A stretch of DNA of 62,929 nt, the filler included, from Theionarchaea archaeon (GTDB taxonomy: Archaea > Methanobacteriota_B > Thermococci > Methanofastidiosales > SZ-28-30), in the NCBI GenBank assembly GCA_018992565.1. It is 6 parts of 6 records of this genome, joined end to end, with 100 filler letters (N's around TTAATTAATTAA, not from the genome) between each part and the next. Parts side by side here need not be neighbours in the genome. Positions count along the whole stretch, not along the records: positions 1 to 12,571 come from JACVGW010000078.1; 5 more parts are not named here. One strand, given 5' to 3'. Below are positions 1-62,929 of the stretch, one piece after another (position 1 is the first letter of the stretch; each line of letters opens with the position of its first letter). The notes under the pieces are model-generated. The model was not told where the DNA came from. It saw nothing but the letters and a program-made list of their open reading frames with translations, and made no database searches. The position numbers were made by a program, and so were the translations under genes.

Positions 1-417
1 GCAAAGAGTATTGGGATAATGGAAGACTGGCATCCCATCACTGATGTAGATCTCTCAGATGTGACACTGAAGAGAGGTACTGTGGTGTTTCTCAATGCCT
101 GTGATTCAGGATTACACAAGTATACGAAAGGCGGCTACTTTCAAGGACTATCGGCAGTCTTCTTGAAGAATGGAGCACATGCAGTCATATCTTCGTTAAT
201 TCCCCTTTTTGATGACGAATCGAAGGATTTTGCCATCAGATTTTATAAGAACCTCCTAGAAACTCATTCTGTATCCCGCTCTCTGAGAGAAGCTAGAATC
301 GCCATCAGAGACATGTACAAAGACCAGATACATTGGATACCCTATGTTCACTACGGATCGCCCTTTTTGGAGATAGATCCCACGTCTAAATCGATGCAAA
401 AACCAGGGCTCCCATGA
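1..417 (+). CDS. CHAT (caspase-like) domain protein, C-terminal part; 5' end lies outside the window
   Basis: VVFLNACDSG catalytic-Cys motif, followed by GLSAVFLKNGA, FAIRFYKNL, SLREAR and WIPYVHYG, all typical of the CHAT C-terminal half. The frame is open back to base 1. Confidence 0.85.
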   Translation, partial: AKSIGIMEDWHPITDVDLSDVTLKRGTVVFLNACDSGLHKYTKGGYFQGLSAVFLKNGAHAVISSLIPLFDDESKDFAIRFYKNLLETHSVSRSLREARIAIRDMYKDQIHWIPYVHYGSPFLEIDPTSKSMQKPGLP

Positions 418-907
418 TCCCCGTGCAGACTATTGCGAAGAGAAGAAGTGCTGTTGCTGTCAAGAGGTATTTGTATTTTTTCCTGTTGATTTTGTCAGTA
501 GCCTGGAGAGCCTCGAATGTCTGCATTATCAGATGGGGCACGCTCAATTCCGCTTCGCCATTCAACACCTTCTGGATAAATTCCTCAGATTGAACTGCAG
601 GAGCTCTCTTGTACATGGTGATCCTGAAAGAGCAGAGAGCACAAATAGAAGAAAGGACATAAGAGAGGAATACCAGGACTACAAACCATTTCATGTATGA
701 GAAGTAGGGAGAAAGGTACAGATACTCCCTGGAACTTTCATCTCGAGCTACAAAGGTTATCAGGACTGCCTGAATGCTGTTGATGATACCATCAAATTCC
801 AGAAGATTATGTGCTCTGCCCGTAAGATATTCTGTCCGATGTCTAGCATCAGCAAATTGAGAGAGAATGATCTCATAGAGCCATGCTTCATGAATCTCTT
901 CTTTCAT
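386..907 (-). CDS. Three-TM membrane protein resembling Pycsar effector/DUF5706-type proteins
   Basis: N-terminal helix RAHNLL with TM1, a second TM (WFVVLVFLSYVLSSICALCSF), and a C-terminal INRKKYKYLL followed by TM3. Confidence 0.5.
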   Translation of the reverse strand: MKEEIHEAWLYEIILSQFADARHRTEYLTGRAHNLLEFDGIINSIQAVLITFVARDESSREYLYLSPYFSYMKWFVVLVFLSYVLSSICALCSFRITMYKRAPAVQSEEFIQKVLNGEAELSVPHLIMQTFEALQATDKINRKKYKYLLTATALLLFAIVCTGIMGALVFASI

Positions 908-911
908 GATT

Positions 912-1037
912 CTACTCTGGCATTCTCACTGAATCTACGTAGTAGCACCAGCCTTCGTCATAGTAGCAGCACTTTTGATATCCCCTCATGGAAAGTGGGC
1001 ATTCTTTACCATCAATAACTCTGCATCTATTAACCAT
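912..1037 (-). CDS. Unannotated 41-aa Cys-rich microprotein (MVNRCRVIDGKECPLSMRGYQKCCYYDEGWCYYVDSVRMPE)
   Basis: Translated by hand. GGAAGTGA Shine-Dalgarno lies 4 nt before the ATG at 1037. The TAG at 912-914 is 4 nt before the ATG of the 3TM gene, so the ORF fills the intergenic gap. Confidence 0.65.
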   Translation of the reverse strand: MVNRCRVIDGKECPLSMRGYQKCCYYDEGWCYYVDSVRMPE

Positions 1038-1048
1038 CTAGTCACTTC

Positions 1049-3265
1049 CTATGCATTGAACCCCTCCAGAACCTTGTGAACCCTTAAGAATCTGGATATT
1101 TCATGTTGAGTTCTATGAAAAGAAATTTCCGTGAGATTTCCACAATTCAACTGGCACACACGTATGGGGCTGGCCTCAAATGGTAGCACATCTTTTTCCA
1201 ACATTCCTCCCAACCTAATGCTCTGGAATTCAACGGGGAGGAGAATAAGTCTCCAAGCATGCGTATGGTTCTGTTCCTGATCCTTTAGAGTGAGTTCCAG
1301 CAGACCTGTCAGGTAAGAGCACATATTCTTATGCAGTCTCTTGACTGTAATTTCGTCCAAGATCTGCTTTGTGGGAGGTAATACAGGACCGATAGTTTCA
1401 ATATAATCTCCAATCTTGGCAAAATTGACTCCACCGCCCCTATATATCTTCCTCACTTCGTCAGTTCCCCTTTCTTCTGTTTTTTCGCAGTAATATCCCC
1501 CATCGCCAAAAGAATTGGAGTATTCTCGCCATATTTCACTGCACTCTCGACCTTTCCATGCTTTGAGACAATCTGCCTGTGCCGTATCAATGAACTTCGA
1601 AAATAGGCACATGTCACAATGAGGTTTGTACCACTGAGCGAGTGCAAGGGAGAGATAAACCTGTCGCAACTCGACATACTGATGGCCTGTGTTCACCTCA
1701 TCTACAACGAGAGGGAGAACGAGGTTCTTTTCGACTTCCATTGCATACTGCCCATATTCTTTTGCTGCCTCATCAAGGGACTCTTCACATTCCGAAGACA
1801 GAGAAGTGGGCTGGAATCTGATGTCGTAAGTTGAGTACTCAGATACTGGATCAGAATAAATGTCAAGAATCGCTTCTTCAATGTAGATCTCATGTTCATC
1901 TCCATACGCTGTAATTGTCCCTGGGACTATCCAGTATCTTGTTGCTGCACCAAAGAAAACGTTATCAACACTCTGTATTTCAGGATATTCCTTCATGCAT
2001 TCTATTACCAGCTCTTCTCTTTTTTCCTCCAGAAGCGCCCAGTACGTGTCTCCAATCTCACTCTCACAGGGATTCTCGTACCTGCAGAAATCCTTCTTCA
2101 TCTGGAGGTCAGCCTCCAACATGATTCTCCCTATCATTGTGGAGCACATGCTGCTGGTAGCAATTCTTTCAGGCTCTTCTGGGTGGAGGTTGACCCAGAA
2201 CGTATCATCGGAGAGACTGAGACCTGTCAGGAAATAGACAAGCGATGCTGCTTCGCTGGTTGCAAGATCCGCCACCATCTGGCCAGGTTCTGCTGCTCTT
2301 GTTCTTAGAGTGTACTGAAATCTGTAATCAGTCCCTCCTTGTGTGGTGGTTGCAGCTTCTGAAATGTGAATGAGTTGGCCTGGGACATATCTCTCCCTCT
2401 CTCCTTCTTGATTCAGTGTGCTTCGAATGTCTAGTAACCTGACCGCTGGATCCAAGAAATAGCAGTAGTTGGCACGGTTTGAGAAGCTCTTGAGTGGCTC
2501 AAGTCTCAGAGTTCGAGGGAATCCAGATGCTGATTCCTCTTCCAGCCAGTCATCTATCGTGCGTGTTCCTTTGCTTAATGAATAGGATACATCTGCCCAG
2601 TCAACATTCTCAGTAACTCCTGCACCGTCCGTTCCCCCATGTGGCGGCAGGTCTTTGCCGCCCATCTCCAGTGCTGAGATGAGTGCTTCTTCCGCGAGGT
2701 TCATGGGCATACCATCTGCTGTGGTTGCCGCAATCCCTGGTTCGGGAAAAAATGTATGAGTCCCGCATTCAAGAAAAACGTGCAATTCTCCCTGAATGCC
2801 CTCTTCAGTATATCTCCCGATGACCAGCCACCCGTACTGCCAGTAGACAGCCACCATATCCCTGGTAGACCTGTTCAAGAGAACTGTCACGCCTTCAACA
2901 TCCGCACTATAGAGAATGTCCTCACTAAAGAGCAGAAAATAATGAGAGACATCCCATATATCACCAGAGTGGTCTGTGAACTCATCAGTGATGCAGACAG
3001 GTTCGAACTCTGTCAGTTTCTCCTTGCTATCAAAATGAAGTATCACAGAGGGAACCTTCGCCGTTGGGGAAAGAATAGTAACACAACCTGGCGAAATAAG
3101 ACTCACAATGAGCAGAGCAATGACGATGATCCTCCCGGTTTGTCCCGCACACTTTCCACGTCCGGTCCCCCTCTTTTGATGGACCATGGGGCATCCCATT
3201 ACTGATAGGGTTACCCTCACTGAAGCAAAGTTCACTTCAGATCCCTCCTCACTCAGCAGTACCAT
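1049..3265 (-). CDS. Large putative lipoprotein with a conserved FWVNL..GRIMLEADLQMKKD (DUF1598-like) core; true start may be 3199 or 3187
   Basis: 738-aa ORF with a hydrophobic signal ending ISPGC, plus motifs FWVNLHP, EADLQMKKD, RYWIVP, LRQVYLSLALAQWYK and GGVNF. Confidence 0.65.
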   Translation of the reverse strand: MVLLSEEGSEVNFASVRVTLSVMGCPMVHQKRGTGRGKCAGQTGRIIVIALLIVSLISPGCVTILSPTAKVPSVILHFDSKEKLTEFEPVCITDEFTDHSGDIWDVSHYFLLFSEDILYSADVEGVTVLLNRSTRDMVAVYWQYGWLVIGRYTEEGIQGELHVFLECGTHTFFPEPGIAATTADGMPMNLAEEALISALEMGGKDLPPHGGTDGAGVTENVDWADVSYSLSKGTRTIDDWLEEESASGFPRTLRLEPLKSFSNRANYCYFLDPAVRLLDIRSTLNQEGERERYVPGQLIHISEAATTTQGGTDYRFQYTLRTRAAEPGQMVADLATSEAASLVYFLTGLSLSDDTFWVNLHPEEPERIATSSMCSTMIGRIMLEADLQMKKDFCRYENPCESEIGDTYWALLEEKREELVIECMKEYPEIQSVDNVFFGAATRYWIVPGTITAYGDEHEIYIEEAILDIYSDPVSEYSTYDIRFQPTSLSSECEESLDEAAKEYGQYAMEVEKNLVLPLVVDEVNTGHQYVELRQVYLSLALAQWYKPHCDMCLFSKFIDTAQADCLKAWKGRECSEIWREYSNSFGDGGYYCEKTEERGTDEVRKIYRGGGVNFAKIGDYIETIGPVLPPTKQILDEITVKRLHKNMCSYLTGLLELTLKDQEQNHTHAWRLILLPVEFQSIRLGGMLEKDVLPFEASPIRVCQLNCGNLTEISFHRTQHEISRFLRVHKVLEGFNA

Positions 3266-3368
3266 TACCTATAACAGTCAGTTCCTCTTCAGAGAACCTA
3301 TCTATATAAACGTTTGTGCCACATGATACAAGTGACAAGATTTTGGAGCCTGGACTGGCCACGCAGGC

Positions 3369-4301
3369 TTGGCTATCCACAGGAATGACACAACCTCAAC
3401 AGGAAGAGGTGATACTATAGGTCTGGTGTTTGACATCAAGCGATTTGCAGTCCATGATGGACCCGGCATCCGTACCACGGTCTTTCTCAAGGGATGCCCT
3501 CTTACCTGTGGCTGGTGTCACAATCCGGAAGGGAAAAATCCACATATAGAATTGAGCTGGCGAAAAGAACGGTGCACTGGCTGCGGGAGCTGCCAGGATG
3601 CCTGTCCCAACAATGCTATTCACTATAGAGACCGCCCAGAATTGAATAAGACTCTGTGTGACCTTTGCGGAGCGTGTGTAGACGTCTGCCCATCTGAGGC
3701 TTTAGAACTGGTGGGAACATCAATGACAGAAGTCCAAGTCCTCGACTACATAAAGAAAGACATTCCCTTTTACGACCAATCCCGGGGAGGGGCAACTTTT
3801 TCAGGAGGAGAGCCTCTGGCACAGCCCGAATTCCTGTACAGCCTGCTGAAAGCCTGTAAGAAACAGGAAATCCACACCACGGTAGACACATGTGGATATG
3901 CACCTCAAGAAGACCTCCTGAAGATTACTGAGTATACAGACCTGTTCCTGTATGACATAAAGGCTGTATCTGACAAGATTCACCTGAGGGAGACGGGTGT
4001 CTCAAACAGAATCATTTTACAGAACCTGGGAATCCTCGCTCCCGACAAGGTTATTGCCAGAATCCCCTTTATCCCCGGAGTGAATGATTCTATTAAAGAA
4101 ATTGAGGAGCTTGCCAACCTGATTTCTTCGCATCGTATTGACAGAGTTACCCTCCTGCCGTATCATAGAGGGGGCGTAGAAAAAGCTAAAAGACTGGTTG
4201 CTGTAGAAAGTGTAGTATTTGAACCTCCTTCATCAGATACAATACAGAAAGCCCTGGCAGTACTGCAGGACTATGGATTGAAGGCTCAGGTAGGAGGATG
4301 A
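3369..4301 (+). CDS. Glycyl-radical enzyme activating protein (radical SAM with ferredoxin insert)
   Basis: HDGPGIRTTVFLKGCPLTCGWCHNPE, two CxxCxxCxxxCP motifs and FSGGEP; directly upstream of the glycyl-radical enzyme. Confidence 0.95.
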   Translation: MAIHRNDTTSTGRGDTIGLVFDIKRFAVHDGPGIRTTVFLKGCPLTCGWCHNPEGKNPHIELSWRKERCTGCGSCQDACPNNAIHYRDRPELNKTLCDLCGACVDVCPSEALELVGTSMTEVQVLDYIKKDIPFYDQSRGGATFSGGEPLAQPEFLYSLLKACKKQEIHTTVDTCGYAPQEDLLKITEYTDLFLYDIKAVSDKIHLRETGVSNRIILQNLGILAPDKVIARIPFIPGVNDSIKEIEELANLISSHRIDRVTLLPYHRGGVEKAKRLVAVESVVFEPPSSDTIQKALAVLQDYGLKAQVGG

Positions 4302-4302
4302 T

Positions 4303-6209
4303 ATGTTATCAGAGAGAGTCAAGAACCTAAGGGAAGAGAGTATTACCACAAAGCCTTATATTTCTGCAGAGAGAGCTGAATTACTTACCGATTTCTATAT
4401 GAATGAACAGGAGTTGCATCCTATCCCTGTCACTCGTGCTCTGGCATTCAGGTACATCCTAAAGAACAAAAGCATGTACATCGGAGATGGAGAACTCATT
4501 GTAGGAGAGAGAGGGCCTGCTCCGCGGGCAACACCTACCTATCCTGAACTATGCTGCCATACCATACAGGACTTGGAGGTTCTCTCATCAAGGGGGAAAA
4601 CGCAATTCGAGGTTTCAGACGATGTCAAGAGACTCTACAAAGAAAAGATCATACCCTTCTGGACTAAGAAGACTATGCGGGAACGGGTATTCCGGTCAGT
4701 ATCACCTCGGTGGAAGAATGCGTTCGATGCAGGAGTGTTTACTGAATTCATGGAGCAAAGAGCCCCCGGTCATGCCATCCTGGACAATAAAATATACTGG
4801 AAAGGGCTCCTGGATTTCAAAGAAGAAATTGAAGATGCACTGAGTAACCTGGACTACTACACGGACGGTGAGGCCTACTGGAAGGAACAGGAACTCAAAG
4901 CCATGACCATTGTAGCTGATGCACTCATGGATTTTGCAGGAAGACATGCTGAAAAAGCTCGGGAATTGGCAGAAGAGGAAAAGGATCCCCGGAGAACCCA
5001 GGAGCTTGAAATGATTGGCGAGGTTTGCTCTCATGTACCTGCACATCGACCCCGCACGTTCTGGGAAGCTCTTCAAATGTACTGGTTCATCCACCTGGGA
5101 GTGATTACAGAACTAAACGTGTGGGATTCTTTCAATCCAGGAAGACTCGATCAGCATTTATACCCTTTTTACAAAGAGGATCTGGAAAATAATGTAATTA
5201 CGGGAGAATTTGCCAGGGAACTGCTGGAGTGCTTCTGGATCAAGGTCAATAACCAGCCAGCCCCACCCAAGGTAGATGTCACTGAAGAACAGAGTGGGAC
5301 CTACCAGGATTTTGCCTTAATCAATGTTGGAGGGGTCACAAAAGACGGCAACGACGCAGTAAACGAACTCTCCTATGTGATCCTGGACATCATTGAAGAA
5401 ATGCGGCTCATCCAGCCCAGTTCCTGCATCCAGCTCTCAAGCAAGAGTGAGGAGAGATTCCTGAAAAGGGCCCTCCGTATCGTGAAGACTGGGTTTGGCC
5501 AGCCTTCTATCTTTAATACAGATGTCATTATACAGGAATTCTTGCGCATGGGGAAATCAGTTGAAGATGCCCGCGATGGTGGACCCAGTGGATGTGTCAC
5601 TGTCAGTGCCTTCGGGAAGGAAAGCTGCATTCTCACAGGGTATATGAACTGGCCCAGAATCCTTGAAATCACATTGAATAACGGAGTTGATCCTCAAACG
5701 GGGAACCTCATAGGCATAAGAACGGGAGACCCTGCTCAGTTTGCCTCTTTTGACCAGATGATGGAAGCGTATAAAACGCAGTTGAAGTATTTCGTGGATT
5801 TAAAGATTAAGCATAACAATATCATTGAGCGCCTGTATGCAGAGTGGATGCCTGCACCTTTTCTGTCGTTACTGGTTGATGACTGTATCAAGAAGGGGAA
5901 AGACTACCATAATGGAGGCCCACGGTATAATTCTACCTATATTCAGGGAGTGGGCATCGGTACAGCAACAGATTCGCTTACTGCCGTGAAGTACTGCGTA
6001 TTTGATGAGAACGTCATGACCATGCATGAACTACTGGATAGCCTGAGCAGAAATTTCGAAGGATGTGAAAGAGTGAAGCACCTGCTTGTGCATGCTCCCA
6101 AGTACGGGAATGATCTTGAGTATGCTGATAGTATAGCCAGGGACATCTTTGAGATGTACTTCGACATGGTGGATGGACGACCCAACACCAAAGGGGGGGA
6201 GTACCGGGT
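4303..6209 (+). CDS. hypD: Glycyl-radical enzyme, trans-4-hydroxy-L-proline dehydratase (HypD)-like; 3' part lost in a scaffold gap
   Basis: FTEFMEQRAPGH, ELNVWD..PGRLDQ, NNQPAPPKV, SGC and PKYGND match the HypD clade. The glycyl loop is not sequenced, and the catalytic Glu is replaced by Thr (see findings). Confidence 0.8.
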
Positions 6210-6309
6210 NNNNNNNNNNNNNNNNNNNNNNNNNNNNNNNNNNNNNNNNNNNNNNNNNNNNNNNNNNNNNNNNNNNNNNNNNNNNNNNNNNNNNNNNNNN
6301 NNNNNNNNN

Positions 6310-6945
6310 CACCCCCTGGTAAGACCACTGTATGGATTTCTAAAGGAATGTAATGACAGCCCTCTCACAAGAGAGGTTCTGGACTGTGGTGCAGGAGGAT
6401 CCCGCCCGCCTCTTACTCTTTTCTATGAGCACGGGTACAGTGTGTATGGGATTGACATAACTCCCCAGCAAGTTGAGCTTGCCCAGGAATATTGCATGAA
6501 AGCCCACATCACCCTGCCCATTATGCTGGGAGACGCGCGACACATACCCTTCAAGGATGAATCAATGAGTTTCATCTATTCTGTGAACACCCTGTGCCAT
6601 CTATCGAAGAGAGATACTGCCGCTGTAATGCAGGAGATAGAACGAGTTCTCAGGAAAGAGGGACTCTGTTTCGTCAATTTTGTCTCTGTAGATGATTGTG
6701 GGTTTGGGCGCGGGAAAGAAGTCTCCGTGGGCGAATTTATCCAGGAAGAAGAATGGTACTCTGGCATCAAAAAAGAAGGACATATATGCAGCTATTACGA
6801 AGATTCTGAACCAGATCCATACTTTGAACCCTTCGAAATTCTTCGGAAGGAAAAGAGAATTACTGAACTTGTCATAGAGAAAACTCACCCTGAAGGTGGC
6901 GACTGGCAAATGGCTGATATATGCTATACAGCACGGAAACTGTGA
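6310..6945 (+). CDS. Class I SAM-dependent methyltransferase, 5'-truncated by the gap
   Basis: VLDCGAGG, YGIDIT, GDARHIPF and LRKEGLCFVNF. Confidence 0.85.
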   Translation, partial: HPLVRPLYGFLKECNDSPLTREVLDCGAGGSRPPLTLFYEHGYSVYGIDITPQQVELAQEYCMKAHITLPIMLGDARHIPFKDESMSFIYSVNTLCHLSKRDTAAVMQEIERVLRKEGLCFVNFVSVDDCGFGRGKEVSVGEFIQEEEWYSGIKKEGHICSYYEDSEPDPYFEPFEILRKEKRITELVIEKTHPEGGDWQMADICYTARKL

Positions 6946-7053
6946 CTGAGATTCCATTAATTCAACAGATAGTGTATTGTTCTTGTTCATGACTCAGTGG
7001 AGATGGTTGCAAAAGGTTTTTAGCTGCATTGTCAGAAGTAATGCGGTGATTGC

Positions 7054-8280
7054 ATGGCCAGGTACCGAGAGTATAATCCGCAGAGGGACAGAGAAAGTGT
7101 TCATCGCATCTGGAGAGAAATAGGCTGGCTGCAAGAGGGTCAGGAAGAAGCTGCTGATACCCTTATTGGCGGAGGTCGCGCCGTAGTTGCAGAGGTTCAA
7201 GGTGAAGCGGAATGTCTCGTTGCCACAGTTCCTGGCTCTATAAGGTACGTAAAAGATGATCTTCCTTTTTCAAACGTGGCAAGTGTGGGAACCAGCAGAA
7301 TCGCTCGAAAGCAGGGACTGGCAAAAGGATTGACTGCTGCAGCCATTGCACATGATGCAGCCCAGGGCAAAGCAGTATGCGGATTGGGTATGTTTGAACA
7401 GGGATTTTACAACATGCTAGGGTTTGGTACTGGGAGCTATGAGAAATGGGCAGCTCTAGACCCCAGGAGCATACGAGTGAAGGCAGAGGCAGGTATTCCT
7501 TCTCGGCTGACTGTGAAAGACTGGGAGAAGGTCTACCAATCCCGTCTCAACAGGGTGAGGGGCCATGGTGCCTGTAACATTCATGCTCCAGAATGCACAC
7601 GGGGAGAAATGGCATGGCTGAAGAACAGCTTTGGTCTGGGTTACTTCAGGAATGGACAGCTCACTCACCATATCTGGTTCAACACAGAGAAAGTGGAACG
7701 GGGACCATATAATGTGGAATGGATGGCATATCAAACGTACCAGCAGTTCTGTGAGCTCATGGCATTGATTAAGACCCTGGAAGACCAGGTCCGTCTGGTG
7801 ACATTACGAGAACCTCCCTCTATCCAGGTACAGGATCTTCTTGAGAGCCCCTTCAGAATCCGCCAGCTGACAGAAAAATCTGCATATGAAAATCGTATGC
7901 AGGCAAACGCCTACTGGCAGATGAGAATACTAGACCTTGAAGAATGCATGAAAAAAACTCATCTCCCCCATGGTGAAGTCACTTTCAACTTGGTGCTTTC
8001 AGATCCGATAGAGAGCTTAGTTCCCGCTGATGCAGCATGGAAAGGAATATCAGGAAACTACAGAGTCAGGCTGGGATCCTGTTCCTTTGCAGAAGAGGGA
8101 AAAGATGAAACACTCCCTACGTTGAAAGCTTCAGTGGGTGCATTTACCCGCCTCTGGTTGGGAGTCCGCCCTGCATCCAGTCTTGCAGCCACAGATGACG
8201 TACATGGGGCCCAAGAACTTCTGGAAGACCTGGATCAGATCGTGTGCGTACCTGAACCTCACCCTGATTGGGATTTCTAG
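7054..8280 (+). CDS. Eis-like GNAT acetyltransferase
   Basis: ARKQGLA and FYNMLGFG acetyl-CoA motifs in a 408-aa protein with an Eis-like layout. Confidence 0.75.
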   Translation: MARYREYNPQRDRESVHRIWREIGWLQEGQEEAADTLIGGGRAVVAEVQGEAECLVATVPGSIRYVKDDLPFSNVASVGTSRIARKQGLAKGLTAAAIAHDAAQGKAVCGLGMFEQGFYNMLGFGTGSYEKWAALDPRSIRVKAEAGIPSRLTVKDWEKVYQSRLNRVRGHGACNIHAPECTRGEMAWLKNSFGLGYFRNGQLTHHIWFNTEKVERGPYNVEWMAYQTYQQFCELMALIKTLEDQVRLVTLREPPSIQVQDLLESPFRIRQLTEKSAYENRMQANAYWQMRILDLEECMKKTHLPHGEVTFNLVLSDPIESLVPADAAWKGISGNYRVRLGSCSFAEEGKDETLPTLKASVGAFTRLWLGVRPASSLAATDDVHGAQELLEDLDQIVCVPEPHPDWDF

Positions 8281-8402
8281 GAGTACACCAGTTTCAGTAT
8301 TCTGCTTTTCCTGGAATCCTCATGTCCTGAAAGGTTCATTGCCAATTCTCTCACACCAGTCCCACATTCCCATTCAGGTTTTCTGCACTATGGTATCCAC
8401 TG

Positions 8403-8749
8403 TTAGAACTTCAACATTGTCTCTCGTATCTGACGAAAGAGAAATCTTTGGAATATGGCTGCTGCCATTGCAATCAATCCAGTCAAAATCCCGAAAAGGA
8501 CCAGTAGTGGCACAACAATGGGTATCAGAATATGAAAATGAGTGCAACCAGGCAGAATCCGAGAAAGACGGCCTGAAATGCTCTCTTTGGAGACAATTCT
8601 GAAAGGATTCCTGTGCACAGTCCGAAAGCCAGCGGAAGGGTCCAACTCCATATGCCCACGATGTCATCCAGTCCGTAGAACCACAGGAACCACCCCAGTA
8701 TGACTGCCACAATCCATGAAACCATGTACCATTTTGATTCCGTATTCAC
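8403..8749 (-). pseudogene. Small multi-TM membrane protein split by a one-base frameshift near 8525
   Basis: The hydrophobic ORF at 8749-8525 continues in another frame as LIPIVVPLLVLFGILTGLIAMAAAIF. Confidence 0.55.
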
Positions 8750-9203
8750 CTGCGTGATTCATAGTATCCGCCACTTCTTTCTGTATCATCTTCTTCACTG
8801 TTATTCACTAAGGTTACTGCTCTCCGGCTCTACATGACTAAGCGAGTATCATCATGGAGTTGTGAGATTTCCTGTACCAATCTGCCCATATTATGACGCA
8901 ATTCATATTATTTCTGCTAAGAGAAAGATAACCTTATATAGATACCCCAATTGTGAAAAGTAATATCTTTCGTTAAATATTTGGATATGAAATGTGGTAA
9001 TATATAATTCTGGAGATTAATATGAAATGTAATAAGATTTTCTTTATATAAAATTTAATTCAGTTCCATAAATGTACTGAAATCAGATATAAAGTTATAG
9101 AACATGTATAATGACGAAATGTTTATATATATGGAATAAATAATAATATAAGAGAAATAAACATGCTGCTAAAAGCAGGGCAAAAGAGACAGGAGGTGAC
9201 ATA

Positions 9204-10775
9204 GTGAATAAATGTCGAAAGGTATTAGTGCTAATTACTGCTACAGTACTCTGCTTCTCACTCTATTCTGTTAGTGCAGACCCGCAGAAAGCTACTCTTC
9301 ACATTCAGACCTTTGGTTACCCGGGCAGAGATCTCTTGAAACTCAATGTTGACATTTCTGGTGAAGACTCTGACTTCTTGTACATCCAGGTCACTCCTGG
9401 CGTAATTGCCAGAGTCTCCAGAGAGATAAACATTGAAAATCTGCCTGTGGTGCAGATAGATGATACAGTCTTCGGAATTCCCAAGACATATTTGACTGAA
9501 GTGGGACCCAGTGAATTTGTTGCCGTGGTACCTAATGATGTTGCCAAGATGAAATGGTCTATCAGAGACAAGATTAAGGACATGAAGGGAAATAGTGTCG
9601 TCCGTGTTTTGGTATGGTTTAAAGATCCGTCCGCACATGCTGCGTTGGAGAAATTTGGTGCTGTGTACTACTCCTTCTTGAGTGGTATGGGGGCCTCAGT
9701 GGACATCCGGGTTTCCAAGATCAAAGCGCTCTCCGAAGAGAGCACAATCATGTTTGTGGAAGCTGAAGGTGTAGCCCACATTACGCTGTCTCAGAGTATT
9801 CCTTTGATCAATGCAGATGATTGCTGGGCTGCAGGATACGATGGTACTGGCACCAAAATCTGCATCATTGATACAGGGATTGATGACAATCACTGTGATT
9901 TCCCAGGAACCTATCCAAGTGGAAAAATCATTGCTTGGGCAGACTACATTGGATCAGGCTCTGCACCCTATGACGATCACGGGCATGGAACGCACTGCTC
10001 CTCTATTGCTGCAGGCGCGTATTCACCATATGGAGTGGCACCAGGTGCATCACTAATGGGGGCAAAGGTGTGCAACTCTGGTGGATCATGCCCAGATACA
10101 GCCATTATCCAGGGCATTGACTTTGGAGTAGCCCAAGATGCAGACGTGGAAAGCATGTCGCTGGGTGGTGCTGGCAGTGATGGAACAAGTGCTCTGGCCA
10201 AAGAAGCCAACTGGGCTGTGGATCAGGGAGTGGTAGTAGTATGTGCTGCAGGAAATGACGGTCCAACATGCTGTACCGTAAGCACTCCAGGAGATGCCAC
10301 CAATGTCATTACTGTGGGGGCCTCAGATAAGTCAGATGCTCTGGCCAGCTTCTCCTCCAGGGGACCCACAACAGATGACAGAATAAAGCCAGATATCACA
10401 GCGCCAGGAGTCTCCATATATGCTGCCTATGCAGGGACTTCGTGCAGTGATGTGGGCATGTCTGGCACGTCCATGGCCACCCCACACATTGCAGGAGTTG
10501 CTGCGTTGATGCTGGATGCCAATAGCACAGCAACACCTGTGCAGATTAAGAACTGCATGGGTGCCAGCGCAGTTGACAAGGGCAATGTCAATAAAGACTG
10601 CCTATGGGGCTGGGGTCGCGTGGATGCCTACGGAGCAGTACAACAAGTAATGAGTAACCCGGGCGTTTCTCCACCACCAGATGGCGAGTGCGGCTGTGAA
10701 TGTGGCGGTATTTGTCTTGGAACAGCACTAATATCAGTACTTATCGGATTCGGAATAGCTGTCAGGAAGAGGTAA
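9204..10775 (+). CDS. Secreted S8 subtilisin-like serine protease with a C-terminal Cys-containing membrane anchor
   Basis: Signal peptide, IIDTG, HGTH, AAGN and GTSMATP; C-terminus GICLGT-TM-RKR; GGAGGTGA Shine-Dalgarno before the GTG. Confidence 0.95.
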   Translation: MNKCRKVLVLITATVLCFSLYSVSADPQKATLHIQTFGYPGRDLLKLNVDISGEDSDFLYIQVTPGVIARVSREINIENLPVVQIDDTVFGIPKTYLTEVGPSEFVAVVPNDVAKMKWSIRDKIKDMKGNSVVRVLVWFKDPSAHAALEKFGAVYYSFLSGMGASVDIRVSKIKALSEESTIMFVEAEGVAHITLSQSIPLINADDCWAAGYDGTGTKICIIDTGIDDNHCDFPGTYPSGKIIAWADYIGSGSAPYDDHGHGTHCSSIAAGAYSPYGVAPGASLMGAKVCNSGGSCPDTAIIQGIDFGVAQDADVESMSLGGAGSDGTSALAKEANWAVDQGVVVVCAAGNDGPTCCTVSTPGDATNVITVGASDKSDALASFSSRGPTTDDRIKPDITAPGVSIYAAYAGTSCSDVGMSGTSMATPHIAGVAALMLDANSTATPVQIKNCMGASAVDKGNVNKDCLWGWGRVDAYGAVQQVMSNPGVSPPPDGECGCECGGICLGTALISVLIGFGIAVRKR

Positions 10776-10780
10776 ACCTC

Positions 10781-10800
10781 TTCCCTTTTCTTCTTTTTTG
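10781..10800 (+). terminator. Oligo-T archaeal terminator after the S8 protease
   Basis: T-rich tract immediately after the stop codon. Confidence 0.5.
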
Positions 10801-11044
10801 TGTTACAGAATACTGCATAGATTCTTGTTAAAGATCTTTGCCAGGTCTGAACCTCCCTCTGTTTGAACTTCTCACGTGCTGGGGCAGTGTCTTATGCTGC
10901 ACATGTATCGGTAGATATGCAGCGAGACATGTCTTCTTGATTCTTCAAGAAACCTTATAAATGAACTGACCACAGTATATCCTGTATTCAGACAGTGATA
11001 AAAACCACAAGATTGAGGTCGTTGTTTTGAAAAGGAGGTATACC

Positions 11045-11604
11045 ATGTCTAGCACACAACAAGCACGTGTTGAATTAGTGGAGCACTCTCCTCCTGAAAC
11101 ACCCATGGAAGGAGGAAAAGTGCCAGGACGTGCAGAAGAAGTAATCCATACTGAACATCTGACCAAGTACTATGGAACGGTGAGAGGAATTGAAGATTTC
11201 ACGCTTACCGTTAATAAAGGCGAGATTTTTGGATTTTTAGGCCCCAATGGAGCAGGGAAGACAACAACAATACGGTTATGCCTCGGTCTCATCTCAAAGA
11301 CGTCCGGGAGTATTACAATATTCGGGCTGGATTCACATANNNNNNNNNNNNNNNNNNNNNNNNNNNNNNNNNNNNNNNNNNNNNNNNNNNNNNNNNNNNN
11401 NNNNNNNNNNNNNNNNNNNNNNNNNNNNNNNNNNNNNNNATAAGAGTGGATAACAAGAGGCTCATCCTCACCATAAATGAGAATATAGACAGTGTCATTA
11501 AAGCAGTGGCCAATCACAGTATTGTGAATATGAACTTGAAAACGTACAGCCTGGAAGAGCTCTTCTTACGGTACTACAAAGATACAGGAAGAGGTGAGGA
11601 ATAA
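11045..11604 (+). CDS. ABC-2 transporter ATP-binding protein (middle lost in the gap at 11340-11439)
   Basis: GFLGPNGAGKTTT before the gap and SLEELFLRYY after it. Confidence 0.85.
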
Positions 11605-12571
11605 TGGTTGGCAATGTAATCCTCATGGAGTTCAAGTCAGGATGGAAAGGGTTCTTCATTTTTGCCTTCCTCATTTTACTGATATCAGCAGGAATGCCTC
11701 AGCTGTTTCCGTCATACAGGGATTCACTCATTACAGAACTGGAAGGTGCCCAAAATGTCAGTCTTACCGTCCCAGAAGAGGGCGAGATCACTCTGGCATG
11801 GAAGCCTGTGGAAGGGGCCAGTTACCTTGTCCTTCAGGATACTCGTTCCAGCATGGTAACTGCACAGCCCATCTACAGAGGTGAGGAGACCCGAATTACG
11901 CTCCCCGGGAATGGTGGAGAAGACAGGTACTACGCTGTAATGGCAGTAGTTGATGATACTGAGATACTGGTTGGTATTGCCACAACTGCAGAAATGAAAG
12001 ATCCTCTGGAGGACTACATGAATAACCCCATCTATGCGGGATTCACAGGGGGGAGACACATGAATTTGCTTGAGGCAAAGGGCTTCATAGTCGTGGAGTT
12101 CTTCAGTTTCTGGTGGATACTTGCGGGGTTGTTCATCGCATATGTGTCAGTGTCGACAATTACAGGAGATTTTGAAGGGAAAAGAATGGATTTGATATTC
12201 TCCACACCAATCTCAAGGGAACGCTACATTCTGGAGAAGTTCACAGCCATGAGTGTGATGTCGCTGGTCATCATCCTGGTGGCTGCTACAGGTCTTATAA
12301 GCAGTATTGCGGCTATGGAACTGAGCAGTGAATTTGACAGTAAAACAGCGATTTCAGCTTTGATAGGATGTCTCCCACTTCTTATGACGCTTGCTGCCTT
12401 TGGAATGCTGACTGCAGTTATATTCCAGAAGACACGGGTCGGGATAGGTGTTGCCTTTGCCTTCGTTATCGGAGGGTTCCTTCTAAACACATTTGGTGGA
12501 TATTCAGAGAGCCTGGAATGGATGAAATCTCTGAGTATTATGAACTACTGGGACTATTACTCTGTAATATT
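11604..12571 (+). CDS. ABC-2 permease with an inserted extracellular domain; 3'-truncated at contig end
   Basis: MDLIFSTPISRERYILEKF ABC-2 motif and multiple TM segments. Confidence 0.85.
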
Positions 12572-12671
12572 NNNNNNNNNNNNNNNNNNNNNNNNNNNNN
12601 NNNNNNNNNNNNNNNTTAATTAATTAANNNNNNNNNNNNNNNNNNNNNNNNNNNNNNNNNNNNNNNNNNNN
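12572..12671. other. Artificial contig-joining linker; same at 25027-25126, 37295-37394, 49033-49132 and 60326-60425
   Basis: Identical N-run, TTAATTAATTAA (stops in all six frames), N-run structure at each site. Confidence 0.95.
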
Positions 12672-12687
12672 ATCCCGCCCCCGGCAT
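12672..12687 (+). tRNA. Probable 3' end of a tRNA cut by the contig start
   Basis: ATCCCGCCCCCGGCA resembles the end of a T-arm plus the acceptor strand. The anticodon is absent. Confidence 0.4.
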
Positions 12688-13002
12688 ACTATGACTCTCG
12701 GATCCCAAAAATCTCAATAGTCTAAATTCTACTCTGTTTTCAGAAAGAGCAGAATCAATGTACCTGTTGTCCTCGTGAGCTGTTTTTCACCTTTTTTCTG
12801 CTGGACCTTAGATTGAACACTCCTTACTCACAGACTATGCTCTCAACCAGTTCCTTCTCTTCTCTTTTGTAAACTCGACTTTTCATTTCGGTAGAGAAAA
12901 AAGAACAGATAAAATTCCACTGCGGAGCTGCAAACCAATGATGCCAATAGACAAAGAGGAAGTAAGTCATGAAAAAAAAATCCTTCCCAGATCTTCCTCT
13001 AG

Positions 13003-13302
13003 CTACAGGTCCCTTTTCCGAATCAAAGAGTTCCCCACAGTAAGTGTATCAGTGTCCTTAATACCCGGGACAGTGGCTATTTTCCCCCCAATTAACCTCA
13101 TACCATTCTCGAGACTCTCCTGGAGAAAATGGCGCTCGACATCTAGGACTAGAAGAATATCATGCCTACCGAAAATACTGTGTACTTCTGTAGTCTCAGG
13201 GAACTTCTTCAGTTTCTCTACCACCTCTTCATGCTTTCCACCTTCTGTGTCTACAAGCACAAAGAATCGCTGGGTTTTCTTGGGTTCTATGAATTCAGTC
13301 AT
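13003..13302 (-). CDS. Stand-alone Lrp/AsnC ligand-binding (RAM) domain protein
   Basis: EVHSIFGRHDILL and IATVPGIKDTDT. Confidence 0.85.
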   Translation of the reverse strand: MTEFIEPKKTQRFFVLVDTEGGKHEEVVEKLKKFPETTEVHSIFGRHDILLVLDVERHFLQESLENGMRLIGGKIATVPGIKDTDTLTVGNSLIRKRDL

Positions 13303-13570
13303 ATCATCTTTTTACCAGAGGATTTTATAAGCATTTCTATTCTCTTTCCTCAGTTCTTCCCACACGTTCATATCATTTTCCTGAACCTGTACAACCCAAA
13401 TTAAAGCTGTCGTTCTCATTCATCTCTTGAATCAATAAATTCATACCTTATTCGATTTACGGTGGATAATTCAGCAATGATGGTAGGTGGTTATCAATGG
13501 CTCCAGTCCACGGCAGAAACGTTATTAATACAAGTAATGAAGCAGTACTAGTCCAACAGGAGGAATATTC

Positions 13571-14326
13571 ATGAACATGGTAAAGTCAGAATATCATGGT
13601 ACTGTGGCCCTCATGAACCTGACCAGAGGGACCACCAATGCCCTTAACACCCCATTCATCATTGAATTATCTGAAACACTGGACATGATAGCGAAAGATC
13701 CAAACGTGAATGGTATCGTCATTTCAAGCTCGAATGAGAAGTTTTTCTGCATCGGATATGACCTCAAGGAGTTGCATTCTCTTTCCCGTCAGGAATTCAC
13801 AGAATTCTATCACGTTTTCAACCAATTCTGTGTTGATCTCATCACAGTGCCAAAGCCGACTATTGCAGCAATTACGGGGCATGCCATAGCTGGAGGATGC
13901 GCTCTCACTTTGTGTTGTGATTACAGGTTCATTGCTGAAGGTCATAAATTGATGGGATTCAACGTGCTGCGACTGGGAATTCCTGTTCCCTATCTTGTGG
14001 GGTGGCTCCTGCACCACATAGTAGGAGCACGGGCTGCCAGAAATATCGCAGACTCGGGACAGTTCTTTACACCTCAGCAATTGCTGGATACGGGGCTAGT
14101 GGATTCTGTTCTGCCTCTGGAGACTGTTATCTCAAAATCTCTTGAAAAAGTTCAGACACTGGGTGATTTACCACACAGAGCATTCACTATAACTAAATGC
14201 AATCGTAATGAAGCCTTCAAGAAGGAAATTTTGACCCAGCTCGAGGAAAAGAACCAGGAATTCATAGATTGTTGGTTCTCAGAAGAGACGCAGACCTTGC
14301 TGAAAAATGCAGCAGAAAAATTCTGA
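13571..14326 (+). CDS. Enoyl-CoA hydratase/isomerase family protein
   Basis: FFCIGYDLKE and PKPTIAAITGHAIAGG..CDYR. Confidence 0.9.
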   Translation: MNMVKSEYHGTVALMNLTRGTTNALNTPFIIELSETLDMIAKDPNVNGIVISSSNEKFFCIGYDLKELHSLSRQEFTEFYHVFNQFCVDLITVPKPTIAAITGHAIAGGCALTLCCDYRFIAEGHKLMGFNVLRLGIPVPYLVGWLLHHIVGARAARNIADSGQFFTPQQLLDTGLVDSVLPLETVISKSLEKVQTLGDLPHRAFTITKCNRNEAFKKEILTQLEEKNQEFIDCWFSEETQTLLKNAAEKF

Positions 14327-14374
14327 CACTGTAGTTACTGAAAAGCTTATATCTTTTGGTGTCCAGGTTCTGGT

Positions 14375-15274
14375 ATGGCATACACCATCGAGAATTACAA
14401 GGAGGCTTTCATTGAAGACCAAGTGAGAGTGGGAAGAGAAGTCACCGCAACCTGGAAATCTTTTGAGCAGTCCAGTGCTGACCAGCTGCGGCAGGTGTAT
14501 TCAGCACCTGGCTTTGATCCCGAAACCAGGTTCTATTGCTTCCAGAATGATGAGCTAGTGGGATTTTTGACCTCCAGTATAGTGAAAGATGCAGAACCCC
14601 CAGGGAGGGCCAACCTTGAGTTTCCCCTGGTTCTTCCAGGCCATGAAGAGGCTGAATCCCTCTTATTTGAGAGAGCTCTGGATGTACTTCGGAGAAGAGG
14701 TGTTGAGGTGGTGAGAACCCGGGTCAGCCAGGCCTGGGGAAAGACGTGTGACATGGCAAAGAGGTGGGGATACACGTTTGTAGAGGAACAGGCGATAGCG
14801 TACAGCGCAATCCTTGCTGAGGTATCAATACCAGAGAGCTCTGGGCTAGACAGTGTCGAAGAATATAATCACCAGAAGGACTGTAGACAGATGGTGGACA
14901 TCTTCGTGAGACACTACGGTATGTCTCCTGAGCAGGCCCGGGCGAATTTTGATGCTCTGGCTAATGCAAAAGGTCAAGTCATCTCACATGTAGTAGCTCG
15001 GAAGAATGGACAGATTATAGGTCGAGCCCTAGCACTTCGTTACGAGAATGACCCAACCCACGGGCATACAGGGGCTTTGTTCGTCACAGATGAGAAGCAA
15101 CGCCCTTTGCTCATAGCCAGACTACTAGAGGACTGCAGGGCAAAAGGTATTACCAGTCTCGATGCTGTCATTTTTGGCGACATGCTCAAGAACAGGGAAA
15201 CGATTTCCGGTATATATGAATCTCTGGGGTTCATTCACCTGGCTACAGTGTCCTGCTACGAGAGAAAAATCTAG
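14375..15274 (+). CDS. Tandem GNAT-fold protein
   Basis: LVGFL, LFERALDVLRRRGV and YESLGF GNAT-like segments in both halves. Confidence 0.6.
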   Translation: MAYTIENYKEAFIEDQVRVGREVTATWKSFEQSSADQLRQVYSAPGFDPETRFYCFQNDELVGFLTSSIVKDAEPPGRANLEFPLVLPGHEEAESLLFERALDVLRRRGVEVVRTRVSQAWGKTCDMAKRWGYTFVEEQAIAYSAILAEVSIPESSGLDSVEEYNHQKDCRQMVDIFVRHYGMSPEQARANFDALANAKGQVISHVVARKNGQIIGRALALRYENDPTHGHTGALFVTDEKQRPLLIARLLEDCRAKGITSLDAVIFGDMLKNRETISGIYESLGFIHLATVSCYERKI

Positions 15275-16374
15275 ATTCATAGTGTCTGCTCAAGGAAGGA
15301 TTCGAAATGCTCCTGGCCTTCAAGAGAACAGAGAAGATAGCTCATTTTCCATGGCGACAGCTGGATTCAATGATCAATGATCCGTTTCTTCTCTAGGATT
15401 GATCATCAAGGCACACGGCATGTAAACTGCAACGGGACTCATCAGTTGCTTGCTCTTCTTGTTCCCCCACAGTACGTGCTATAGAGTCTCCACTCTGGCG
15501 AGCTGTCACTTTCTTCGATGGGAATGCCCTGCAACCCAAGAAATAGACATCAGTTCTTTTTCTTGCTGGGGAAGAGGGCGAATTTTGAAGACATTTTTTC
15601 TTCCCAATCCTTTAATTTCGTACTCCAGGTTTCCAATGTTATCACCTCTATTCGGCTATTCCACAACTTGTACGCCAAGTCTGGATTCATACTCGATAAC
15701 CACAACAGGAGATTCGCAGTTATGGACACTGTGTCCCCTTTGAGGGAACACCTGTTCAACATCCATTTCCGTGGTTCTCTTGCAAACTGTCTCTATTGGA
15801 CAATCCAGTTCAAGAATCTCCTTACTATGCTCCACCAGTTCACTTTGATATTCAGAAACAAATTTCAAGTAGCTGAGACAGGGTTATGCCTCTTTTGTTC
15901 AAATGAAATTTGACTATCTTTTCTCCTCAGTTCCTTTCCCTATCAACGCCCTGCCTTATGAAGCTTTCTATTGGGCTACCGTGTTCCACACTTGAGAAAT
16001 GAATGCGGGAAGGAAAGCACAACCCAAACGAAAAATCAAAGCGATAAGAAAACCTGAAGGAACTGTTTCATCACGAATATTCCCTGTAATCGAACATGCC
16101 CTCCGTCCCATTGATTAAATTCCCCTTTCCTGTCAAATATTTCTATAGTTCTTCGAAATAGACATATGGGATAATATAAAGGAAATAGATCGAGTCAAAT
16201 TCATATGCAAGAATAAGAGAGGCAATACTCAATTTTCGTACACGTCAAGAGTATCTGTTGTATCATCTGCAGGATAAATCTCCTTTAATTCCATATTTAT
16301 AAAATTTATAGATCAAAGTACTTATTAGCCCATGTCTAATTGTGCATGTAACAAAGAAGAATGAGGTGAGAAAT

Positions 16375-18123
16375 TTGAAAGGTAAAAAGGCATTAATACT
16401 CGTCCTTGCACTGGTCGTGAGCCTGGTGGGTTCTACAGCTTTTTCTGAGAACGATAGCTTAAGTGTGGACTTCACGTTTGAGATAGTCCAGATGAACCCA
16501 TGTGTGACATGCGGTGAATGCATGGTAGCTGACACTCAGATTTGGAGTGAACCCGGAGCGCCATTGGTGCCCTACAGATCTGTTACTATTCTGCTTCCCC
16601 AAGGTGCAGAACTGGAGGATATCAAGGTGAGGCATGGACAACCCATCGTTCAGAAGGGGATTGAACTCCCATGGGGCCAGCCACCCTGCATACACGGTGA
16701 AAATCTCCTGAAAGCTGGGATGAACGAGACAATCTACGGCTCTGACAACATGTACCCCAGTGAGATATTCCAAGTTGTTGGTGTAGAATATCTCAAGGGA
16801 TGTGCCATATTGAACGTCAACCTGTTTCCTGTTCAGTACATGCCACAATCTGGAGCAGTTAGATTCTATCATGAAATGACTGTAAAAGTACAATTGGGAA
16901 AGGGTACGAAGAACAAGCTGTATAGAGGGCTGGCTTCCGACAAGGCAGAAGTTGCGAGTCTCGTATGCAATCCTGATGTCCTGACGACATACGAAGATGT
17001 GCCAGCACCTTTGACAACAGAAGAATACATCATCATCACCAACGATACCATGCAGTCAACGTTCCAGACATTACGTGCCTGGAAGAGCAATTTTGTGATC
17101 AACCCAACTGTGTACACAGTGAGCTGGATCAGTTCCAACTACGCTGGTACTGACATCCAGATGAAGATGAGAAATCTCATTATTGACAAGTACACCAACA
17201 ATGGTTGTAAGTATGTCCTTCTGGGTGGAGATGTTGCTGCTGTCCCCTACAGAGGATTCTACGTATCCACTGGCGGATACACTGATTCCGATATGCTTGC
17301 TGACATGTACTTTGGTCACCTGGATGGCAGTCACAACTCAGATGGTGACAGCAACTATGGTGAGATCACTGATGGTGTCGACTTCTATGCAGAAGTTGCT
17401 GTGGGACGAGCTCCATGTCAATCTGTAACAGAGGCTCAGAACTTCGTCAACAAGGTCATTGCCTACGAGCAAGCTGCGAAACCCGAGAGAGTCTTGCTTC
17501 ACCAATCCAGAGTGTCTCCTGGAAACAGCCCTGATTCTCGATGCTTGGCCTACAGATCTGACGACTACATCCCGGGTGACATCATCATTGACTATATCTA
17601 TGAAGAGAATGGCACCATCACGAAAGCAGTGTGGATCCAGTATTGGGCTCAAAACCCCTTGATAGTAGTACATGTGGGGCTTGGAAATACAAATTGCTAC
17701 CTCCTCAACTACGAAGTTGGTGGTACGGTAACCTGGTACAATTCAGACGTAGCCAGCCTAACCAATACCTTTTGGCCCTGGCATACCAGTCTTTCGAGTC
17801 TCACAGGACAGATTGAAGCTAACGACTGCCTTGGAGAAGCCTACGTCATGGACCCTGACAATGGTGCTATTGCTTGTCTAATGAACGACAACTACGCTTG
17901 GTACAGCATGAATAATGCTTGCATGTATTCTGGTGAGTTCATAGAAATGATGATCAGAGCCTTTTTCAGCGATGGAGAGGAAAGACTTGGCGACATGCTG
18001 AACAAGGCAAAAAGTTATTTAGCATCTTCAGCCCAGTGCAATTCAACGTACAGATGGTGCTTTTATGAGATCAACCTGATTGGAGATCCTGAATCACCCT
18101 GTCTGACCGAGAGAGAGCAATAA
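16375..18123 (+). CDS. Secreted gingipain-like C25 peptidase family protein (propeptide plus C25 domain), probably catalytically inactive
   Basis: GAPLVP propeptide, YIIIT, YVLLGGD..VP, AVGRAP and NLIGDP; GAGGTGA Shine-Dalgarno before the TTG. Confidence 0.85.
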   Translation: MKGKKALILVLALVVSLVGSTAFSENDSLSVDFTFEIVQMNPCVTCGECMVADTQIWSEPGAPLVPYRSVTILLPQGAELEDIKVRHGQPIVQKGIELPWGQPPCIHGENLLKAGMNETIYGSDNMYPSEIFQVVGVEYLKGCAILNVNLFPVQYMPQSGAVRFYHEMTVKVQLGKGTKNKLYRGLASDKAEVASLVCNPDVLTTYEDVPAPLTTEEYIIITNDTMQSTFQTLRAWKSNFVINPTVYTVSWISSNYAGTDIQMKMRNLIIDKYTNNGCKYVLLGGDVAAVPYRGFYVSTGGYTDSDMLADMYFGHLDGSHNSDGDSNYGEITDGVDFYAEVAVGRAPCQSVTEAQNFVNKVIAYEQAAKPERVLLHQSRVSPGNSPDSRCLAYRSDDYIPGDIIIDYIYEENGTITKAVWIQYWAQNPLIVVHVGLGNTNCYLLNYEVGGTVTWYNSDVASLTNTFWPWHTSLSSLTGQIEANDCLGEAYVMDPDNGAIACLMNDNYAWYSMNNACMYSGEFIEMMIRAFFSDGEERLGDMLNKAKSYLASSAQCNSTYRWCFYEINLIGDPESPCLTEREQ

Positions 18124-18514
18124 AAAGACACTCTGACAATCGCCAGCCTGCGTGGTGTAGTGAATCACTGTTACCGAACGTGCAACTGGTACCATGACAA
18201 TCTCAGAATGCCCTGATATGGCAATTCTTCATTGGTAGATGACTGAAATGCTGACACATCATTTCCTTTCAGCTTCAATTGGGACGTGGCCACCCATTCC
18301 AATGGTAGCCACACAATCGCAACGAGAAGGTATTTTCCTTTTTCTTTTTTCAATTCACTATAATTCTCCTTGAGATGAGTGATCTTTCATCATATCAGGA
18401 TCCCACATTTATCACATCCCTGCCCCAGTTCACAAAATCAACACACCCTATGCAAAAAATATTTAAGATATGCCCACAAAGAGAGTGCATTAGCGAAAAC
18501 TAGGTGGTGATAAG

Positions 18515-21500
18515 ATGTTGACGGTAAATCGTACATTCTTATTTGTATTGGCGCTATCTTTCCTCTTGATAGCTTGGGTGCCAACTGTTCAGCCTGAAAG
18601 CAATGGAAAGATTGTCTTTGTCTCCAATAGAGACGGGAACCAAGACATTTATAGTATGAATATAGATGAAAGCAATGTAGAGCGACTTACTGATGACCCC
18701 GCTGAAGATCACAGCCCTGTGTGGTCACCAGATGGCACAAAGATAGTATTTGTTTCAGATAGGGAGTTCAATACTGACATCTACATAATGAATGCAGATG
18801 GTAGCAATGTAGTCAAAGTCACCGACAGTTTTGCCGAGGATTTGAATCCTTGCTGGTCACCTGACGGGACGAAGATTGCTTTTAACTCAGATAGAAATGG
18901 ACCTCATCAAATCTACATTATGAATGCAGATGGTAGCAATGTGCACCAGGTGACAGACGACAAAGATTGGAATGCCGCTCCCACATGGTCCCCTGACGGG
19001 ACAAGAATCGCATATTGCTGCACATCCATCTCAGATATTCTCTCTATGAATCCTATTGTATCTCAAATTCGGGTCATACAGGTTGATGGCACTAGCATTG
19101 GAGAGCTCTCAAAAGAAGATGATTCATTCCCCATATATTCACCAGATGGAGAAAGGATTGTCTTTGAATCATTTAGAGATGGCAACTTTGAGATTTATGT
19201 AATGGATGCAGATGGTACGAACCAGAGGAGACTTACTGACAACTCGCTCATTGATACAGATCCTTCGTGGTCACCAGATGGCGAGAGAATCATTTTTGTC
19301 TCCAGCAGGGATGGCAATGAAGAAATCTATGTCATGGATTGGGATGGGAAAAATGTCATGAGGCTCACAGAAAATTCGTACCGGGATTATGGACCCAGTT
19401 GGTGCAGCCAGGAAGCCACAGGCGAACCAGAACCTGGAAAGACACCAACACCCTCAGAGGCTCTTCCTCAACCTGATGATAGAAAGACCTCCCCGGTACA
19501 GGTGAGCATTCCTCCTCATTCTTCAGTGTCCGGCATTGAATGGATCAACATATCATATGAACTGCATGGTACCCATGGAGTCTCCTGGGAATACTGGATA
19601 GCCAAACATTCAGATGGAGAGTATTACGTAGACAGAAGGTCAGCAATGAGCATCTCTGGCAGCTCTGCTGCTCAGGGACAGCCCGTGGACAGAAACCTGG
19701 TCCAGCAGGTTGCAGAAAGCCTTACTGACTTCTATGAGGCTGAAAGGAGTATTCCAGAACCTGGAATTCGTCTGGACGGGGGGGTTACCTTCGTGGTGAG
19801 GATTAAGCTTGAAAATGGAGAGACAATCTCCATGAACACGTGGCCAGATTATGGAGCATGCTGTCTCATTCCCTGGGGTATCACCTATGAAGGCAAGAGC
19901 TATGTGCAGCTTAATGGAAGGATATCTTGCGCGATCTTTAGACTCATAGAAGGCCTGGGAGACGATGAAGAACTCAGGGTAATCTACAGGAAGGAAGTGA
20001 GATGGGGATGCTACCCCGTTGTCCTCGATTATGAATACTATGATCGTGAGTTGTCTGACGATTTTCCCCACAGTGAACCAGTGATTACCTCCCTTGAAAC
20101 TCTGGGAGAAACCCATGTAGCATGGGATACTGCCATCCCTGGAATACTGTATCCATCCAGGTACCATGAAGGGGTTGTGTACGTTGCCACAGAGAGGTAC
20201 ATCATGGCTCTCAACGCTGAGACTGGGGAAACGCTGTGGCAGGTGGAAAGTGAGCAGAGAGGTGACAGTGTATATGAGTATGCAGAGGGTGACCTGCTCT
20301 ATCACGAAGGGATAGTATATTGCGCCATTCCATCCGGAGTATATGCATTCAATGCTCTGAATGGAGAGAAAGTGTGGGAGTACATTTCAGAGACAAAAGA
20401 CTCCTTGAAGGTTTTCCCCAGCACAGGAAGGATCCTTCTATGGGAGGAAAATTCTGATGTAGGAGGGATTGTCAGCCTCGATGCGAAGTCTGGCGATTTC
20501 TTGTGGAAAATCGCAGGAGACCTCTCTTTTCTGGATATGGATGAGGATACAATTCTCTATAAGATAGAAAGGAATGAGAATGGCCGCAAGTTCTATTTTA
20601 TGCTGGCAGAGACTAGCACAGGTGACGTGCTCTGGGAAAAGGAGTGCTCAGATCTGGTTGGCTGGCGGTCTGACATTGTGAATTGGAGCTATTATGACGG
20701 AATCCTGTATGTGGACAAAGAAGAGAGAGGAACACTGGTTGCACTTGATACACGTACGCGTGAAGAGAAGGTAATTTACACCCACAGGAGATTCATGTCA
20801 GACTATCAGCCAGGGAATCTCCTCCAGTACTGCACAGTTTTTGAAGATGGAATTTTCCTGTATTTCCTTGAGCTGGGTGAGCCGGACTGGCCCTTTGCCA
20901 GATGGAAAACTCGTATAGTATTCCTGGACAGGACAGGTACAGAAGCATGGACGTATGACTACGATTATAGAAGCACGGGGGCTTTGTACTCCATATCTGG
21001 CCTCTTCTACAGCAGTTGGCAGTATAGTCCCATTGAAGGTGCCAAGATTCTCCAGGATACCCTCTATGTATGGAGAAAGAGAGGGGCTATTGAAGCCTTC
21101 AATGTCCACACTGGAGAGAAGTTGTGGGAAAGTGAGGTGAGAGACTCACTGAACAGCTTTGATATACTGAATGAGAACATATATGTGGCTTCTCAGGACT
21201 GCAGATTGTACTGTCTGGACGCTGCAACTGGTGAAATCTCCTGGGAGCTGAAAGCCTGCGACCGCTACTGTACAGTGACTATTCAAGACACAGAATCACC
21301 ATACTTCTCCGGAAGCATTGCGTGCCAGTGCCCACTCATCATGGAAGCAGTTGAAGTGGAAGATGGATTCATGGTGACGATAAGTGATAAGATCATCAGG
21401 GTTTCCATTGAGGAGGTGAAGATGCGAGAGCCAGAAATAAAAAAGGATGATGAAGAGGAAAAAGAACCTGAAGTGGAAAAAGAAGAAGAGAAGGAGGACG

Positions 21501-21552
21501 GGTTCTGTCTGGGCACCGCAGTCTTGCTGTTGATGGTGATTTCGGGAACTAC
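18515..21552 (+). CDS. Surface protein with TolB/PD40 repeats, PQQ-like beta-propellers and a GFCLGT membrane anchor; last codons lie in the gap
   Basis: Signal peptide, repeated PxWSPDG..IVF.S.RDGN.EIY, ALNAETGETLW-type repeats, acidic linker and GFCLGT-TM. Confidence 0.85.
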
Positions 21553-21652
21553 NNNNNNNNNNNNNNNNNNNNNNNNNNNNNNNNNNNNNNNNNNNNNNNN
21601 NNNNNNNNNNNNNNNNNNNNNNNNNNNNNNNNNNNNNNNNNNNNNNNNNNNN

Positions 21653-21960
21653 GCATTGTATGTAATTCTAATGGCAAATGCATCAGCTACTATGCCGAAT
21701 ACCCAGCCCAGTATCCCAAAGACTGATGCAAACCCAAGGAACAATAGTGCCCTGTCCAGGAAGTACTCAGGGTCAACCTCGAACCCTCCGAATGCAGAAC
21801 GCATTACGTTTTGCCGAACAAAAACTCCCGCGGTAGTAAGGGTGCCTATCAACACAAGTATGACAGGTATTAGGTATAGTATGACTATGTTCGGGTTTTT
21901 TCCGATAATGTCCATGGCCTCAGAGAGTATCGCTCCTATTCCTTTCTTTTCATTTGTCAT
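21653..21960 (-). CDS. Membrane protein, 3'-truncated by the gap
   Basis: Two hydrophobic helices; GGTG Shine-Dalgarno-like site before the ATG. Confidence 0.65.
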
Positions 21961-22445
21961 GGTAACACCTAAAGGTATAGGAAAACTCACACTTAAATAA
22001 CTTTTCATTTCTTGGGAAATGTATGAAGACTCCAGGTTTCTGCTGAGATTTGACTCCGAGATTGAGGTGAGACTGCAAATAGCCTTCCATTTTACTCATC
22101 ACAGCAATTTCCAGAGATTTCAGTTGCTATTCATCACGCTGTGGAAGGTGACATTGAGCGTGTGTCGATGGTAGAATGAGATCAGATATGTGAATGGTTC
22201 GAACATGGTGACTTCTTCCCAGATCAGATCCTTCCATTCATGAAGTTGTAAATGAGGTGGGCTTTCGAATCTGTCCAGGTCATGAATGCGGAATTTCGTA
22301 GTATCTGGACTAATGAACTGCGTTCTAGTTTCAAGAAGCTCATTTTCTCTCATGGACTATGTTCAGGGCAGGTCATCCATTTTATGGAAAGAGAAGGAGA
22401 ATCTTTTTAAGAGTGGCATCAAAATGAAAGATGAGGTGTTGAAAA

Positions 22446-22760
22446 ATGGTTTCCACAATGCTTGTAGGGTGGATAATTACCCTGCTTGTTGGTACAATTC
22501 TGATTCACCTGAGTGTGGCTTTTGCTGGAGTCGAGAATGCTTCTTTGAAAAAGGCATTTGTAGTGGCATTAATCGGCTCGTTTGTGACGTTGCTTCTGGG
22601 CTGGGTTCCTCTGGCTGGTCTAGTGGTTGTGTTCATTGTCGTCATGGTATTGGTCAGGTTGGTGTATCTTACTACATGGTCAAAGGCATTTGTTGCTTCT
22701 GTGGTCTTTCTGATTGCAAGCTGGATAGTCAACTACTTCGCAGACAATCTCCTAACGTAA
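22446..22760 (+). CDS. Small 4-TM membrane protein
   Basis: GAGGTG Shine-Dalgarno; hydrophobic 104-aa ORF with an internal KAFV repeat. Confidence 0.7.
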   Translation: MVSTMLVGWIITLLVGTILIHLSVAFAGVENASLKKAFVVALIGSFVTLLLGWVPLAGLVVVFIVVMVLVRLVYLTTWSKAFVASVVFLIASWIVNYFADNLLT

Positions 22761-23151
22761 GGAACGAGTTCGTTTACTGAGATTCCTGATTAAGGAGACT
22801 GGAATCCACACAGGTTACATCAGGGTAGAAGGGGGTGTCTCCATTTTTGCCAGTTCGAGTTCTTCACATGGTGTTCTTCGGTTTGTATGGAGGATGCAGA
22901 AGGATGACAGCCGGAACAACAAGCTTAAAAGAGCTTCATTGGCGCCTTGGTGTACAAGTCTTTGTCCACGCTCTTCCTAGATGTTGAGATCTCTGGAAGT
23001 GTCCACGACCATTGGATCCTTCATCTGCTTCGTCGTCTATCTCTGTCTGGTTGACTTTGCAGGTCTGAGCTTCAAGAAGCGAGGTTTCCACAGCACATTT
23101 GTGTTCAGAACATTCGTGCCACTATGTCTCTTGGAGAGTCCAGGAGATAGA

Positions 23152-24285
23152 CTACCGGGTTGCACTTCTCAAAATCTCCATGTATCCTTGAGTGTCAACT
23201 TTGCGAGGATTTGAATCGTTAGAATTATTCTGGACTGATCTTCGGGCTATCTCCGGAAAGTCATCTTCTGAAATAGCCAGGCTGGAAAAGGGAGGAATAT
23301 GCAATTCCCGTGAAAGGGATCGTATCTTCTGGATAAGTGCCTTTGCAGCTGCTGTATTATCATCGTCTGTGTTCCCCAGTAGCCTGGCGATGTATGCATA
23401 CCTTTCTTCCGAAACAGGGAGGTTATACTCCATTACAACAGGGAGAAACATTGAATTTGCCACACCGTGAGGAACATCGTACAGACCACCAATAGTCTCA
23501 GCTATGCAATGGACTGCCCCTACATCACTGTTTCCGAAGGCCATACCTGCCAGAGTGCTCCCCAGCATCATGGATTCTCGTCCCTCTTTCTGATGTGGGT
23601 TCTTGTAGACTGTAAGAAGAGAGCCGAGAATGAGAGCAATGGCTCTTAGAGCCAGGACATCGGTAATTGAAGTGCGTGGAATCACTGTGTAAGCTTCGAT
23701 AGCATGAGTAAGAGCATCCATTCCTGTGGAGGCAATTAGCGGTTGAGGGAGAGAGAGCAATACATCTGGATCCAGGAGGGCTACTCCAGGAAACATCTCG
23801 GGCCCCTTTATGCTCATCTTGAAATGTCTCCTGACATCAGTAATAACAGATACCCATGTTACTTCGCTCCCCGTGCCGCAGGTTGTGGGGATAGCTATCA
23901 TGGGGAGGGGACGATTTCTGTATTTTTGTCTGCCCTCATAATCCTCAATTGGGCCAGCATTGGTGGCCAGCAAAGCTATGGCCTTGGCTGCATCCAGAGA
24001 ACTTCCACCACCGAGTCCAATTATAAGGTCAGGCTGGAGAGAGCGGACTATTTCTCCCCCTGTATTGATGGTGGTAGATTTGGGGTTTGGCTCTACCGCA
24101 TCGAATACCTCAACATGAAATGAGGTGTTCAGATGAGAGATGATAGGATCAGCTATGCCAGAGGCAAGAATTCCTCTGTCTGTCACAAGAAGAAGAGTAG
24201 AAGCATTCATGTCTTTGACAACGGAGTTCAATTGAGTAAGAACTCCACATCCAAATATGATTTTGGTTGGCATATGGAACTGCAT
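23152..24285 (-). CDS. Iron-containing alcohol dehydrogenase
   Basis: GLGGGSSLDAAK, PTTCGTGSE, GMDALTHAIE and PHG. Confidence 0.93.
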   Translation of the reverse strand: MQFHMPTKIIFGCGVLTQLNSVVKDMNASTLLLVTDRGILASGIADPIISHLNTSFHVEVFDAVEPNPKSTTINTGGEIVRSLQPDLIIGLGGGSSLDAAKAIALLATNAGPIEDYEGRQKYRNRPLPMIAIPTTCGTGSEVTWVSVITDVRRHFKMSIKGPEMFPGVALLDPDVLLSLPQPLIASTGMDALTHAIEAYTVIPRTSITDVLALRAIALILGSLLTVYKNPHQKEGRESMMLGSTLAGMAFGNSDVGAVHCIAETIGGLYDVPHGVANSMFLPVVMEYNLPVSEERYAYIARLLGNTDDDNTAAAKALIQKIRSLSRELHIPPFSSLAISEDDFPEIARRSVQNNSNDSNPRKVDTQGYMEILRSATR

Positions 24286-24594
24286 GTATATCACCCCGTC
24301 TCCTGCAACTGGAATCATAAAAATGTTTCTCCTCGCTACAACAATGAAACATGCACTGTCCATGAAGTAACGTCATGAACCCTGCAACGTGGATAGAGAG
24401 TGGTTTTCCTCAGCTATTCGTTCATTCACCGGACTTCTAATGCTGAAAAGCAGGGTAACATTTTCCAGACCTGCATTGTATTCCAAAGGGTTTATGATTT
24501 CTCCTCCACTCGGGAAATCGCTGCCAATGCTCATACCAGGAATCTTTTTAAGGATAGGCCACCTTAGGATAACAAAAGGTGAAGGGTAATTTGA

Positions 24595-25002
24595 ATGAAA
24601 CCCAATCAAAAAGACCTTGAGATACCAAAAAAGGGAAAAGGTGTTGTCTTCGTCGCTCTTCTCAACTTCCTGCAAGCAAGCGGTAGACTCCTGTTCGCAG
24701 TTGCCGGTCTTTCGGGAGGAATTGACCAATTTCTGGATGTCCCCGTGTCCGAGGCAACAACCCTTGTGCTCCATGTGATGTTCTTCTCTCTTGGAATTTG
24801 TGGGCTTCCTGCTGCATATGGGTTATGGCGGGGGAAAAGGTGGGGATTCTGGGCAATTCTCTTGGTTAGTGTTGTGACAATCCTCTTTGACATCTGGGGT
24901 TATACAATACAAAAGACAGCAGCAATCGGCTTTTTTGTGCCTGTCATATCGATTGGTTACCTGTATCTCGAAAGACTGAGGGTTCTGAAAGAAAAAATGT
25001 AG
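24595..25002 (+). CDS. Small membrane protein
   Basis: Four TM segments and an AYGLWRGKRWG motif. Confidence 0.7.
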   Translation: MKPNQKDLEIPKKGKGVVFVALLNFLQASGRLLFAVAGLSGGIDQFLDVPVSEATTLVLHVMFFSLGICGLPAAYGLWRGKRWGFWAILLVSVVTILFDIWGYTIQKTAAIGFFVPVISIGYLYLERLRVLKEKM

Positions 25003-25126
25003 CAAGAGAACAAGGTCATTTTACAGNNNNNNNNNNNNNNNNNNNNNNNNNNNNNNNNNNNNNNNNNNNNTTAATTAATTAANNNNNNNNNNNNNNNNNN
25101 NNNNNNNNNNNNNNNNNNNNNNNNNN

Positions 25127-28100
25127 TGATCGAAACCAAAACCTTATACCCAACTCGTGATTACGCAGTCTTTCAAGGCACCTTTGACGAGAATGGACAG
25201 ACAACCTTTGACATTGATCTAACAGGACTGACCATCACTGATGCTATCCTGGTCATTTCCAGTATAGCTGTCCCCACGCAGGAGACCTTCTATGAAACTC
25301 ACTCAGAAGCGGGGAAAGGCTGGCAAGACACAGGTACCTGGTCAGGGAAGTACTTCCTTGCCAACTACTACAGATGTTACACGACAAATCCTCCAGACTG
25401 CTTTGATGGTTCCACCAAGATTGGTCCCTTTGAACACTATCCGGGAACACCAAATTACACAGGGTATACCACCTGGATAGAAGAGAATACTCAATATGTT
25501 GAATCGAGTTACACAGCGGTCATCAATGAATATCCTGAAAGGGTGGAATATAATCTTAACAATTCCTCCTGGAATGAAATTACTGACAATCTAGGCTCTG
25601 GCACGACTTCAACTACCATCCCAGCATTTTCCTTTGTTCAAGGAGCTAATACTCTGCAAATTAGAGAGTCCAATGCCTTTTCCACCGAATTTGATTGTGC
25701 GTTGTATATGGACCAAGGTGCTCTGTCTGAGGAGTACACCACAATGTCCTCATATGATAGCTATGGCAAGATGACTTCCATAACAGACACAACAGGCAGC
25801 GTTACTCATTTTGAATACGATGTTGGCTACCATGCATATCTTGTCTCAATTACAGATGCCCTCAATCACACAGTGACTGCCACATACGATTTGGATACAG
25901 GGTTACTCTCCTCTTTGACGGATCCACAGGGGAATACCACCACATTTGAATACGACATCCTGGGAAGAGCAACCAAGAAGACCTTTCCTGATTTGACCGA
26001 AATTGAGGCTGTGTACAATGATCAGGGCAATAGTGTTATACTGTATGATGAACTGGATCATTTCTCTGTAAGTTATTACGATGGTCTTGGCAGAACAACG
26101 ACAAATGAGTGGTATCTTGCTCCTTCTGAAGCATTGACAGAAACATATGCTTTCAACTACTTGAACAAGGTGATCCTTCAAACAGATCTTGCCGGAAACT
26201 TATATTCCTACGAATATGATTCACTGGGCAGACCTACACGATTAACAAGGCCTGATTCCTTTTTTAGAGAGATGCACTACGATGATATCTCTAATACCAT
26301 CACTTTCCTTGATGAGAATCTGCATAAGAAGCAGTACCATTATGACCGGGTTGGAGACTTGTTGTGGGTGAGAGAATACACGGATTCTGTGAACTACTAC
26401 CTGACGCAGTACACCTATGATTCCGCTGGAAATCTGACTTCGTTTACAGATGCCAATGGAAATTCAACATTCTATTCATATGATTCTCTCTTTGGATTGA
26501 CACAGATTTCCTATCCTGATCTGACAACAGAGATCTTTTCCTATGATACCCTTGGGAATATATCTCAGAAAACAAATGCTTTCGGAACGACAACATTCAC
26601 CTACAATGAAATCAGTCAATTGATACACATAGTATATCCAGACTCAAATTCAGTTTCATTTGAGTATGATAGTAGAGGCAATTGTATCTTGATGATAGAT
26701 CAGGAAGGCTATACTTCCCACACGTATGATAACAGAAGTCGAATTCTCTATGAGACGAGAAGCATAGAAGGTTTACCATATACTGTATCGTATGAGTATG
26801 ATGCAGCTTCTCGAATGATTTCAATGACATATCCAGATCAGAGCGTGGTGACTTACGAATATGATGCTTTGAATCGTCTAATCTCTATGCCGGGGTATGC
26901 GCAGTTTTCTTACACATTGAACTCTCTCCTGGACAGCGTTGCATATACAAATGGGGTAACGGCAACTTATCAATACGATCTATGTGGGAGACCTATCTCT
27001 ATCCACGCTCAGAAAGGTGAATCAGAGCTGCTGCAAATGAGTTATCAGTATGATCCTGTTGGCAACATTTCCCAGTTAACATTTGATAGAATGAAAGATC
27101 AGCAGTGGATGCAATCTCAAGAGACCTATCAGTATGATTGGCTTGATAGATTGGTTTCTGTTGAAGGCACTAGTGGCTCAGTGACTTATTCTTATGATCC
27201 AGTGGGCAACAGGCTACTACAGAGTGATCTCACCTACATTTACAACACCATGAATGAGTTAATTTCCATTGGTGATGGAACTGCATATAGTTATGACGAA
27301 TGTGGAAATACTGTGACAAGAATAGACGGAGACACATGGTTGTACTCCTACGACACTCAGAATATGTTGGTTCAGGTAAATAGAAATCAGCAACTAATCG
27401 CTGAATACACGTATGATGGAAGCGGGTCCAGAATCAAGAAAAGAGAATGGTCTGAGGATTTGCAGAGCTATCAGACTAAGGTTTATGTCTATTCTGGCGA
27501 GAGCGTTATTTATGAGAAAAACACAGATACGGAGCAAGAAGCTGCTTATGTTTACGGAGGATCTGCAAGAATAGCGAAAGATGTTGATGAGATGACTGAT
27601 TACTACATCACCGATCACATAGGTTCTACGAGATTGATCACTGACGAGTATGGAAATTCAGTTTCAGACACTACCTATCAACCGTTTGGAGAAAGTGAGC
27701 TGAAACTAGAACCCTATCTCTTCACTGGGAAAGAACGAGATACGGTTGGTCTGTACTATTATGGTGCCCGTTACTATGATCCAGCAACCGGGCGATTCAT
27801 TACTAGAGACGGAATGGCAGGAAAGACTCACAAACCACAAAGTCTAAACCGTTACATATACTGCTATAACAACCCTCTGAAGTATATTGATCCAGTCGGA
27901 CTGTCTGAAGAATTTTTCTTGATGAAAGAAGATGATATCCTCAACAGCCAGCAACCGACATTTCTTTTCGACTGGGAAAACTTTCTCCAGCATCTCTATT
28001 CCGTTGAGATGTTTGGATTCAGCCCAAGAAAAATGCTAGAATTCATAATGAGTTATCTTACTAGGCTACTTCAGTCAATTGTGGATTCCTATGGATTGGT

Positions 28101-28620
28101 GGCATTCGATCAAACTGCTCTAATGATTCTCAGCCTCATGGCCTTCCTCGAAGCATTGGTAAACGTCTTTGGAGATTTCTATGGGATATCAGGTGCTTTT
28201 ATCTGTATTGAAGGGATGCTCGTTGTGGGAGCTGGAGGGCAAATAGGATTGTGTTTGACATATCATCCTGATCTGGGATGGGCAATGTACTATTATGCAG
28301 GATACCTGATGGGATTGATGGAAGCTGGTGGAATCTCCATTATTGCAGGTTTCTGGACGTGGCTTTCTAAAGATAGATTTACATTCGATGATTGGAAAGG
28401 ATGGTTTTTCAACATTGCTGGAACTGCAGGAGCAGAAATCAGTGGAAATATTGTATATTTCGAAGATTATTACTGGCCGCCGCACATAAGAGGCTTTGGT
28501 GTTGGCGCTGGAGGTGGATTTGGTGCAGGTGGTGCTATTGGACGAGCAAAATACTTCAGGGCTGAAGACTGGATGATTCCCTATTTCTTACGGGGAAAAG
28601 TCGTTCCAAGGGGATCATAA
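25127..28620 (+). CDS. Rhs/YD-repeat polymorphic toxin; 5'-truncated at contig start
   Basis: The frame is open from the contig start. It has many YD repeats and an Rhs core (FTGKERD..GLYYYGARYYDP..GRF..NPLKYIDPVG), followed by a variable C-terminal domain. Confidence 0.92.
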
Positions 28621-28641
28621 AGGTTATATACATGGGAAAAG

Positions 28642-29814
28642 GTGAGGAACATGAAAGCAGGAAGTGCAACAATAGTGATACTCCTCATCATAGCAGGAGG
28701 ATGCACTCTAAAGGAAAAAGATCCAGTAAGACAGATCATGCTAGACAACGTGGAGCATTGTGTTACTCCAACCGAGAAAGTCCCAATATGCGTGACTCCT
28801 AACGGGATTTTCACCAATTCTGATGGATCGCTGTTCGGGGTTGCTGAAGGGAATGTCTTTCTCGTCAACAATGAGGGAGAGATACTCTTGAAGACGAAGA
28901 ATCTGGGAAGCAGCTATGCTTTTCTCATAGATGGCGGAAAAACTGTGCTTTGTGAATCATATGACAGAAAAGAACCATGGAAGAGCAGCATAGTCATCCT
29001 TGATTCAGAAGGGGACATACTCTGGGAAAGAGAAACTGGACTCCTTGGACTTGATGGTTTAGCGGTAACTTCAGATGGGTCATTTATAGCTGCTGGTGCT
29101 ACAGACAAGGAAAAGAAGGGGCATATCATGCTCTTTGATCGAGATGGGAATACACTGTGGAATCATCAGGTCAACAGCAGAATAGAAACTGTGGCAGTGA
29201 GCAAAAATGGATATGTTGTGGCGGGGCCTCGAGATGAGTACATCTATCTTTATGATCGTCGAGGGGAATTACTGTTCACATTTCTTGCCAGGAGCTACTA
29301 CAGCGCCCAAGATACGGCCATAGCTCCCGACGAGAGTTATTTTCTATTCGGCTCAGAACACAAATATCTCAACTGCTATACACTTCAAGGAGAATGCCTA
29401 TGGCAGGAAGAAGTGGGATCTCTCTGTAGCATTGGAATATCACGAGATGCCGCGTATATAGCGGTTGGGACAACTGGTGGAAATTTGATCCTTCTTGATA
29501 GGAATGGCACGACACTCTGGAACAAGAAGGTAAGCATGACATTTGTCAGTGAGATTACCATTAGTGGTCATGGTGAGTATGTAGGGGCCTGCACTGAGAA
29601 AGAGCTCTTTGTTTCATCTTTTGAGGTCTATGCTGAGAGTGGGGAATTGCTCTGGCGATATGAGGATGAGAATCCATTTAAAGCATTGGTTATCAGTGAC
29701 GATGGCCGCTATGTAGGCGCCAGCAATGGGTTTGCTTTCTTTATCTTCGATAATATCCAGGCTATTGAAGAATACAGCCACAGCTCTTGTGCATCTCACT
29801 GCTTTCTTGTCTAG
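28642..29814 (+). CDS. Beta-propeller (PQQ/WD40-like) lipoprotein; candidate Rhs immunity protein
   Basis: Lipobox-like LLIIAGGC and repeated LFDRDGNTLW / AVTSDGSFIAAG blades; starts about 20 nt after the Rhs stop. Confidence 0.75.
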   Translation: MRNMKAGSATIVILLIIAGGCTLKEKDPVRQIMLDNVEHCVTPTEKVPICVTPNGIFTNSDGSLFGVAEGNVFLVNNEGEILLKTKNLGSSYAFLIDGGKTVLCESYDRKEPWKSSIVILDSEGDILWERETGLLGLDGLAVTSDGSFIAAGATDKEKKGHIMLFDRDGNTLWNHQVNSRIETVAVSKNGYVVAGPRDEYIYLYDRRGELLFTFLARSYYSAQDTAIAPDESYFLFGSEHKYLNCYTLQGECLWQEEVGSLCSIGISRDAAYIAVGTTGGNLILLDRNGTTLWNKKVSMTFVSEITISGHGEYVGACTEKELFVSSFEVYAESGELLWRYEDENPFKALVISDDGRYVGASNGFAFFIFDNIQAIEEYSHSSCASHCFLV

Positions 29815-30198
29815 AATCTTGAGAGAGAACACAATCGAGTCTTTCTTGGAGTATTTGGACGGGGGATGTTGGGACTGGGAATTGAGAGATGGCTAAGCCT
29901 TGCTTACGCTTTTGATCCTGGGACAGATTTAGAGGGCATTGCTCTCCTGGATTTGGAGGACAATCCCATTAACATAAAGACAGGTATCTTTGACTGGAGC
30001 CAATTTTTTGTCTGTTAATCACTCCATTGCCCATATATACCAGAGATTGAACTCAATAATACACGGATTCAAATGATTGATATATTCTATCGCCACAAAG
30101 GAAGTCTAAACAAAGCATTGAAATATAATTATTTCTGCCGTCTTTAAGACTTAAGGATAAAATCATATAAGTGGAGCAGCCCATTGATGAAAGTGATT

Positions 30199-30490
30199 TC
30201 ATAAGATCTGATCCATGATTTCATCAATAGTCAAATCCTTAGCCTTTTCTCGTAATTCAATGACAGGATCTCCAGTCTTTTCTGCGAATATCTCCAGATA
30301 CGTTAGGTTGAATATTCCTCTTTTGCCATATGTTCTCTCAGAATCTCCATAGCTTTTTTATCACTCTAGCTCTTCTTGTGCTTGAATTCATCTGATTCTC
30401 CTCACATACTCCACAGAATTCATGACCTTAACGTGAAACTAGTCAATGCATGTTTTACTGAGTAAGAGTTCGTCATCACATGTTAAATGG
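30199..30490 (-). pseudogene. Decayed PIN toxin C-terminus with a frameshifted downstream antitoxin-like gene
   Basis: Hand translation gives LTCDDELL..*..VKVMNSVEYV, then KAMEILREHM..(frameshift)..TGDPVIELREKAKDLTIDEIMDQIL. Confidence 0.55.
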
Positions 30491-30566
30491 GTTTCGATCT
30501 TTCTAATTCATGCGGAAGGCAAGAAAAATAGTAAAAAAAAAGTAGGAATTAATCCAGGGTACTGCA

Positions 30567-30651
30567 TGCGGGGGCAGGGATTCGAACCCCGGAACTCCTA
30601 CGAGAATGGATCTTGAGTCCATCGCCTTTAACCTGGCTCGGCAACCCCCGC
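30567..30651 (-). tRNA. tRNA-Leu(CAA)
   Basis: GCGGGGG/CCCCCGC-type acceptor stem, ATGGA-CT-CAA-GA-TCCAT anticodon arm, long variable arm and GGTTCGAATCC. Confidence 0.95.
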
Positions 30652-30864
30652 CACCTCATCTTCATGCACTGCCTTTTTATAGGTTTCGGAAGAGAAAGTC
30701 ATCTCTACTCAGTAACCGCCTTCTCATGCTGGAATAAGCTTCTATTCCTTTCCTTTGAAAGGAAATCTCACGGCTGACTCCTCTCTCGATTCCTTACCAG
30801 AGAACCTCACCACAAAGCTTTTATTGACCAGTGATTCCCATGAATTGGCTTGCGGAGGTGTCGG

Positions 30865-31386
30865 ATGACAGTAAATCTAAAAGATGAAAAGCGTAAGCAT
30901 ATACTGGAATTGCTCCTGGAGGATGGCACTCGCTCATACTCTACCATCGCCCAGATCCTAGGTATGCATCACAGCACAGTCAAGAAGTACATAGCTGAGC
31001 TTGAAGAATCTGGTATCATTCTAGGGTACAGTGCAGATGTTGCTTTTGAAAGAATAGCTGAAATGTATATCGTCCTTTTCAGGTGCGATCCCTTTACCAA
31101 AGAAGATTATGAACTGCTGCGGGAAAGATTGGAAAAAAAGGCAGCAGAAACTGAAGAATTGAAGGTTCTGGATTACTTTTTCACTGTGGGTGAGTTCCAG
31201 ACTTCAGTGGTCCTCATGACCACCAACGTCTTTTCTCTCCATCGCTATCTCAACTTCCTCATAAGCAGCTACAACTACCTCAGGTCGTACGTCGTGCTCC
31301 AGGTATCCAGAACTAATCAGCGAAACCTTCATCCCAACATGGATTGGCAAGGATTGGAAAAATTGGCCGATTTTGAAGGATGTTAG
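30865..31386 (+). CDS. Lrp/AsnC family transcriptional regulator (tandem copy 1)
   Basis: ILELLLEDGTRSYSTIAQILG..STV..LEESGII HTH followed by a RAM domain. Confidence 0.88.
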   Translation: MTVNLKDEKRKHILELLLEDGTRSYSTIAQILGMHHSTVKKYIAELEESGIILGYSADVAFERIAEMYIVLFRCDPFTKEDYELLRERLEKKAAETEELKVLDYFFTVGEFQTSVVLMTTNVFSLHRYLNFLISSYNYLRSYVVLQVSRTNQRNLHPNMDWQGLEKLADFEGC

Positions 31387-31408
31387 CCCCTTTTGGAGGG
31401 GATCTTTC

Positions 31409-31930
31409 ATGATAGTCAACCAAAAAGATGAAAAACAAAAGAAAATACTTGAGGAACTGCTCCAGGAAGGCAGCCAACCGTATACGTCTATTGCAGACAA
31501 TCTGGGTATGCACCACAGCACAGTCAAGAAGTATATCACAGAGTATGAGGAATCAGGTATCATACTGGGATGCAGCGCAGATGTGGCCTTCGAAAGAATG
31601 TCTGAGTTATATATTGTCCTTTTCAGGTGCAATCCTTTTACCAAAAGAGATGCCAAGTTCCTGAAAGAGAGACTCAAGAAAAAGATGATTGATGCAGAAG
31701 ATCTCAAGGTACTGGATTGCTTCTTCACTGTGGGTGAATTTCAAACCTATATCTTGCTGACAGCAGAAGATGTCCTTACTGTACACCGCTATCTCAATTT
31801 CCTCATCAATAGCTATGATTACCTCGCTTCCTATGTAGTACTCCAGGTATCCAGAACAAATGAAAGAAACCTTCATATCAACAAGGATTGGAGGGGGCTG
31901 GAAAGACTGGTTGATTTCAAAGAGCTTTGA
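31409..31930 (+). CDS. Lrp/AsnC family transcriptional regulator (tandem copy 2)
   Basis: Close paralogue of the preceding gene along its whole length. Confidence 0.88.
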   Translation: MIVNQKDEKQKKILEELLQEGSQPYTSIADNLGMHHSTVKKYITEYEESGIILGCSADVAFERMSELYIVLFRCNPFTKRDAKFLKERLKKKMIDAEDLKVLDCFFTVGEFQTYILLTAEDVLTVHRYLNFLINSYDYLASYVVLQVSRTNERNLHINKDWRGLERLVDFKEL

Positions 31931-31932
31931 TA

Positions 31933-32949
31933 CTACTTATATTTCTCTTTTACATATTTCTCTACATATTCCTTATATAATGATTGTGCCTTCTTTGCAT
32001 CATTCGTACCCTTTATGACAGCCCGTCCATCTGGAAAGATGCTGAAAGTCTCTGCGTCACGAGTGAAAAAGAGAATGTGAGGGGTCTTTCTCACAGTACC
32101 CCTGGACGAGAGGGAATCTGCCAGGTCATCAAGAGAAAGTGACATCTCATAGGGTGGCGAGAGGTGAACTGCATTTCTCCCGCAGACTACTGCGGCATCT
32201 AGTGCACGTCCCTCAAGGTACTCATAGGTATGATCCACACAGCAGGGACAGCTCTTTCTCTGGGAAACCTCGATAGTACGGAAGTCTCTCTCCCACACAT
32301 CCATCACCAGAAGACGAGAATCAAGCTGCCCACTTACCAGGTATTTTATGGCCTCTGTAGACTGCATGGAGCTCACCACGGTGGGCAGGGTGTTGATAAT
32401 ACCTACTGTATCACAGGTTGGAATACTATCAGGAGGGGGAATCTGCGGGAATAGACAGCGCAGACAGGGTCCTTCAGGCAGGATACTCATGCTCATCCCG
32501 TGGACGGCCACACATGCGCCAAAAATCAGGGGCGTCTTATTCTTGTTGCAGGCATCATTGAGCAGAAACCTCACGTCCAGGTTATCAGTTCCGTCCAGGA
32601 CAAGATCCCTGTTCTTGATGTAGTGCTCCACATTCCTGCAGGTAACATCATCCACAACGCCTGTAATGGAGATGTCTGAATTGACAGCTTTCAGCCTGGC
32701 CTCTGTAATTTCTGCCTTGGGTTCTCCCACGTCCGCTTCAGTGAAGAGATGCTGCCTTTGTAGGTTAGAAAGCTCAATAAAATCTCTGTCCACCACCAGG
32801 ATGTCGCCCACTCCTGCCCGGGTGAGATGTTCTGCAATAGATGAGCCCAATGCACCACATCCTACTACGACAACTGATGAATCCTCAAGTGCTTGTTGCC
32901 CTCCCTCTCCTATCTGAGAGAGAAGCACCTGCCGTGCATATCGATCCAT
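31933..32949 (-). CDS. ThiF/MoeB/E1-like adenylyltransferase
   Basis: RYARQ, VVGCGALGS, DRDFIELSNLQRQ, DGTDN, PCLRC and CPCC. Confidence 0.92.
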   Translation of the reverse strand: MDRYARQVLLSQIGEGGQQALEDSSVVVVGCGALGSSIAEHLTRAGVGDILVVDRDFIELSNLQRQHLFTEADVGEPKAEITEARLKAVNSDISITGVVDDVTCRNVEHYIKNRDLVLDGTDNLDVRFLLNDACNKNKTPLIFGACVAVHGMSMSILPEGPCLRCLFPQIPPPDSIPTCDTVGIINTLPTVVSSMQSTEAIKYLVSGQLDSRLLVMDVWERDFRTIEVSQRKSCPCCVDHTYEYLEGRALDAAVVCGRNAVHLSPPYEMSLSLDDLADSLSSRGTVRKTPHILFFTRDAETFSIFPDGRAVIKGTNDAKKAQSLYKEYVEKYVKEKYK

Positions 32950-33026
32950 AGATGAGATGGCACGGCCAGAAATATAAGAGTTCTGGTTCATGGACAATCT
33001 CGAACTTCCCGCTCAGGATATAGAAC

Positions 33027-34620
33027 CTACGAGTAGTGCACGCGTATCATGTCCGTCACCTGTGATATATCCTCCACCGTCTCAAGATCCCACACTAATT
33101 CAGCCAGGGTTCGCGCATGAGAAGAACCCAGCCGGGAGCTGACAAGCCCAAGAAACTTCTTTTCCACTTCTGCATCGCTCATCTCGTTGTGGGGGTCTCC
33201 TTTTGGACAGGTAACGAGCTCAGTGTACACCTTTCCATCAACTGTCTTAATTTCCACCAGCGCGGGGTTTGCTCGTTCAGTCTTGGATTCAAAGTACTGC
33301 CTGTTCAATTCCTCATCAGTGATTATTTCCACTTTCNNNNNNNNNNNNNNNNNNNNNNNNNNNNNNNNNNNNNNNNNNNNNNNNNNNNNNNNNNNNNNNN
33401 NNNNNNNNNNNNNNNNNNNNNNNNNNNNNNNNNNNNTCAACTGTCTTAATTTCCACCAGCGCGGGGTTTGCTCGTTCAGTCTTGGATTCAAAGTACTGCC
33501 TGTTCAATTCCTCATCAGTGATTATTTCCACTTTCTGGCACAGGTCCCGCACCTTCTCATTCTCTCTTGTTTCAGGAAGATGCCACTCCACACCTGGAGG
33601 AACATCCAGAATGACCATGGCAGCACTATAAGGAAGAGAAAACTCCGCATCCACCATGGAGACCGGCGTGTGATCATCAAGGTTAAAATCGTTGATTACC
33701 AGCGAGGTCCGAATAGTAACTGAAGCAATATCATCTGCGTTGAGGGAATGAGTCGTTACAATTGAACGTATTCCATCCAGGGCGGGATGTGTCCACCTGC
33801 ACGAGGGGTATGGTTTGAAAGAATCTCCCAGAATGTAGTAATCTACTCCCAGGTCCCGCGTGAATGCCTCAAAGTCACATCGATCTGATCCTGCGCAGAT
33901 CCAGTACCCATGCTCACCAGAAAGTATGTCTCTGGGCCCGTAAAATCCCGACTGACACAGCAGTACGCTGAAGCATCCAGCAAGAGTACACCACCAGTAC
34001 TTCCCTTTCAGCTGGGAGGCAGGACGTTCCAAGAACTTGTAGATAGCTGGAATAGGGGAGAGATCGCCTGCCATGTTGAGAACCTTTCCCAGATCGCTGG
34101 CCCTCAAGGTGAAGAGAGCCCCTGCAGCAGCAGCTGCCCCAAATGTATGGTTAATCTCAATGCTGGGACTGGCAATCTGTTTAAACCGAGCTGGAGAAGG
34201 TGCTATAGCCAGTCCAATACGAGACTGAATTTCATATGCACCCACGACAGCTCTGATGACTGCCTTTCCTGAAGCTGCCGTGAATTCTCCGGCTGCCAGA
34301 GCTGCGGGGACAATAGTGGCACTCTCATGACCGGTAAGAGTCTGCTCATAATCCAGGAGATCGGCCAGATAACTGTTCCCCATAGCTGCAAAAATCCAGG
34401 AGCGTTTTTCTTTTTCACCAATGAGTGTGGCCTGGGATGTACCCTCCAGCGATGTAACCAGGCTGATGAAGGATGCTCCCAGACCAGTCTCATAACCACC
34501 CATCATACATCCCAGAGAATCGAGGATGACTCTCTTGGCCTGATGAATCACATCTTCAGGGAGTTCGTCAAACGTCAGGCCCGCCAGAAACTCTCCCAGA
34601 GTATCTGATATTGTGTTCGT
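33027..34620 (-). CDS. MmgE/PrpD family protein (a spurious gap duplicates 99 nt)
   Basis: AKRVILDSLGC, HESATIVPAALA, FKPYPSCRWTH, AEFSLPY and PKGDP..M..VEKKF. The frame extends upstream to about 34620. Confidence 0.88.
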
Positions 34621-34642
34621 TAACTCACCTTCTCGTCATGCC

Positions 34643-35695
34643 TCACTTCAGGACTTTCTTGAACACCCGAAGGTAGTTACCTCCCAGTATCTTTGTAATG
34701 TCCTGGTCTGAGTATCCTCTGGTAAGCAGTCCATTGACAAAATTGGGCAATTTGGTGACGTCTTCCAATCCCTGTGTCTTGGGTTTCTCCTCAATATCAG
34801 GCCCGACTTCATCTGCACTCCACTGGATATAATCTGCAAAGTCGGCTCCCCATCCTACATGGTCCACCCCTACCAGGTTGACAGCATGGTCTACATGATC
34901 GAGAACTCGCTCAACGCTGGGAGCATTCTCATCCACAATAGCAGGATAGAAACATACTCCCATGACGCCGCCATTCTCTGCCAGTACGTGGATCTGTTCA
35001 TCTGAGATACACCGTTCAAAGTCAAATACAGCCTTGCAATTAGTGTGTGACACAATAACAGGGTCTTTTGCTATGTCCATGACGTCAAAGTAGCTTTTTT
35101 CAGCTATGTGGGCAAGGTCTATCACCATTCCCAGGCGGTTCATTTCTTTAACCAGTTCTCCACCAAAGTTGGTCAATCCACCATTAGCCCTGGCTTCTCC
35201 TACACCATCGGCCACCTGGTTTCGCTGCTGCCAGGTGAACCCGACGTGCCGTAGTCCAATCTTGTAGAAGAAGTGCAGTCTACTCATGTCAGGGGGCTTC
35301 TTGCTGGGCCACACCACATCGGAAGCCACTGGTTCTGCTCCTTCCATTCCCAGGAGGGCAGCATGGCTGCCTTCTTTTTTTGCTTTCACAAAGTCATCAG
35401 CAGTGTAGCACAACCTGATCTTTCCCTTTGCCTCCTCAATCTCCAGGAAGAGCGAGTCTGCCAGTCTGATAGCCCGTTTCAGGGCCATGTCAGGCTTGTA
35501 GAGTGCTTCCACATAAATAGCAAAGATCTGTCCGTCACATCCTCCCTGGTTCAGCCGCTTGAGATGCCGGGTGGCAATGACTGCTGTTTCTCCCTGGTCT
35601 CTTTTAGCTATAACATCATTGAGCATATCAGAGTGGCCATCAATGACGATTGCCTTCTCCAAAATGCTCTGAACGTGATCATGTTGGTTGCTCAT
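34643..35695 (-). CDS. M19 membrane-type (renal) dipeptidase
   Basis: IDGHSD, MEGAEP, GGLTNFG..EMNRLGMVIDLAH, SHTN, GADF and KILGGN. Confidence 0.93.
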   Translation of the reverse strand: MSNQHDHVQSILEKAIVIDGHSDMLNDVIAKRDQGETAVIATRHLKRLNQGGCDGQIFAIYVEALYKPDMALKRAIRLADSLFLEIEEAKGKIRLCYTADDFVKAKKEGSHAALLGMEGAEPVASDVVWPSKKPPDMSRLHFFYKIGLRHVGFTWQQRNQVADGVGEARANGGLTNFGGELVKEMNRLGMVIDLAHIAEKSYFDVMDIAKDPVIVSHTNCKAVFDFERCISDEQIHVLAENGGVMGVCFYPAIVDENAPSVERVLDHVDHAVNLVGVDHVGWGADFADYIQWSADEVGPDIEEKPKTQGLEDVTKLPNFVNGLLTRGYSDQDITKILGGNYLRVFKKVLK

Positions 35696-35705
35696 AATCT
35701 CACCT

Positions 35706-36818
35706 TCAGCCTGAAAGCCTTTTTTTGTAAGCCGCAAGAAGTTCTTTCGCTCGTTTTCCACTTTCTTCGAGAGTCATGGATTCACAGTAGTAGCCCAGAA
35801 TCTCATCCATAATCTCCACCGTCTTCTTGGGGAATACTACAGTCCCGTCATCCAGTACCTTTTCAATGCCGTCGCGTCTTTGAGATTCCTCATTGATCTT
35901 GACTGCGTCCTCCAGAGTAATATCCTCTGGCAGTTCCACCTGGGCTTTCCCTCCACCAATGCGTACAGGGTATCCGCCAGGGAGGCCCATGGGACCAGGG
36001 GCATAGGTCAATTCATGCGTGTCATTAAGGAGATGGAGCGCATCTTTTATGGCAGAGGCTGCCACGATGAAGTGGTCCTGCACTCCCTTTGGCATATACG
36101 TGTTGGCTCTCAGAAGAAGATCATCTGTGTCAAGCTGGTCTGTGACATCCTTCCAGTCCACGAACACGCGCAGGTAGTACGGCGTCTCCAGGGTGGAACG
36201 ATACGAATTTAACACATGACACAGGTAATGGTGTCCTACCAGATACACTGAGACACTCCTCATAGACACCTGAAACACATCTGCAACAATTTTCTGGATT
36301 TCCGGCACAAACAAGTCACAATTCCCAATACCCACAGTGGGGGCCAGTCCAGCCTTTCCCAGGATGTGATTAATAGCATCTGGGAAAGAGCAGTTGACCA
36401 CTGGAGGAGAACACCCTGCCTTCTTCACTGCCTTCATTAAGTTATATGTCAGGGTAATGTGAAGCGGAAGCCACGCTCCGAATCCGGCCTCATCCAGCTT
36501 TTTGAAGTCAATATTCTTAGCTGCAACTTCAGGCGCCCACCAGGTCAGGAGCGTCACAGCGGAAATAATCACTCCAGGGTTGACTCTCTCAATGTATGAC
36601 GCTGTGGCATCAATATCATTGAGATCAACCTTCTCAAACTCAATAGAAGGATAGAATCCCTGGTGAGCCGCTCCCGCCCGCGCGCTGTAGATTTTGCGCA
36701 GAGAAGCCTCCTCATTAATATCTGCAGCATAAATGTGAGAAATCTCAGGAGACCGACACAAAAGTTCCAGAGCATGTTCTCCAATATCTCCCAATCCGAC
36801 AATCATAACAGAATTCAT
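35706..36818 (-). CDS. NAD(P)-binding Rossmann oxidoreductase (saccharopine-dehydrogenase-like N-terminus)
   Basis: VMIVGLGDIG and AADIN, with a C-terminal APGPMGLPGGYPV. Confidence 0.65.
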   Translation of the reverse strand: MNSVMIVGLGDIGEHALELLCRSPEISHIYAADINEEASLRKIYSARAGAAHQGFYPSIEFEKVDLNDIDATASYIERVNPGVIISAVTLLTWWAPEVAAKNIDFKKLDEAGFGAWLPLHITLTYNLMKAVKKAGCSPPVVNCSFPDAINHILGKAGLAPTVGIGNCDLFVPEIQKIVADVFQVSMRSVSVYLVGHHYLCHVLNSYRSTLETPYYLRVFVDWKDVTDQLDTDDLLLRANTYMPKGVQDHFIVAASAIKDALHLLNDTHELTYAPGPMGLPGGYPVRIGGGKAQVELPEDITLEDAVKINEESQRRDGIEKVLDDGTVVFPKKTVEIMDEILGYYCESMTLEESGKRAKELLAAYKKRLSG

Positions 36819-36820
36819 AG

Positions 36821-37294
36821 TTATCCTCCTACCAGACTTTTGACCTGTGCAGTAACATACTGAATTTCTTCCTCAGTGAGTTCAGGGAAGAGAGGAAGAG
36901 AAAGGATCTGTTTGCATTTCATTTCAGCTACGGGGAATGAACCTTCTTTGAGCCCCATGTACGAATATGCTTCCTGCAAGTGAATAGGTACCCTGTACAG
37001 GACAGCAGTGTGAATTCCTTTGTCAAGAAGAGCTTTCTCCAAAGCATCCCTGCCTTTCACTTTGATGCAGTAATCCCAGTACACGTGGCGAGCGTATTCT
37101 TTCTCCACAGGTACTTCAACAGCTGTTCCGGAAAGCCCTTTGTTGTACTCCATACTGATCTCTCGTTTCCTGTCAGTCCACCTGTCCAGGTACTTGAGTT
37201 TCAGCCGCAGTATTGCAGCCTGCAGTTCATCGAGCCTGCTATTGTATCCAATGAGCCGGTGAACATACGTTTGTTTGTACTCTTTCTCAATTCT
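36821..37294 (-). CDS. DegT/DnrJ/EryC1/StrS PLP aminotransferase, C-terminal part
   Basis: IGYNSRLDELQAAILRLKL, PIHLQEAY and LSLPLFPEL. Confidence 0.9.
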   Translation of the reverse strand, partial: RIEKEYKQTYVHRLIGYNSRLDELQAAILRLKLKYLDRWTDRKREISMEYNKGLSGTAVEVPVEKEYARHVYWDYCIKVKGRDALEKALLDKGIHTAVLYRVPIHLQEAYSYMGLKEGSFPVAEMKCKQILSLPLFPELTEEEIQYVTAQVKSLVGG

Positions 37295-37414
37295 NNNNNN
37301 NNNNNNNNNNNNNNNNNNNNNNNNNNNNNNNNNNNNNNTTAATTAATTAANNNNNNNNNNNNNNNNNNNNNNNNNNNNNNNNNNNNNNNNNNNNACCCTT
37401 GGCAATTGTCATGC

Positions 37415-38995
37415 ATGGACATTTCCCAGATTCTCCAGAACGGGGAAACTTCCAATATTGAGTTCAAATCCACGCTTACAAGTGAGCATCTGGAAAAAGA
37501 CAGAATTGAACGACTCGTGGCCCAGATGAGATATCGCCTGGATTCTGGAAAAGGAACTGCCTTCTACATTCTGGGAGTGTACGATGACGGCACTCCCTGC
37601 GAGGCTACTGAAAAGCAATTGCAGCAGACATTGGACATTATCCGCACCGCAGCCAGAGAAGCAGATGCTCGAGTAACAAGGGTGGAGACTTTCAATGAAA
37701 GAGGTCACCTCCTGAGAGTCACCATCCAGCAGGAGGGAAAAGACAGGAAAAAACACTTAATCGTGGGCACCATCGGTCACGTTGACCACGGAAAGTCAAC
37801 GTTACTGGGCAGTCTGACCACAGGGTACCCCGATGACGGGAGAGGAAAAACCCGCATGTTCTCAGACTTCCTCCCACATGAAATTGAGCGCGGACTCTCT
37901 GCTGAACTCTCTCACCTCATCTATGGGTTCAGTCAGAACGGTGAGGTCCTGCATATGAGAAACCCCCTGGACAAGAAGGAAATGGCCCAGCTCATTGACC
38001 AGTGCTACAAGTTCATATCCTTTGTTGACTGTCCCGGCCATGCTCCCTGGCTGAAGACTACTATCAGAGGAGTCCTGGGACAGAAAATAGACTACGCCCT
38101 CTTAACAGTGGCAGCCGAAGATGGCGTCACCCCCATAACCAAGGAGCATCTGGGGATTGCCTTCGGAATGAAATACTCTGTCCTGGTGGCTATTACCATG
38201 GTTGACAAGGTATCAGAAGAGAAAGTGAAAGCAGTGGAAGAGGAGTTGTTCCGCCTGGTGCGGAGTGTCGGTCACATACCCTACAGGATCAAAGAGAAAG
38301 AGGATGTTACCCTGGTAGCAGATAAGGTCTCAGATGGAATTCTGGTGCCTATCTTGAGAACGTCTGCTGTCACTATGAAGGGGTTGGACCTCTTGAGTCA
38401 TCTCTTATTCAAGCTGCCGTCTACAGCTACAGAAGAAGAATTCAGGAGACCCTTCCTGCTGTATATTGACAAAGTGTTTTCAGTGAGAGGAGTGGGAACA
38501 GTCATCACGGGCACTGTCAACGAGGGTCTGGTCAAGAAAGGGCAGGACCTGTTCCTGGGCCCTGTGAAAGGTGAGTTCAAGAAGGCACGGGCGCTTTCAA
38601 TTATGGAGCATCACTATCTCATGAATCAGGCGACAGTTGGGGACCTGATAGGAATTGCAATTAAAGGAGTGAAGTTCGATGACATAAAGAGAGGCATGGT
38701 GGCCACTGATGCCACTTCTCTGAGATGTGCCAGAGAATTCGAGGCAGAGGTGATTATACTCAACCACCCCACTCGAATAAAGGAGGGATATGAACCTATC
38801 ATTCATTTAAAGACTATCTCTGAGAGTGCAAAGTTTTTGGAGATCTATGACAAAGAGTTTCTATGTACAGGGGACATGGCAAGCGTACGGGTAAGGTTCA
38901 AGTATGATTCACACTTCATTAGAGAAGGAGACCAGTTTCTTTTCAGAGAAAGCAGGTCCAAAGGACTGGGCGGGATAACCCGGATCTGTGACTAG
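37415..38995 (+). CDS. Archaeal GTPBP1-family translational GTPase with an N-terminal AlbA/Schlafen-like domain
   Basis: GETSNIEFK N-terminal domain, GHVDHGKST, HEIERGLS, DCPGH and EF-Tu-like domains II/III. Confidence 0.88.
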   Translation: MDISQILQNGETSNIEFKSTLTSEHLEKDRIERLVAQMRYRLDSGKGTAFYILGVYDDGTPCEATEKQLQQTLDIIRTAAREADARVTRVETFNERGHLLRVTIQQEGKDRKKHLIVGTIGHVDHGKSTLLGSLTTGYPDDGRGKTRMFSDFLPHEIERGLSAELSHLIYGFSQNGEVLHMRNPLDKKEMAQLIDQCYKFISFVDCPGHAPWLKTTIRGVLGQKIDYALLTVAAEDGVTPITKEHLGIAFGMKYSVLVAITMVDKVSEEKVKAVEEELFRLVRSVGHIPYRIKEKEDVTLVADKVSDGILVPILRTSAVTMKGLDLLSHLLFKLPSTATEEEFRRPFLLYIDKVFSVRGVGTVITGTVNEGLVKKGQDLFLGPVKGEFKKARALSIMEHHYLMNQATVGDLIGIAIKGVKFDDIKRGMVATDATSLRCAREFEAEVIILNHPTRIKEGYEPIIHLKTISESAKFLEIYDKEFLCTGDMASVRVRFKYDSHFIREGDQFLFRESRSKGLGGITRICD

Positions 38996-39834
38996 TGGGT
39001 TTGAGCATGAACAAAGGTATGGTACTGGCAGGGACTGCAGGGGTCCTGTGGGGGACTATTCCCCTGGCTGTGAAGCAGGTGTATGCCACTGGATCTGCAA
39101 CTGCTCTGGAAATGAGTTTTTTCAGATTTGTCATTGCTGCAGTACTTGTTGGTGGATTGGCCAGGACAAAAAAGCAGCCAATCCTTCTGAGGAACAAATG
39201 GTCTGTACTCATGGGATTCTGGGGAGTCTTCTGGATGTCGTTCATCAGTTTCTATGGTATCAACTACACATCTGCTGTTAATGCTACCATTCTGTTTAAT
39301 TCCAATCCGTTACTGGTGGCGGTGTTGGTTATGGGGTTACGGTGGGAAACGGTGACTGCAAGGACACTGGCGGGAGTAGTCCTGGGCATTGCAGGTGTGG
39401 TGGTAGTTTCAGGGCTGAGAGCTGATATACACCTCCTTGGAGACCTCCTGGTGTTGATAGGTGCCTTCGGCTGGGCAGTGTACACAGTCCTGGGATATAA
39501 GCTGAAAGAGCATTCCAGTCTCACGGTGACATCAAGCAGTCTTTTCTGGGGTCTTCCCTTCTTCATGACATTCTTCAGAGAAGTACCAGCTATTTCGAAT
39601 GTTGGTTGGCTGTGGATCCTGTATATTGGGCTGATACCTACTGCTTTTGCCTTTGCTTGCTACATCAAAGCTGTAGACCTGATAGGATCAACTCATGCAG
39701 CTGTATTTCAATACCTGGCTCCTGTGGTGGCAGTGATTGTATCAGTTGCCTGTGGACTGGAAGAAGTGACACTCCTGCAGGTGGCAGGTGTTGTGATGAT
39801 AATTGGGGGAATAGAGCTGGTGAGGAGCCAGTGA
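38995..39834 (+). CDS. EamA/DMT family transporter
   Basis: Two EamA repeats (LWG..FFRF; GDLLVL..GWAVYTV). Confidence 0.9.
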   Translation: MGLSMNKGMVLAGTAGVLWGTIPLAVKQVYATGSATALEMSFFRFVIAAVLVGGLARTKKQPILLRNKWSVLMGFWGVFWMSFISFYGINYTSAVNATILFNSNPLLVAVLVMGLRWETVTARTLAGVVLGIAGVVVVSGLRADIHLLGDLLVLIGAFGWAVYTVLGYKLKEHSSLTVTSSSLFWGLPFFMTFFREVPAISNVGWLWILYIGLIPTAFAFACYIKAVDLIGSTHAAVFQYLAPVVAVIVSVACGLEEVTLLQVAGVVMIIGGIELVRSQ

Positions 39835-39893
39835 ACAGAAGGCTGATCCTATAATTTTCAGTGTGATATACTCATAAGAAGGGTCTCAAACGC

Positions 39894-42053
39894 TCAAGAG
39901 GGCTGCCACTCATCCACAACTACTTCTATAGGTGAATTAAGGTTCTCCTGAGGCGTTCTGTGAATCTTGAAGACTTTGACTGTTCCAAAATCAGCTACTT
40001 CTTCAAAATAGTGCAATCCACTTCCATTGAAGAAGAATAACCGTACCATCATGGTGTCCATGGCATCAGCGGGTATCAGTATAGCCAGTGCATCTGAATT
40101 GAACCACACGACACCCGGTGACCCACTCTCCCTAATCAGGAAGTATATTGTCCCGTCTGCAGTATACACTGTCCCCTGAGTTGGTATCAGAGACTGTCCC
40201 TCCACAATGAAGCTATGGTACTCCCCCTGACTCTCAAATATCATGATATTCGCCACCATCGTCGCATACAGGTGCTCCGTGACCTGAGGTCTCAGAACAG
40301 TCCCTACTGGAGTCCCTCCATAGAGGTAGGTAGTCTCACCTTGTCCTGTGACATAGTCCCATGTTCCAAGATAGGAAATAACATCAAACACCATGGCTGT
40401 CCTGGAATCAAGGAGCAAATAAGCATCCTGTCCCTCGACAGCAAAAGGAGTCATTTCCACGTCCAACAATTCGGCTCCCGTATCTCCTGGAGGATATGAC
40501 CTCACCTGTCTTGCCACATCACTACTATCAAACCCGAATACCTCCTGTACTGCAATCTCCTCGGTGGTAGTATTCAGCATCATCCCGAATTTGAGCAGCC
40601 TCCAGTAGATGTCATAGTGCCCGCCATTCATCACGGACTTTCGTTCTGCAATAGACTCTATCCAGTATCCATTTTCCCAGTCTGATATCACCACACTCTC
40701 AGGGGAAGTATTCTCCCTAATCCACAGGAGTGCGTCCCACCAGTCATCACTCATTTCAGTTGCCGCCACACCTGCATCTCGGACTGTGAGGCACATGGGG
40801 ATCATCATGACTATTACCAAGCACACGGCCACCAGCTTTCTTCCTGGAGATCCCTTTACAAGGAAGTCCCAGATTCCCGACAGCGCCACACCGGAGCCAA
40901 TGAGTACTGGTACCATCAGGATCAGAAGAAACCGTACACCTGAAAGAGATACCAGAATCCCGCCTGCAAAATAAAGACTCAAGAAAACAACTCTATTAAG
41001 CGAATGCTCCCGTTTCAGTAAGACATACAATCCAACAGGGGCCAGAACTAATGTAACAGTGAAGTTCTCAAGAAGATACTCCAGGGTAACTGGTTGCCTC
41101 TGGGAAATGAATGGTCCAATGTTCGGGAGGAGTGTACCTCTCGTTTCTGAAACAGCTTGAGACAGGTTGAGACTGCCCGGCACCCTAGACAGAAATCCTT
41201 CACGATACAATATGATCAGAAGAATACAGAGAACTCCGAGGACTACGACATGTTGTCGACTTTGGAATCTGTCCCTGAAGAGCAGCGTGAGAGAAGCAAT
41301 GATAAGGACAAGGCCTTCCACAAAGAAGTGAGAATAGAAACTGTGAGGTACAAGAAAGGAGAGAAGTAATACACTGACAGGGATCAGGTTGACTGGCTCT
41401 TTCTTGAGGAACTTGATGAATACCATCACGAAGGAGGCTCCTGCCAGCAGGAGCAGCATATACCAGTACCCTACCCAGGTCAATTCAAATAGGAACAGGG
41501 AAAATCCAGCAAGAGCAGCATAGGTGAACTTCCAGGGATCTGAAAAGGCCTTCACCCAGAAATATGTTGCTAGAAGAGAGAAGACTAGGATGAATCCATC
41601 AGTATCTGCAAATCCCATCAGAGTCCTCGTAACTGAATATGCAGTCAGCCCGAATACGAGAGCACAGAAAAGACCGCCCTTGGTATCGGAGAACTCTTTC
41701 CCCACGAGGAAAGCCAGAATAATGAATAGGACTACCGGAATTACCATGGAATAGCTGCACCATGACAAGAGGTCAGAATGGACAGTCCACCCAAAAAGAC
41801 GAAATGAATAAGCGAGAAAGTAGGGAAAAAAGGGGGGATGTTTGTTACCGGGTTGGCCTGTTGGCCAAGAAGCATAATAGTCCCATTCCGGTCTGTGTCC
41901 TTCTTCCACAATATTCTCTGCCATTCGATAATAGTAATAAGGATCATAGCGGAGGAGACGATTATCACCATCCAGTACATAATCCGCCCTTACCGCAAGG
42001 GAAACTCCTATAATGACAATAAGCAAGATAATCGCTTTTCGGTTAAGATGCAA
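39894..42053 (-). CDS. aglB: STT3/AglB oligosaccharyltransferase with an atypical WWDYG motif
   Basis: DPYYYYR, GFADTD, multi-TM N-terminal half and WWDALLWIRENT..SVVISDWENGYWI. Confidence 0.85.
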   Translation of the reverse strand: MHLNRKAIILLIVIIGVSLAVRADYVLDGDNRLLRYDPYYYYRMAENIVEEGHRPEWDYYASWPTGQPGNKHPPFFPYFLAYSFRLFGWTVHSDLLSWCSYSMVIPVVLFIILAFLVGKEFSDTKGGLFCALVFGLTAYSVTRTLMGFADTDGFILVFSLLATYFWVKAFSDPWKFTYAALAGFSLFLFELTWVGYWYMLLLLAGASFVMVFIKFLKKEPVNLIPVSVLLLSFLVPHSFYSHFFVEGLVLIIASLTLLFRDRFQSRQHVVVLGVLCILLIILYREGFLSRVPGSLNLSQAVSETRGTLLPNIGPFISQRQPVTLEYLLENFTVTLVLAPVGLYVLLKREHSLNRVVFLSLYFAGGILVSLSGVRFLLILMVPVLIGSGVALSGIWDFLVKGSPGRKLVAVCLVIVMMIPMCLTVRDAGVAATEMSDDWWDALLWIRENTSPESVVISDWENGYWIESIAERKSVMNGGHYDIYWRLLKFGMMLNTTTEEIAVQEVFGFDSSDVARQVRSYPPGDTGAELLDVEMTPFAVEGQDAYLLLDSRTAMVFDVISYLGTWDYVTGQGETTYLYGGTPVGTVLRPQVTEHLYATMVANIMIFESQGEYHSFIVEGQSLIPTQGTVYTADGTIYFLIRESGSPGVVWFNSDALAILIPADAMDTMMVRLFFFNGSGLHYFEEVADFGTVKVFKIHRTPQENLNSPIEVVVDEWQPS

Positions 42054-42199
42054 GGTAACACCTGTGTTGATGGGCTGATGTGACTATTTAAAGATTACGG
42101 GTGATGACTCATTAAGACTTTTATCACGTATCATGAAAAAACAGCTATAATGTTAGGCGCACGTGACTACATAAGGGAAAACACATTCTGCAGCTCTCG

Positions 42200-42390
42200 T
42201 GATTATAGTGTCTTTCAAGTTTGGTTACTCCTTCTATTTCATGTCGAATCTTCTTCATGATAGGGAGAGGTTTCCCCGCATCAATGATCACAATCCGTGT
42301 GGGTAACACGAGAGCAGTGGTATTTCCTCCGCCAATGTATGCAAAGACGTGTTCTGAAACTCTGTGGGTTGTCATTTTTCCCACAATTCA
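42200..42390 (-). pseudogene. Truncated metallo-beta-lactamase-fold N-terminal fragment
   Basis: HRVSEHVFAYIGGGNTTALV..IVIIDAG; the sequence diverges before any HxHxDH motif. Confidence 0.5.
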
Positions 42391-42570
42391 TCGTAATGTC
42401 TGGGCAGTGTGTTCACATCTGTGGGAGGTTCCATGCTCTTCACTTTCTGAATCACGTATAAGTCCTTCTATCCATGTTCGGATTTCAAAATTCGGTGAAG
42501 ATGCTACATATTTAGAGATCCAAATCATCCATTCACTCAATGATACTGTAACGCAGAGGGAGATTCAACT

Positions 42571-43365
42571 CTAACTGATAGCAATATCTCTCTTCTCGAA
42601 GTAGATCACAGCTACCACGAGTATCACTGCAGTTATGAAGAACAGGATTACTACGTCTGAAGCTTCAACGGTGTGATGCACCAGGATTTCTCCAGGGTCG
42701 TAGTAATGGATTATGGATATCTTTCCTATTGCAGCGTATTTCTCTGAAACAAATGAGATGACTTCCACAATATACATACCAAAGATGACTCCTATTGCCA
42801 CTACATTTGCTCTTCTCGTTTCATCGAAGATGACAGAGAACAACATCCCAATGGCACAGACTGCACACAGATAGAAAACAGATAGAACATGAGTGTAAAA
42901 CAAATAGGTCACATCTATGGTCTCGTTTATGTACTTCAAGCATCCAAGAATGACAATAGGTATTACAACATTCATCAGAATTATCGCTGGTACTAGTCCA
43001 AAAAACTTCTCAAGGACAATTCTTGCCCTGGAAACAGGGTTTGAGAGGAGCATATCTATAGTCTTGCTTTCTATTTCTTTTGAGATCAAGGAGGAGGAAA
43101 TGAATGCAAAGTAGATACCGAGAGTAAGCACCCATCCCCACTGGTAGAACTCCATATTCAAATAGCCTCCCACCATTGACAATTCAATCCCTGATCTCCC
43201 GAAAGTAGTCAATGCAACCTCAGGAAGATTATCCATCCACATATCAATAGATCCTTTCATACCAGGGTATATTGATAGTACCATGACAACAAGACCAATG
43301 AAGACGAGAAGTAATATCAAGGTCCCTTTCCAGCTGTTTTTTACGTCATGAATTGCTATTTTCAT
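42571..43365 (-). CDS. ABC-2 transporter permease
   Basis: EIESKTIDMLLSNPVSRARIVLEK and C-terminal FEKRDI. Confidence 0.9.
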   Translation of the reverse strand: MKIAIHDVKNSWKGTLILLLVFIGLVVMVLSIYPGMKGSIDMWMDNLPEVALTTFGRSGIELSMVGGYLNMEFYQWGWVLTLGIYFAFISSSLISKEIESKTIDMLLSNPVSRARIVLEKFFGLVPAIILMNVVIPIVILGCLKYINETIDVTYLFYTHVLSVFYLCAVCAIGMLFSVIFDETRRANVVAIGVIFGMYIVEVISFVSEKYAAIGKISIIHYYDPGEILVHHTVEASDVVILFFITAVILVVAVIYFEKRDIAIS

Positions 43366-43369
43366 ACGA

Positions 43370-44224
43370 TCACCTGTAATAATGTAAGAATATTTCCTCG
43401 AGGCTGAGTTCGCCTATTTCTATGTCTTTGATAGTGAATTTCGCCAGTTTTTTGATGACATCATCCATGTCTTTTGTGACAACGAAGGTCGTCCATCCAT
43501 TCTCCGATTTGGTTTCTATTCCCCTGAGTGTGAGTTTTTCTGCAGTTTTCACCTTCACGACTTTTCCCTTTTTACTCTTCAAAGAATCTACATTTTCCAG
43601 AGTTATCAAATTCCCATCTCTTATTATACCCACCCTGTCTGAGATTTTTTCTACTTCAGTCAGTATGTGAGATGAGATGAACATGGTCTTGCCTTCTTTC
43701 TTTTCTTCTCTCAAGAAATCGTAGAATTTCCCCTGAAGCAAAGGGTCAAGCCCAGCCGTTGGTTCATCCATTATTATCAGTTCAGGATTGTGCATGAAAG
43801 CCTGCACGATGCTCAATTTCTGTTTCATTCCTCGCGAATATCCCTTGACCTTTCTATTCAGTGGGAGTTCAAATATCTCCAGCAGCCTTTCAAGTCTTTT
43901 TTCATCGAAATTTCTCCTCAATTTACCGAAGTATTTCAGTAAATCTTTAGCAGTCAGATCTCCATAGAGGGCGAACTCTCCGGGAATGTATCCTGTCTTC
44001 TCCTTTATCTTCACAATTTCCTTCTCAACATTCTCTCCAAAAATGAAAGCCTTTCCCCTCGTGGGTTTTAGAAATCCAAGAAGCGTTCTTATGGTTGTAG
44101 TTTTTCCTGCACCATTCGGACCTAAGAATCCAAAAATTTCGCCTTTTTCAATGGAAAAACTCAAATTTTCTACTCCTCTGATTTTCCCGTAGTATTTTGT
44201 CAGATCTCGTGTCTCTATTATCAT
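43370..44224 (-). CDS. ABC-2 transporter ATP-binding protein
   Basis: GPNGAGKTT, YSRGMKQK and MDEPTAGLDP. Confidence 0.95.
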   Translation of the reverse strand: MIIETRDLTKYYGKIRGVENLSFSIEKGEIFGFLGPNGAGKTTTIRTLLGFLKPTRGKAFIFGENVEKEIVKIKEKTGYIPGEFALYGDLTAKDLLKYFGKLRRNFDEKRLERLLEIFELPLNRKVKGYSRGMKQKLSIVQAFMHNPELIIMDEPTAGLDPLLQGKFYDFLREEKKEGKTMFISSHILTEVEKISDRVGIIRDGNLITLENVDSLKSKKGKVVKVKTAEKLTLRGIETKSENGWTTFVVTKDMDDVIKKLAKFTIKDIEIGELSLEEIFLHYYR

Positions 44225-44381
44225 GAAGATCACCAGTGTTTTCGATGAGACTTGAACTGCATCAATTTAAAGATATCCCCTGGCACTGATGCAATAGATT
44301 TATAAGGTTTAACTGAGAAAAGACTTCCGACCTATCTTCCTTTGTCGAATGCCCATATTTGAATCCAATAAGTGATGCATT

Positions 44382-44915
44382 ATGGACCAGGATGATCAAT
44401 TTTGGATCGAGCGATCCTATGAGAATTGCAGCGGATGTAGAAGATGTGAGATTTCCTGTTCACTCTACCACGAAGGGAAAATCTGGCCTGAAGCTTCAAG
44501 AATCAGAATTTTCATGCTTGTTCCGGGAATAGAAATACCCCATTTGTGCTTCCAATGTGAGGATTATCCCTGCGTTGAAGCCTGTCCAGAAGGAGCCCTT
44601 TCTGTGATCGTTGAAACTGGAGCAGTCAAGGTAGATGTAGAAACGTGTACAGCATGCGGGTTATGCATAACAGCCTGCCCAGGGAATGTTCCACACCTCC
44701 ATCCAGATGGTAGCTCCATTGTCATATGCGACTTATGTGATGGGGAACCACAATGCGTCAAAGCATGCCTGGAAGGTAAATGGAACGCTTTAACCCTTCT
44801 GCCAAGAGAAAAAGGCATTTCCCATAAAATGCTGGCTGCAACGCCCAAAGAACTCACGAGAAAAGTTGCCAACTACATGCTTGGAGAAAAAACCACAAAG
44901 GAGGTTTTAGAATGA
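44382..44915 (+). CDS. 4Fe-4S dicluster small subunit (WOR5-S-like)
   Basis: Four CxxC cluster motifs and HEGKIWPEASRIR; ATGA overlap with the next gene. Confidence 0.9.
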   Translation: MDQDDQFWIERSYENCSGCRRCEISCSLYHEGKIWPEASRIRIFMLVPGIEIPHLCFQCEDYPCVEACPEGALSVIVETGAVKVDVETCTACGLCITACPGNVPHLHPDGSSIVICDLCDGEPQCVKACLEGKWNALTLLPREKGISHKMLAATPKELTRKVANYMLGEKTTKEVLE

Positions 44916-46789
44916 GGGGTTACGCTGGAAAATTCCTGGAAATAGATCTCTCCAGCGGAGCTATTGAGGAAAAAAAGGTTCCAGACAGCACTCTCAAAGA
45001 CTATATTGGTGGAAGAGGGTTGGCTACAAAGATATTATGGGATACACTAGGGAGTAAATGGGAAAGCGTAGATCCACTCAGCTCAGAAAACATGCTTCTT
45101 GTGTTCACAGGTCCACTGACAGGATACTTTCCTGGAACAAAGATCTGTGTTTCTGGAAAGTCACCTCAAAGCAATGGTGTCATAGGCTCGACGGTAGCAG
45201 GCGAATTCGGAATCGACTTGAAATGCGCAGGGTATGACGGGTTGATCATACAGGGAAAAGCAGAGCAGCCGTGCTACATTTTCATATGCGATGACCACGT
45301 CGAAATTAAGGAAGCTTCACCTATCTGGGGTAAGAAAGCCAGAGAAACTGTACGGTTTCTTGTTAAAGAATCACTCAGAGAAATTAAAGATATCAAACCA
45401 GGGTATGGAGAAGTAATTGAGCCCTCATTTCTGTATATCGGACCGTCTGGAGAAACCAAGACGAGAATAGCCGCTGTCACTTCTAAATATGCGCATGCTG
45501 CAGGTTACGGCGGATATGGAGGAGTCATGGGAGCAAAGAACTTGAAGGCACTTGTTGTAAAAGGGTTTGGTCCAGTACCAGACGTATATGACAAAGAAAA
45601 GACTTTAAATCTTGTCCAGGGATTTTTGATAAAGAATTTTGAACGTGAACGATTTAGACGCTGGGGAACAGGGGCAGGAGGCTACAATTTTGGAGCTGAA
45701 ACAAGTTCAGAACCCATCAGAAACTGGCAAGAGGAATGGCACCAAGAGCAAAGCTATAAGGGAGAAGAATTCGACAAGTACTGGGTAAAAAGAAATTGGG
45801 GAGACTTCGGCTGCCCAACAACGTGCCTCAAGGTTTCTGTGCTGAAAAGTGGAAAGTATGAGGGAGCACTATGCGATAATCCAGATTATGAACTTGAATC
45901 CTACTTGGGAACAAATCTCGGGATATTTACTCCGGAAAAGAATATATACCTTTCTTATGTAAGTAATGAGCTGGGTTCGTGCGGAATCCAGAGTGGAGCA
46001 GTTCTCGGATTCGCAGCAGAACTGTACCAAAGGGGAATACTCACACGAGAGGATCTCGATGGAATAGCGCTTGAGTGGGGGGATGTTGAAGCCTTCGCAG
46101 CCCTAGCTGAGAGAATAGCCACGAGACAGGGAATTGGTGACATCTTAAGTGAGGGGATCTATCGGGCTGCTGTGAAGATTGGTGAAATGAAAGGTCTTGA
46201 TGTGCTTAAATATGCTGTTCACGAAAAGGGTGTAGCTATTGGGGCACACGGCGTTAGAAGTGGAAGAGACTATGTAACAACGAACCCAATTGCGTATGCA
46301 TGTTCAGTTCAGGCAGGAGACCACACGTCAGGGGCTGATCTCCCGATTGGCCACAGGCATAGCGAGTTGTTCTCAATCATGGGAGACTCAGCTGTCTATT
46401 GCTTTTTTGCTGCAATGGCACTTGACAATAGAGACATATTCGACTTCTACGAAGCAGTAACAGGATGGGAACTGACAGAAGAGGAATGGTATCAAGAAAA
46501 AGCTCTGAGAATTCTACAGCTGCAGAGGGCTATGCTCCTCCTGGGTGGACCTGACATCACATGGAAACCCAACCGCGATGATGAGCTTCCGCCACGGTTC
46601 TGGGAGCCATTACCCTCAGGACCTGACAAGGGAAAATCCCTGGACAGAACTGCATTTGAGAAGTCAAAGCTTGAATATTTTGATGCTGCTGGCTGGAATA
46701 AGAATGGTGTGCCAAAACCAGAAACACTACACAATCTTGGTCTCAAAGACGTCGAAGTGAAGCTCAGAGAAGCCTCTTTAATCTCGTGA
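44912..46789 (+). CDS. Tungsten aldehyde:ferredoxin oxidoreductase family protein (WOR5-like)
   Basis: YIGGRGLA, KSPQ, GYDGL, IGPSGE, GVMGAKNLKA and PDYE. Confidence 0.9.
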   Translation: MRGYAGKFLEIDLSSGAIEEKKVPDSTLKDYIGGRGLATKILWDTLGSKWESVDPLSSENMLLVFTGPLTGYFPGTKICVSGKSPQSNGVIGSTVAGEFGIDLKCAGYDGLIIQGKAEQPCYIFICDDHVEIKEASPIWGKKARETVRFLVKESLREIKDIKPGYGEVIEPSFLYIGPSGETKTRIAAVTSKYAHAAGYGGYGGVMGAKNLKALVVKGFGPVPDVYDKEKTLNLVQGFLIKNFERERFRRWGTGAGGYNFGAETSSEPIRNWQEEWHQEQSYKGEEFDKYWVKRNWGDFGCPTTCLKVSVLKSGKYEGALCDNPDYELESYLGTNLGIFTPEKNIYLSYVSNELGSCGIQSGAVLGFAAELYQRGILTREDLDGIALEWGDVEAFAALAERIATRQGIGDILSEGIYRAAVKIGEMKGLDVLKYAVHEKGVAIGAHGVRSGRDYVTTNPIAYACSVQAGDHTSGADLPIGHRHSELFSIMGDSAVYCFFAAMALDNRDIFDFYEAVTGWELTEEEWYQEKALRILQLQRAMLLLGGPDITWKPNRDDELPPRFWEPLPSGPDKGKSLDRTAFEKSKLEYFDAAGWNKNGVPKPETLHNLGLKDVEVKLREASLIS

Positions 46790-46961
46790 TATGATCAAAT
46801 ATTTGATGATAATCATTGATAAATTCTTTAGGGAGTCGTACAAGCAATTACAGGCAAAAGATCCCGATATGCTCTTTATCAACAGAACTGGCTCATTGAT
46901 TTCATGGTCACCAATCAACCCATTCATGACCAGGAGGATGCTGAGAATCAGGGGGCAGTCA

Positions 46962-47837
46962 TCAGTCATCTGAAAAGATCCATAATAATCCATCCTGAAT
47001 AGCAAAACTCACAATGCTGCCGTGATTCAATCCGTAATACTCCTTAAAGATAACCCTGAAATCTGTGTAATCCCTCTTTCCTAGAATCTCTGCCATGTGC
47101 CTGTTGCTCAATATGAACCGTTCTTCTTCCTGCCCACCCACTGCCATGTACAGTGAAGCAGGTACAACTCTGCTCCGCTGATATAACGCCATCTCCTCAG
47201 CAAATAATACATCATTTACTTTGGTAAAATCACCACTGACGGCGATAAAATTCGTGAAAGGATTGTCTGGCTTACCACACTGGAAAAAGGCATGTAACGT
47301 AAAGAATGCACCATCTGAGTGACCTATTAGTGTTCTTCCTGTTACATCTGTGTTATAATTCTCATCTATGAACGGAATGAGTTCATTTTTTAAAAATGCA
47401 TAAAAATCGTTGTAATCCCGGAGGAAGTCCCTCCCCCGATTATTCTCTCTTGGGTATCCAATTCCCACGACAATGGATTCAGGTATCAACCCTTGGTAAC
47501 TCAAGGTGCGTACAATCCCTTTGACACCAGCATCAGGCATTCTCCAGTGTGATCCATCAAAATACCAGTCTCCATCCAATAAATATAGGGTATGATACTG
47601 GTCAGAACTCTCTGGATCATAGTTGCTGGGGAGTCCGACATAGATTGTGAAATTATCTTGAACAGCGTGTGAGTAAAAGATACCTGGTGCATTCTGGGCT
47701 TTTTCAGGGTTCATCCCAGGAGCAGGAGTCAACGTTGGGGTAGCAGGTGCTGGAGACTCCGGAGTTGGAGGAGGAGCACTCACACAACCCAAAACCAAAA
47801 CGACCAAAAAGATGCATCTTACAGATGAAAGGTTCAT
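46962..47837 (-). CDS. Lipoprotein alpha/beta-hydrolase (IroE/BesA-like esterase)
   Basis: VLGC lipobox, Pro-rich linker, LYLLDG and GHSDG nucleophile elbow. Confidence 0.85.
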   Translation of the reverse strand: MNLSSVRCIFLVVLVLGCVSAPPPTPESPAPATPTLTPAPGMNPEKAQNAPGIFYSHAVQDNFTIYVGLPSNYDPESSDQYHTLYLLDGDWYFDGSHWRMPDAGVKGIVRTLSYQGLIPESIVVGIGYPRENNRGRDFLRDYNDFYAFLKNELIPFIDENYNTDVTGRTLIGHSDGAFFTLHAFFQCGKPDNPFTNFIAVSGDFTKVNDVLFAEEMALYQRSRVVPASLYMAVGGQEEERFILSNRHMAEILGKRDYTDFRVIFKEYYGLNHGSIVSFAIQDGLLWIFSDD

Positions 47838-47849
47838 ACTCTCTATTGA

Positions 47850-48635
47850 TCAGGTCTCACTTAAATGTGATCTGCGTAGTGCATGTGCTAACAGAAGCAC
47901 TACACCCAGTGCGAGTCCGTACACGATTGCTCTGTCTAATGGTTGTGACCATTCTTCCAACAGGAGTGGAATATAGTTCAGAGTCCCATGGAGTGCGCCA
48001 ACCAGAAAAAGAGATCCTGTCATGTGGTACAGTAACCCTACGAGAAGGAACAGAATGATGCCAGTCAATATTTCAAGCGGTGACAGTGGATGAAACAATA
48101 GATGGAGGAGGACGAAGGAAACAGCAACTGCCGGAATCCCAATTATTGCACCGTAACTCTCCACGAACCTCGTTTGTAGATACCCTCTGAATGCGATTTC
48201 TTGCCAGAAACTATTCAACATGGCTCCAGTTGTTCCTGCCAAGACTGCAACTGGGACAATACTTGGCATCATGGGCATTTCAACGGCCCCTCGTGCAATA
48301 CCCAGCCCCCAGGACAAGAGTTCCAGAAAACCGCCAAGTATTACGCCTCCACCGAAAAAGACGAATAAATTGAGGTTCCATGACAAGCCGATGTTAGCCC
48401 AGCTGAAATCTCTTCCGTCTACCTTGGTTGTAAGCACATATATTAACCCTATTACTGCTACTAGGTCCATGATGCCTGAGATTATCTGCGAGTCAGTGGT
48501 ATCATTGAGGAGACCAATCATCATCAAGATTATGCGATTCAAGACAATGACTGCTAACACGGAGAAGACCAGTATGAAAAGAATCCAGTATGTTCTGACA
48601 TTTCCCGTTTCATCTCGAAGTAGTCGACCAAACAT
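47850..48635 (-). CDS. CPBP (Abi/CAAX type II) intramembrane protease family protein
   Basis: QEIAFRG, FVLLH and LHGTLN motifs. Confidence 0.85.
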   Translation of the reverse strand: MFGRLLRDETGNVRTYWILFILVFSVLAVIVLNRIILMMIGLLNDTTDSQIISGIMDLVAVIGLIYVLTTKVDGRDFSWANIGLSWNLNLFVFFGGGVILGGFLELLSWGLGIARGAVEMPMMPSIVPVAVLAGTTGAMLNSFWQEIAFRGYLQTRFVESYGAIIGIPAVAVSFVLLHLLFHPLSPLEILTGIILFLLVGLLYHMTGSLFLVGALHGTLNYIPLLLEEWSQPLDRAIVYGLALGVVLLLAHALRRSHLSET

Positions 48636-48917
48636 CGTGATTCTTCTTCACAATTTCTTATTAATATGTTTTTCTACATCAACGGTTTTGGGACAAAATG
48701 CTTTCTCAGTCTTTTGAAATCATGACAGTCAGATTGGATTATTCCGCAGACGTATTCCTACTCAATTCCAATACACTATGAAACCGTCTGCTTTCCCTAT
48801 GGTTCAAATCTTTCCATTTGTGTAGACTCCAAATAGGATATTTGAATAGTAAATTGCACAACACAGCATCATACACCTGATGTAGGCTGGGTGGTAGCAT
48901 CCTGAAATATCATGCAA

Positions 48918-48931
48918 GAAAACCTTTAAAA
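48918..48931 (+). promoter_or_regulatory. BRE/TATA promoter of tRNA-Glu
   Basis: GAAAACCTTTAAAA about 25-35 nt upstream of the tRNA. Confidence 0.6.
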
Positions 48932-48954
48932 GTGATGATGCCAAGAAGGGTCGG

Positions 48955-49029
48955 GCTCCGATAGTGTAGACCGGTCAATCATACGGGCCTCTCGAGCCTG
49001 TGACCCGGGTTCAAATCCCGGTCGGAGCA
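48955..49029 (+). tRNA. tRNA-Glu(CTC)
   Basis: GCTCCGA/TCGGAGC acceptor stem, CGGGC-CT-CTC-GA-GCCTG anticodon arm and GGTTCAAATCC. Confidence 0.95.
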
Positions 49030-49132
49030 TGTNNNNNNNNNNNNNNNNNNNNNNNNNNNNNNNNNNNNNNNNNNNNTTAATTAATTAANNNNNNNNNNNN
49101 NNNNNNNNNNNNNNNNNNNNNNNNNNNNNNNN

Positions 49133-50232
49133 AAGAATTCCAGTTCATCAGGAGGAAAGTCATATGCATTGAGGAAATTTACTGTGAGGAACTCATCCAG
49201 AGAGAAGAGAACGTCGAGGTGGCTGGAAAGCGTGGACATTATGTGTTTTATCCTATCAGTGGCCTCCCTTACAGCAGATATCTTGGCTGCAGTTGAAGGG
49301 ATTCCCTGGTAGTATTCAAGAATGCACCGTTCCACTGCCCTGTTGATGCCAGGAGCACTTCCAGGTCTTGCATGGTACCCCGCTTCTGGAGTTCCCACCA
49401 CAACACAGACTACAGGGAGTCCAATTCCCAGAGAGAAATCCTTGACATATACTTCAAACCCCGCTTCCTGGATCTGGTGAAGCATCTCACGAACTGATGG
49501 TGATAAGAAATTCCATGGGATTGAAGGAACCACCATCCGATTTCTTAGAACAGTCCTTGCTGCATATCTTTCGAAGAGCTCGCACAATGCTTGGACAAGT
49601 GCTTCTTCTCGCGTATTCCCTGCAGCCGTACCTGTAGTCAGGAATGGTGTGTATACCAGAGAGCGGGCGAGATATACAACAGTCCCATTCATGAGATCGT
49701 GGAATTCATACATTCCATCAAGAGAGGGTTGAGGCACTATGCGGTCATGCATTTCTCTGGCGAGAGCAGCATTAAAGGTATTCCACTGGGTTCTCTCATT
49801 CTCGGGGATCACATCAGGTGTCATTTCCAGATGCGGCAGAGCTGGAGAATAATTCCTCCACAAGTATAGTGCCTGCAGGCGTTCCATGAACTCCGCGAAT
49901 CCACTGGCAAGGGCCAGCGGTATTGTCATACCCTTTCCATTCTGACCGACGCTCCCATGCACCAGTGATACCCTGCAAAACCAGGTAGATCCGAATTCAT
50001 TGGGTTGGAGACTGACTACTATATCTGGGAAGAAGTACGGCCTGAGAACATCCTGAATCGTGCGAAGGGTTTCTTCAGGAGATCCACTCTTGTAGCTCAG
50101 GTATGCCTTTGGGGAGCGGTGGAGCACAAAATCAGAGCATCGTGGACGAGGGGCGATTCCTGAGTCCTGTCCCTCAGGTGTACATGTGTCATTGGAACGC
50201 CTTCTCATAGTGGCTTCTTGAGAACTTTCCAT
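49133..50232 (-). CDS. ycaO: YcaO-family protein, 3'-truncated at contig end
   Basis: NGKG..ALASGFAEFMER, TTGTAAGNT.EEALVQALCELFER and AVERCILE ATP-binding motifs. Confidence 0.9.
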
Positions 50233-50356
50233 AAAAATCTTTGGTGTCTTTCCCACAAAAAAGGTCTCTCTCTGCAAAAAGAGGTACAGACGTCTTGTTA
50301 TCCTTTTCCTGGGGGACCGGAGGTTCTTATTCCCCTTTCCGGAAGACTACCAGAAA

Positions 50357-50974
50357 TCAGTCTTTTCCTGAGGCCAGACTACCTAACGTGCCCTTAAGCC
50401 GGAAGTACTCTTCTGCCAGCAGGGAATAAATTCCGAAGTCAACGAATTCCTCATTCTTCAAGACTTCCTGTCTCAGCACGCCTTCTTGTGTGAACCCCAT
50501 TTTCTTGGAAAACTCTTGAGCTCTCATATTGTCCACTGATATTCTGCAGTACACTTTATTGAGGCCTAATTTCTCAAAAGCAGTCTCTAGCACTAGCGCA
50601 GTTGCTTCTACAGCGTATCCTTTCCCCCAGAATGACGTCTCACCTAATAACCCTGAAAATTCTGCCCTCTTGTTGCGGAAGTCTATGTGGTGTAGTACGC
50701 CGTTGCCAATATGCTCACCCTCGAGAGTCTCAACAGCAAACCCCCGGGCAAAATCACTTTTCAAAAGGTGTTCCAGTGAACTTATTTCTTTATGAATGTC
50801 AACGGTCTCCGATACTGGGAGGTACTCAGTAACAGTTGTATCTTTCAACCATTCAAGAGACTTGGCAAAATGACGTCTCTCTATAGGTACAAGTCTAACC
50901 AGGGATCCTTGGTGCATATACTGCGCGAGAAGGTTACACACAAAAGCGTTTCTACTATCCTTCAGGTTCACCAT
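50357..50974 (-). CDS. RimJ/RimL-type GNAT N-acetyltransferase
   Basis: FWGKGYAVEA, AFEKLGLNKV and N..KMGF..EGVLR. Confidence 0.88.
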   Translation of the reverse strand: MVNLKDSRNAFVCNLLAQYMHQGSLVRLVPIERRHFAKSLEWLKDTTVTEYLPVSETVDIHKEISSLEHLLKSDFARGFAVETLEGEHIGNGVLHHIDFRNKRAEFSGLLGETSFWGKGYAVEATALVLETAFEKLGLNKVYCRISVDNMRAQEFSKKMGFTQEGVLRQEVLKNEEFVDFGIYSLLAEEYFRLKGTLGSLASGKD

Positions 50975-51072
50975 GTGATTCACTGCACGTCGGAGTGTTT
51001 TGCAGGTATCCAGTGATGACAATGGGCTTTTATGAAGACAGATTTATCCCTTTTCACAAAGGACCCAGGACT

Positions 51073-51966
51073 CTACAGAACTCTTGCCAGAATAGTCCCT
51101 TTTTCTTCATATATGCATACGATTCTCTCACGTTCCAGGATCTTCAGGTAATCATAACACTCTGCCAGAGCCAGGAGCACCTCTGATGCAGGTATATTGC
51201 CAAAAACCACTTTGGTTACCTCTGCCAAGGACTGTGGTGTTTCTTGGAGAGAATCCAGGACAGTAAGACGTCTCTGCTCATGTTCTTTCAGAATGGTGTG
51301 TATTCTTGCGATATGATCTTTAATGACTGCTCCATGTCCGGGAAAGACTGTGTCCACGCGTATCTGAGAAAGAGTGCGCAGCGACTGCTGATATGCTTTG
51401 AGTCCACATGTTTCATCAAAGACTGCATGGATGCTGGGATTGGTGGAGATCGTGGGCAGCAAGGTATCTCCTGCATACAGGACATCTCCCATGACAAAAC
51501 AGCAGCTCCCTCCTGTGTGACCCGGTGTGTGGATCACCTGCATTGCACCCTGTTCAGTCATGACTTTCTCCTTTAATGGTTCAGCAGGACAGCGTTCCCC
51601 ATATGTCCTGAGTTCGTGATAGTATTCCTTGAAATGGAGGACCAGCTTTTCAGATAGTCCGCTTTTTTTCAGGAAATCTGCATACGTCTGTGATTTCTTG
51701 TCCAGTTCATTCTCATAATCTGTAACTGTTAGAAGATCATTTTTGTGAACGAATACTGTGCAATCAGTCTTCTCCTTCAAGTAGTACGCCAATCCGTGGT
51801 GATCAACGTGTCCATGGGTGATAACAACATTGACTATTGAATCCAGGTTGAGCCCGTCCAAGACCTTCAGAGCTTCTGGGGTTCTGGGTCCTGTGTCTAT
51901 TAGTGTGTCTCCCACCAGGTACAGGTTGACATCTCCCACAGCGAACGGTGTAGGTACCTTTATCAT
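51073..51966 (-). CDS. Metallo-beta-lactamase-fold hydrolase
   Basis: LIDTG, THGHVDH, HTPGHT, GD and PGHG. Confidence 0.92.
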   Translation of the reverse strand: MIKVPTPFAVGDVNLYLVGDTLIDTGPRTPEALKVLDGLNLDSIVNVVITHGHVDHHGLAYYLKEKTDCTVFVHKNDLLTVTDYENELDKKSQTYADFLKKSGLSEKLVLHFKEYYHELRTYGERCPAEPLKEKVMTEQGAMQVIHTPGHTGGSCCFVMGDVLYAGDTLLPTISTNPSIHAVFDETCGLKAYQQSLRTLSQIRVDTVFPGHGAVIKDHIARIHTILKEHEQRRLTVLDSLQETPQSLAEVTKVVFGNIPASEVLLALAECYDYLKILERERIVCIYEEKGTILARVL

Positions 51967-52289
51967 TGGCAGAATTTGTCCATCTCGTTCTTAAATATAG
52001 CGTCCTCCTCTCTGAAGAGAGTTGTACAATCCTTGAGATTCTGCAGGCATAGAATTTGCTCCTCCAACTCTCTCAGTCTGGATAGCTGTTCAGAATATAA
52101 TCTCTACGATGGAAAAATCAGAAGGCATTAAGGAATCAACCACGTTCTCTGAAGTCTTTATCAGCTGTAAAAGTAGAAAGCAAGAGAGAATCAGAGTCAT
52201 CTATATTCTCTTCTCTTTTGCTTTCAATTCATCTTCTATCCGGGTTCTAGCCAGCAAGTAAAGCTCGTGCATCTATAATCACCTCACGC

Positions 52290-52335
52290 TTAAGTACATA
52301 AAGATAGTATATAAACTTTACGGTCATGTACTTAA
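52290..52335. promoter_or_regulatory. Perfect 10-bp inverted repeat (TTAAGTACAT...ATGTACTTAA) flanking a minus-strand TATA box
   Basis: Arms at 52290-52299 and 52326-52335 enclose AAAGTTTATATA on the minus strand. A further ATGTACTT lies at about 52411. Confidence 0.55.
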
Positions 52336-52502
52336 AATGTGTCGAAACATACTTGCAATACATTACAAAGCGATAATGTTCAAATCAATGTGGCCTAGAA
52401 ATACATAAAAATGTACTTCAAGATTTCAGACAGGCTGCTGCCGCTTACAGACCTGTCATGAAATCATGATATGAAAGAAAAGAAGGAACAAGAAAGAGAA
52501 AC

Positions 52503-53717
52503 CTAGAGAGGGAATATTTTCTTGTAATCAATTTTTGTTCTCTTACCCTGTTCATCAATACGTTCGATTATGAAAGGCAGTTCGCCTTTGCCTGTCGACC
52601 GGAGAGCTCTTGCTGCAAGGCTCAGTACTTCAAGGGGGTTGACAGAGGCTTCAGGTGGCAGGACTCCCTTTGCAGGTATCTTTCCCTGCGCCATGAGTGC
52701 CGCGCCAATGGCGGCGGGTATTCCAGTCCCTTCTCCCATACCCTGGCCACGAGAACCCAGAGCAAAAATGTACTTCTCTTTCTTACCATCTTGTTCTCCC
52801 CCCACCACTATTTTCAAGCTTCCCATTGGTTCCGTGAAGCCTGCCTTTTTCAGCAGCTGTTCTCTCTGGGACAGAATGAAAGCAACTGCGAAGTCCAGTG
52901 GAACAACGCGCTGCCCATTGACAGATATGGGTTCTTCTGCAGTGATGCCCAGTCTGACCACTCCTTTGATCAGCTCTGCGTATCCTGGAGGCAGAACCAG
53001 CCCCAGGTTGGTGACGCGCTGCACACCTGTGATGTGCTGGGGCAAGGTTATAGTCTCCGGATGGGGATATGCATATACCTGATACGTACCCACACCTGGG
53101 AATTCACACAATTCCTCCAAGGCCCTGCCGCTTTCTTCAAATAGCCTCACATACTGAAGGGAGCCGTTGAGAAATACGGGGATCTCCATGTTCATAGAGT
53201 GTATTCTGTGTTTCACAACTGCAGCTCCTTCTGTTTCTTCACCCCCATGGGCATGGTATATATCTACTGATTTAACGTCAAGGAAATTCTCGCAGAACTT
53301 GACCAGCACGTTGGCCAATCCAGGTGAACTTCCCATACCGATCAGTGCAGAGACATTGTGTTGAATAGCTTTCTGATGGAGTTTCAGTTGCTCCATCGTT
53401 GCATCCAGGTCATCACATACATCCACATAGTTGACTCCTTCCTCGATAGCTGCTGTGAGAATGGGTGGTCCGTATTTGTAAAAGGGGCCTATACAGTTGA
53501 GTACAACATCTGAATCTTTCATTACCTCCCGCAATTGTCCAGGATCCTCAGCGTTGCATTTGACGCAGAGCGTCTCACACGAACAGGTATCAGCTACATT
53601 TTCTGCATAGTGTACGTTAATGTCTCCAACGGTAATAGTATCAAATACTCCTAGAGCATCAAGTGTTTTTATGGCAGTGGTGCCTACTGTACCACAGCCT
53701 AGAACAGCTACCTGCAT
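52503..53717 (-). CDS. Saccharopine dehydrogenase family protein
   Basis: VLGCGTVG, NCIGPFYKYG, YVDVCDD, GMGSSPG and HPETIT. Confidence 0.9.
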   Translation of the reverse strand: MQVAVLGCGTVGTTAIKTLDALGVFDTITVGDINVHYAENVADTCSCETLCVKCNAEDPGQLREVMKDSDVVLNCIGPFYKYGPPILTAAIEEGVNYVDVCDDLDATMEQLKLHQKAIQHNVSALIGMGSSPGLANVLVKFCENFLDVKSVDIYHAHGGEETEGAAVVKHRIHSMNMEIPVFLNGSLQYVRLFEESGRALEELCEFPGVGTYQVYAYPHPETITLPQHITGVQRVTNLGLVLPPGYAELIKGVVRLGITAEEPISVNGQRVVPLDFAVAFILSQREQLLKKAGFTEPMGSLKIVVGGEQDGKKEKYIFALGSRGQGMGEGTGIPAAIGAALMAQGKIPAKGVLPPEASVNPLEVLSLAARALRSTGKGELPFIIERIDEQGKRTKIDYKKIFPL

Positions 53718-54323
53718 AATATCACCAGTCCTCTTTGATATGTTGAGATATAAGCTTTTTGCGCCGCAGCAAAAGTATGTTAGTCGCTTCCAGAGGGTTC
53801 TTTCTGAATATGCTGTCTGGTGGACACTCCTGAGCCCTGATTTCCTTGGTTTGAGTTTTCAAAGTGTCATACGCGTGCTGTACAGATACTTGGATCCAGT
53901 GCAAGAAGAGTCCGGTCTCATTAGCATTCAAAGTGCAAGCCCATGAGAGGCGAAAACCTCACGAGGAAATCTGGATTCATAGAATAATCCTGCAGTTCCC
54001 GCTTATTCTTTATTTTTTGTCACGTACTGGCGTTTAGGACAAAATTGGGACACTATCAATGCTGGTTACAAAATCACTTCCAGGTAGATTCTACATGTGT
54101 ATCTGAAAGGGCAGACATAATTCTCAAATAGAATGCAGCTATAAAGTAATCAAAGAGGTGATATAGGAGTACTGGTGACCGAACAGGTAATAATGAAAAA
54201 TATGATACGTGCAGAGAGGAGTTGATGGCTATTTGCTTGTACTAGGAAGAAAAGAACAATGTTATAAGGAAATAGCCGAGGAAGTAGAATCTTCTAATAA
54301 AATAGTAGAGAGGAGGTGTTGAT

Positions 54324-54737
54324 ATGGCTAACATCAGTAGAATTGACGTGCGAATTGCAACTGGAAATAGAAGCGGTGCAGGCACAAATGGACACATTTT
54401 CATTGGGGCATGCGGTCGAGAGTTCGTCATAGACTCATCTGACGATGACTTTGAACGAGGTGCTGACCGGACATACACATTGGGCGCGGGGGGAAATGTC
54501 AGTCACAAAGAGTTCAATGACCCGCGAAACCCCCAACTCAACACGGGGCACCTGACTAGATTCCCGGTATACCTGCGTTTCGAACCAGCTGGCGATCATG
54601 CAGACTGGAATCTAGAACAAGTCGACATCACAGTAAATCCTGGGGAGAATCAGGTGAAGTATACTACTCTCGCAAGTGGCCCAAATCTCTGGCTAGGCCA
54701 AAACTATGGCAAAATGATCTATCTCAAGGGGACGTGA
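54324..54737 (+). CDS. Stand-alone PLAT/LH2-like domain protein
   Basis: IATGNRSGAGTNG, DFERGAD and WNLEQV PLAT-like motifs; GGAGGTG Shine-Dalgarno. Confidence 0.6.
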   Translation: MANISRIDVRIATGNRSGAGTNGHIFIGACGREFVIDSSDDDFERGADRTYTLGAGGNVSHKEFNDPRNPQLNTGHLTRFPVYLRFEPAGDHADWNLEQVDITVNPGENQVKYTTLASGPNLWLGQNYGKMIYLKGT

Positions 54738-54866
54738 CGATGGATCGATGAGCGTCCAATACAGGAAGATTCTCTTTCTTTTTTTTGTATTATCTTCTGA
54801 ATTCAGCTCTTTTTCTTTTTCAGCATTTTCAGAACCCTCTCAACATGCTGCAATGCTTCAGGGTGA

Positions 54867-55928
54867 TTATGGACATGTCCGGCTCTTGATTGCACAACGA
54901 TTCCGTGAGATTCGCAGTACTAGAAGTCCTCCAAGAACCAACACTGCCAGAAGAAGAGAGCCTGAGCATACTCCATCCTTGTCAATATACACCCCAAAGA
55001 TATCATTGTTGTCATTTCTGAAATCCTGAAACACCACAGTCTTCTCAAAAATTGCGGGAAATCCCTGTTCATCAGGATCGGTCATCACAGGGAATTCTTT
55101 CCGGGTGTTGAGGTCAAGTCCGTAGATATCGGTATTACCATTTCTCAGGTCCATCCATATTACCGTATCCCCGTAGATTGAGGGGATGCCCTGATCAGAT
55201 GAATCCTGCGTAATGGGGAATTCCTGGCCAGTTTCCAGGTTGAACCCATAGATGTCAGCACTTTCATTTCGTCGGTCCGTCCATACCACGTAGTCTCCAA
55301 AGATTTTGGCCAGTCTCTGATCAGAAGGATCATCAGTAATCTGGAATTCTTCGTGAGTGGTCATATCCAGCGCGTAGATATCATAGTTCCCATTCCTATT
55401 GTCCTCCCAGACGACAATATCTTTGTAGATGCTGGGGTAGTGCTGCTCACCGGGGTCAGTACACACAGGGAACTGCTCTTCAGTTGTCAGGTTGATCCCG
55501 AAAATGTCATAGTTCCCATTCCTATCATCTTCGAAAACGACTATGTTCTCATAGATTTGGGGAACCCACTGCTCGCTCTCATCAATCACCACAACAAACT
55601 CATGCTCAGTCAGCAGATCGTAGCCATAAAGATCGTAATCTCCATTTCTGTCATCCATGAACACGATGATGTGGCCAAAAATTGCAGGAAACCCTTGATC
55701 GCCCATGTTCGTGCATATGGGAAATTCTTCTCTGGTGGAAAGGTTGTATGCATAGATGTCGTGATTTCCATTTCTGTCATCTTCCCACACCACAATGTCT
55801 TCATAGATTGCAGGAACCCACTGGTCGCCCTGGCTGACAGCAACTGTGAATTCTTCGGTGGAGCTAGCGCACAGGACAAGAAGCAGAGAGATGATGAATG
55901 TTCCAGCGAGTATTTTGACTGAGTTCAT
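54867..55928 (-). CDS. Surface beta-propeller repeat protein (Methanosarcina-type repeats) with a GVCSGS membrane anchor
   Basis: Seven Q..P.I....VV[WF].D.RNG..DIY repeats, a signal peptide, and a C-terminal TM with basic tail. Confidence 0.85.
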   Translation of the reverse strand: MNSVKILAGTFIISLLLVLCASSTEEFTVAVSQGDQWVPAIYEDIVVWEDDRNGNHDIYAYNLSTREEFPICTNMGDQGFPAIFGHIIVFMDDRNGDYDLYGYDLLTEHEFVVVIDESEQWVPQIYENIVVFEDDRNGNYDIFGINLTTEEQFPVCTDPGEQHYPSIYKDIVVWEDNRNGNYDIYALDMTTHEEFQITDDPSDQRLAKIFGDYVVWTDRRNESADIYGFNLETGQEFPITQDSSDQGIPSIYGDTVIWMDLRNGNTDIYGLDLNTRKEFPVMTDPDEQGFPAIFEKTVVFQDFRNDNNDIFGVYIDKDGVCSGSLLLAVLVLGGLLVLRISRNRCAIKSRTCP

Positions 55929-56042
55929 ACGTTCCACTTTCTTACAGACTACAAAGAGCATATAAGGGTTCCGTTTCAGAAGATGAACTGGTGTCTGAAA
56001 AGAATCCTGGCAAAAGGGATTATGGTAATGACAGCCTGGATT

Positions 56043-56735
56043 TTACGGTTCATCCGAGAGAGAGTTCACAAACCTCTCTATGGCGGAATTGAATGCCTCT
56101 GGCTGTTCCAGCATTGCCATGTGGCCACAATTCTCAATTGTTTCAAGACGTGAACCCCTGATGTTGTCTGCCAGGTATTGTGAGTATTTTGCCGGAGTTA
56201 GTATATCCTGCTGACCAGCAATTACCAGGGTAGGGATAGATATTCTGTGGATTTCCCCCATAACGTTGAATGTGTCACATGCCAGAAAGTCATTGTAGGT
56301 TACATGAGGTGGTGTGGAGAGCATCTCCTTTCGGGAATGGGTCATGATCTGTTCTGTTTTGTTGTGTACAGCACTTTCCAGAATGAGATCGACAGTCTGC
56401 TCGTAGTGGTCAACAACATTCTCAAGGATTGCAGGTACAACGCGCAGTTTTGCCCCAGTCCCGGCCAGAATGCAGGCAGTTGCAGGGTATTTCAGAACAT
56501 AACTCAGCGTGATTGCACCACCCATTGAGTGACCAATGAGGACACTATCTCCATGCGACTTTATAGACTTCCGCACATCTTCGACGTAACCAGAAATTGT
56601 CTCTCTACCGTCTCCAGGGGTTCCACCATGCCCGGGGAGGTCTATGAGCAGTATCTCGTGATCAGAGAAGTGTCTTTTCTGGAAGGTCCAGACTTTGCTG
56701 CTGCTTCCAGCACCATGGACAAAGACAAGGTTCAT
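56043..56735 (-). CDS. Alpha/beta hydrolase
   Basis: FVHGAG, DLPGHG, GHSMGG and CGH. Confidence 0.92.
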   Translation of the reverse strand: MNLVFVHGAGSSSKVWTFQKRHFSDHEILLIDLPGHGGTPGDGRETISGYVEDVRKSIKSHGDSVLIGHSMGGAITLSYVLKYPATACILAGTGAKLRVVPAILENVVDHYEQTVDLILESAVHNKTEQIMTHSRKEMLSTPPHVTYNDFLACDTFNVMGEIHRISIPTLVIAGQQDILTPAKYSQYLADNIRGSRLETIENCGHMAMLEQPEAFNSAIERFVNSLSDEP

Positions 56736-56943
56736 GATGGTTCTTACCAGGGGGCTATTTAGAGGTTTGTCTTCAAGGTATAGCAATACTGTATATTCCG
56801 GATTTATTTCTCTTAAGGAGGCCGGGAAGAATGGCTACTATCCAGTTCCGTAAGGGCTGCAGCCAGCTGTAACTCTGAACTCATATATGTATTGGTCTCT
56901 ATAGTATTAATCAAGAATCATAGTGCACCCACGAATCACAAAA

Positions 56944-57541
56944 TCAGTATCCTGCTGCAACCTGTGAGATAATTCTGTTTTCAGCCTTCCTCAAATGCTC
57001 CACTGTGGTAGCCTTGCTGATGCCCAGTTTCTCGGAGAGTTCTTCTGCCGTGATCTCCCTGGGAACATTATAATATCCATTTTTGTGGGCAGCCAACATA
57101 ACCTCCTTCTGCCTTTCAGTGAGACAGGACAGAACGTTGTGCCCAGAAAAGGTAGCCTTGTGAAAGGAGAGACTTCTGATGATCTTCATTGACCTGAATA
57201 CTTGCAGTATCTTCCTTAGAGTCTTACTGTCTGAGATTATGGTGAAGACGATTTTCTCCTCTGACGTAATGAAAGGAAAATCAAAAAGTATGTTCTCCGC
57301 CAATAAGGACTTCCAGGGCTGCATTTCCCTCACTCTTGCGAATGCTCCTTTATCTTTTATCTTTGCCAAGCATGTGTATAAGGTGTCCTTCTGTTCCAGG
57401 ATATCCAGAACATAGAAATCAGCAGGGATCTTCAAATCTTCCAGCGTTTTCCCCTCTTTCATCTTGATGTCTAAAATTGCCACTTTAATCCCCTTTTCAA
57501 TATCCAGCTTCAGCAATGCCTTCCCTTCTATGTATTCAACA
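56944..57541 (-). CDS. Bacterio-opsin-activator-type (HTH_10) regulator, 5'-truncated by the gap
   Basis: LTERQKEV..AHKNGYYNVPR..ELSEKLGISKAT..EHLRKAE. Confidence 0.88.
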
Positions 57542-57658
57542 NNNNNNNNNNNNNNNNNNNNNNNNNNNNNNNNNNNNNNNNNNNNNNNNNNNNNNNNNNN
57601 NNNNNNNNNNNNNNNNNNNNNNNNNNNNNNNNNNNNNNNNNAACAGGACAGTGATTCC

Positions 57659-58510
57659 ATGATAATTGAAGCTGAAACCCTCACCTACAGCTACGATGAT
57701 AATCTGGCTGTAGATCACATTTCTTTCTCCGTAGACAAGGGAGAAGTCCTTGGATTTTTGGGTCCCAATGGTGCAGGGAAAACCACCACTACCAAAATGC
57801 TTACTGGTCAGCTCATCCCCCAGGAGGGATGGGCAAGAATTATGGGAATTGATATTTCTCAGGATCCAAAGAAGGTCCATGAACGGATTGGGGTATGTTT
57901 TGAAGAAAAGAACCTGTACCCTCGGTTAACAGTCAGAGAAAACCTGGATTTCTTTGCAGGCCTTTTTGGCATCAGTCCTGACCTGGATGGATTGATGAAA
58001 CGTGTGGACCTCACAAAATGGGCTGATGATAGGGCAGAAACATTATCTAAAGGGTTACAGCAGCGGGTCATGTTTGCCCGGTCTTTGATCAATGACCCAG
58101 ATATTCTTTTCCTGGATGAACCAACTTCTGGTCTAGATCCCATTTCTGCTGATGCTATCAGGCAGATCATTGTGACAGAGAAAAAGAAAGGGAAGACCAT
58201 CTTTTTGACAACTCACAACATGATGGAAGCAGACAAACTCTCAGATAGAGTGGCGTTTATTAATGAAGGAAAGATTGTAGCGTTGGATACGCCTGAGAAT
58301 CTGAAATTGAAACTGGGGAAGCGAACCCTCAGAGTGAAGACACGGACCAAGAAGGGATTTGAAGAAGAGACTCTCCCATTGGACGATCCCAAGACACCTG
58401 AAAGGACCAAGAACCTCCTGGAGACAAAAGAGGTGGCTACCATCCACACCCAGGAAGCAACCCTGGAAGAAGTGTTTATTAAATTAACAGGGAGGAAGTT
58501 GGAACAATGA
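57659..58510 (+). CDS. ABC-2 transporter ATP-binding protein
   Basis: GPNGAGKTT, LSKG and LDEPTSGLDP. Confidence 0.93.
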   Translation: MIIEAETLTYSYDDNLAVDHISFSVDKGEVLGFLGPNGAGKTTTTKMLTGQLIPQEGWARIMGIDISQDPKKVHERIGVCFEEKNLYPRLTVRENLDFFAGLFGISPDLDGLMKRVDLTKWADDRAETLSKGLQQRVMFARSLINDPDILFLDEPTSGLDPISADAIRQIIVTEKKKGKTIFLTTHNMMEADKLSDRVAFINEGKIVALDTPENLKLKLGKRTLRVKTRTKKGFEEETLPLDDPKTPERTKNLLETKEVATIHTQEATLEEVFIKLTGRKLEQ

Positions 58511-59556
58511 ACCCTCAATGTGTCAAGGCTATTATGAAAAAGGATACCATTGCAGCTATAAGAAACAGCCTGGTCCTCATGGGGTTAATCTCCGGTATTA
58601 TGTTTGCTGCTGTATACTACGTCTTACCTGCCAGTGTTGAAGAGACCTTTGACCTGGCAGTATATGGGGAGTCGCAGGTGTTCTCTCAACTTGGAGGAGA
58701 GGAGGGGATTGCCTTTCATTTCTTTGAATCATCGGAAGATGTCGAAAAAGCAGTAGAGGAAGGTGACTATGTAGCAGGGCTGGTGCTCCCCAAGGATTTT
58801 GATACGTTACTTGCAACAGGTGAGAAGCCGGAGGTTGTGCTCTACTTTGATTCAGAGCAGCCAGAAAACGTGAGGACTTCCATCGCCTATTTTATCGAAC
58901 TGGCTGTGGAGTATGCAGCTTTGCAGAAACCGTTGCCTCAAATGGAAGGAGAAATCCTGGGAGAGGATATGGCGGGGAAGCAGATCCCCCTGAGAGAACA
59001 GTCTATACCCCTCTATCTGGTCATGGCCCTCGTGATGGAGATGTGGACAATATCCACCCTGATAGTTGAAGAAAGTGCTGCAGGAACACTGAGAGCAGTT
59101 CTGGTTACCCCTGCTTCTCCTTCGGACGTGATCCTGTCCAAAGGAGTGGTGGGCATAGGATATTCTCTCCTTGTTGCTGTGGCCATCCTGGTCCTGACAA
59201 AGACCTTTAGAGGAGATATTCCTGTTCTATTCTTGGGTGTCCTCCTGGGCGCTCTTCTTTCAGTGACATTGGGGCTGTTTCTGGGAAGCCTCACGAATGA
59301 TATTACAGGTTCCTATATTTATGTTGGCGTACCACTTCTGATACTGATATTGCCTGGGCTGGTCATTTTGTTACCAGGTGCTTCACTTTCTGTGATAAAG
59401 GCAATACCGACATACTACCTGGTGGATGCGGTAAACCAGATTCTCAATCATGGCGCTGGGCTGTCTGACGTGTGGAGAGATTTTGCCATTGTGGGTATGT
59501 GTGATATTGGGCTTTTCTTCCTGGGAGTGATTTCCCTCAGGAGGCGATATTCATGA
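58507..59556 (+). CDS. ABC-2 transporter permease
   Basis: EESAAGTLRAVLVTP and multiple TM segments. Confidence 0.88.
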   Translation: MNPQCVKAIMKKDTIAAIRNSLVLMGLISGIMFAAVYYVLPASVEETFDLAVYGESQVFSQLGGEEGIAFHFFESSEDVEKAVEEGDYVAGLVLPKDFDTLLATGEKPEVVLYFDSEQPENVRTSIAYFIELAVEYAALQKPLPQMEGEILGEDMAGKQIPLREQSIPLYLVMALVMEMWTISTLIVEESAAGTLRAVLVTPASPSDVILSKGVVGIGYSLLVAVAILVLTKTFRGDIPVLFLGVLLGALLSVTLGLFLGSLTNDITGSYIYVGVPLLILILPGLVILLPGASLSVIKAIPTYYLVDAVNQILNHGAGLSDVWRDFAIVGMCDIGLFFLGVISLRRRYS

Positions 59557-60325
59557 ATATCCGTCGGATGTTCCAGATGACAAAAAAGGATATTAAGCTC
59601 GTTACCAGGGGGACCTTCTTTTTGTTCATGATTATTATGCCCATTCTCATGTCCGTTGCACTCAATGCAGCGTTGGGCAGTGTAGGCACATCTGCTCCTG
59701 CTGTTGCAGTGTATGGAGAAAGTGAGTTGATACCTCTGCTTGAGCAGGAACCTTCAATCCACGTGGTTACAGCTCAATCTGAACAGGAGCTGAGGAATAA
59801 GGTTCTTGAAGGCGAGTATGATGCAGGGGTGGTATTTGAGGGTGGGACATCTCCTTTGGTTTTGGTTTCCGGCAAGAGTCTCTTGAATGATCGGTTGACT
59901 GTCGGAGCCACACTCGTGAAGGTCTACCAGGAACAAATGGGAGCCGAAGAGGTGATCTCCTTTGAAACCAGGACTGTGGGTGGAGAGGAGTATCCATTGA
60001 AGGTGCGAATCATGCCCTTCATGCTGATTATTGCTGTCATGGTGGGTGGATTGATTATTTCCTCCTCTCTAGTTGAAGAACGAGAGCTGAAGACCCTGAA
60101 TGCCGTTTTGGTGACTCCTATCACGCCCCTAGAAGTTATTGTGGCCAAGACATTGTTTGGGCTGTTTCTGGGATTTGTTTTGAGCGCCATTATCCTGGCT
60201 CTGAATAGTACTCTCACTGGTGGGCTGTACCTGGTGGTGCTGTTCTTGATTCTGGGAACACTCTTTACCGTGGGACTGGGGTTAATTGGAGGAGTCATCA
60301 TGAAGAATATCACTGATCTGATAAC
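59553..60325 (+). CDS. ABC-2 transporter permease, 3'-truncated
   Basis: EERELKTLNAVLVTP; paralogue of the preceding gene. Confidence 0.85.
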
Positions 60326-60657
60326 NNNNNNNNNNNNNNNNNNNNNNNNNNNNNNNNNNNNNNNNNNNNTTAATTAATTAANNNNNNNNNNNNNNNNNNN
60401 NNNNNNNNNNNNNNNNNNNNNNNNNTTCTTGATACAGCAGATGCAAAGCGATCATCTGGCCAGGGCAGCAATCCTGACGTTGATGAAGACTTTAACGATC
60501 TGTACAGGGCGGATATTGGTACTTTTCCTGTGGAAATGGTTGAGAACGACATCATATGTGATGAAGCCAGAAAGGAACTCCAGGTGCACACTGTCCACGT
60601 CTTGTCTCAGGTATGTTAGGTATTTATGCACCGAAGACCTACGATACCAGTGATTAA

Positions 60658-61548
60658 ATGGAGCTCACGAATAAGGTGTGTATGATCACAGGCGCCAATT
60701 CGGGAATTGGCAAACAAGCAGCTCTACAGCTTGCCCAACTGGGAATGACTGTTGTCATGGTTTGCAGAAATAAGTCCAGGGGGCAGGCTGCTCTGACAGA
60801 GATTAGAAAAAAAAGTGGCAGCGAACATGTTGATTTGTTACTGGCAGACCTTTCTTCACAGAAGTCTATACGAGAGCTTGTGAAGGATTTCACCTGTGCG
60901 TATGATAATCTTCACAGCTTGATCAATAATGCTGCGAATTTTGATTATTCTCTCAAAACCCCTGTTCTTACTGAAGATGGAATAGAAATCATTTTCGCTA
61001 CCAACCATCTGGGACCTTTCCTATTGACGAATCTACTCCTCAACGTCCTGAAAGAAAGTGCGCCCTCTCGCATTCTCAATATTGCATCTAAGGGACTCAT
61101 AACTCATCCGTGGCTGACTATTGAATTCGATAACTTGAATGGCCAGAAGAAATTTAGCTATTCCCACGCATATTACCACTCTAAATTGGCTCAGATCATG
61201 GTTACCTATGAACTGGCCCGCAGGTTAGAAGGAACTGGTGTTACGGTGAACTGCATACGAGTTCCAAATGTGAAAATAGACCTGAACCGTGCACGAGATC
61301 TGCCCTGGTATATGCGTCATACATACAGGATAAAAAGGTCTTTTGGAATAACACCTGAGGAAATGGCAAAAACATACGTTCACCTCGTGACGGCACCCGA
61401 AATGGAGGGTGTAACAGGTAGATATTTTGATGAACGTGGAAACGAGGTGAAGTCTTCAGAGAAATCCTATGATAAGAACGTGTGGAAGAACCTGTGGGAC
61501 GTCAGTGCGGAGCTTACGCATCTGAGTACTGAAGAAAAAAGAAATTGA
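60658..61548 (+). CDS. Short-chain dehydrogenase/reductase (retinol-dehydrogenase-like)
   Basis: TGANSGIG, NNA, NHLGPFLLT and YYHSK. Confidence 0.92.
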   Translation: MELTNKVCMITGANSGIGKQAALQLAQLGMTVVMVCRNKSRGQAALTEIRKKSGSEHVDLLLADLSSQKSIRELVKDFTCAYDNLHSLINNAANFDYSLKTPVLTEDGIEIIFATNHLGPFLLTNLLLNVLKESAPSRILNIASKGLITHPWLTIEFDNLNGQKKFSYSHAYYHSKLAQIMVTYELARRLEGTGVTVNCIRVPNVKIDLNRARDLPWYMRHTYRIKRSFGITPEEMAKTYVHLVTAPEMEGVTGRYFDERGNEVKSSEKSYDKNVWKNLWDVSAELTHLSTEEKRN

Positions 61549-61578
61549 TCTGCAAGATCGCTCTCATAGTTCAGGTCG

Positions 61579-62697
61579 TCAGATCACAGTAATTACCTTC
61601 TGGGGGTGAGACAACAGTTCTGCCTTTTCTCTGACCACAATATCATCCTCAAGCCCCATGTTAACCTCACCTGTAATTGAGGGTTCAATTGTGAAAACAT
61701 TCCCCTCTTTAATCTCTTTGACAGCACTCTTTTCATATCTCTCCCACAGAGGACCCAGTATGCACCCACCATCATGAACCTCTCTTCCTATCTGATGTCC
61801 CAACCCATGATTGTACTCAGGATATCCATTCTCTGTAATGATCCTCCGGGCCACGGCATCAATCTCATATCCCTTCTTACCGGGCTTGATGGCCTTCATA
61901 CTCTCTTCCTGCGCTCTCCGGATAGTCTCGAAAGCACGTACCATCGTCTGTGGGGGTTCACCTCCAAAAAAGAATACTCTCTGCAGGTCGGAGCAGTATC
62001 CTTCATATTTCACACCAAAATCTATGTGTATGCTCTCATTTCTTCTTAGCTTCTTGTCGGATGGCATTCTGTGACCCAGTTCAGTGCCCAGTCCAAAGCT
62101 GACTGCAGGATCACTCCACGCTAATTCACATCCGTTTCTCCTGGTCAGATCTACCATTTCCTGCATCAATTCCTTTTCTGTTATCTTTTCATGTATTATG
62201 TCAGGCAATTCATCAAAAATCTCCTCAGTCACCCGCACCGCTTCTCTGATCCTCTCCAGTTCTTCTTTTGTCTTGACGGATCTCACCTCCTCCAGAAATA
62301 CTTCGGAGGACAGGATTTCCCCCTTGTACTGTATTTCTTTGAGGACCTCTGAGAACTTCAAGAATAATCCGTATGTCAATGAATCCACTGTATGATCATG
62401 CTGAGAAAAATTCATGTATATCCTAGAAGGATTCACTTCCCTCAGAATTTCTGGAAGTACATCTCGTATTCCTTTGGTATACGTGTGCACTTCCATGTCC
62501 TGCACTCTGGCCTTGTCATAGGACGCTACAACAGCTATTTTCCTTTCTCTTGTAAGAATGAAGGCAGATTCCCCAATAAATCCCTGTCCAAGCAGGAGCT
62601 CTATGGCTCTGTCTCGCTGTTCTCTTTCCAGTATTATCCAGCACTCAATATTCCTTTCTCTAAGAATAGAACGCGCTTGCTCAACCTTAGATTTCAT
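61579..62697 (-). CDS. M24 Xaa-Pro aminopeptidase family protein
   Basis: IDFG..YCSD..R, HGLGHQIGREVHD, TIEP and LEDD. Confidence 0.92.
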   Translation of the reverse strand: MKSKVEQARSILRERNIECWIILEREQRDRAIELLLGQGFIGESAFILTRERKIAVVASYDKARVQDMEVHTYTKGIRDVLPEILREVNPSRIYMNFSQHDHTVDSLTYGLFLKFSEVLKEIQYKGEILSSEVFLEEVRSVKTKEELERIREAVRVTEEIFDELPDIIHEKITEKELMQEMVDLTRRNGCELAWSDPAVSFGLGTELGHRMPSDKKLRRNESIHIDFGVKYEGYCSDLQRVFFFGGEPPQTMVRAFETIRRAQEESMKAIKPGKKGYEIDAVARRIITENGYPEYNHGLGHQIGREVHDGGCILGPLWERYEKSAVKEIKEGNVFTIEPSITGEVNMGLEDDIVVREKAELLSHPQKVITVI

Positions 62698-62804
62698 ACG
62701 GTGATTCAGCACCCTCAAGATAAAAAGATTACTTCACCATGAGAGCACATATTCTCGCGTTCAATAGTGATCAGAATCAATACGTTTCCACACCAGAAAC
62801 CTCT

Positions 62805-62882
62805 TGGTAGCGGGGTGTGGATTTGAACCACAGACCTGCGGGTTATGAGCCCGCCGGGCACTCCTAGCTGCCCCACCCCGCT
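62805..62882 (-). tRNA. Initiator tRNA-Met(CAT) with encoded CCA
   Basis: A1:U72 pair, GCGGG-CT-CAT-AA-CCCGC with three consecutive G-C pairs, GGTTCAAATCC and a 3' ACCA. Confidence 0.95.
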
Positions 62883-62904
62883 TTGACTCCTGTTCAATTC
62901 TTTC

Positions 62905-62917
62905 CTTATAAACTTTA
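62905..62917 (-). promoter_or_regulatory. TATA box upstream of initiator tRNA-Met
   Basis: TAAAGTTTATAAG on the minus strand, about 25-35 nt upstream. Confidence 0.55.
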
Positions 62918-62929
62918 CGAAGAGCAAGA

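Follow-up and report, generated by a model that had tools for sequence, protein, structure and literature searches.

Results

Genes at the locus

The window analyzed here is a stretch of 62,929 nucleotides from a Theionarchaea genome, and its bases 1 to 12571 correspond to the contig that carries the enzyme gene (JACVGW010000078.1). On the plus strand, positions 3369 to 4301 encode a glycyl-radical-enzyme activase, a radical SAM protein with two ferredoxin-type clusters and a CPLTCGWC motif (CX3CX2C). Its product matched the Radical_SAM and Fer4 families (two Fer4 motifs) and scored 315.3 bits against TIGR02494 (cut-off, 174.35), bearing out a first-pass annotation of this DNA that had described the activase as intact; against the HypD-activase model NF043069 it reached 339.7 bits, below the cut-off of 425. 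The activase lies directly upstream of the enzyme gene, with its stop codon one base ahead of the enzyme ATG at 4303.

The enzyme gene, a Thr-type member of the HypD family of glycyl radical enzymes, occupies positions 4303 to 6209 of the plus strand, where codons 1 to 635 and two further bases are followed by a scaffold gap. Residues 3 to 635 matched the PFL-like barrel domain (PF02901) with 748.7 bits, and approximately 151 codons, the glycyl loop among them, are absent from the window. The gap itself (100 N, positions 6210 to 6309) conceals the enzyme C terminus, including Thr641 and the glycyl loop, as well as the start of the downstream gene. Position 6209 marks a break in the assembly; the gene itself runs on. 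The closest named proteins are also from Theionarchaea, namely, P0004, which is 99% identical (4 mismatches in 635 residues), and the product of locus L002, which is 81% identical. Contigs from four sequencing runs (X3, X5, X6, and X19) extend beyond 6209 and encode VNLLPTTVHIY, as does P0004, and the glycyl loop that lies outside the window sequence (RVxG, PF01228) reads RVAGYS at residues 758 to 763 of P0004.

Beyond the gap, positions 6310 to 6945 of the plus strand encode a class I SAM methyltransferase without approximately 38 N-terminal codons (Methyltransf_11, 70.1 bits) that is 75% identical to the product of an open reading frame at 10358 to 11107 of L002. In that related locus, the activase is followed by an enzyme gene of 786 codons and by a methyltransferase gene overlapping the enzyme stop by 4 bases; this arrangement implies that some 560 bases of real sequence would stand behind the gap, and the methyltransferase is probably cotranscribed with the enzyme in Theionarchaea. 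An apparent open reading frame of 880 amino acids (4303 to 6945) was rejected as an artifact in which the Ns fuse the enzyme in frame with the downstream methyltransferase.

Threonine at the position of the CXE glutamate

Bases 5587 to 5601 read AGT GGA TGT GTC ACT, encoding the S-G-C-V-T loop that the first-pass annotation had reported. The best solved match was Clostridioides difficile HypD (6vxc_A; HMMER E value 6.2e-247, 824 bits, query residues 4 to 635 on chain residues 27 to 659), in agreement with the earlier description of an archaeal glycyl radical enzyme resembling HypD. Near the loop the alignment is gapless, with GGPSGCVTVSAFGKES aligned on GGTSGCVETGCFGKEA, which places Cys431 (TGT, 5593 to 5595), the thiyl radical cysteine, on HypD Cys434 and Thr433 (ACT, 5599 to 5601) on HypD Glu436. 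Where the characterized eliminases and isomerases carry the CXE glutamate, the Theionarchaea enzyme therefore has CVT.

The other HypD residues were said to be retained, and this held throughout. His157 (CAT, 4771 to 4773, in an APGH motif) corresponds to HypD His160 and is invariant in both of the clades described below; Asp275 (GAT, 5125 to 5127, in a WD motif) corresponds to Asp278, the acid/base proposed in the HypD structural paper (PMC7077986); and the SGTYQDF stretch at 5293 to 5313 supplies Ser331, Asp336, and Phe337, equivalent to HypD Ser334, Asp339, and Phe340. Within and beside this stretch, Gln335 is clade specific (HypD Thr338), and Gln330, immediately upstream of Ser331, stands for HypD Glu333. 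Tyr447 (TAT, 5641 to 5643, in a TGY motif) aligns with the carboxylate-binding Tyr450, and Phe149, Arg153, and Lys323 are also kept, as numbered by the offset from the HypD alignment. Thr641 (HypD Thr645) lies past the gap and was seen in P0004 and in the overhangs of the four contigs. Equivalents of the published HypD residues Phe152, Arg156, His160, Asp278, Lys326, Ser334, Asp339, Phe340, Tyr450, and Thr645 are thus all present.

The threonine codon recurs in independent data. The contigs from runs X3, X5, X6, and X19, which come from four studies, span positions 5300 to 6209 with 0 to 4 differences each, none of them at 5599 to 5601, and the full-length P0004 has an identical Cys loop. Near-identical copies of the stretch occurred in 20 runs; these belonged to 6 studies, whose samples were marine, estuarine, mangrove, and soil. 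Since the four contigs show the same codon and also extend beyond 6209, the ACT codon is genuine and the natural gene is complete.

Distribution of the Thr-type loop

Threonine at this position is the rule among close relatives. The best 120 database matches comprised 117 with GCVT and 3 with GCVE, and with an added Asgard-centered profile search, 182 of 186 cluster representatives had Thr and 4 had Glu, with no third residue; the RVAGYS glycyl loop was present in 185 of the 186. CVE is accordingly not universal among close homologues. A library of representatives at 50% identity gave no resolution, with both HypD types merged in a single representative (P0124, 53% identical).

Among contigs from one genome per species, the best 80 loci consisted of 38 with CVT, 41 with CVE, and 1 that was unreadable. 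Archaeal labels on the CVT loci were Theionarchaea, Bathyarchaeota, and Thor-, Heimdall-, Hermod-, and Promethearchaeota, and 15 of the 38 carried bacterial labels (Synergistota, Bipolaricaulota, Latescibacterota, WOR-3, Gemmatimonadota, Acidobacteriota, Aminicenantes, Planctomycetota, and others). Of the 400 Asgard species genomes in a census, 206 had a HypD-family gene. The best 30 of these genes were 28 with CVT and 2 with CVE in a CVT background, and in the band of 56 to 61% identity, all 20 sampled genes were canonical CVE. The impression given by 23 archaeal loci that archaeal copies are all Thr-type was an artifact of taking the best 80 matches to a Thr-type query and is contradicted by the Asgard census. 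As judged from these sequences, Thr-type enzymes are distributed over archaea and many phyla of bacteria, and among Asgard archaea CVT and canonical CVE enzymes both occur. The question raised in the first-pass annotation, whether CVT is conserved in an archaeal subclade, is thus answered in favor of conservation but not of archaeal restriction.

Phylogeny and clade-specific positions

A maximum-likelihood analysis of 80 rows placed the canonical CVE rows together on one side of a branch with a support of 100, and the Theionarchaea enzyme fell outside the clade with CVE. The C. difficile HypD sequence was outside the tree, and its CVE-type states were taken from the structure alignment. Unconstrained searching returned the CVT rows as a basal grade; however, a tree constrained to one CVT clade was better by 13 log-likelihood units (p-AU, 0.69), so no claim is made that Thr is the ancestral state. 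The simplest reading of these trees would be two sister clades, Thr-type and canonical HypD. Identity averaged 67% inside either clade and 59% across the two. Thr-type proteins scored above the cut-off of 1100 of the NCBI HypD equivalog model (NF043068), at 1139 to 1264 bits; full-length P0004 scored 1247, the window fragment 972.4, and the canonical L075 1455.

Twelve positions distinguish the two clades and were followed up in a larger comparison of 210 Thr-type rows (some redundant), 53 canonical rows, and 6 switched rows. In HypD numbering, with the Thr-type state given first, the split was perfect for Ala/Thr161, Gln/Glu333, Cys/Asn-Met-Ser378, Pro/Thr-Ala-Ser-Cys431, Thr/Glu436, Ser/Gly438, and Cys(Thr)/Tyr445, near perfect for Phe/Tyr144, Gln/Thr338, and Trp/Leu453 (Ile in C. 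difficile), and weaker for positions 616 and 647. The Thr-type enzymes show a net loss of two carboxylates, Glu333 and Glu436. Eight of the twelve positions lie no more than 3 residues from one of twelve published active-site residues, against a background of 65 of 786 positions that near (hypergeometric P = 5e-7). The eleven other HypD active-site residues and the radical Gly were invariant across 34 Thr-type, 38 Glu-type, and 3 switched rows, and the same invariance was seen in the 210, 53, and 6 rows of the larger comparison except for single gaps at Thr641 and at the radical Gly. On these alignments, the pocket for the carboxylate, amine, and ring is untouched, and the surroundings of the leaving group together with the second shell are rebuilt.

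The change from Thr to Glu has occurred independently at least three times, each switch requiring at least two base changes. The switched groups are 79 to 86% identical to their Thr-type neighbors, and all their other clade-specific states stay Thr-type.

Genome context

An activase gene was adjacent to the enzyme gene in 20 of 33 Thr-type loci and in 31 of 37 Glu-type loci. In 3 Thr-type loci, the gene directly downstream encoded a prolidase-type M24 peptidase (AMP_N plus Peptidase_M24); a peptidase of this kind also adjoined the gene pair in 7 Glu-type loci (5 downstream and 2 upstream), and oligopeptide ABC transporter genes were found near some loci of both types. Regulators included GntR in 6 Thr-type loci and 1 Glu-type locus and a sigma-54 activator in 8 Glu-type loci. 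Beyond the activase, regulators, M24 peptidase, and oligopeptide ABC genes, nothing conserved was found when neighbors were compared for pathway clues. The Thorarchaeota gene adjoins a ribosomal protein operon.

No Glu-type paralogue was found in the 11 Thr-type genomes tested, and none of the listed rows of the Asgard census had both types in one genome. Genes that might process the product were sparse: neither proC nor a proline-racemase-family gene was found in this 88%-complete genome, which has a single, generic aldehyde dehydrogenase, and of 5 Thr-type MAG chromosomes, 1 had a proC match above the cut-off, a comparison in which taxonomy is a confounder. An Asgard archaeon available in culture, strain MK-D1, expresses a gene annotated as HypD, DSAG12_03102 (supplementary table of Imachi 2020, PMC7015854), and does not grow on L-hydroxyproline (PMC11316595). 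These observations are given no weight for or against any reading; the MK-D1 protein was not among the 120 matches listed in the profile search.

Discussion

The CXE glutamate is regarded as a characteristic feature of glycyl radical eliminases, and we describe here a large, strictly conserved natural clade without it. We lean, with a confidence somewhat above even, toward the reading that the Thr-type protein is a hydroxyproline dehydratase that works without this glutamate, in which Thr433 and His157 would hold the leaving hydroxyl and Asp275 would serve as the acid/base. It could act on trans-4-hydroxy-L-proline or on a close stereoisomer of it. In the proposed mechanism, the adjacent activase would form a glycyl radical on Gly761 (a residue seen only in the 99%-identical protein), the radical would be transferred to Cys431, and the resulting thiyl radical would abstract hydrogen from C5 of the bound hydroxyproline. 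The substrate would be gripped at its carboxylate by Ser331, Tyr447, and Thr641, at its amine by Asp275 and, via water, by Asp336, and at its ring by Phe337 and Phe149. Asp275 would then shuttle the amine proton to the leaving 4-hydroxyl while His157 and the Thr433 hydroxyl hold that group, a task that in C. difficile HypD falls to Glu436 and His160. Departure of water and return of the hydrogen to C4 would release pyrroline-5-carboxylate. Approximately ten covarying neighbors (e.g., Thr161 to Ala, Glu333 to Gln, Gly438 to Ser, and Tyr445 to Cys) may constitute a rebuilt second shell that replaces the need for the carboxylate. The residues named are present and invariant across the clade, and the roles assigned to them follow homology with HypD.

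The common operon partners, the lack of a Glu-type paralogue in 11 Thr-type genomes, and the three Thr-to-Glu switches point to the same physiological role for both types. The equivalog score, the invariant residues, the restriction of the site to Thr or Glu, and the published role of Asp278 also speak for a hydroxyproline dehydratase. The first-pass annotation had called the glutamate an essential base. The essential part stands, as the E436Q variant of C. difficile HypD is inactive, like H160Q, D278N, D339N, S334A, and F340A, in the structural paper (PMC7077986); the role of base is not assigned to it there, as the authors put forward Asp278 for acid/base catalysis and let Glu436, together with His160, position the 4-hydroxyl. 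Counted against a dehydratase without the glutamate are the inactivity of E436Q itself, the retention of CXE in all characterized eliminases and isomerases according to a 2026 review (PMC13450708), the proximity to the active site of 8 of 12 clade-specific positions, as a substrate change would also give, the loss of two acidic residues, and the lack of evidence for the usual product pathway (proC, etc.).

Alternatively, the Thr-type enzymes may act on another substrate or catalyze another reaction. They would have kept the proline-shaped pocket, with the part facing C4 and the leaving group rebuilt, for example, for another hydroxyproline isomer, another 4-substituted proline, or a reaction other than dehydration. 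We regard this as possible but less likely. The only direct ligand to differ is the one that contacts the leaving hydroxyl, about ten more positions clustered at the active site are fixed differently between the clades, and Thr is conserved as strictly as Glu is in the other clade. The dead E436Q variant of HypD (PMC7077986) would also fit a changed chemistry, as would the absence of proC from 5 of 6 Thr-type genomes tested and the overlap, in Theionarchaea, of the enzyme gene with a lineage-specific methyltransferase gene. However, the residues binding the carboxylate, amine, and ring are all invariant, and both types have the same operon partners, among them a prolidase-type peptidase expected to free proline or hydroxyproline from dipeptides. 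Three natural Thr-to-Glu switches without any other clade-specific change likewise argue against it. The two types were, moreover, mutually exclusive in the genomes tested; enzymes with different substrates are often found together in one genome. In its fullest form, this alternative, which we hold only tentatively, would make the Thr-type protein a functionally distinct enzyme acting on a proline-ring substrate by a chemistry that has no use for the CXE carboxylate and does not tolerate it. Such an enzyme, now annotated as HypD in public databases, would occur widely in sediment archaea (Theionarchaea, Bathyarchaeia, and Asgard) and candidate bacterial phyla. The new chemistry suggested in the first-pass annotation is only a possibility: three lines of evidence lean to a HypD role, although the covarying positions at the active site leave room for a changed substrate or mechanism.

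That the gene is a catalytically dead or decaying copy is very improbable. In its favor are the loss of an essential residue and the truncation of the gene within the window, but the break is an assembly gap across which four independent contigs continue in frame, and the Cys loop, Gly loop, and binding residues are strictly conserved across archaea and bacteria, with a cognate activase adjoining. X-succinate synthases are not known to have a Glu after the Cys, and an enzyme resembling that class would explain the missing residue. Glycyl radical enzymes of Hermodarchaeota, which may be separate genes, have been annotated as Ass/Bss (PMC8163825). With MasD at 185.5 bits and TutD at 165.2 bits versus 824 for HypD, and with the polar HypD pocket intact, this assignment is hardly tenable. 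Finally, a sequencing or assembly error at the Thr433 codon, for which the location of the gene in a draft MAG is the sole argument and which the first-pass annotation had rightly thought unlikely, is negligible given that ACT is unvaried in contigs from four studies, that Thr also occurs in the 99%-identical relative and in 182 of 186 relatives, and that under the genetic code Glu to Thr requires at least two base changes.

These enzymes leave two options: the glutamate is dispensable, or the Thr-type branch performs another chemistry. If, as we favor, the Thr-type enzyme still dehydrates hydroxyproline, the accepted role of the glutamate needs revision, and the covarying positions would show how its loss is compensated. 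Members of the clade are found in the dominant organisms of anoxic marine sediments, among them about a quarter of the sampled Asgard species genomes. Our literature search, whose coverage did not extend to subscription-only papers, including the original 2017 HypD paper, found no description of a HypD clade lacking the glutamate, and the characterized PFL-like enzymes are all bacterial according to the 2026 review (PMC13450708). New here are the bacterial membership of the clade, its placement as a sister clade, the covarying positions, and the common operon partners, together with the mutual exclusivity of the two types in genomes, the natural Thr-to-Glu revertants, and the presence of both types in Asgard archaea.

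Among known systems, C. difficile HypD is by far the closest solved relative of the Theionarchaea enzyme (824 bits over 632 alignable residues, approximately 60% identity). Length and Gly loop are equal in the full-length orthologue, and the Cys, His160, Asp278, Asp339, Ser334, Phe340, Phe152, Tyr450, Thr645, Arg156, and Lys326 are common to both, as are an activase of like kind and, at some loci, a prolidase-type partner. The Theionarchaea enzyme differs in having Thr in place of Glu436, in its other clade-specific states, and in its sister-clade position. The N-methyl-cis-4-hydroxyproline dehydratases HpyG and HpzG (PDB 8ID1 and 8IOF; 369 and 333 bits) are likewise eliminases acting on hydroxyproline derivatives and make up the next tier of similarity but are much more distant, and they retain CXE (PMC13450708). 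Another glycyl radical enzyme acting on a hydroxyproline isomer, which matched with only 272.6 bits, also retains CXE in that source; it shows that the family scaffold is able to host other hydroxyproline chemistry. The B12-independent glycerol dehydratase (PDB 1R8W; 394.5 bits), the solved match that ranked second after HypD, acts on another substrate and uses the CXE Glu as its base, and in it, according to the review (PMC13450708), a His protonates the leaving hydroxyl, which offers a precedent for His157 in the leaving-hydroxyl role.

Gene neighborhood of the enzyme in Theionarchaea

The Thr-type HypD-family glycyl radical enzyme is followed in both Theionarchaea loci by a SAM methyltransferase of the Methyltransf_11 type, encoded at 6310-6945 in the window and at 10358-11107 in the related Theionarchaea locus L002. 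Since the methyltransferase start and the enzyme stop overlap by 4 bases in L002, co-translation of the two genes is suggested for that locus. Comparison of neighboring genes across loci did not find a SAM methyltransferase beside the enzyme in lineages other than Theionarchaea. The 880-amino-acid open reading frame at 4303-6945 of the window is an artifact, in which the truncated radical enzyme and the methyltransferase share one frame across the 100-N scaffold gap (6210-6309), and a false fusion protein is to be expected from any gene caller that reads through these Ns.

Only the first 12571 bases of the window come from the contig that carries the enzyme gene. Genes located beyond them, for example those for the M19 and M24 peptidases, for YcaO, and for AFOR, are not its physical neighbors. 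In each of the two Theionarchaea loci, a gene for a secreted-type subtilase (S8) lies close to that of the enzyme (9204-10775 in the window and 11561-13132 in L002), and a C25 peptidase is found further along the window (16342-18123). Together, the subtilase and the C25 peptidase fit with a peptide-degrading lifestyle.

Gene order in other archaea

In seven Thorarchaeota-type loci (L019, L022, L024, L026, L027, L031, and L034), the enzyme gene is flanked on one side by a gene for an RNA methyltransferase and on the other by the rpL3-rpL4-rpL2 ribosomal operon, and no activase gene adjoins the enzyme in any of them. Three Bathyarchaeota loci (L041, L064, and L074), which represent a deep-branching Thr-type group, show the reversed order of enzyme followed by activase.

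HypD-family genes in Asgard genomes and related enzymes

A census identified a HypD-family gene in 206 of 400 Asgard species genomes. The Asgard genes (among them L091-L140) fall into two identity bands, corresponding to the Thr-type and the canonical Glu-type; because the handles of the two types form separate number runs, each type appears to have been passed on within lineages. One Asgard genome, G213, harbors two canonical CVE copies (L139 and L140; contig C2, 4534-6876 and 9812-12154) separated by 3 kb, and one of the two contains an in-frame TAA.

Thr-type HypD-like genes also occur in Hermodarchaeota (L012 and L030). In a paper on Hermodarchaeota (PMC8163825), glycyl radical enzymes of Asgard archaea are named alkyl/benzylsuccinate synthases on the basis of ~30% identity.

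The GCVT Cys loop is also present in P0138, a 40% identical database protein representing a different glycyl radical enzyme family, and the CXE glutamate may have been lost in other eliminase-like families as well.
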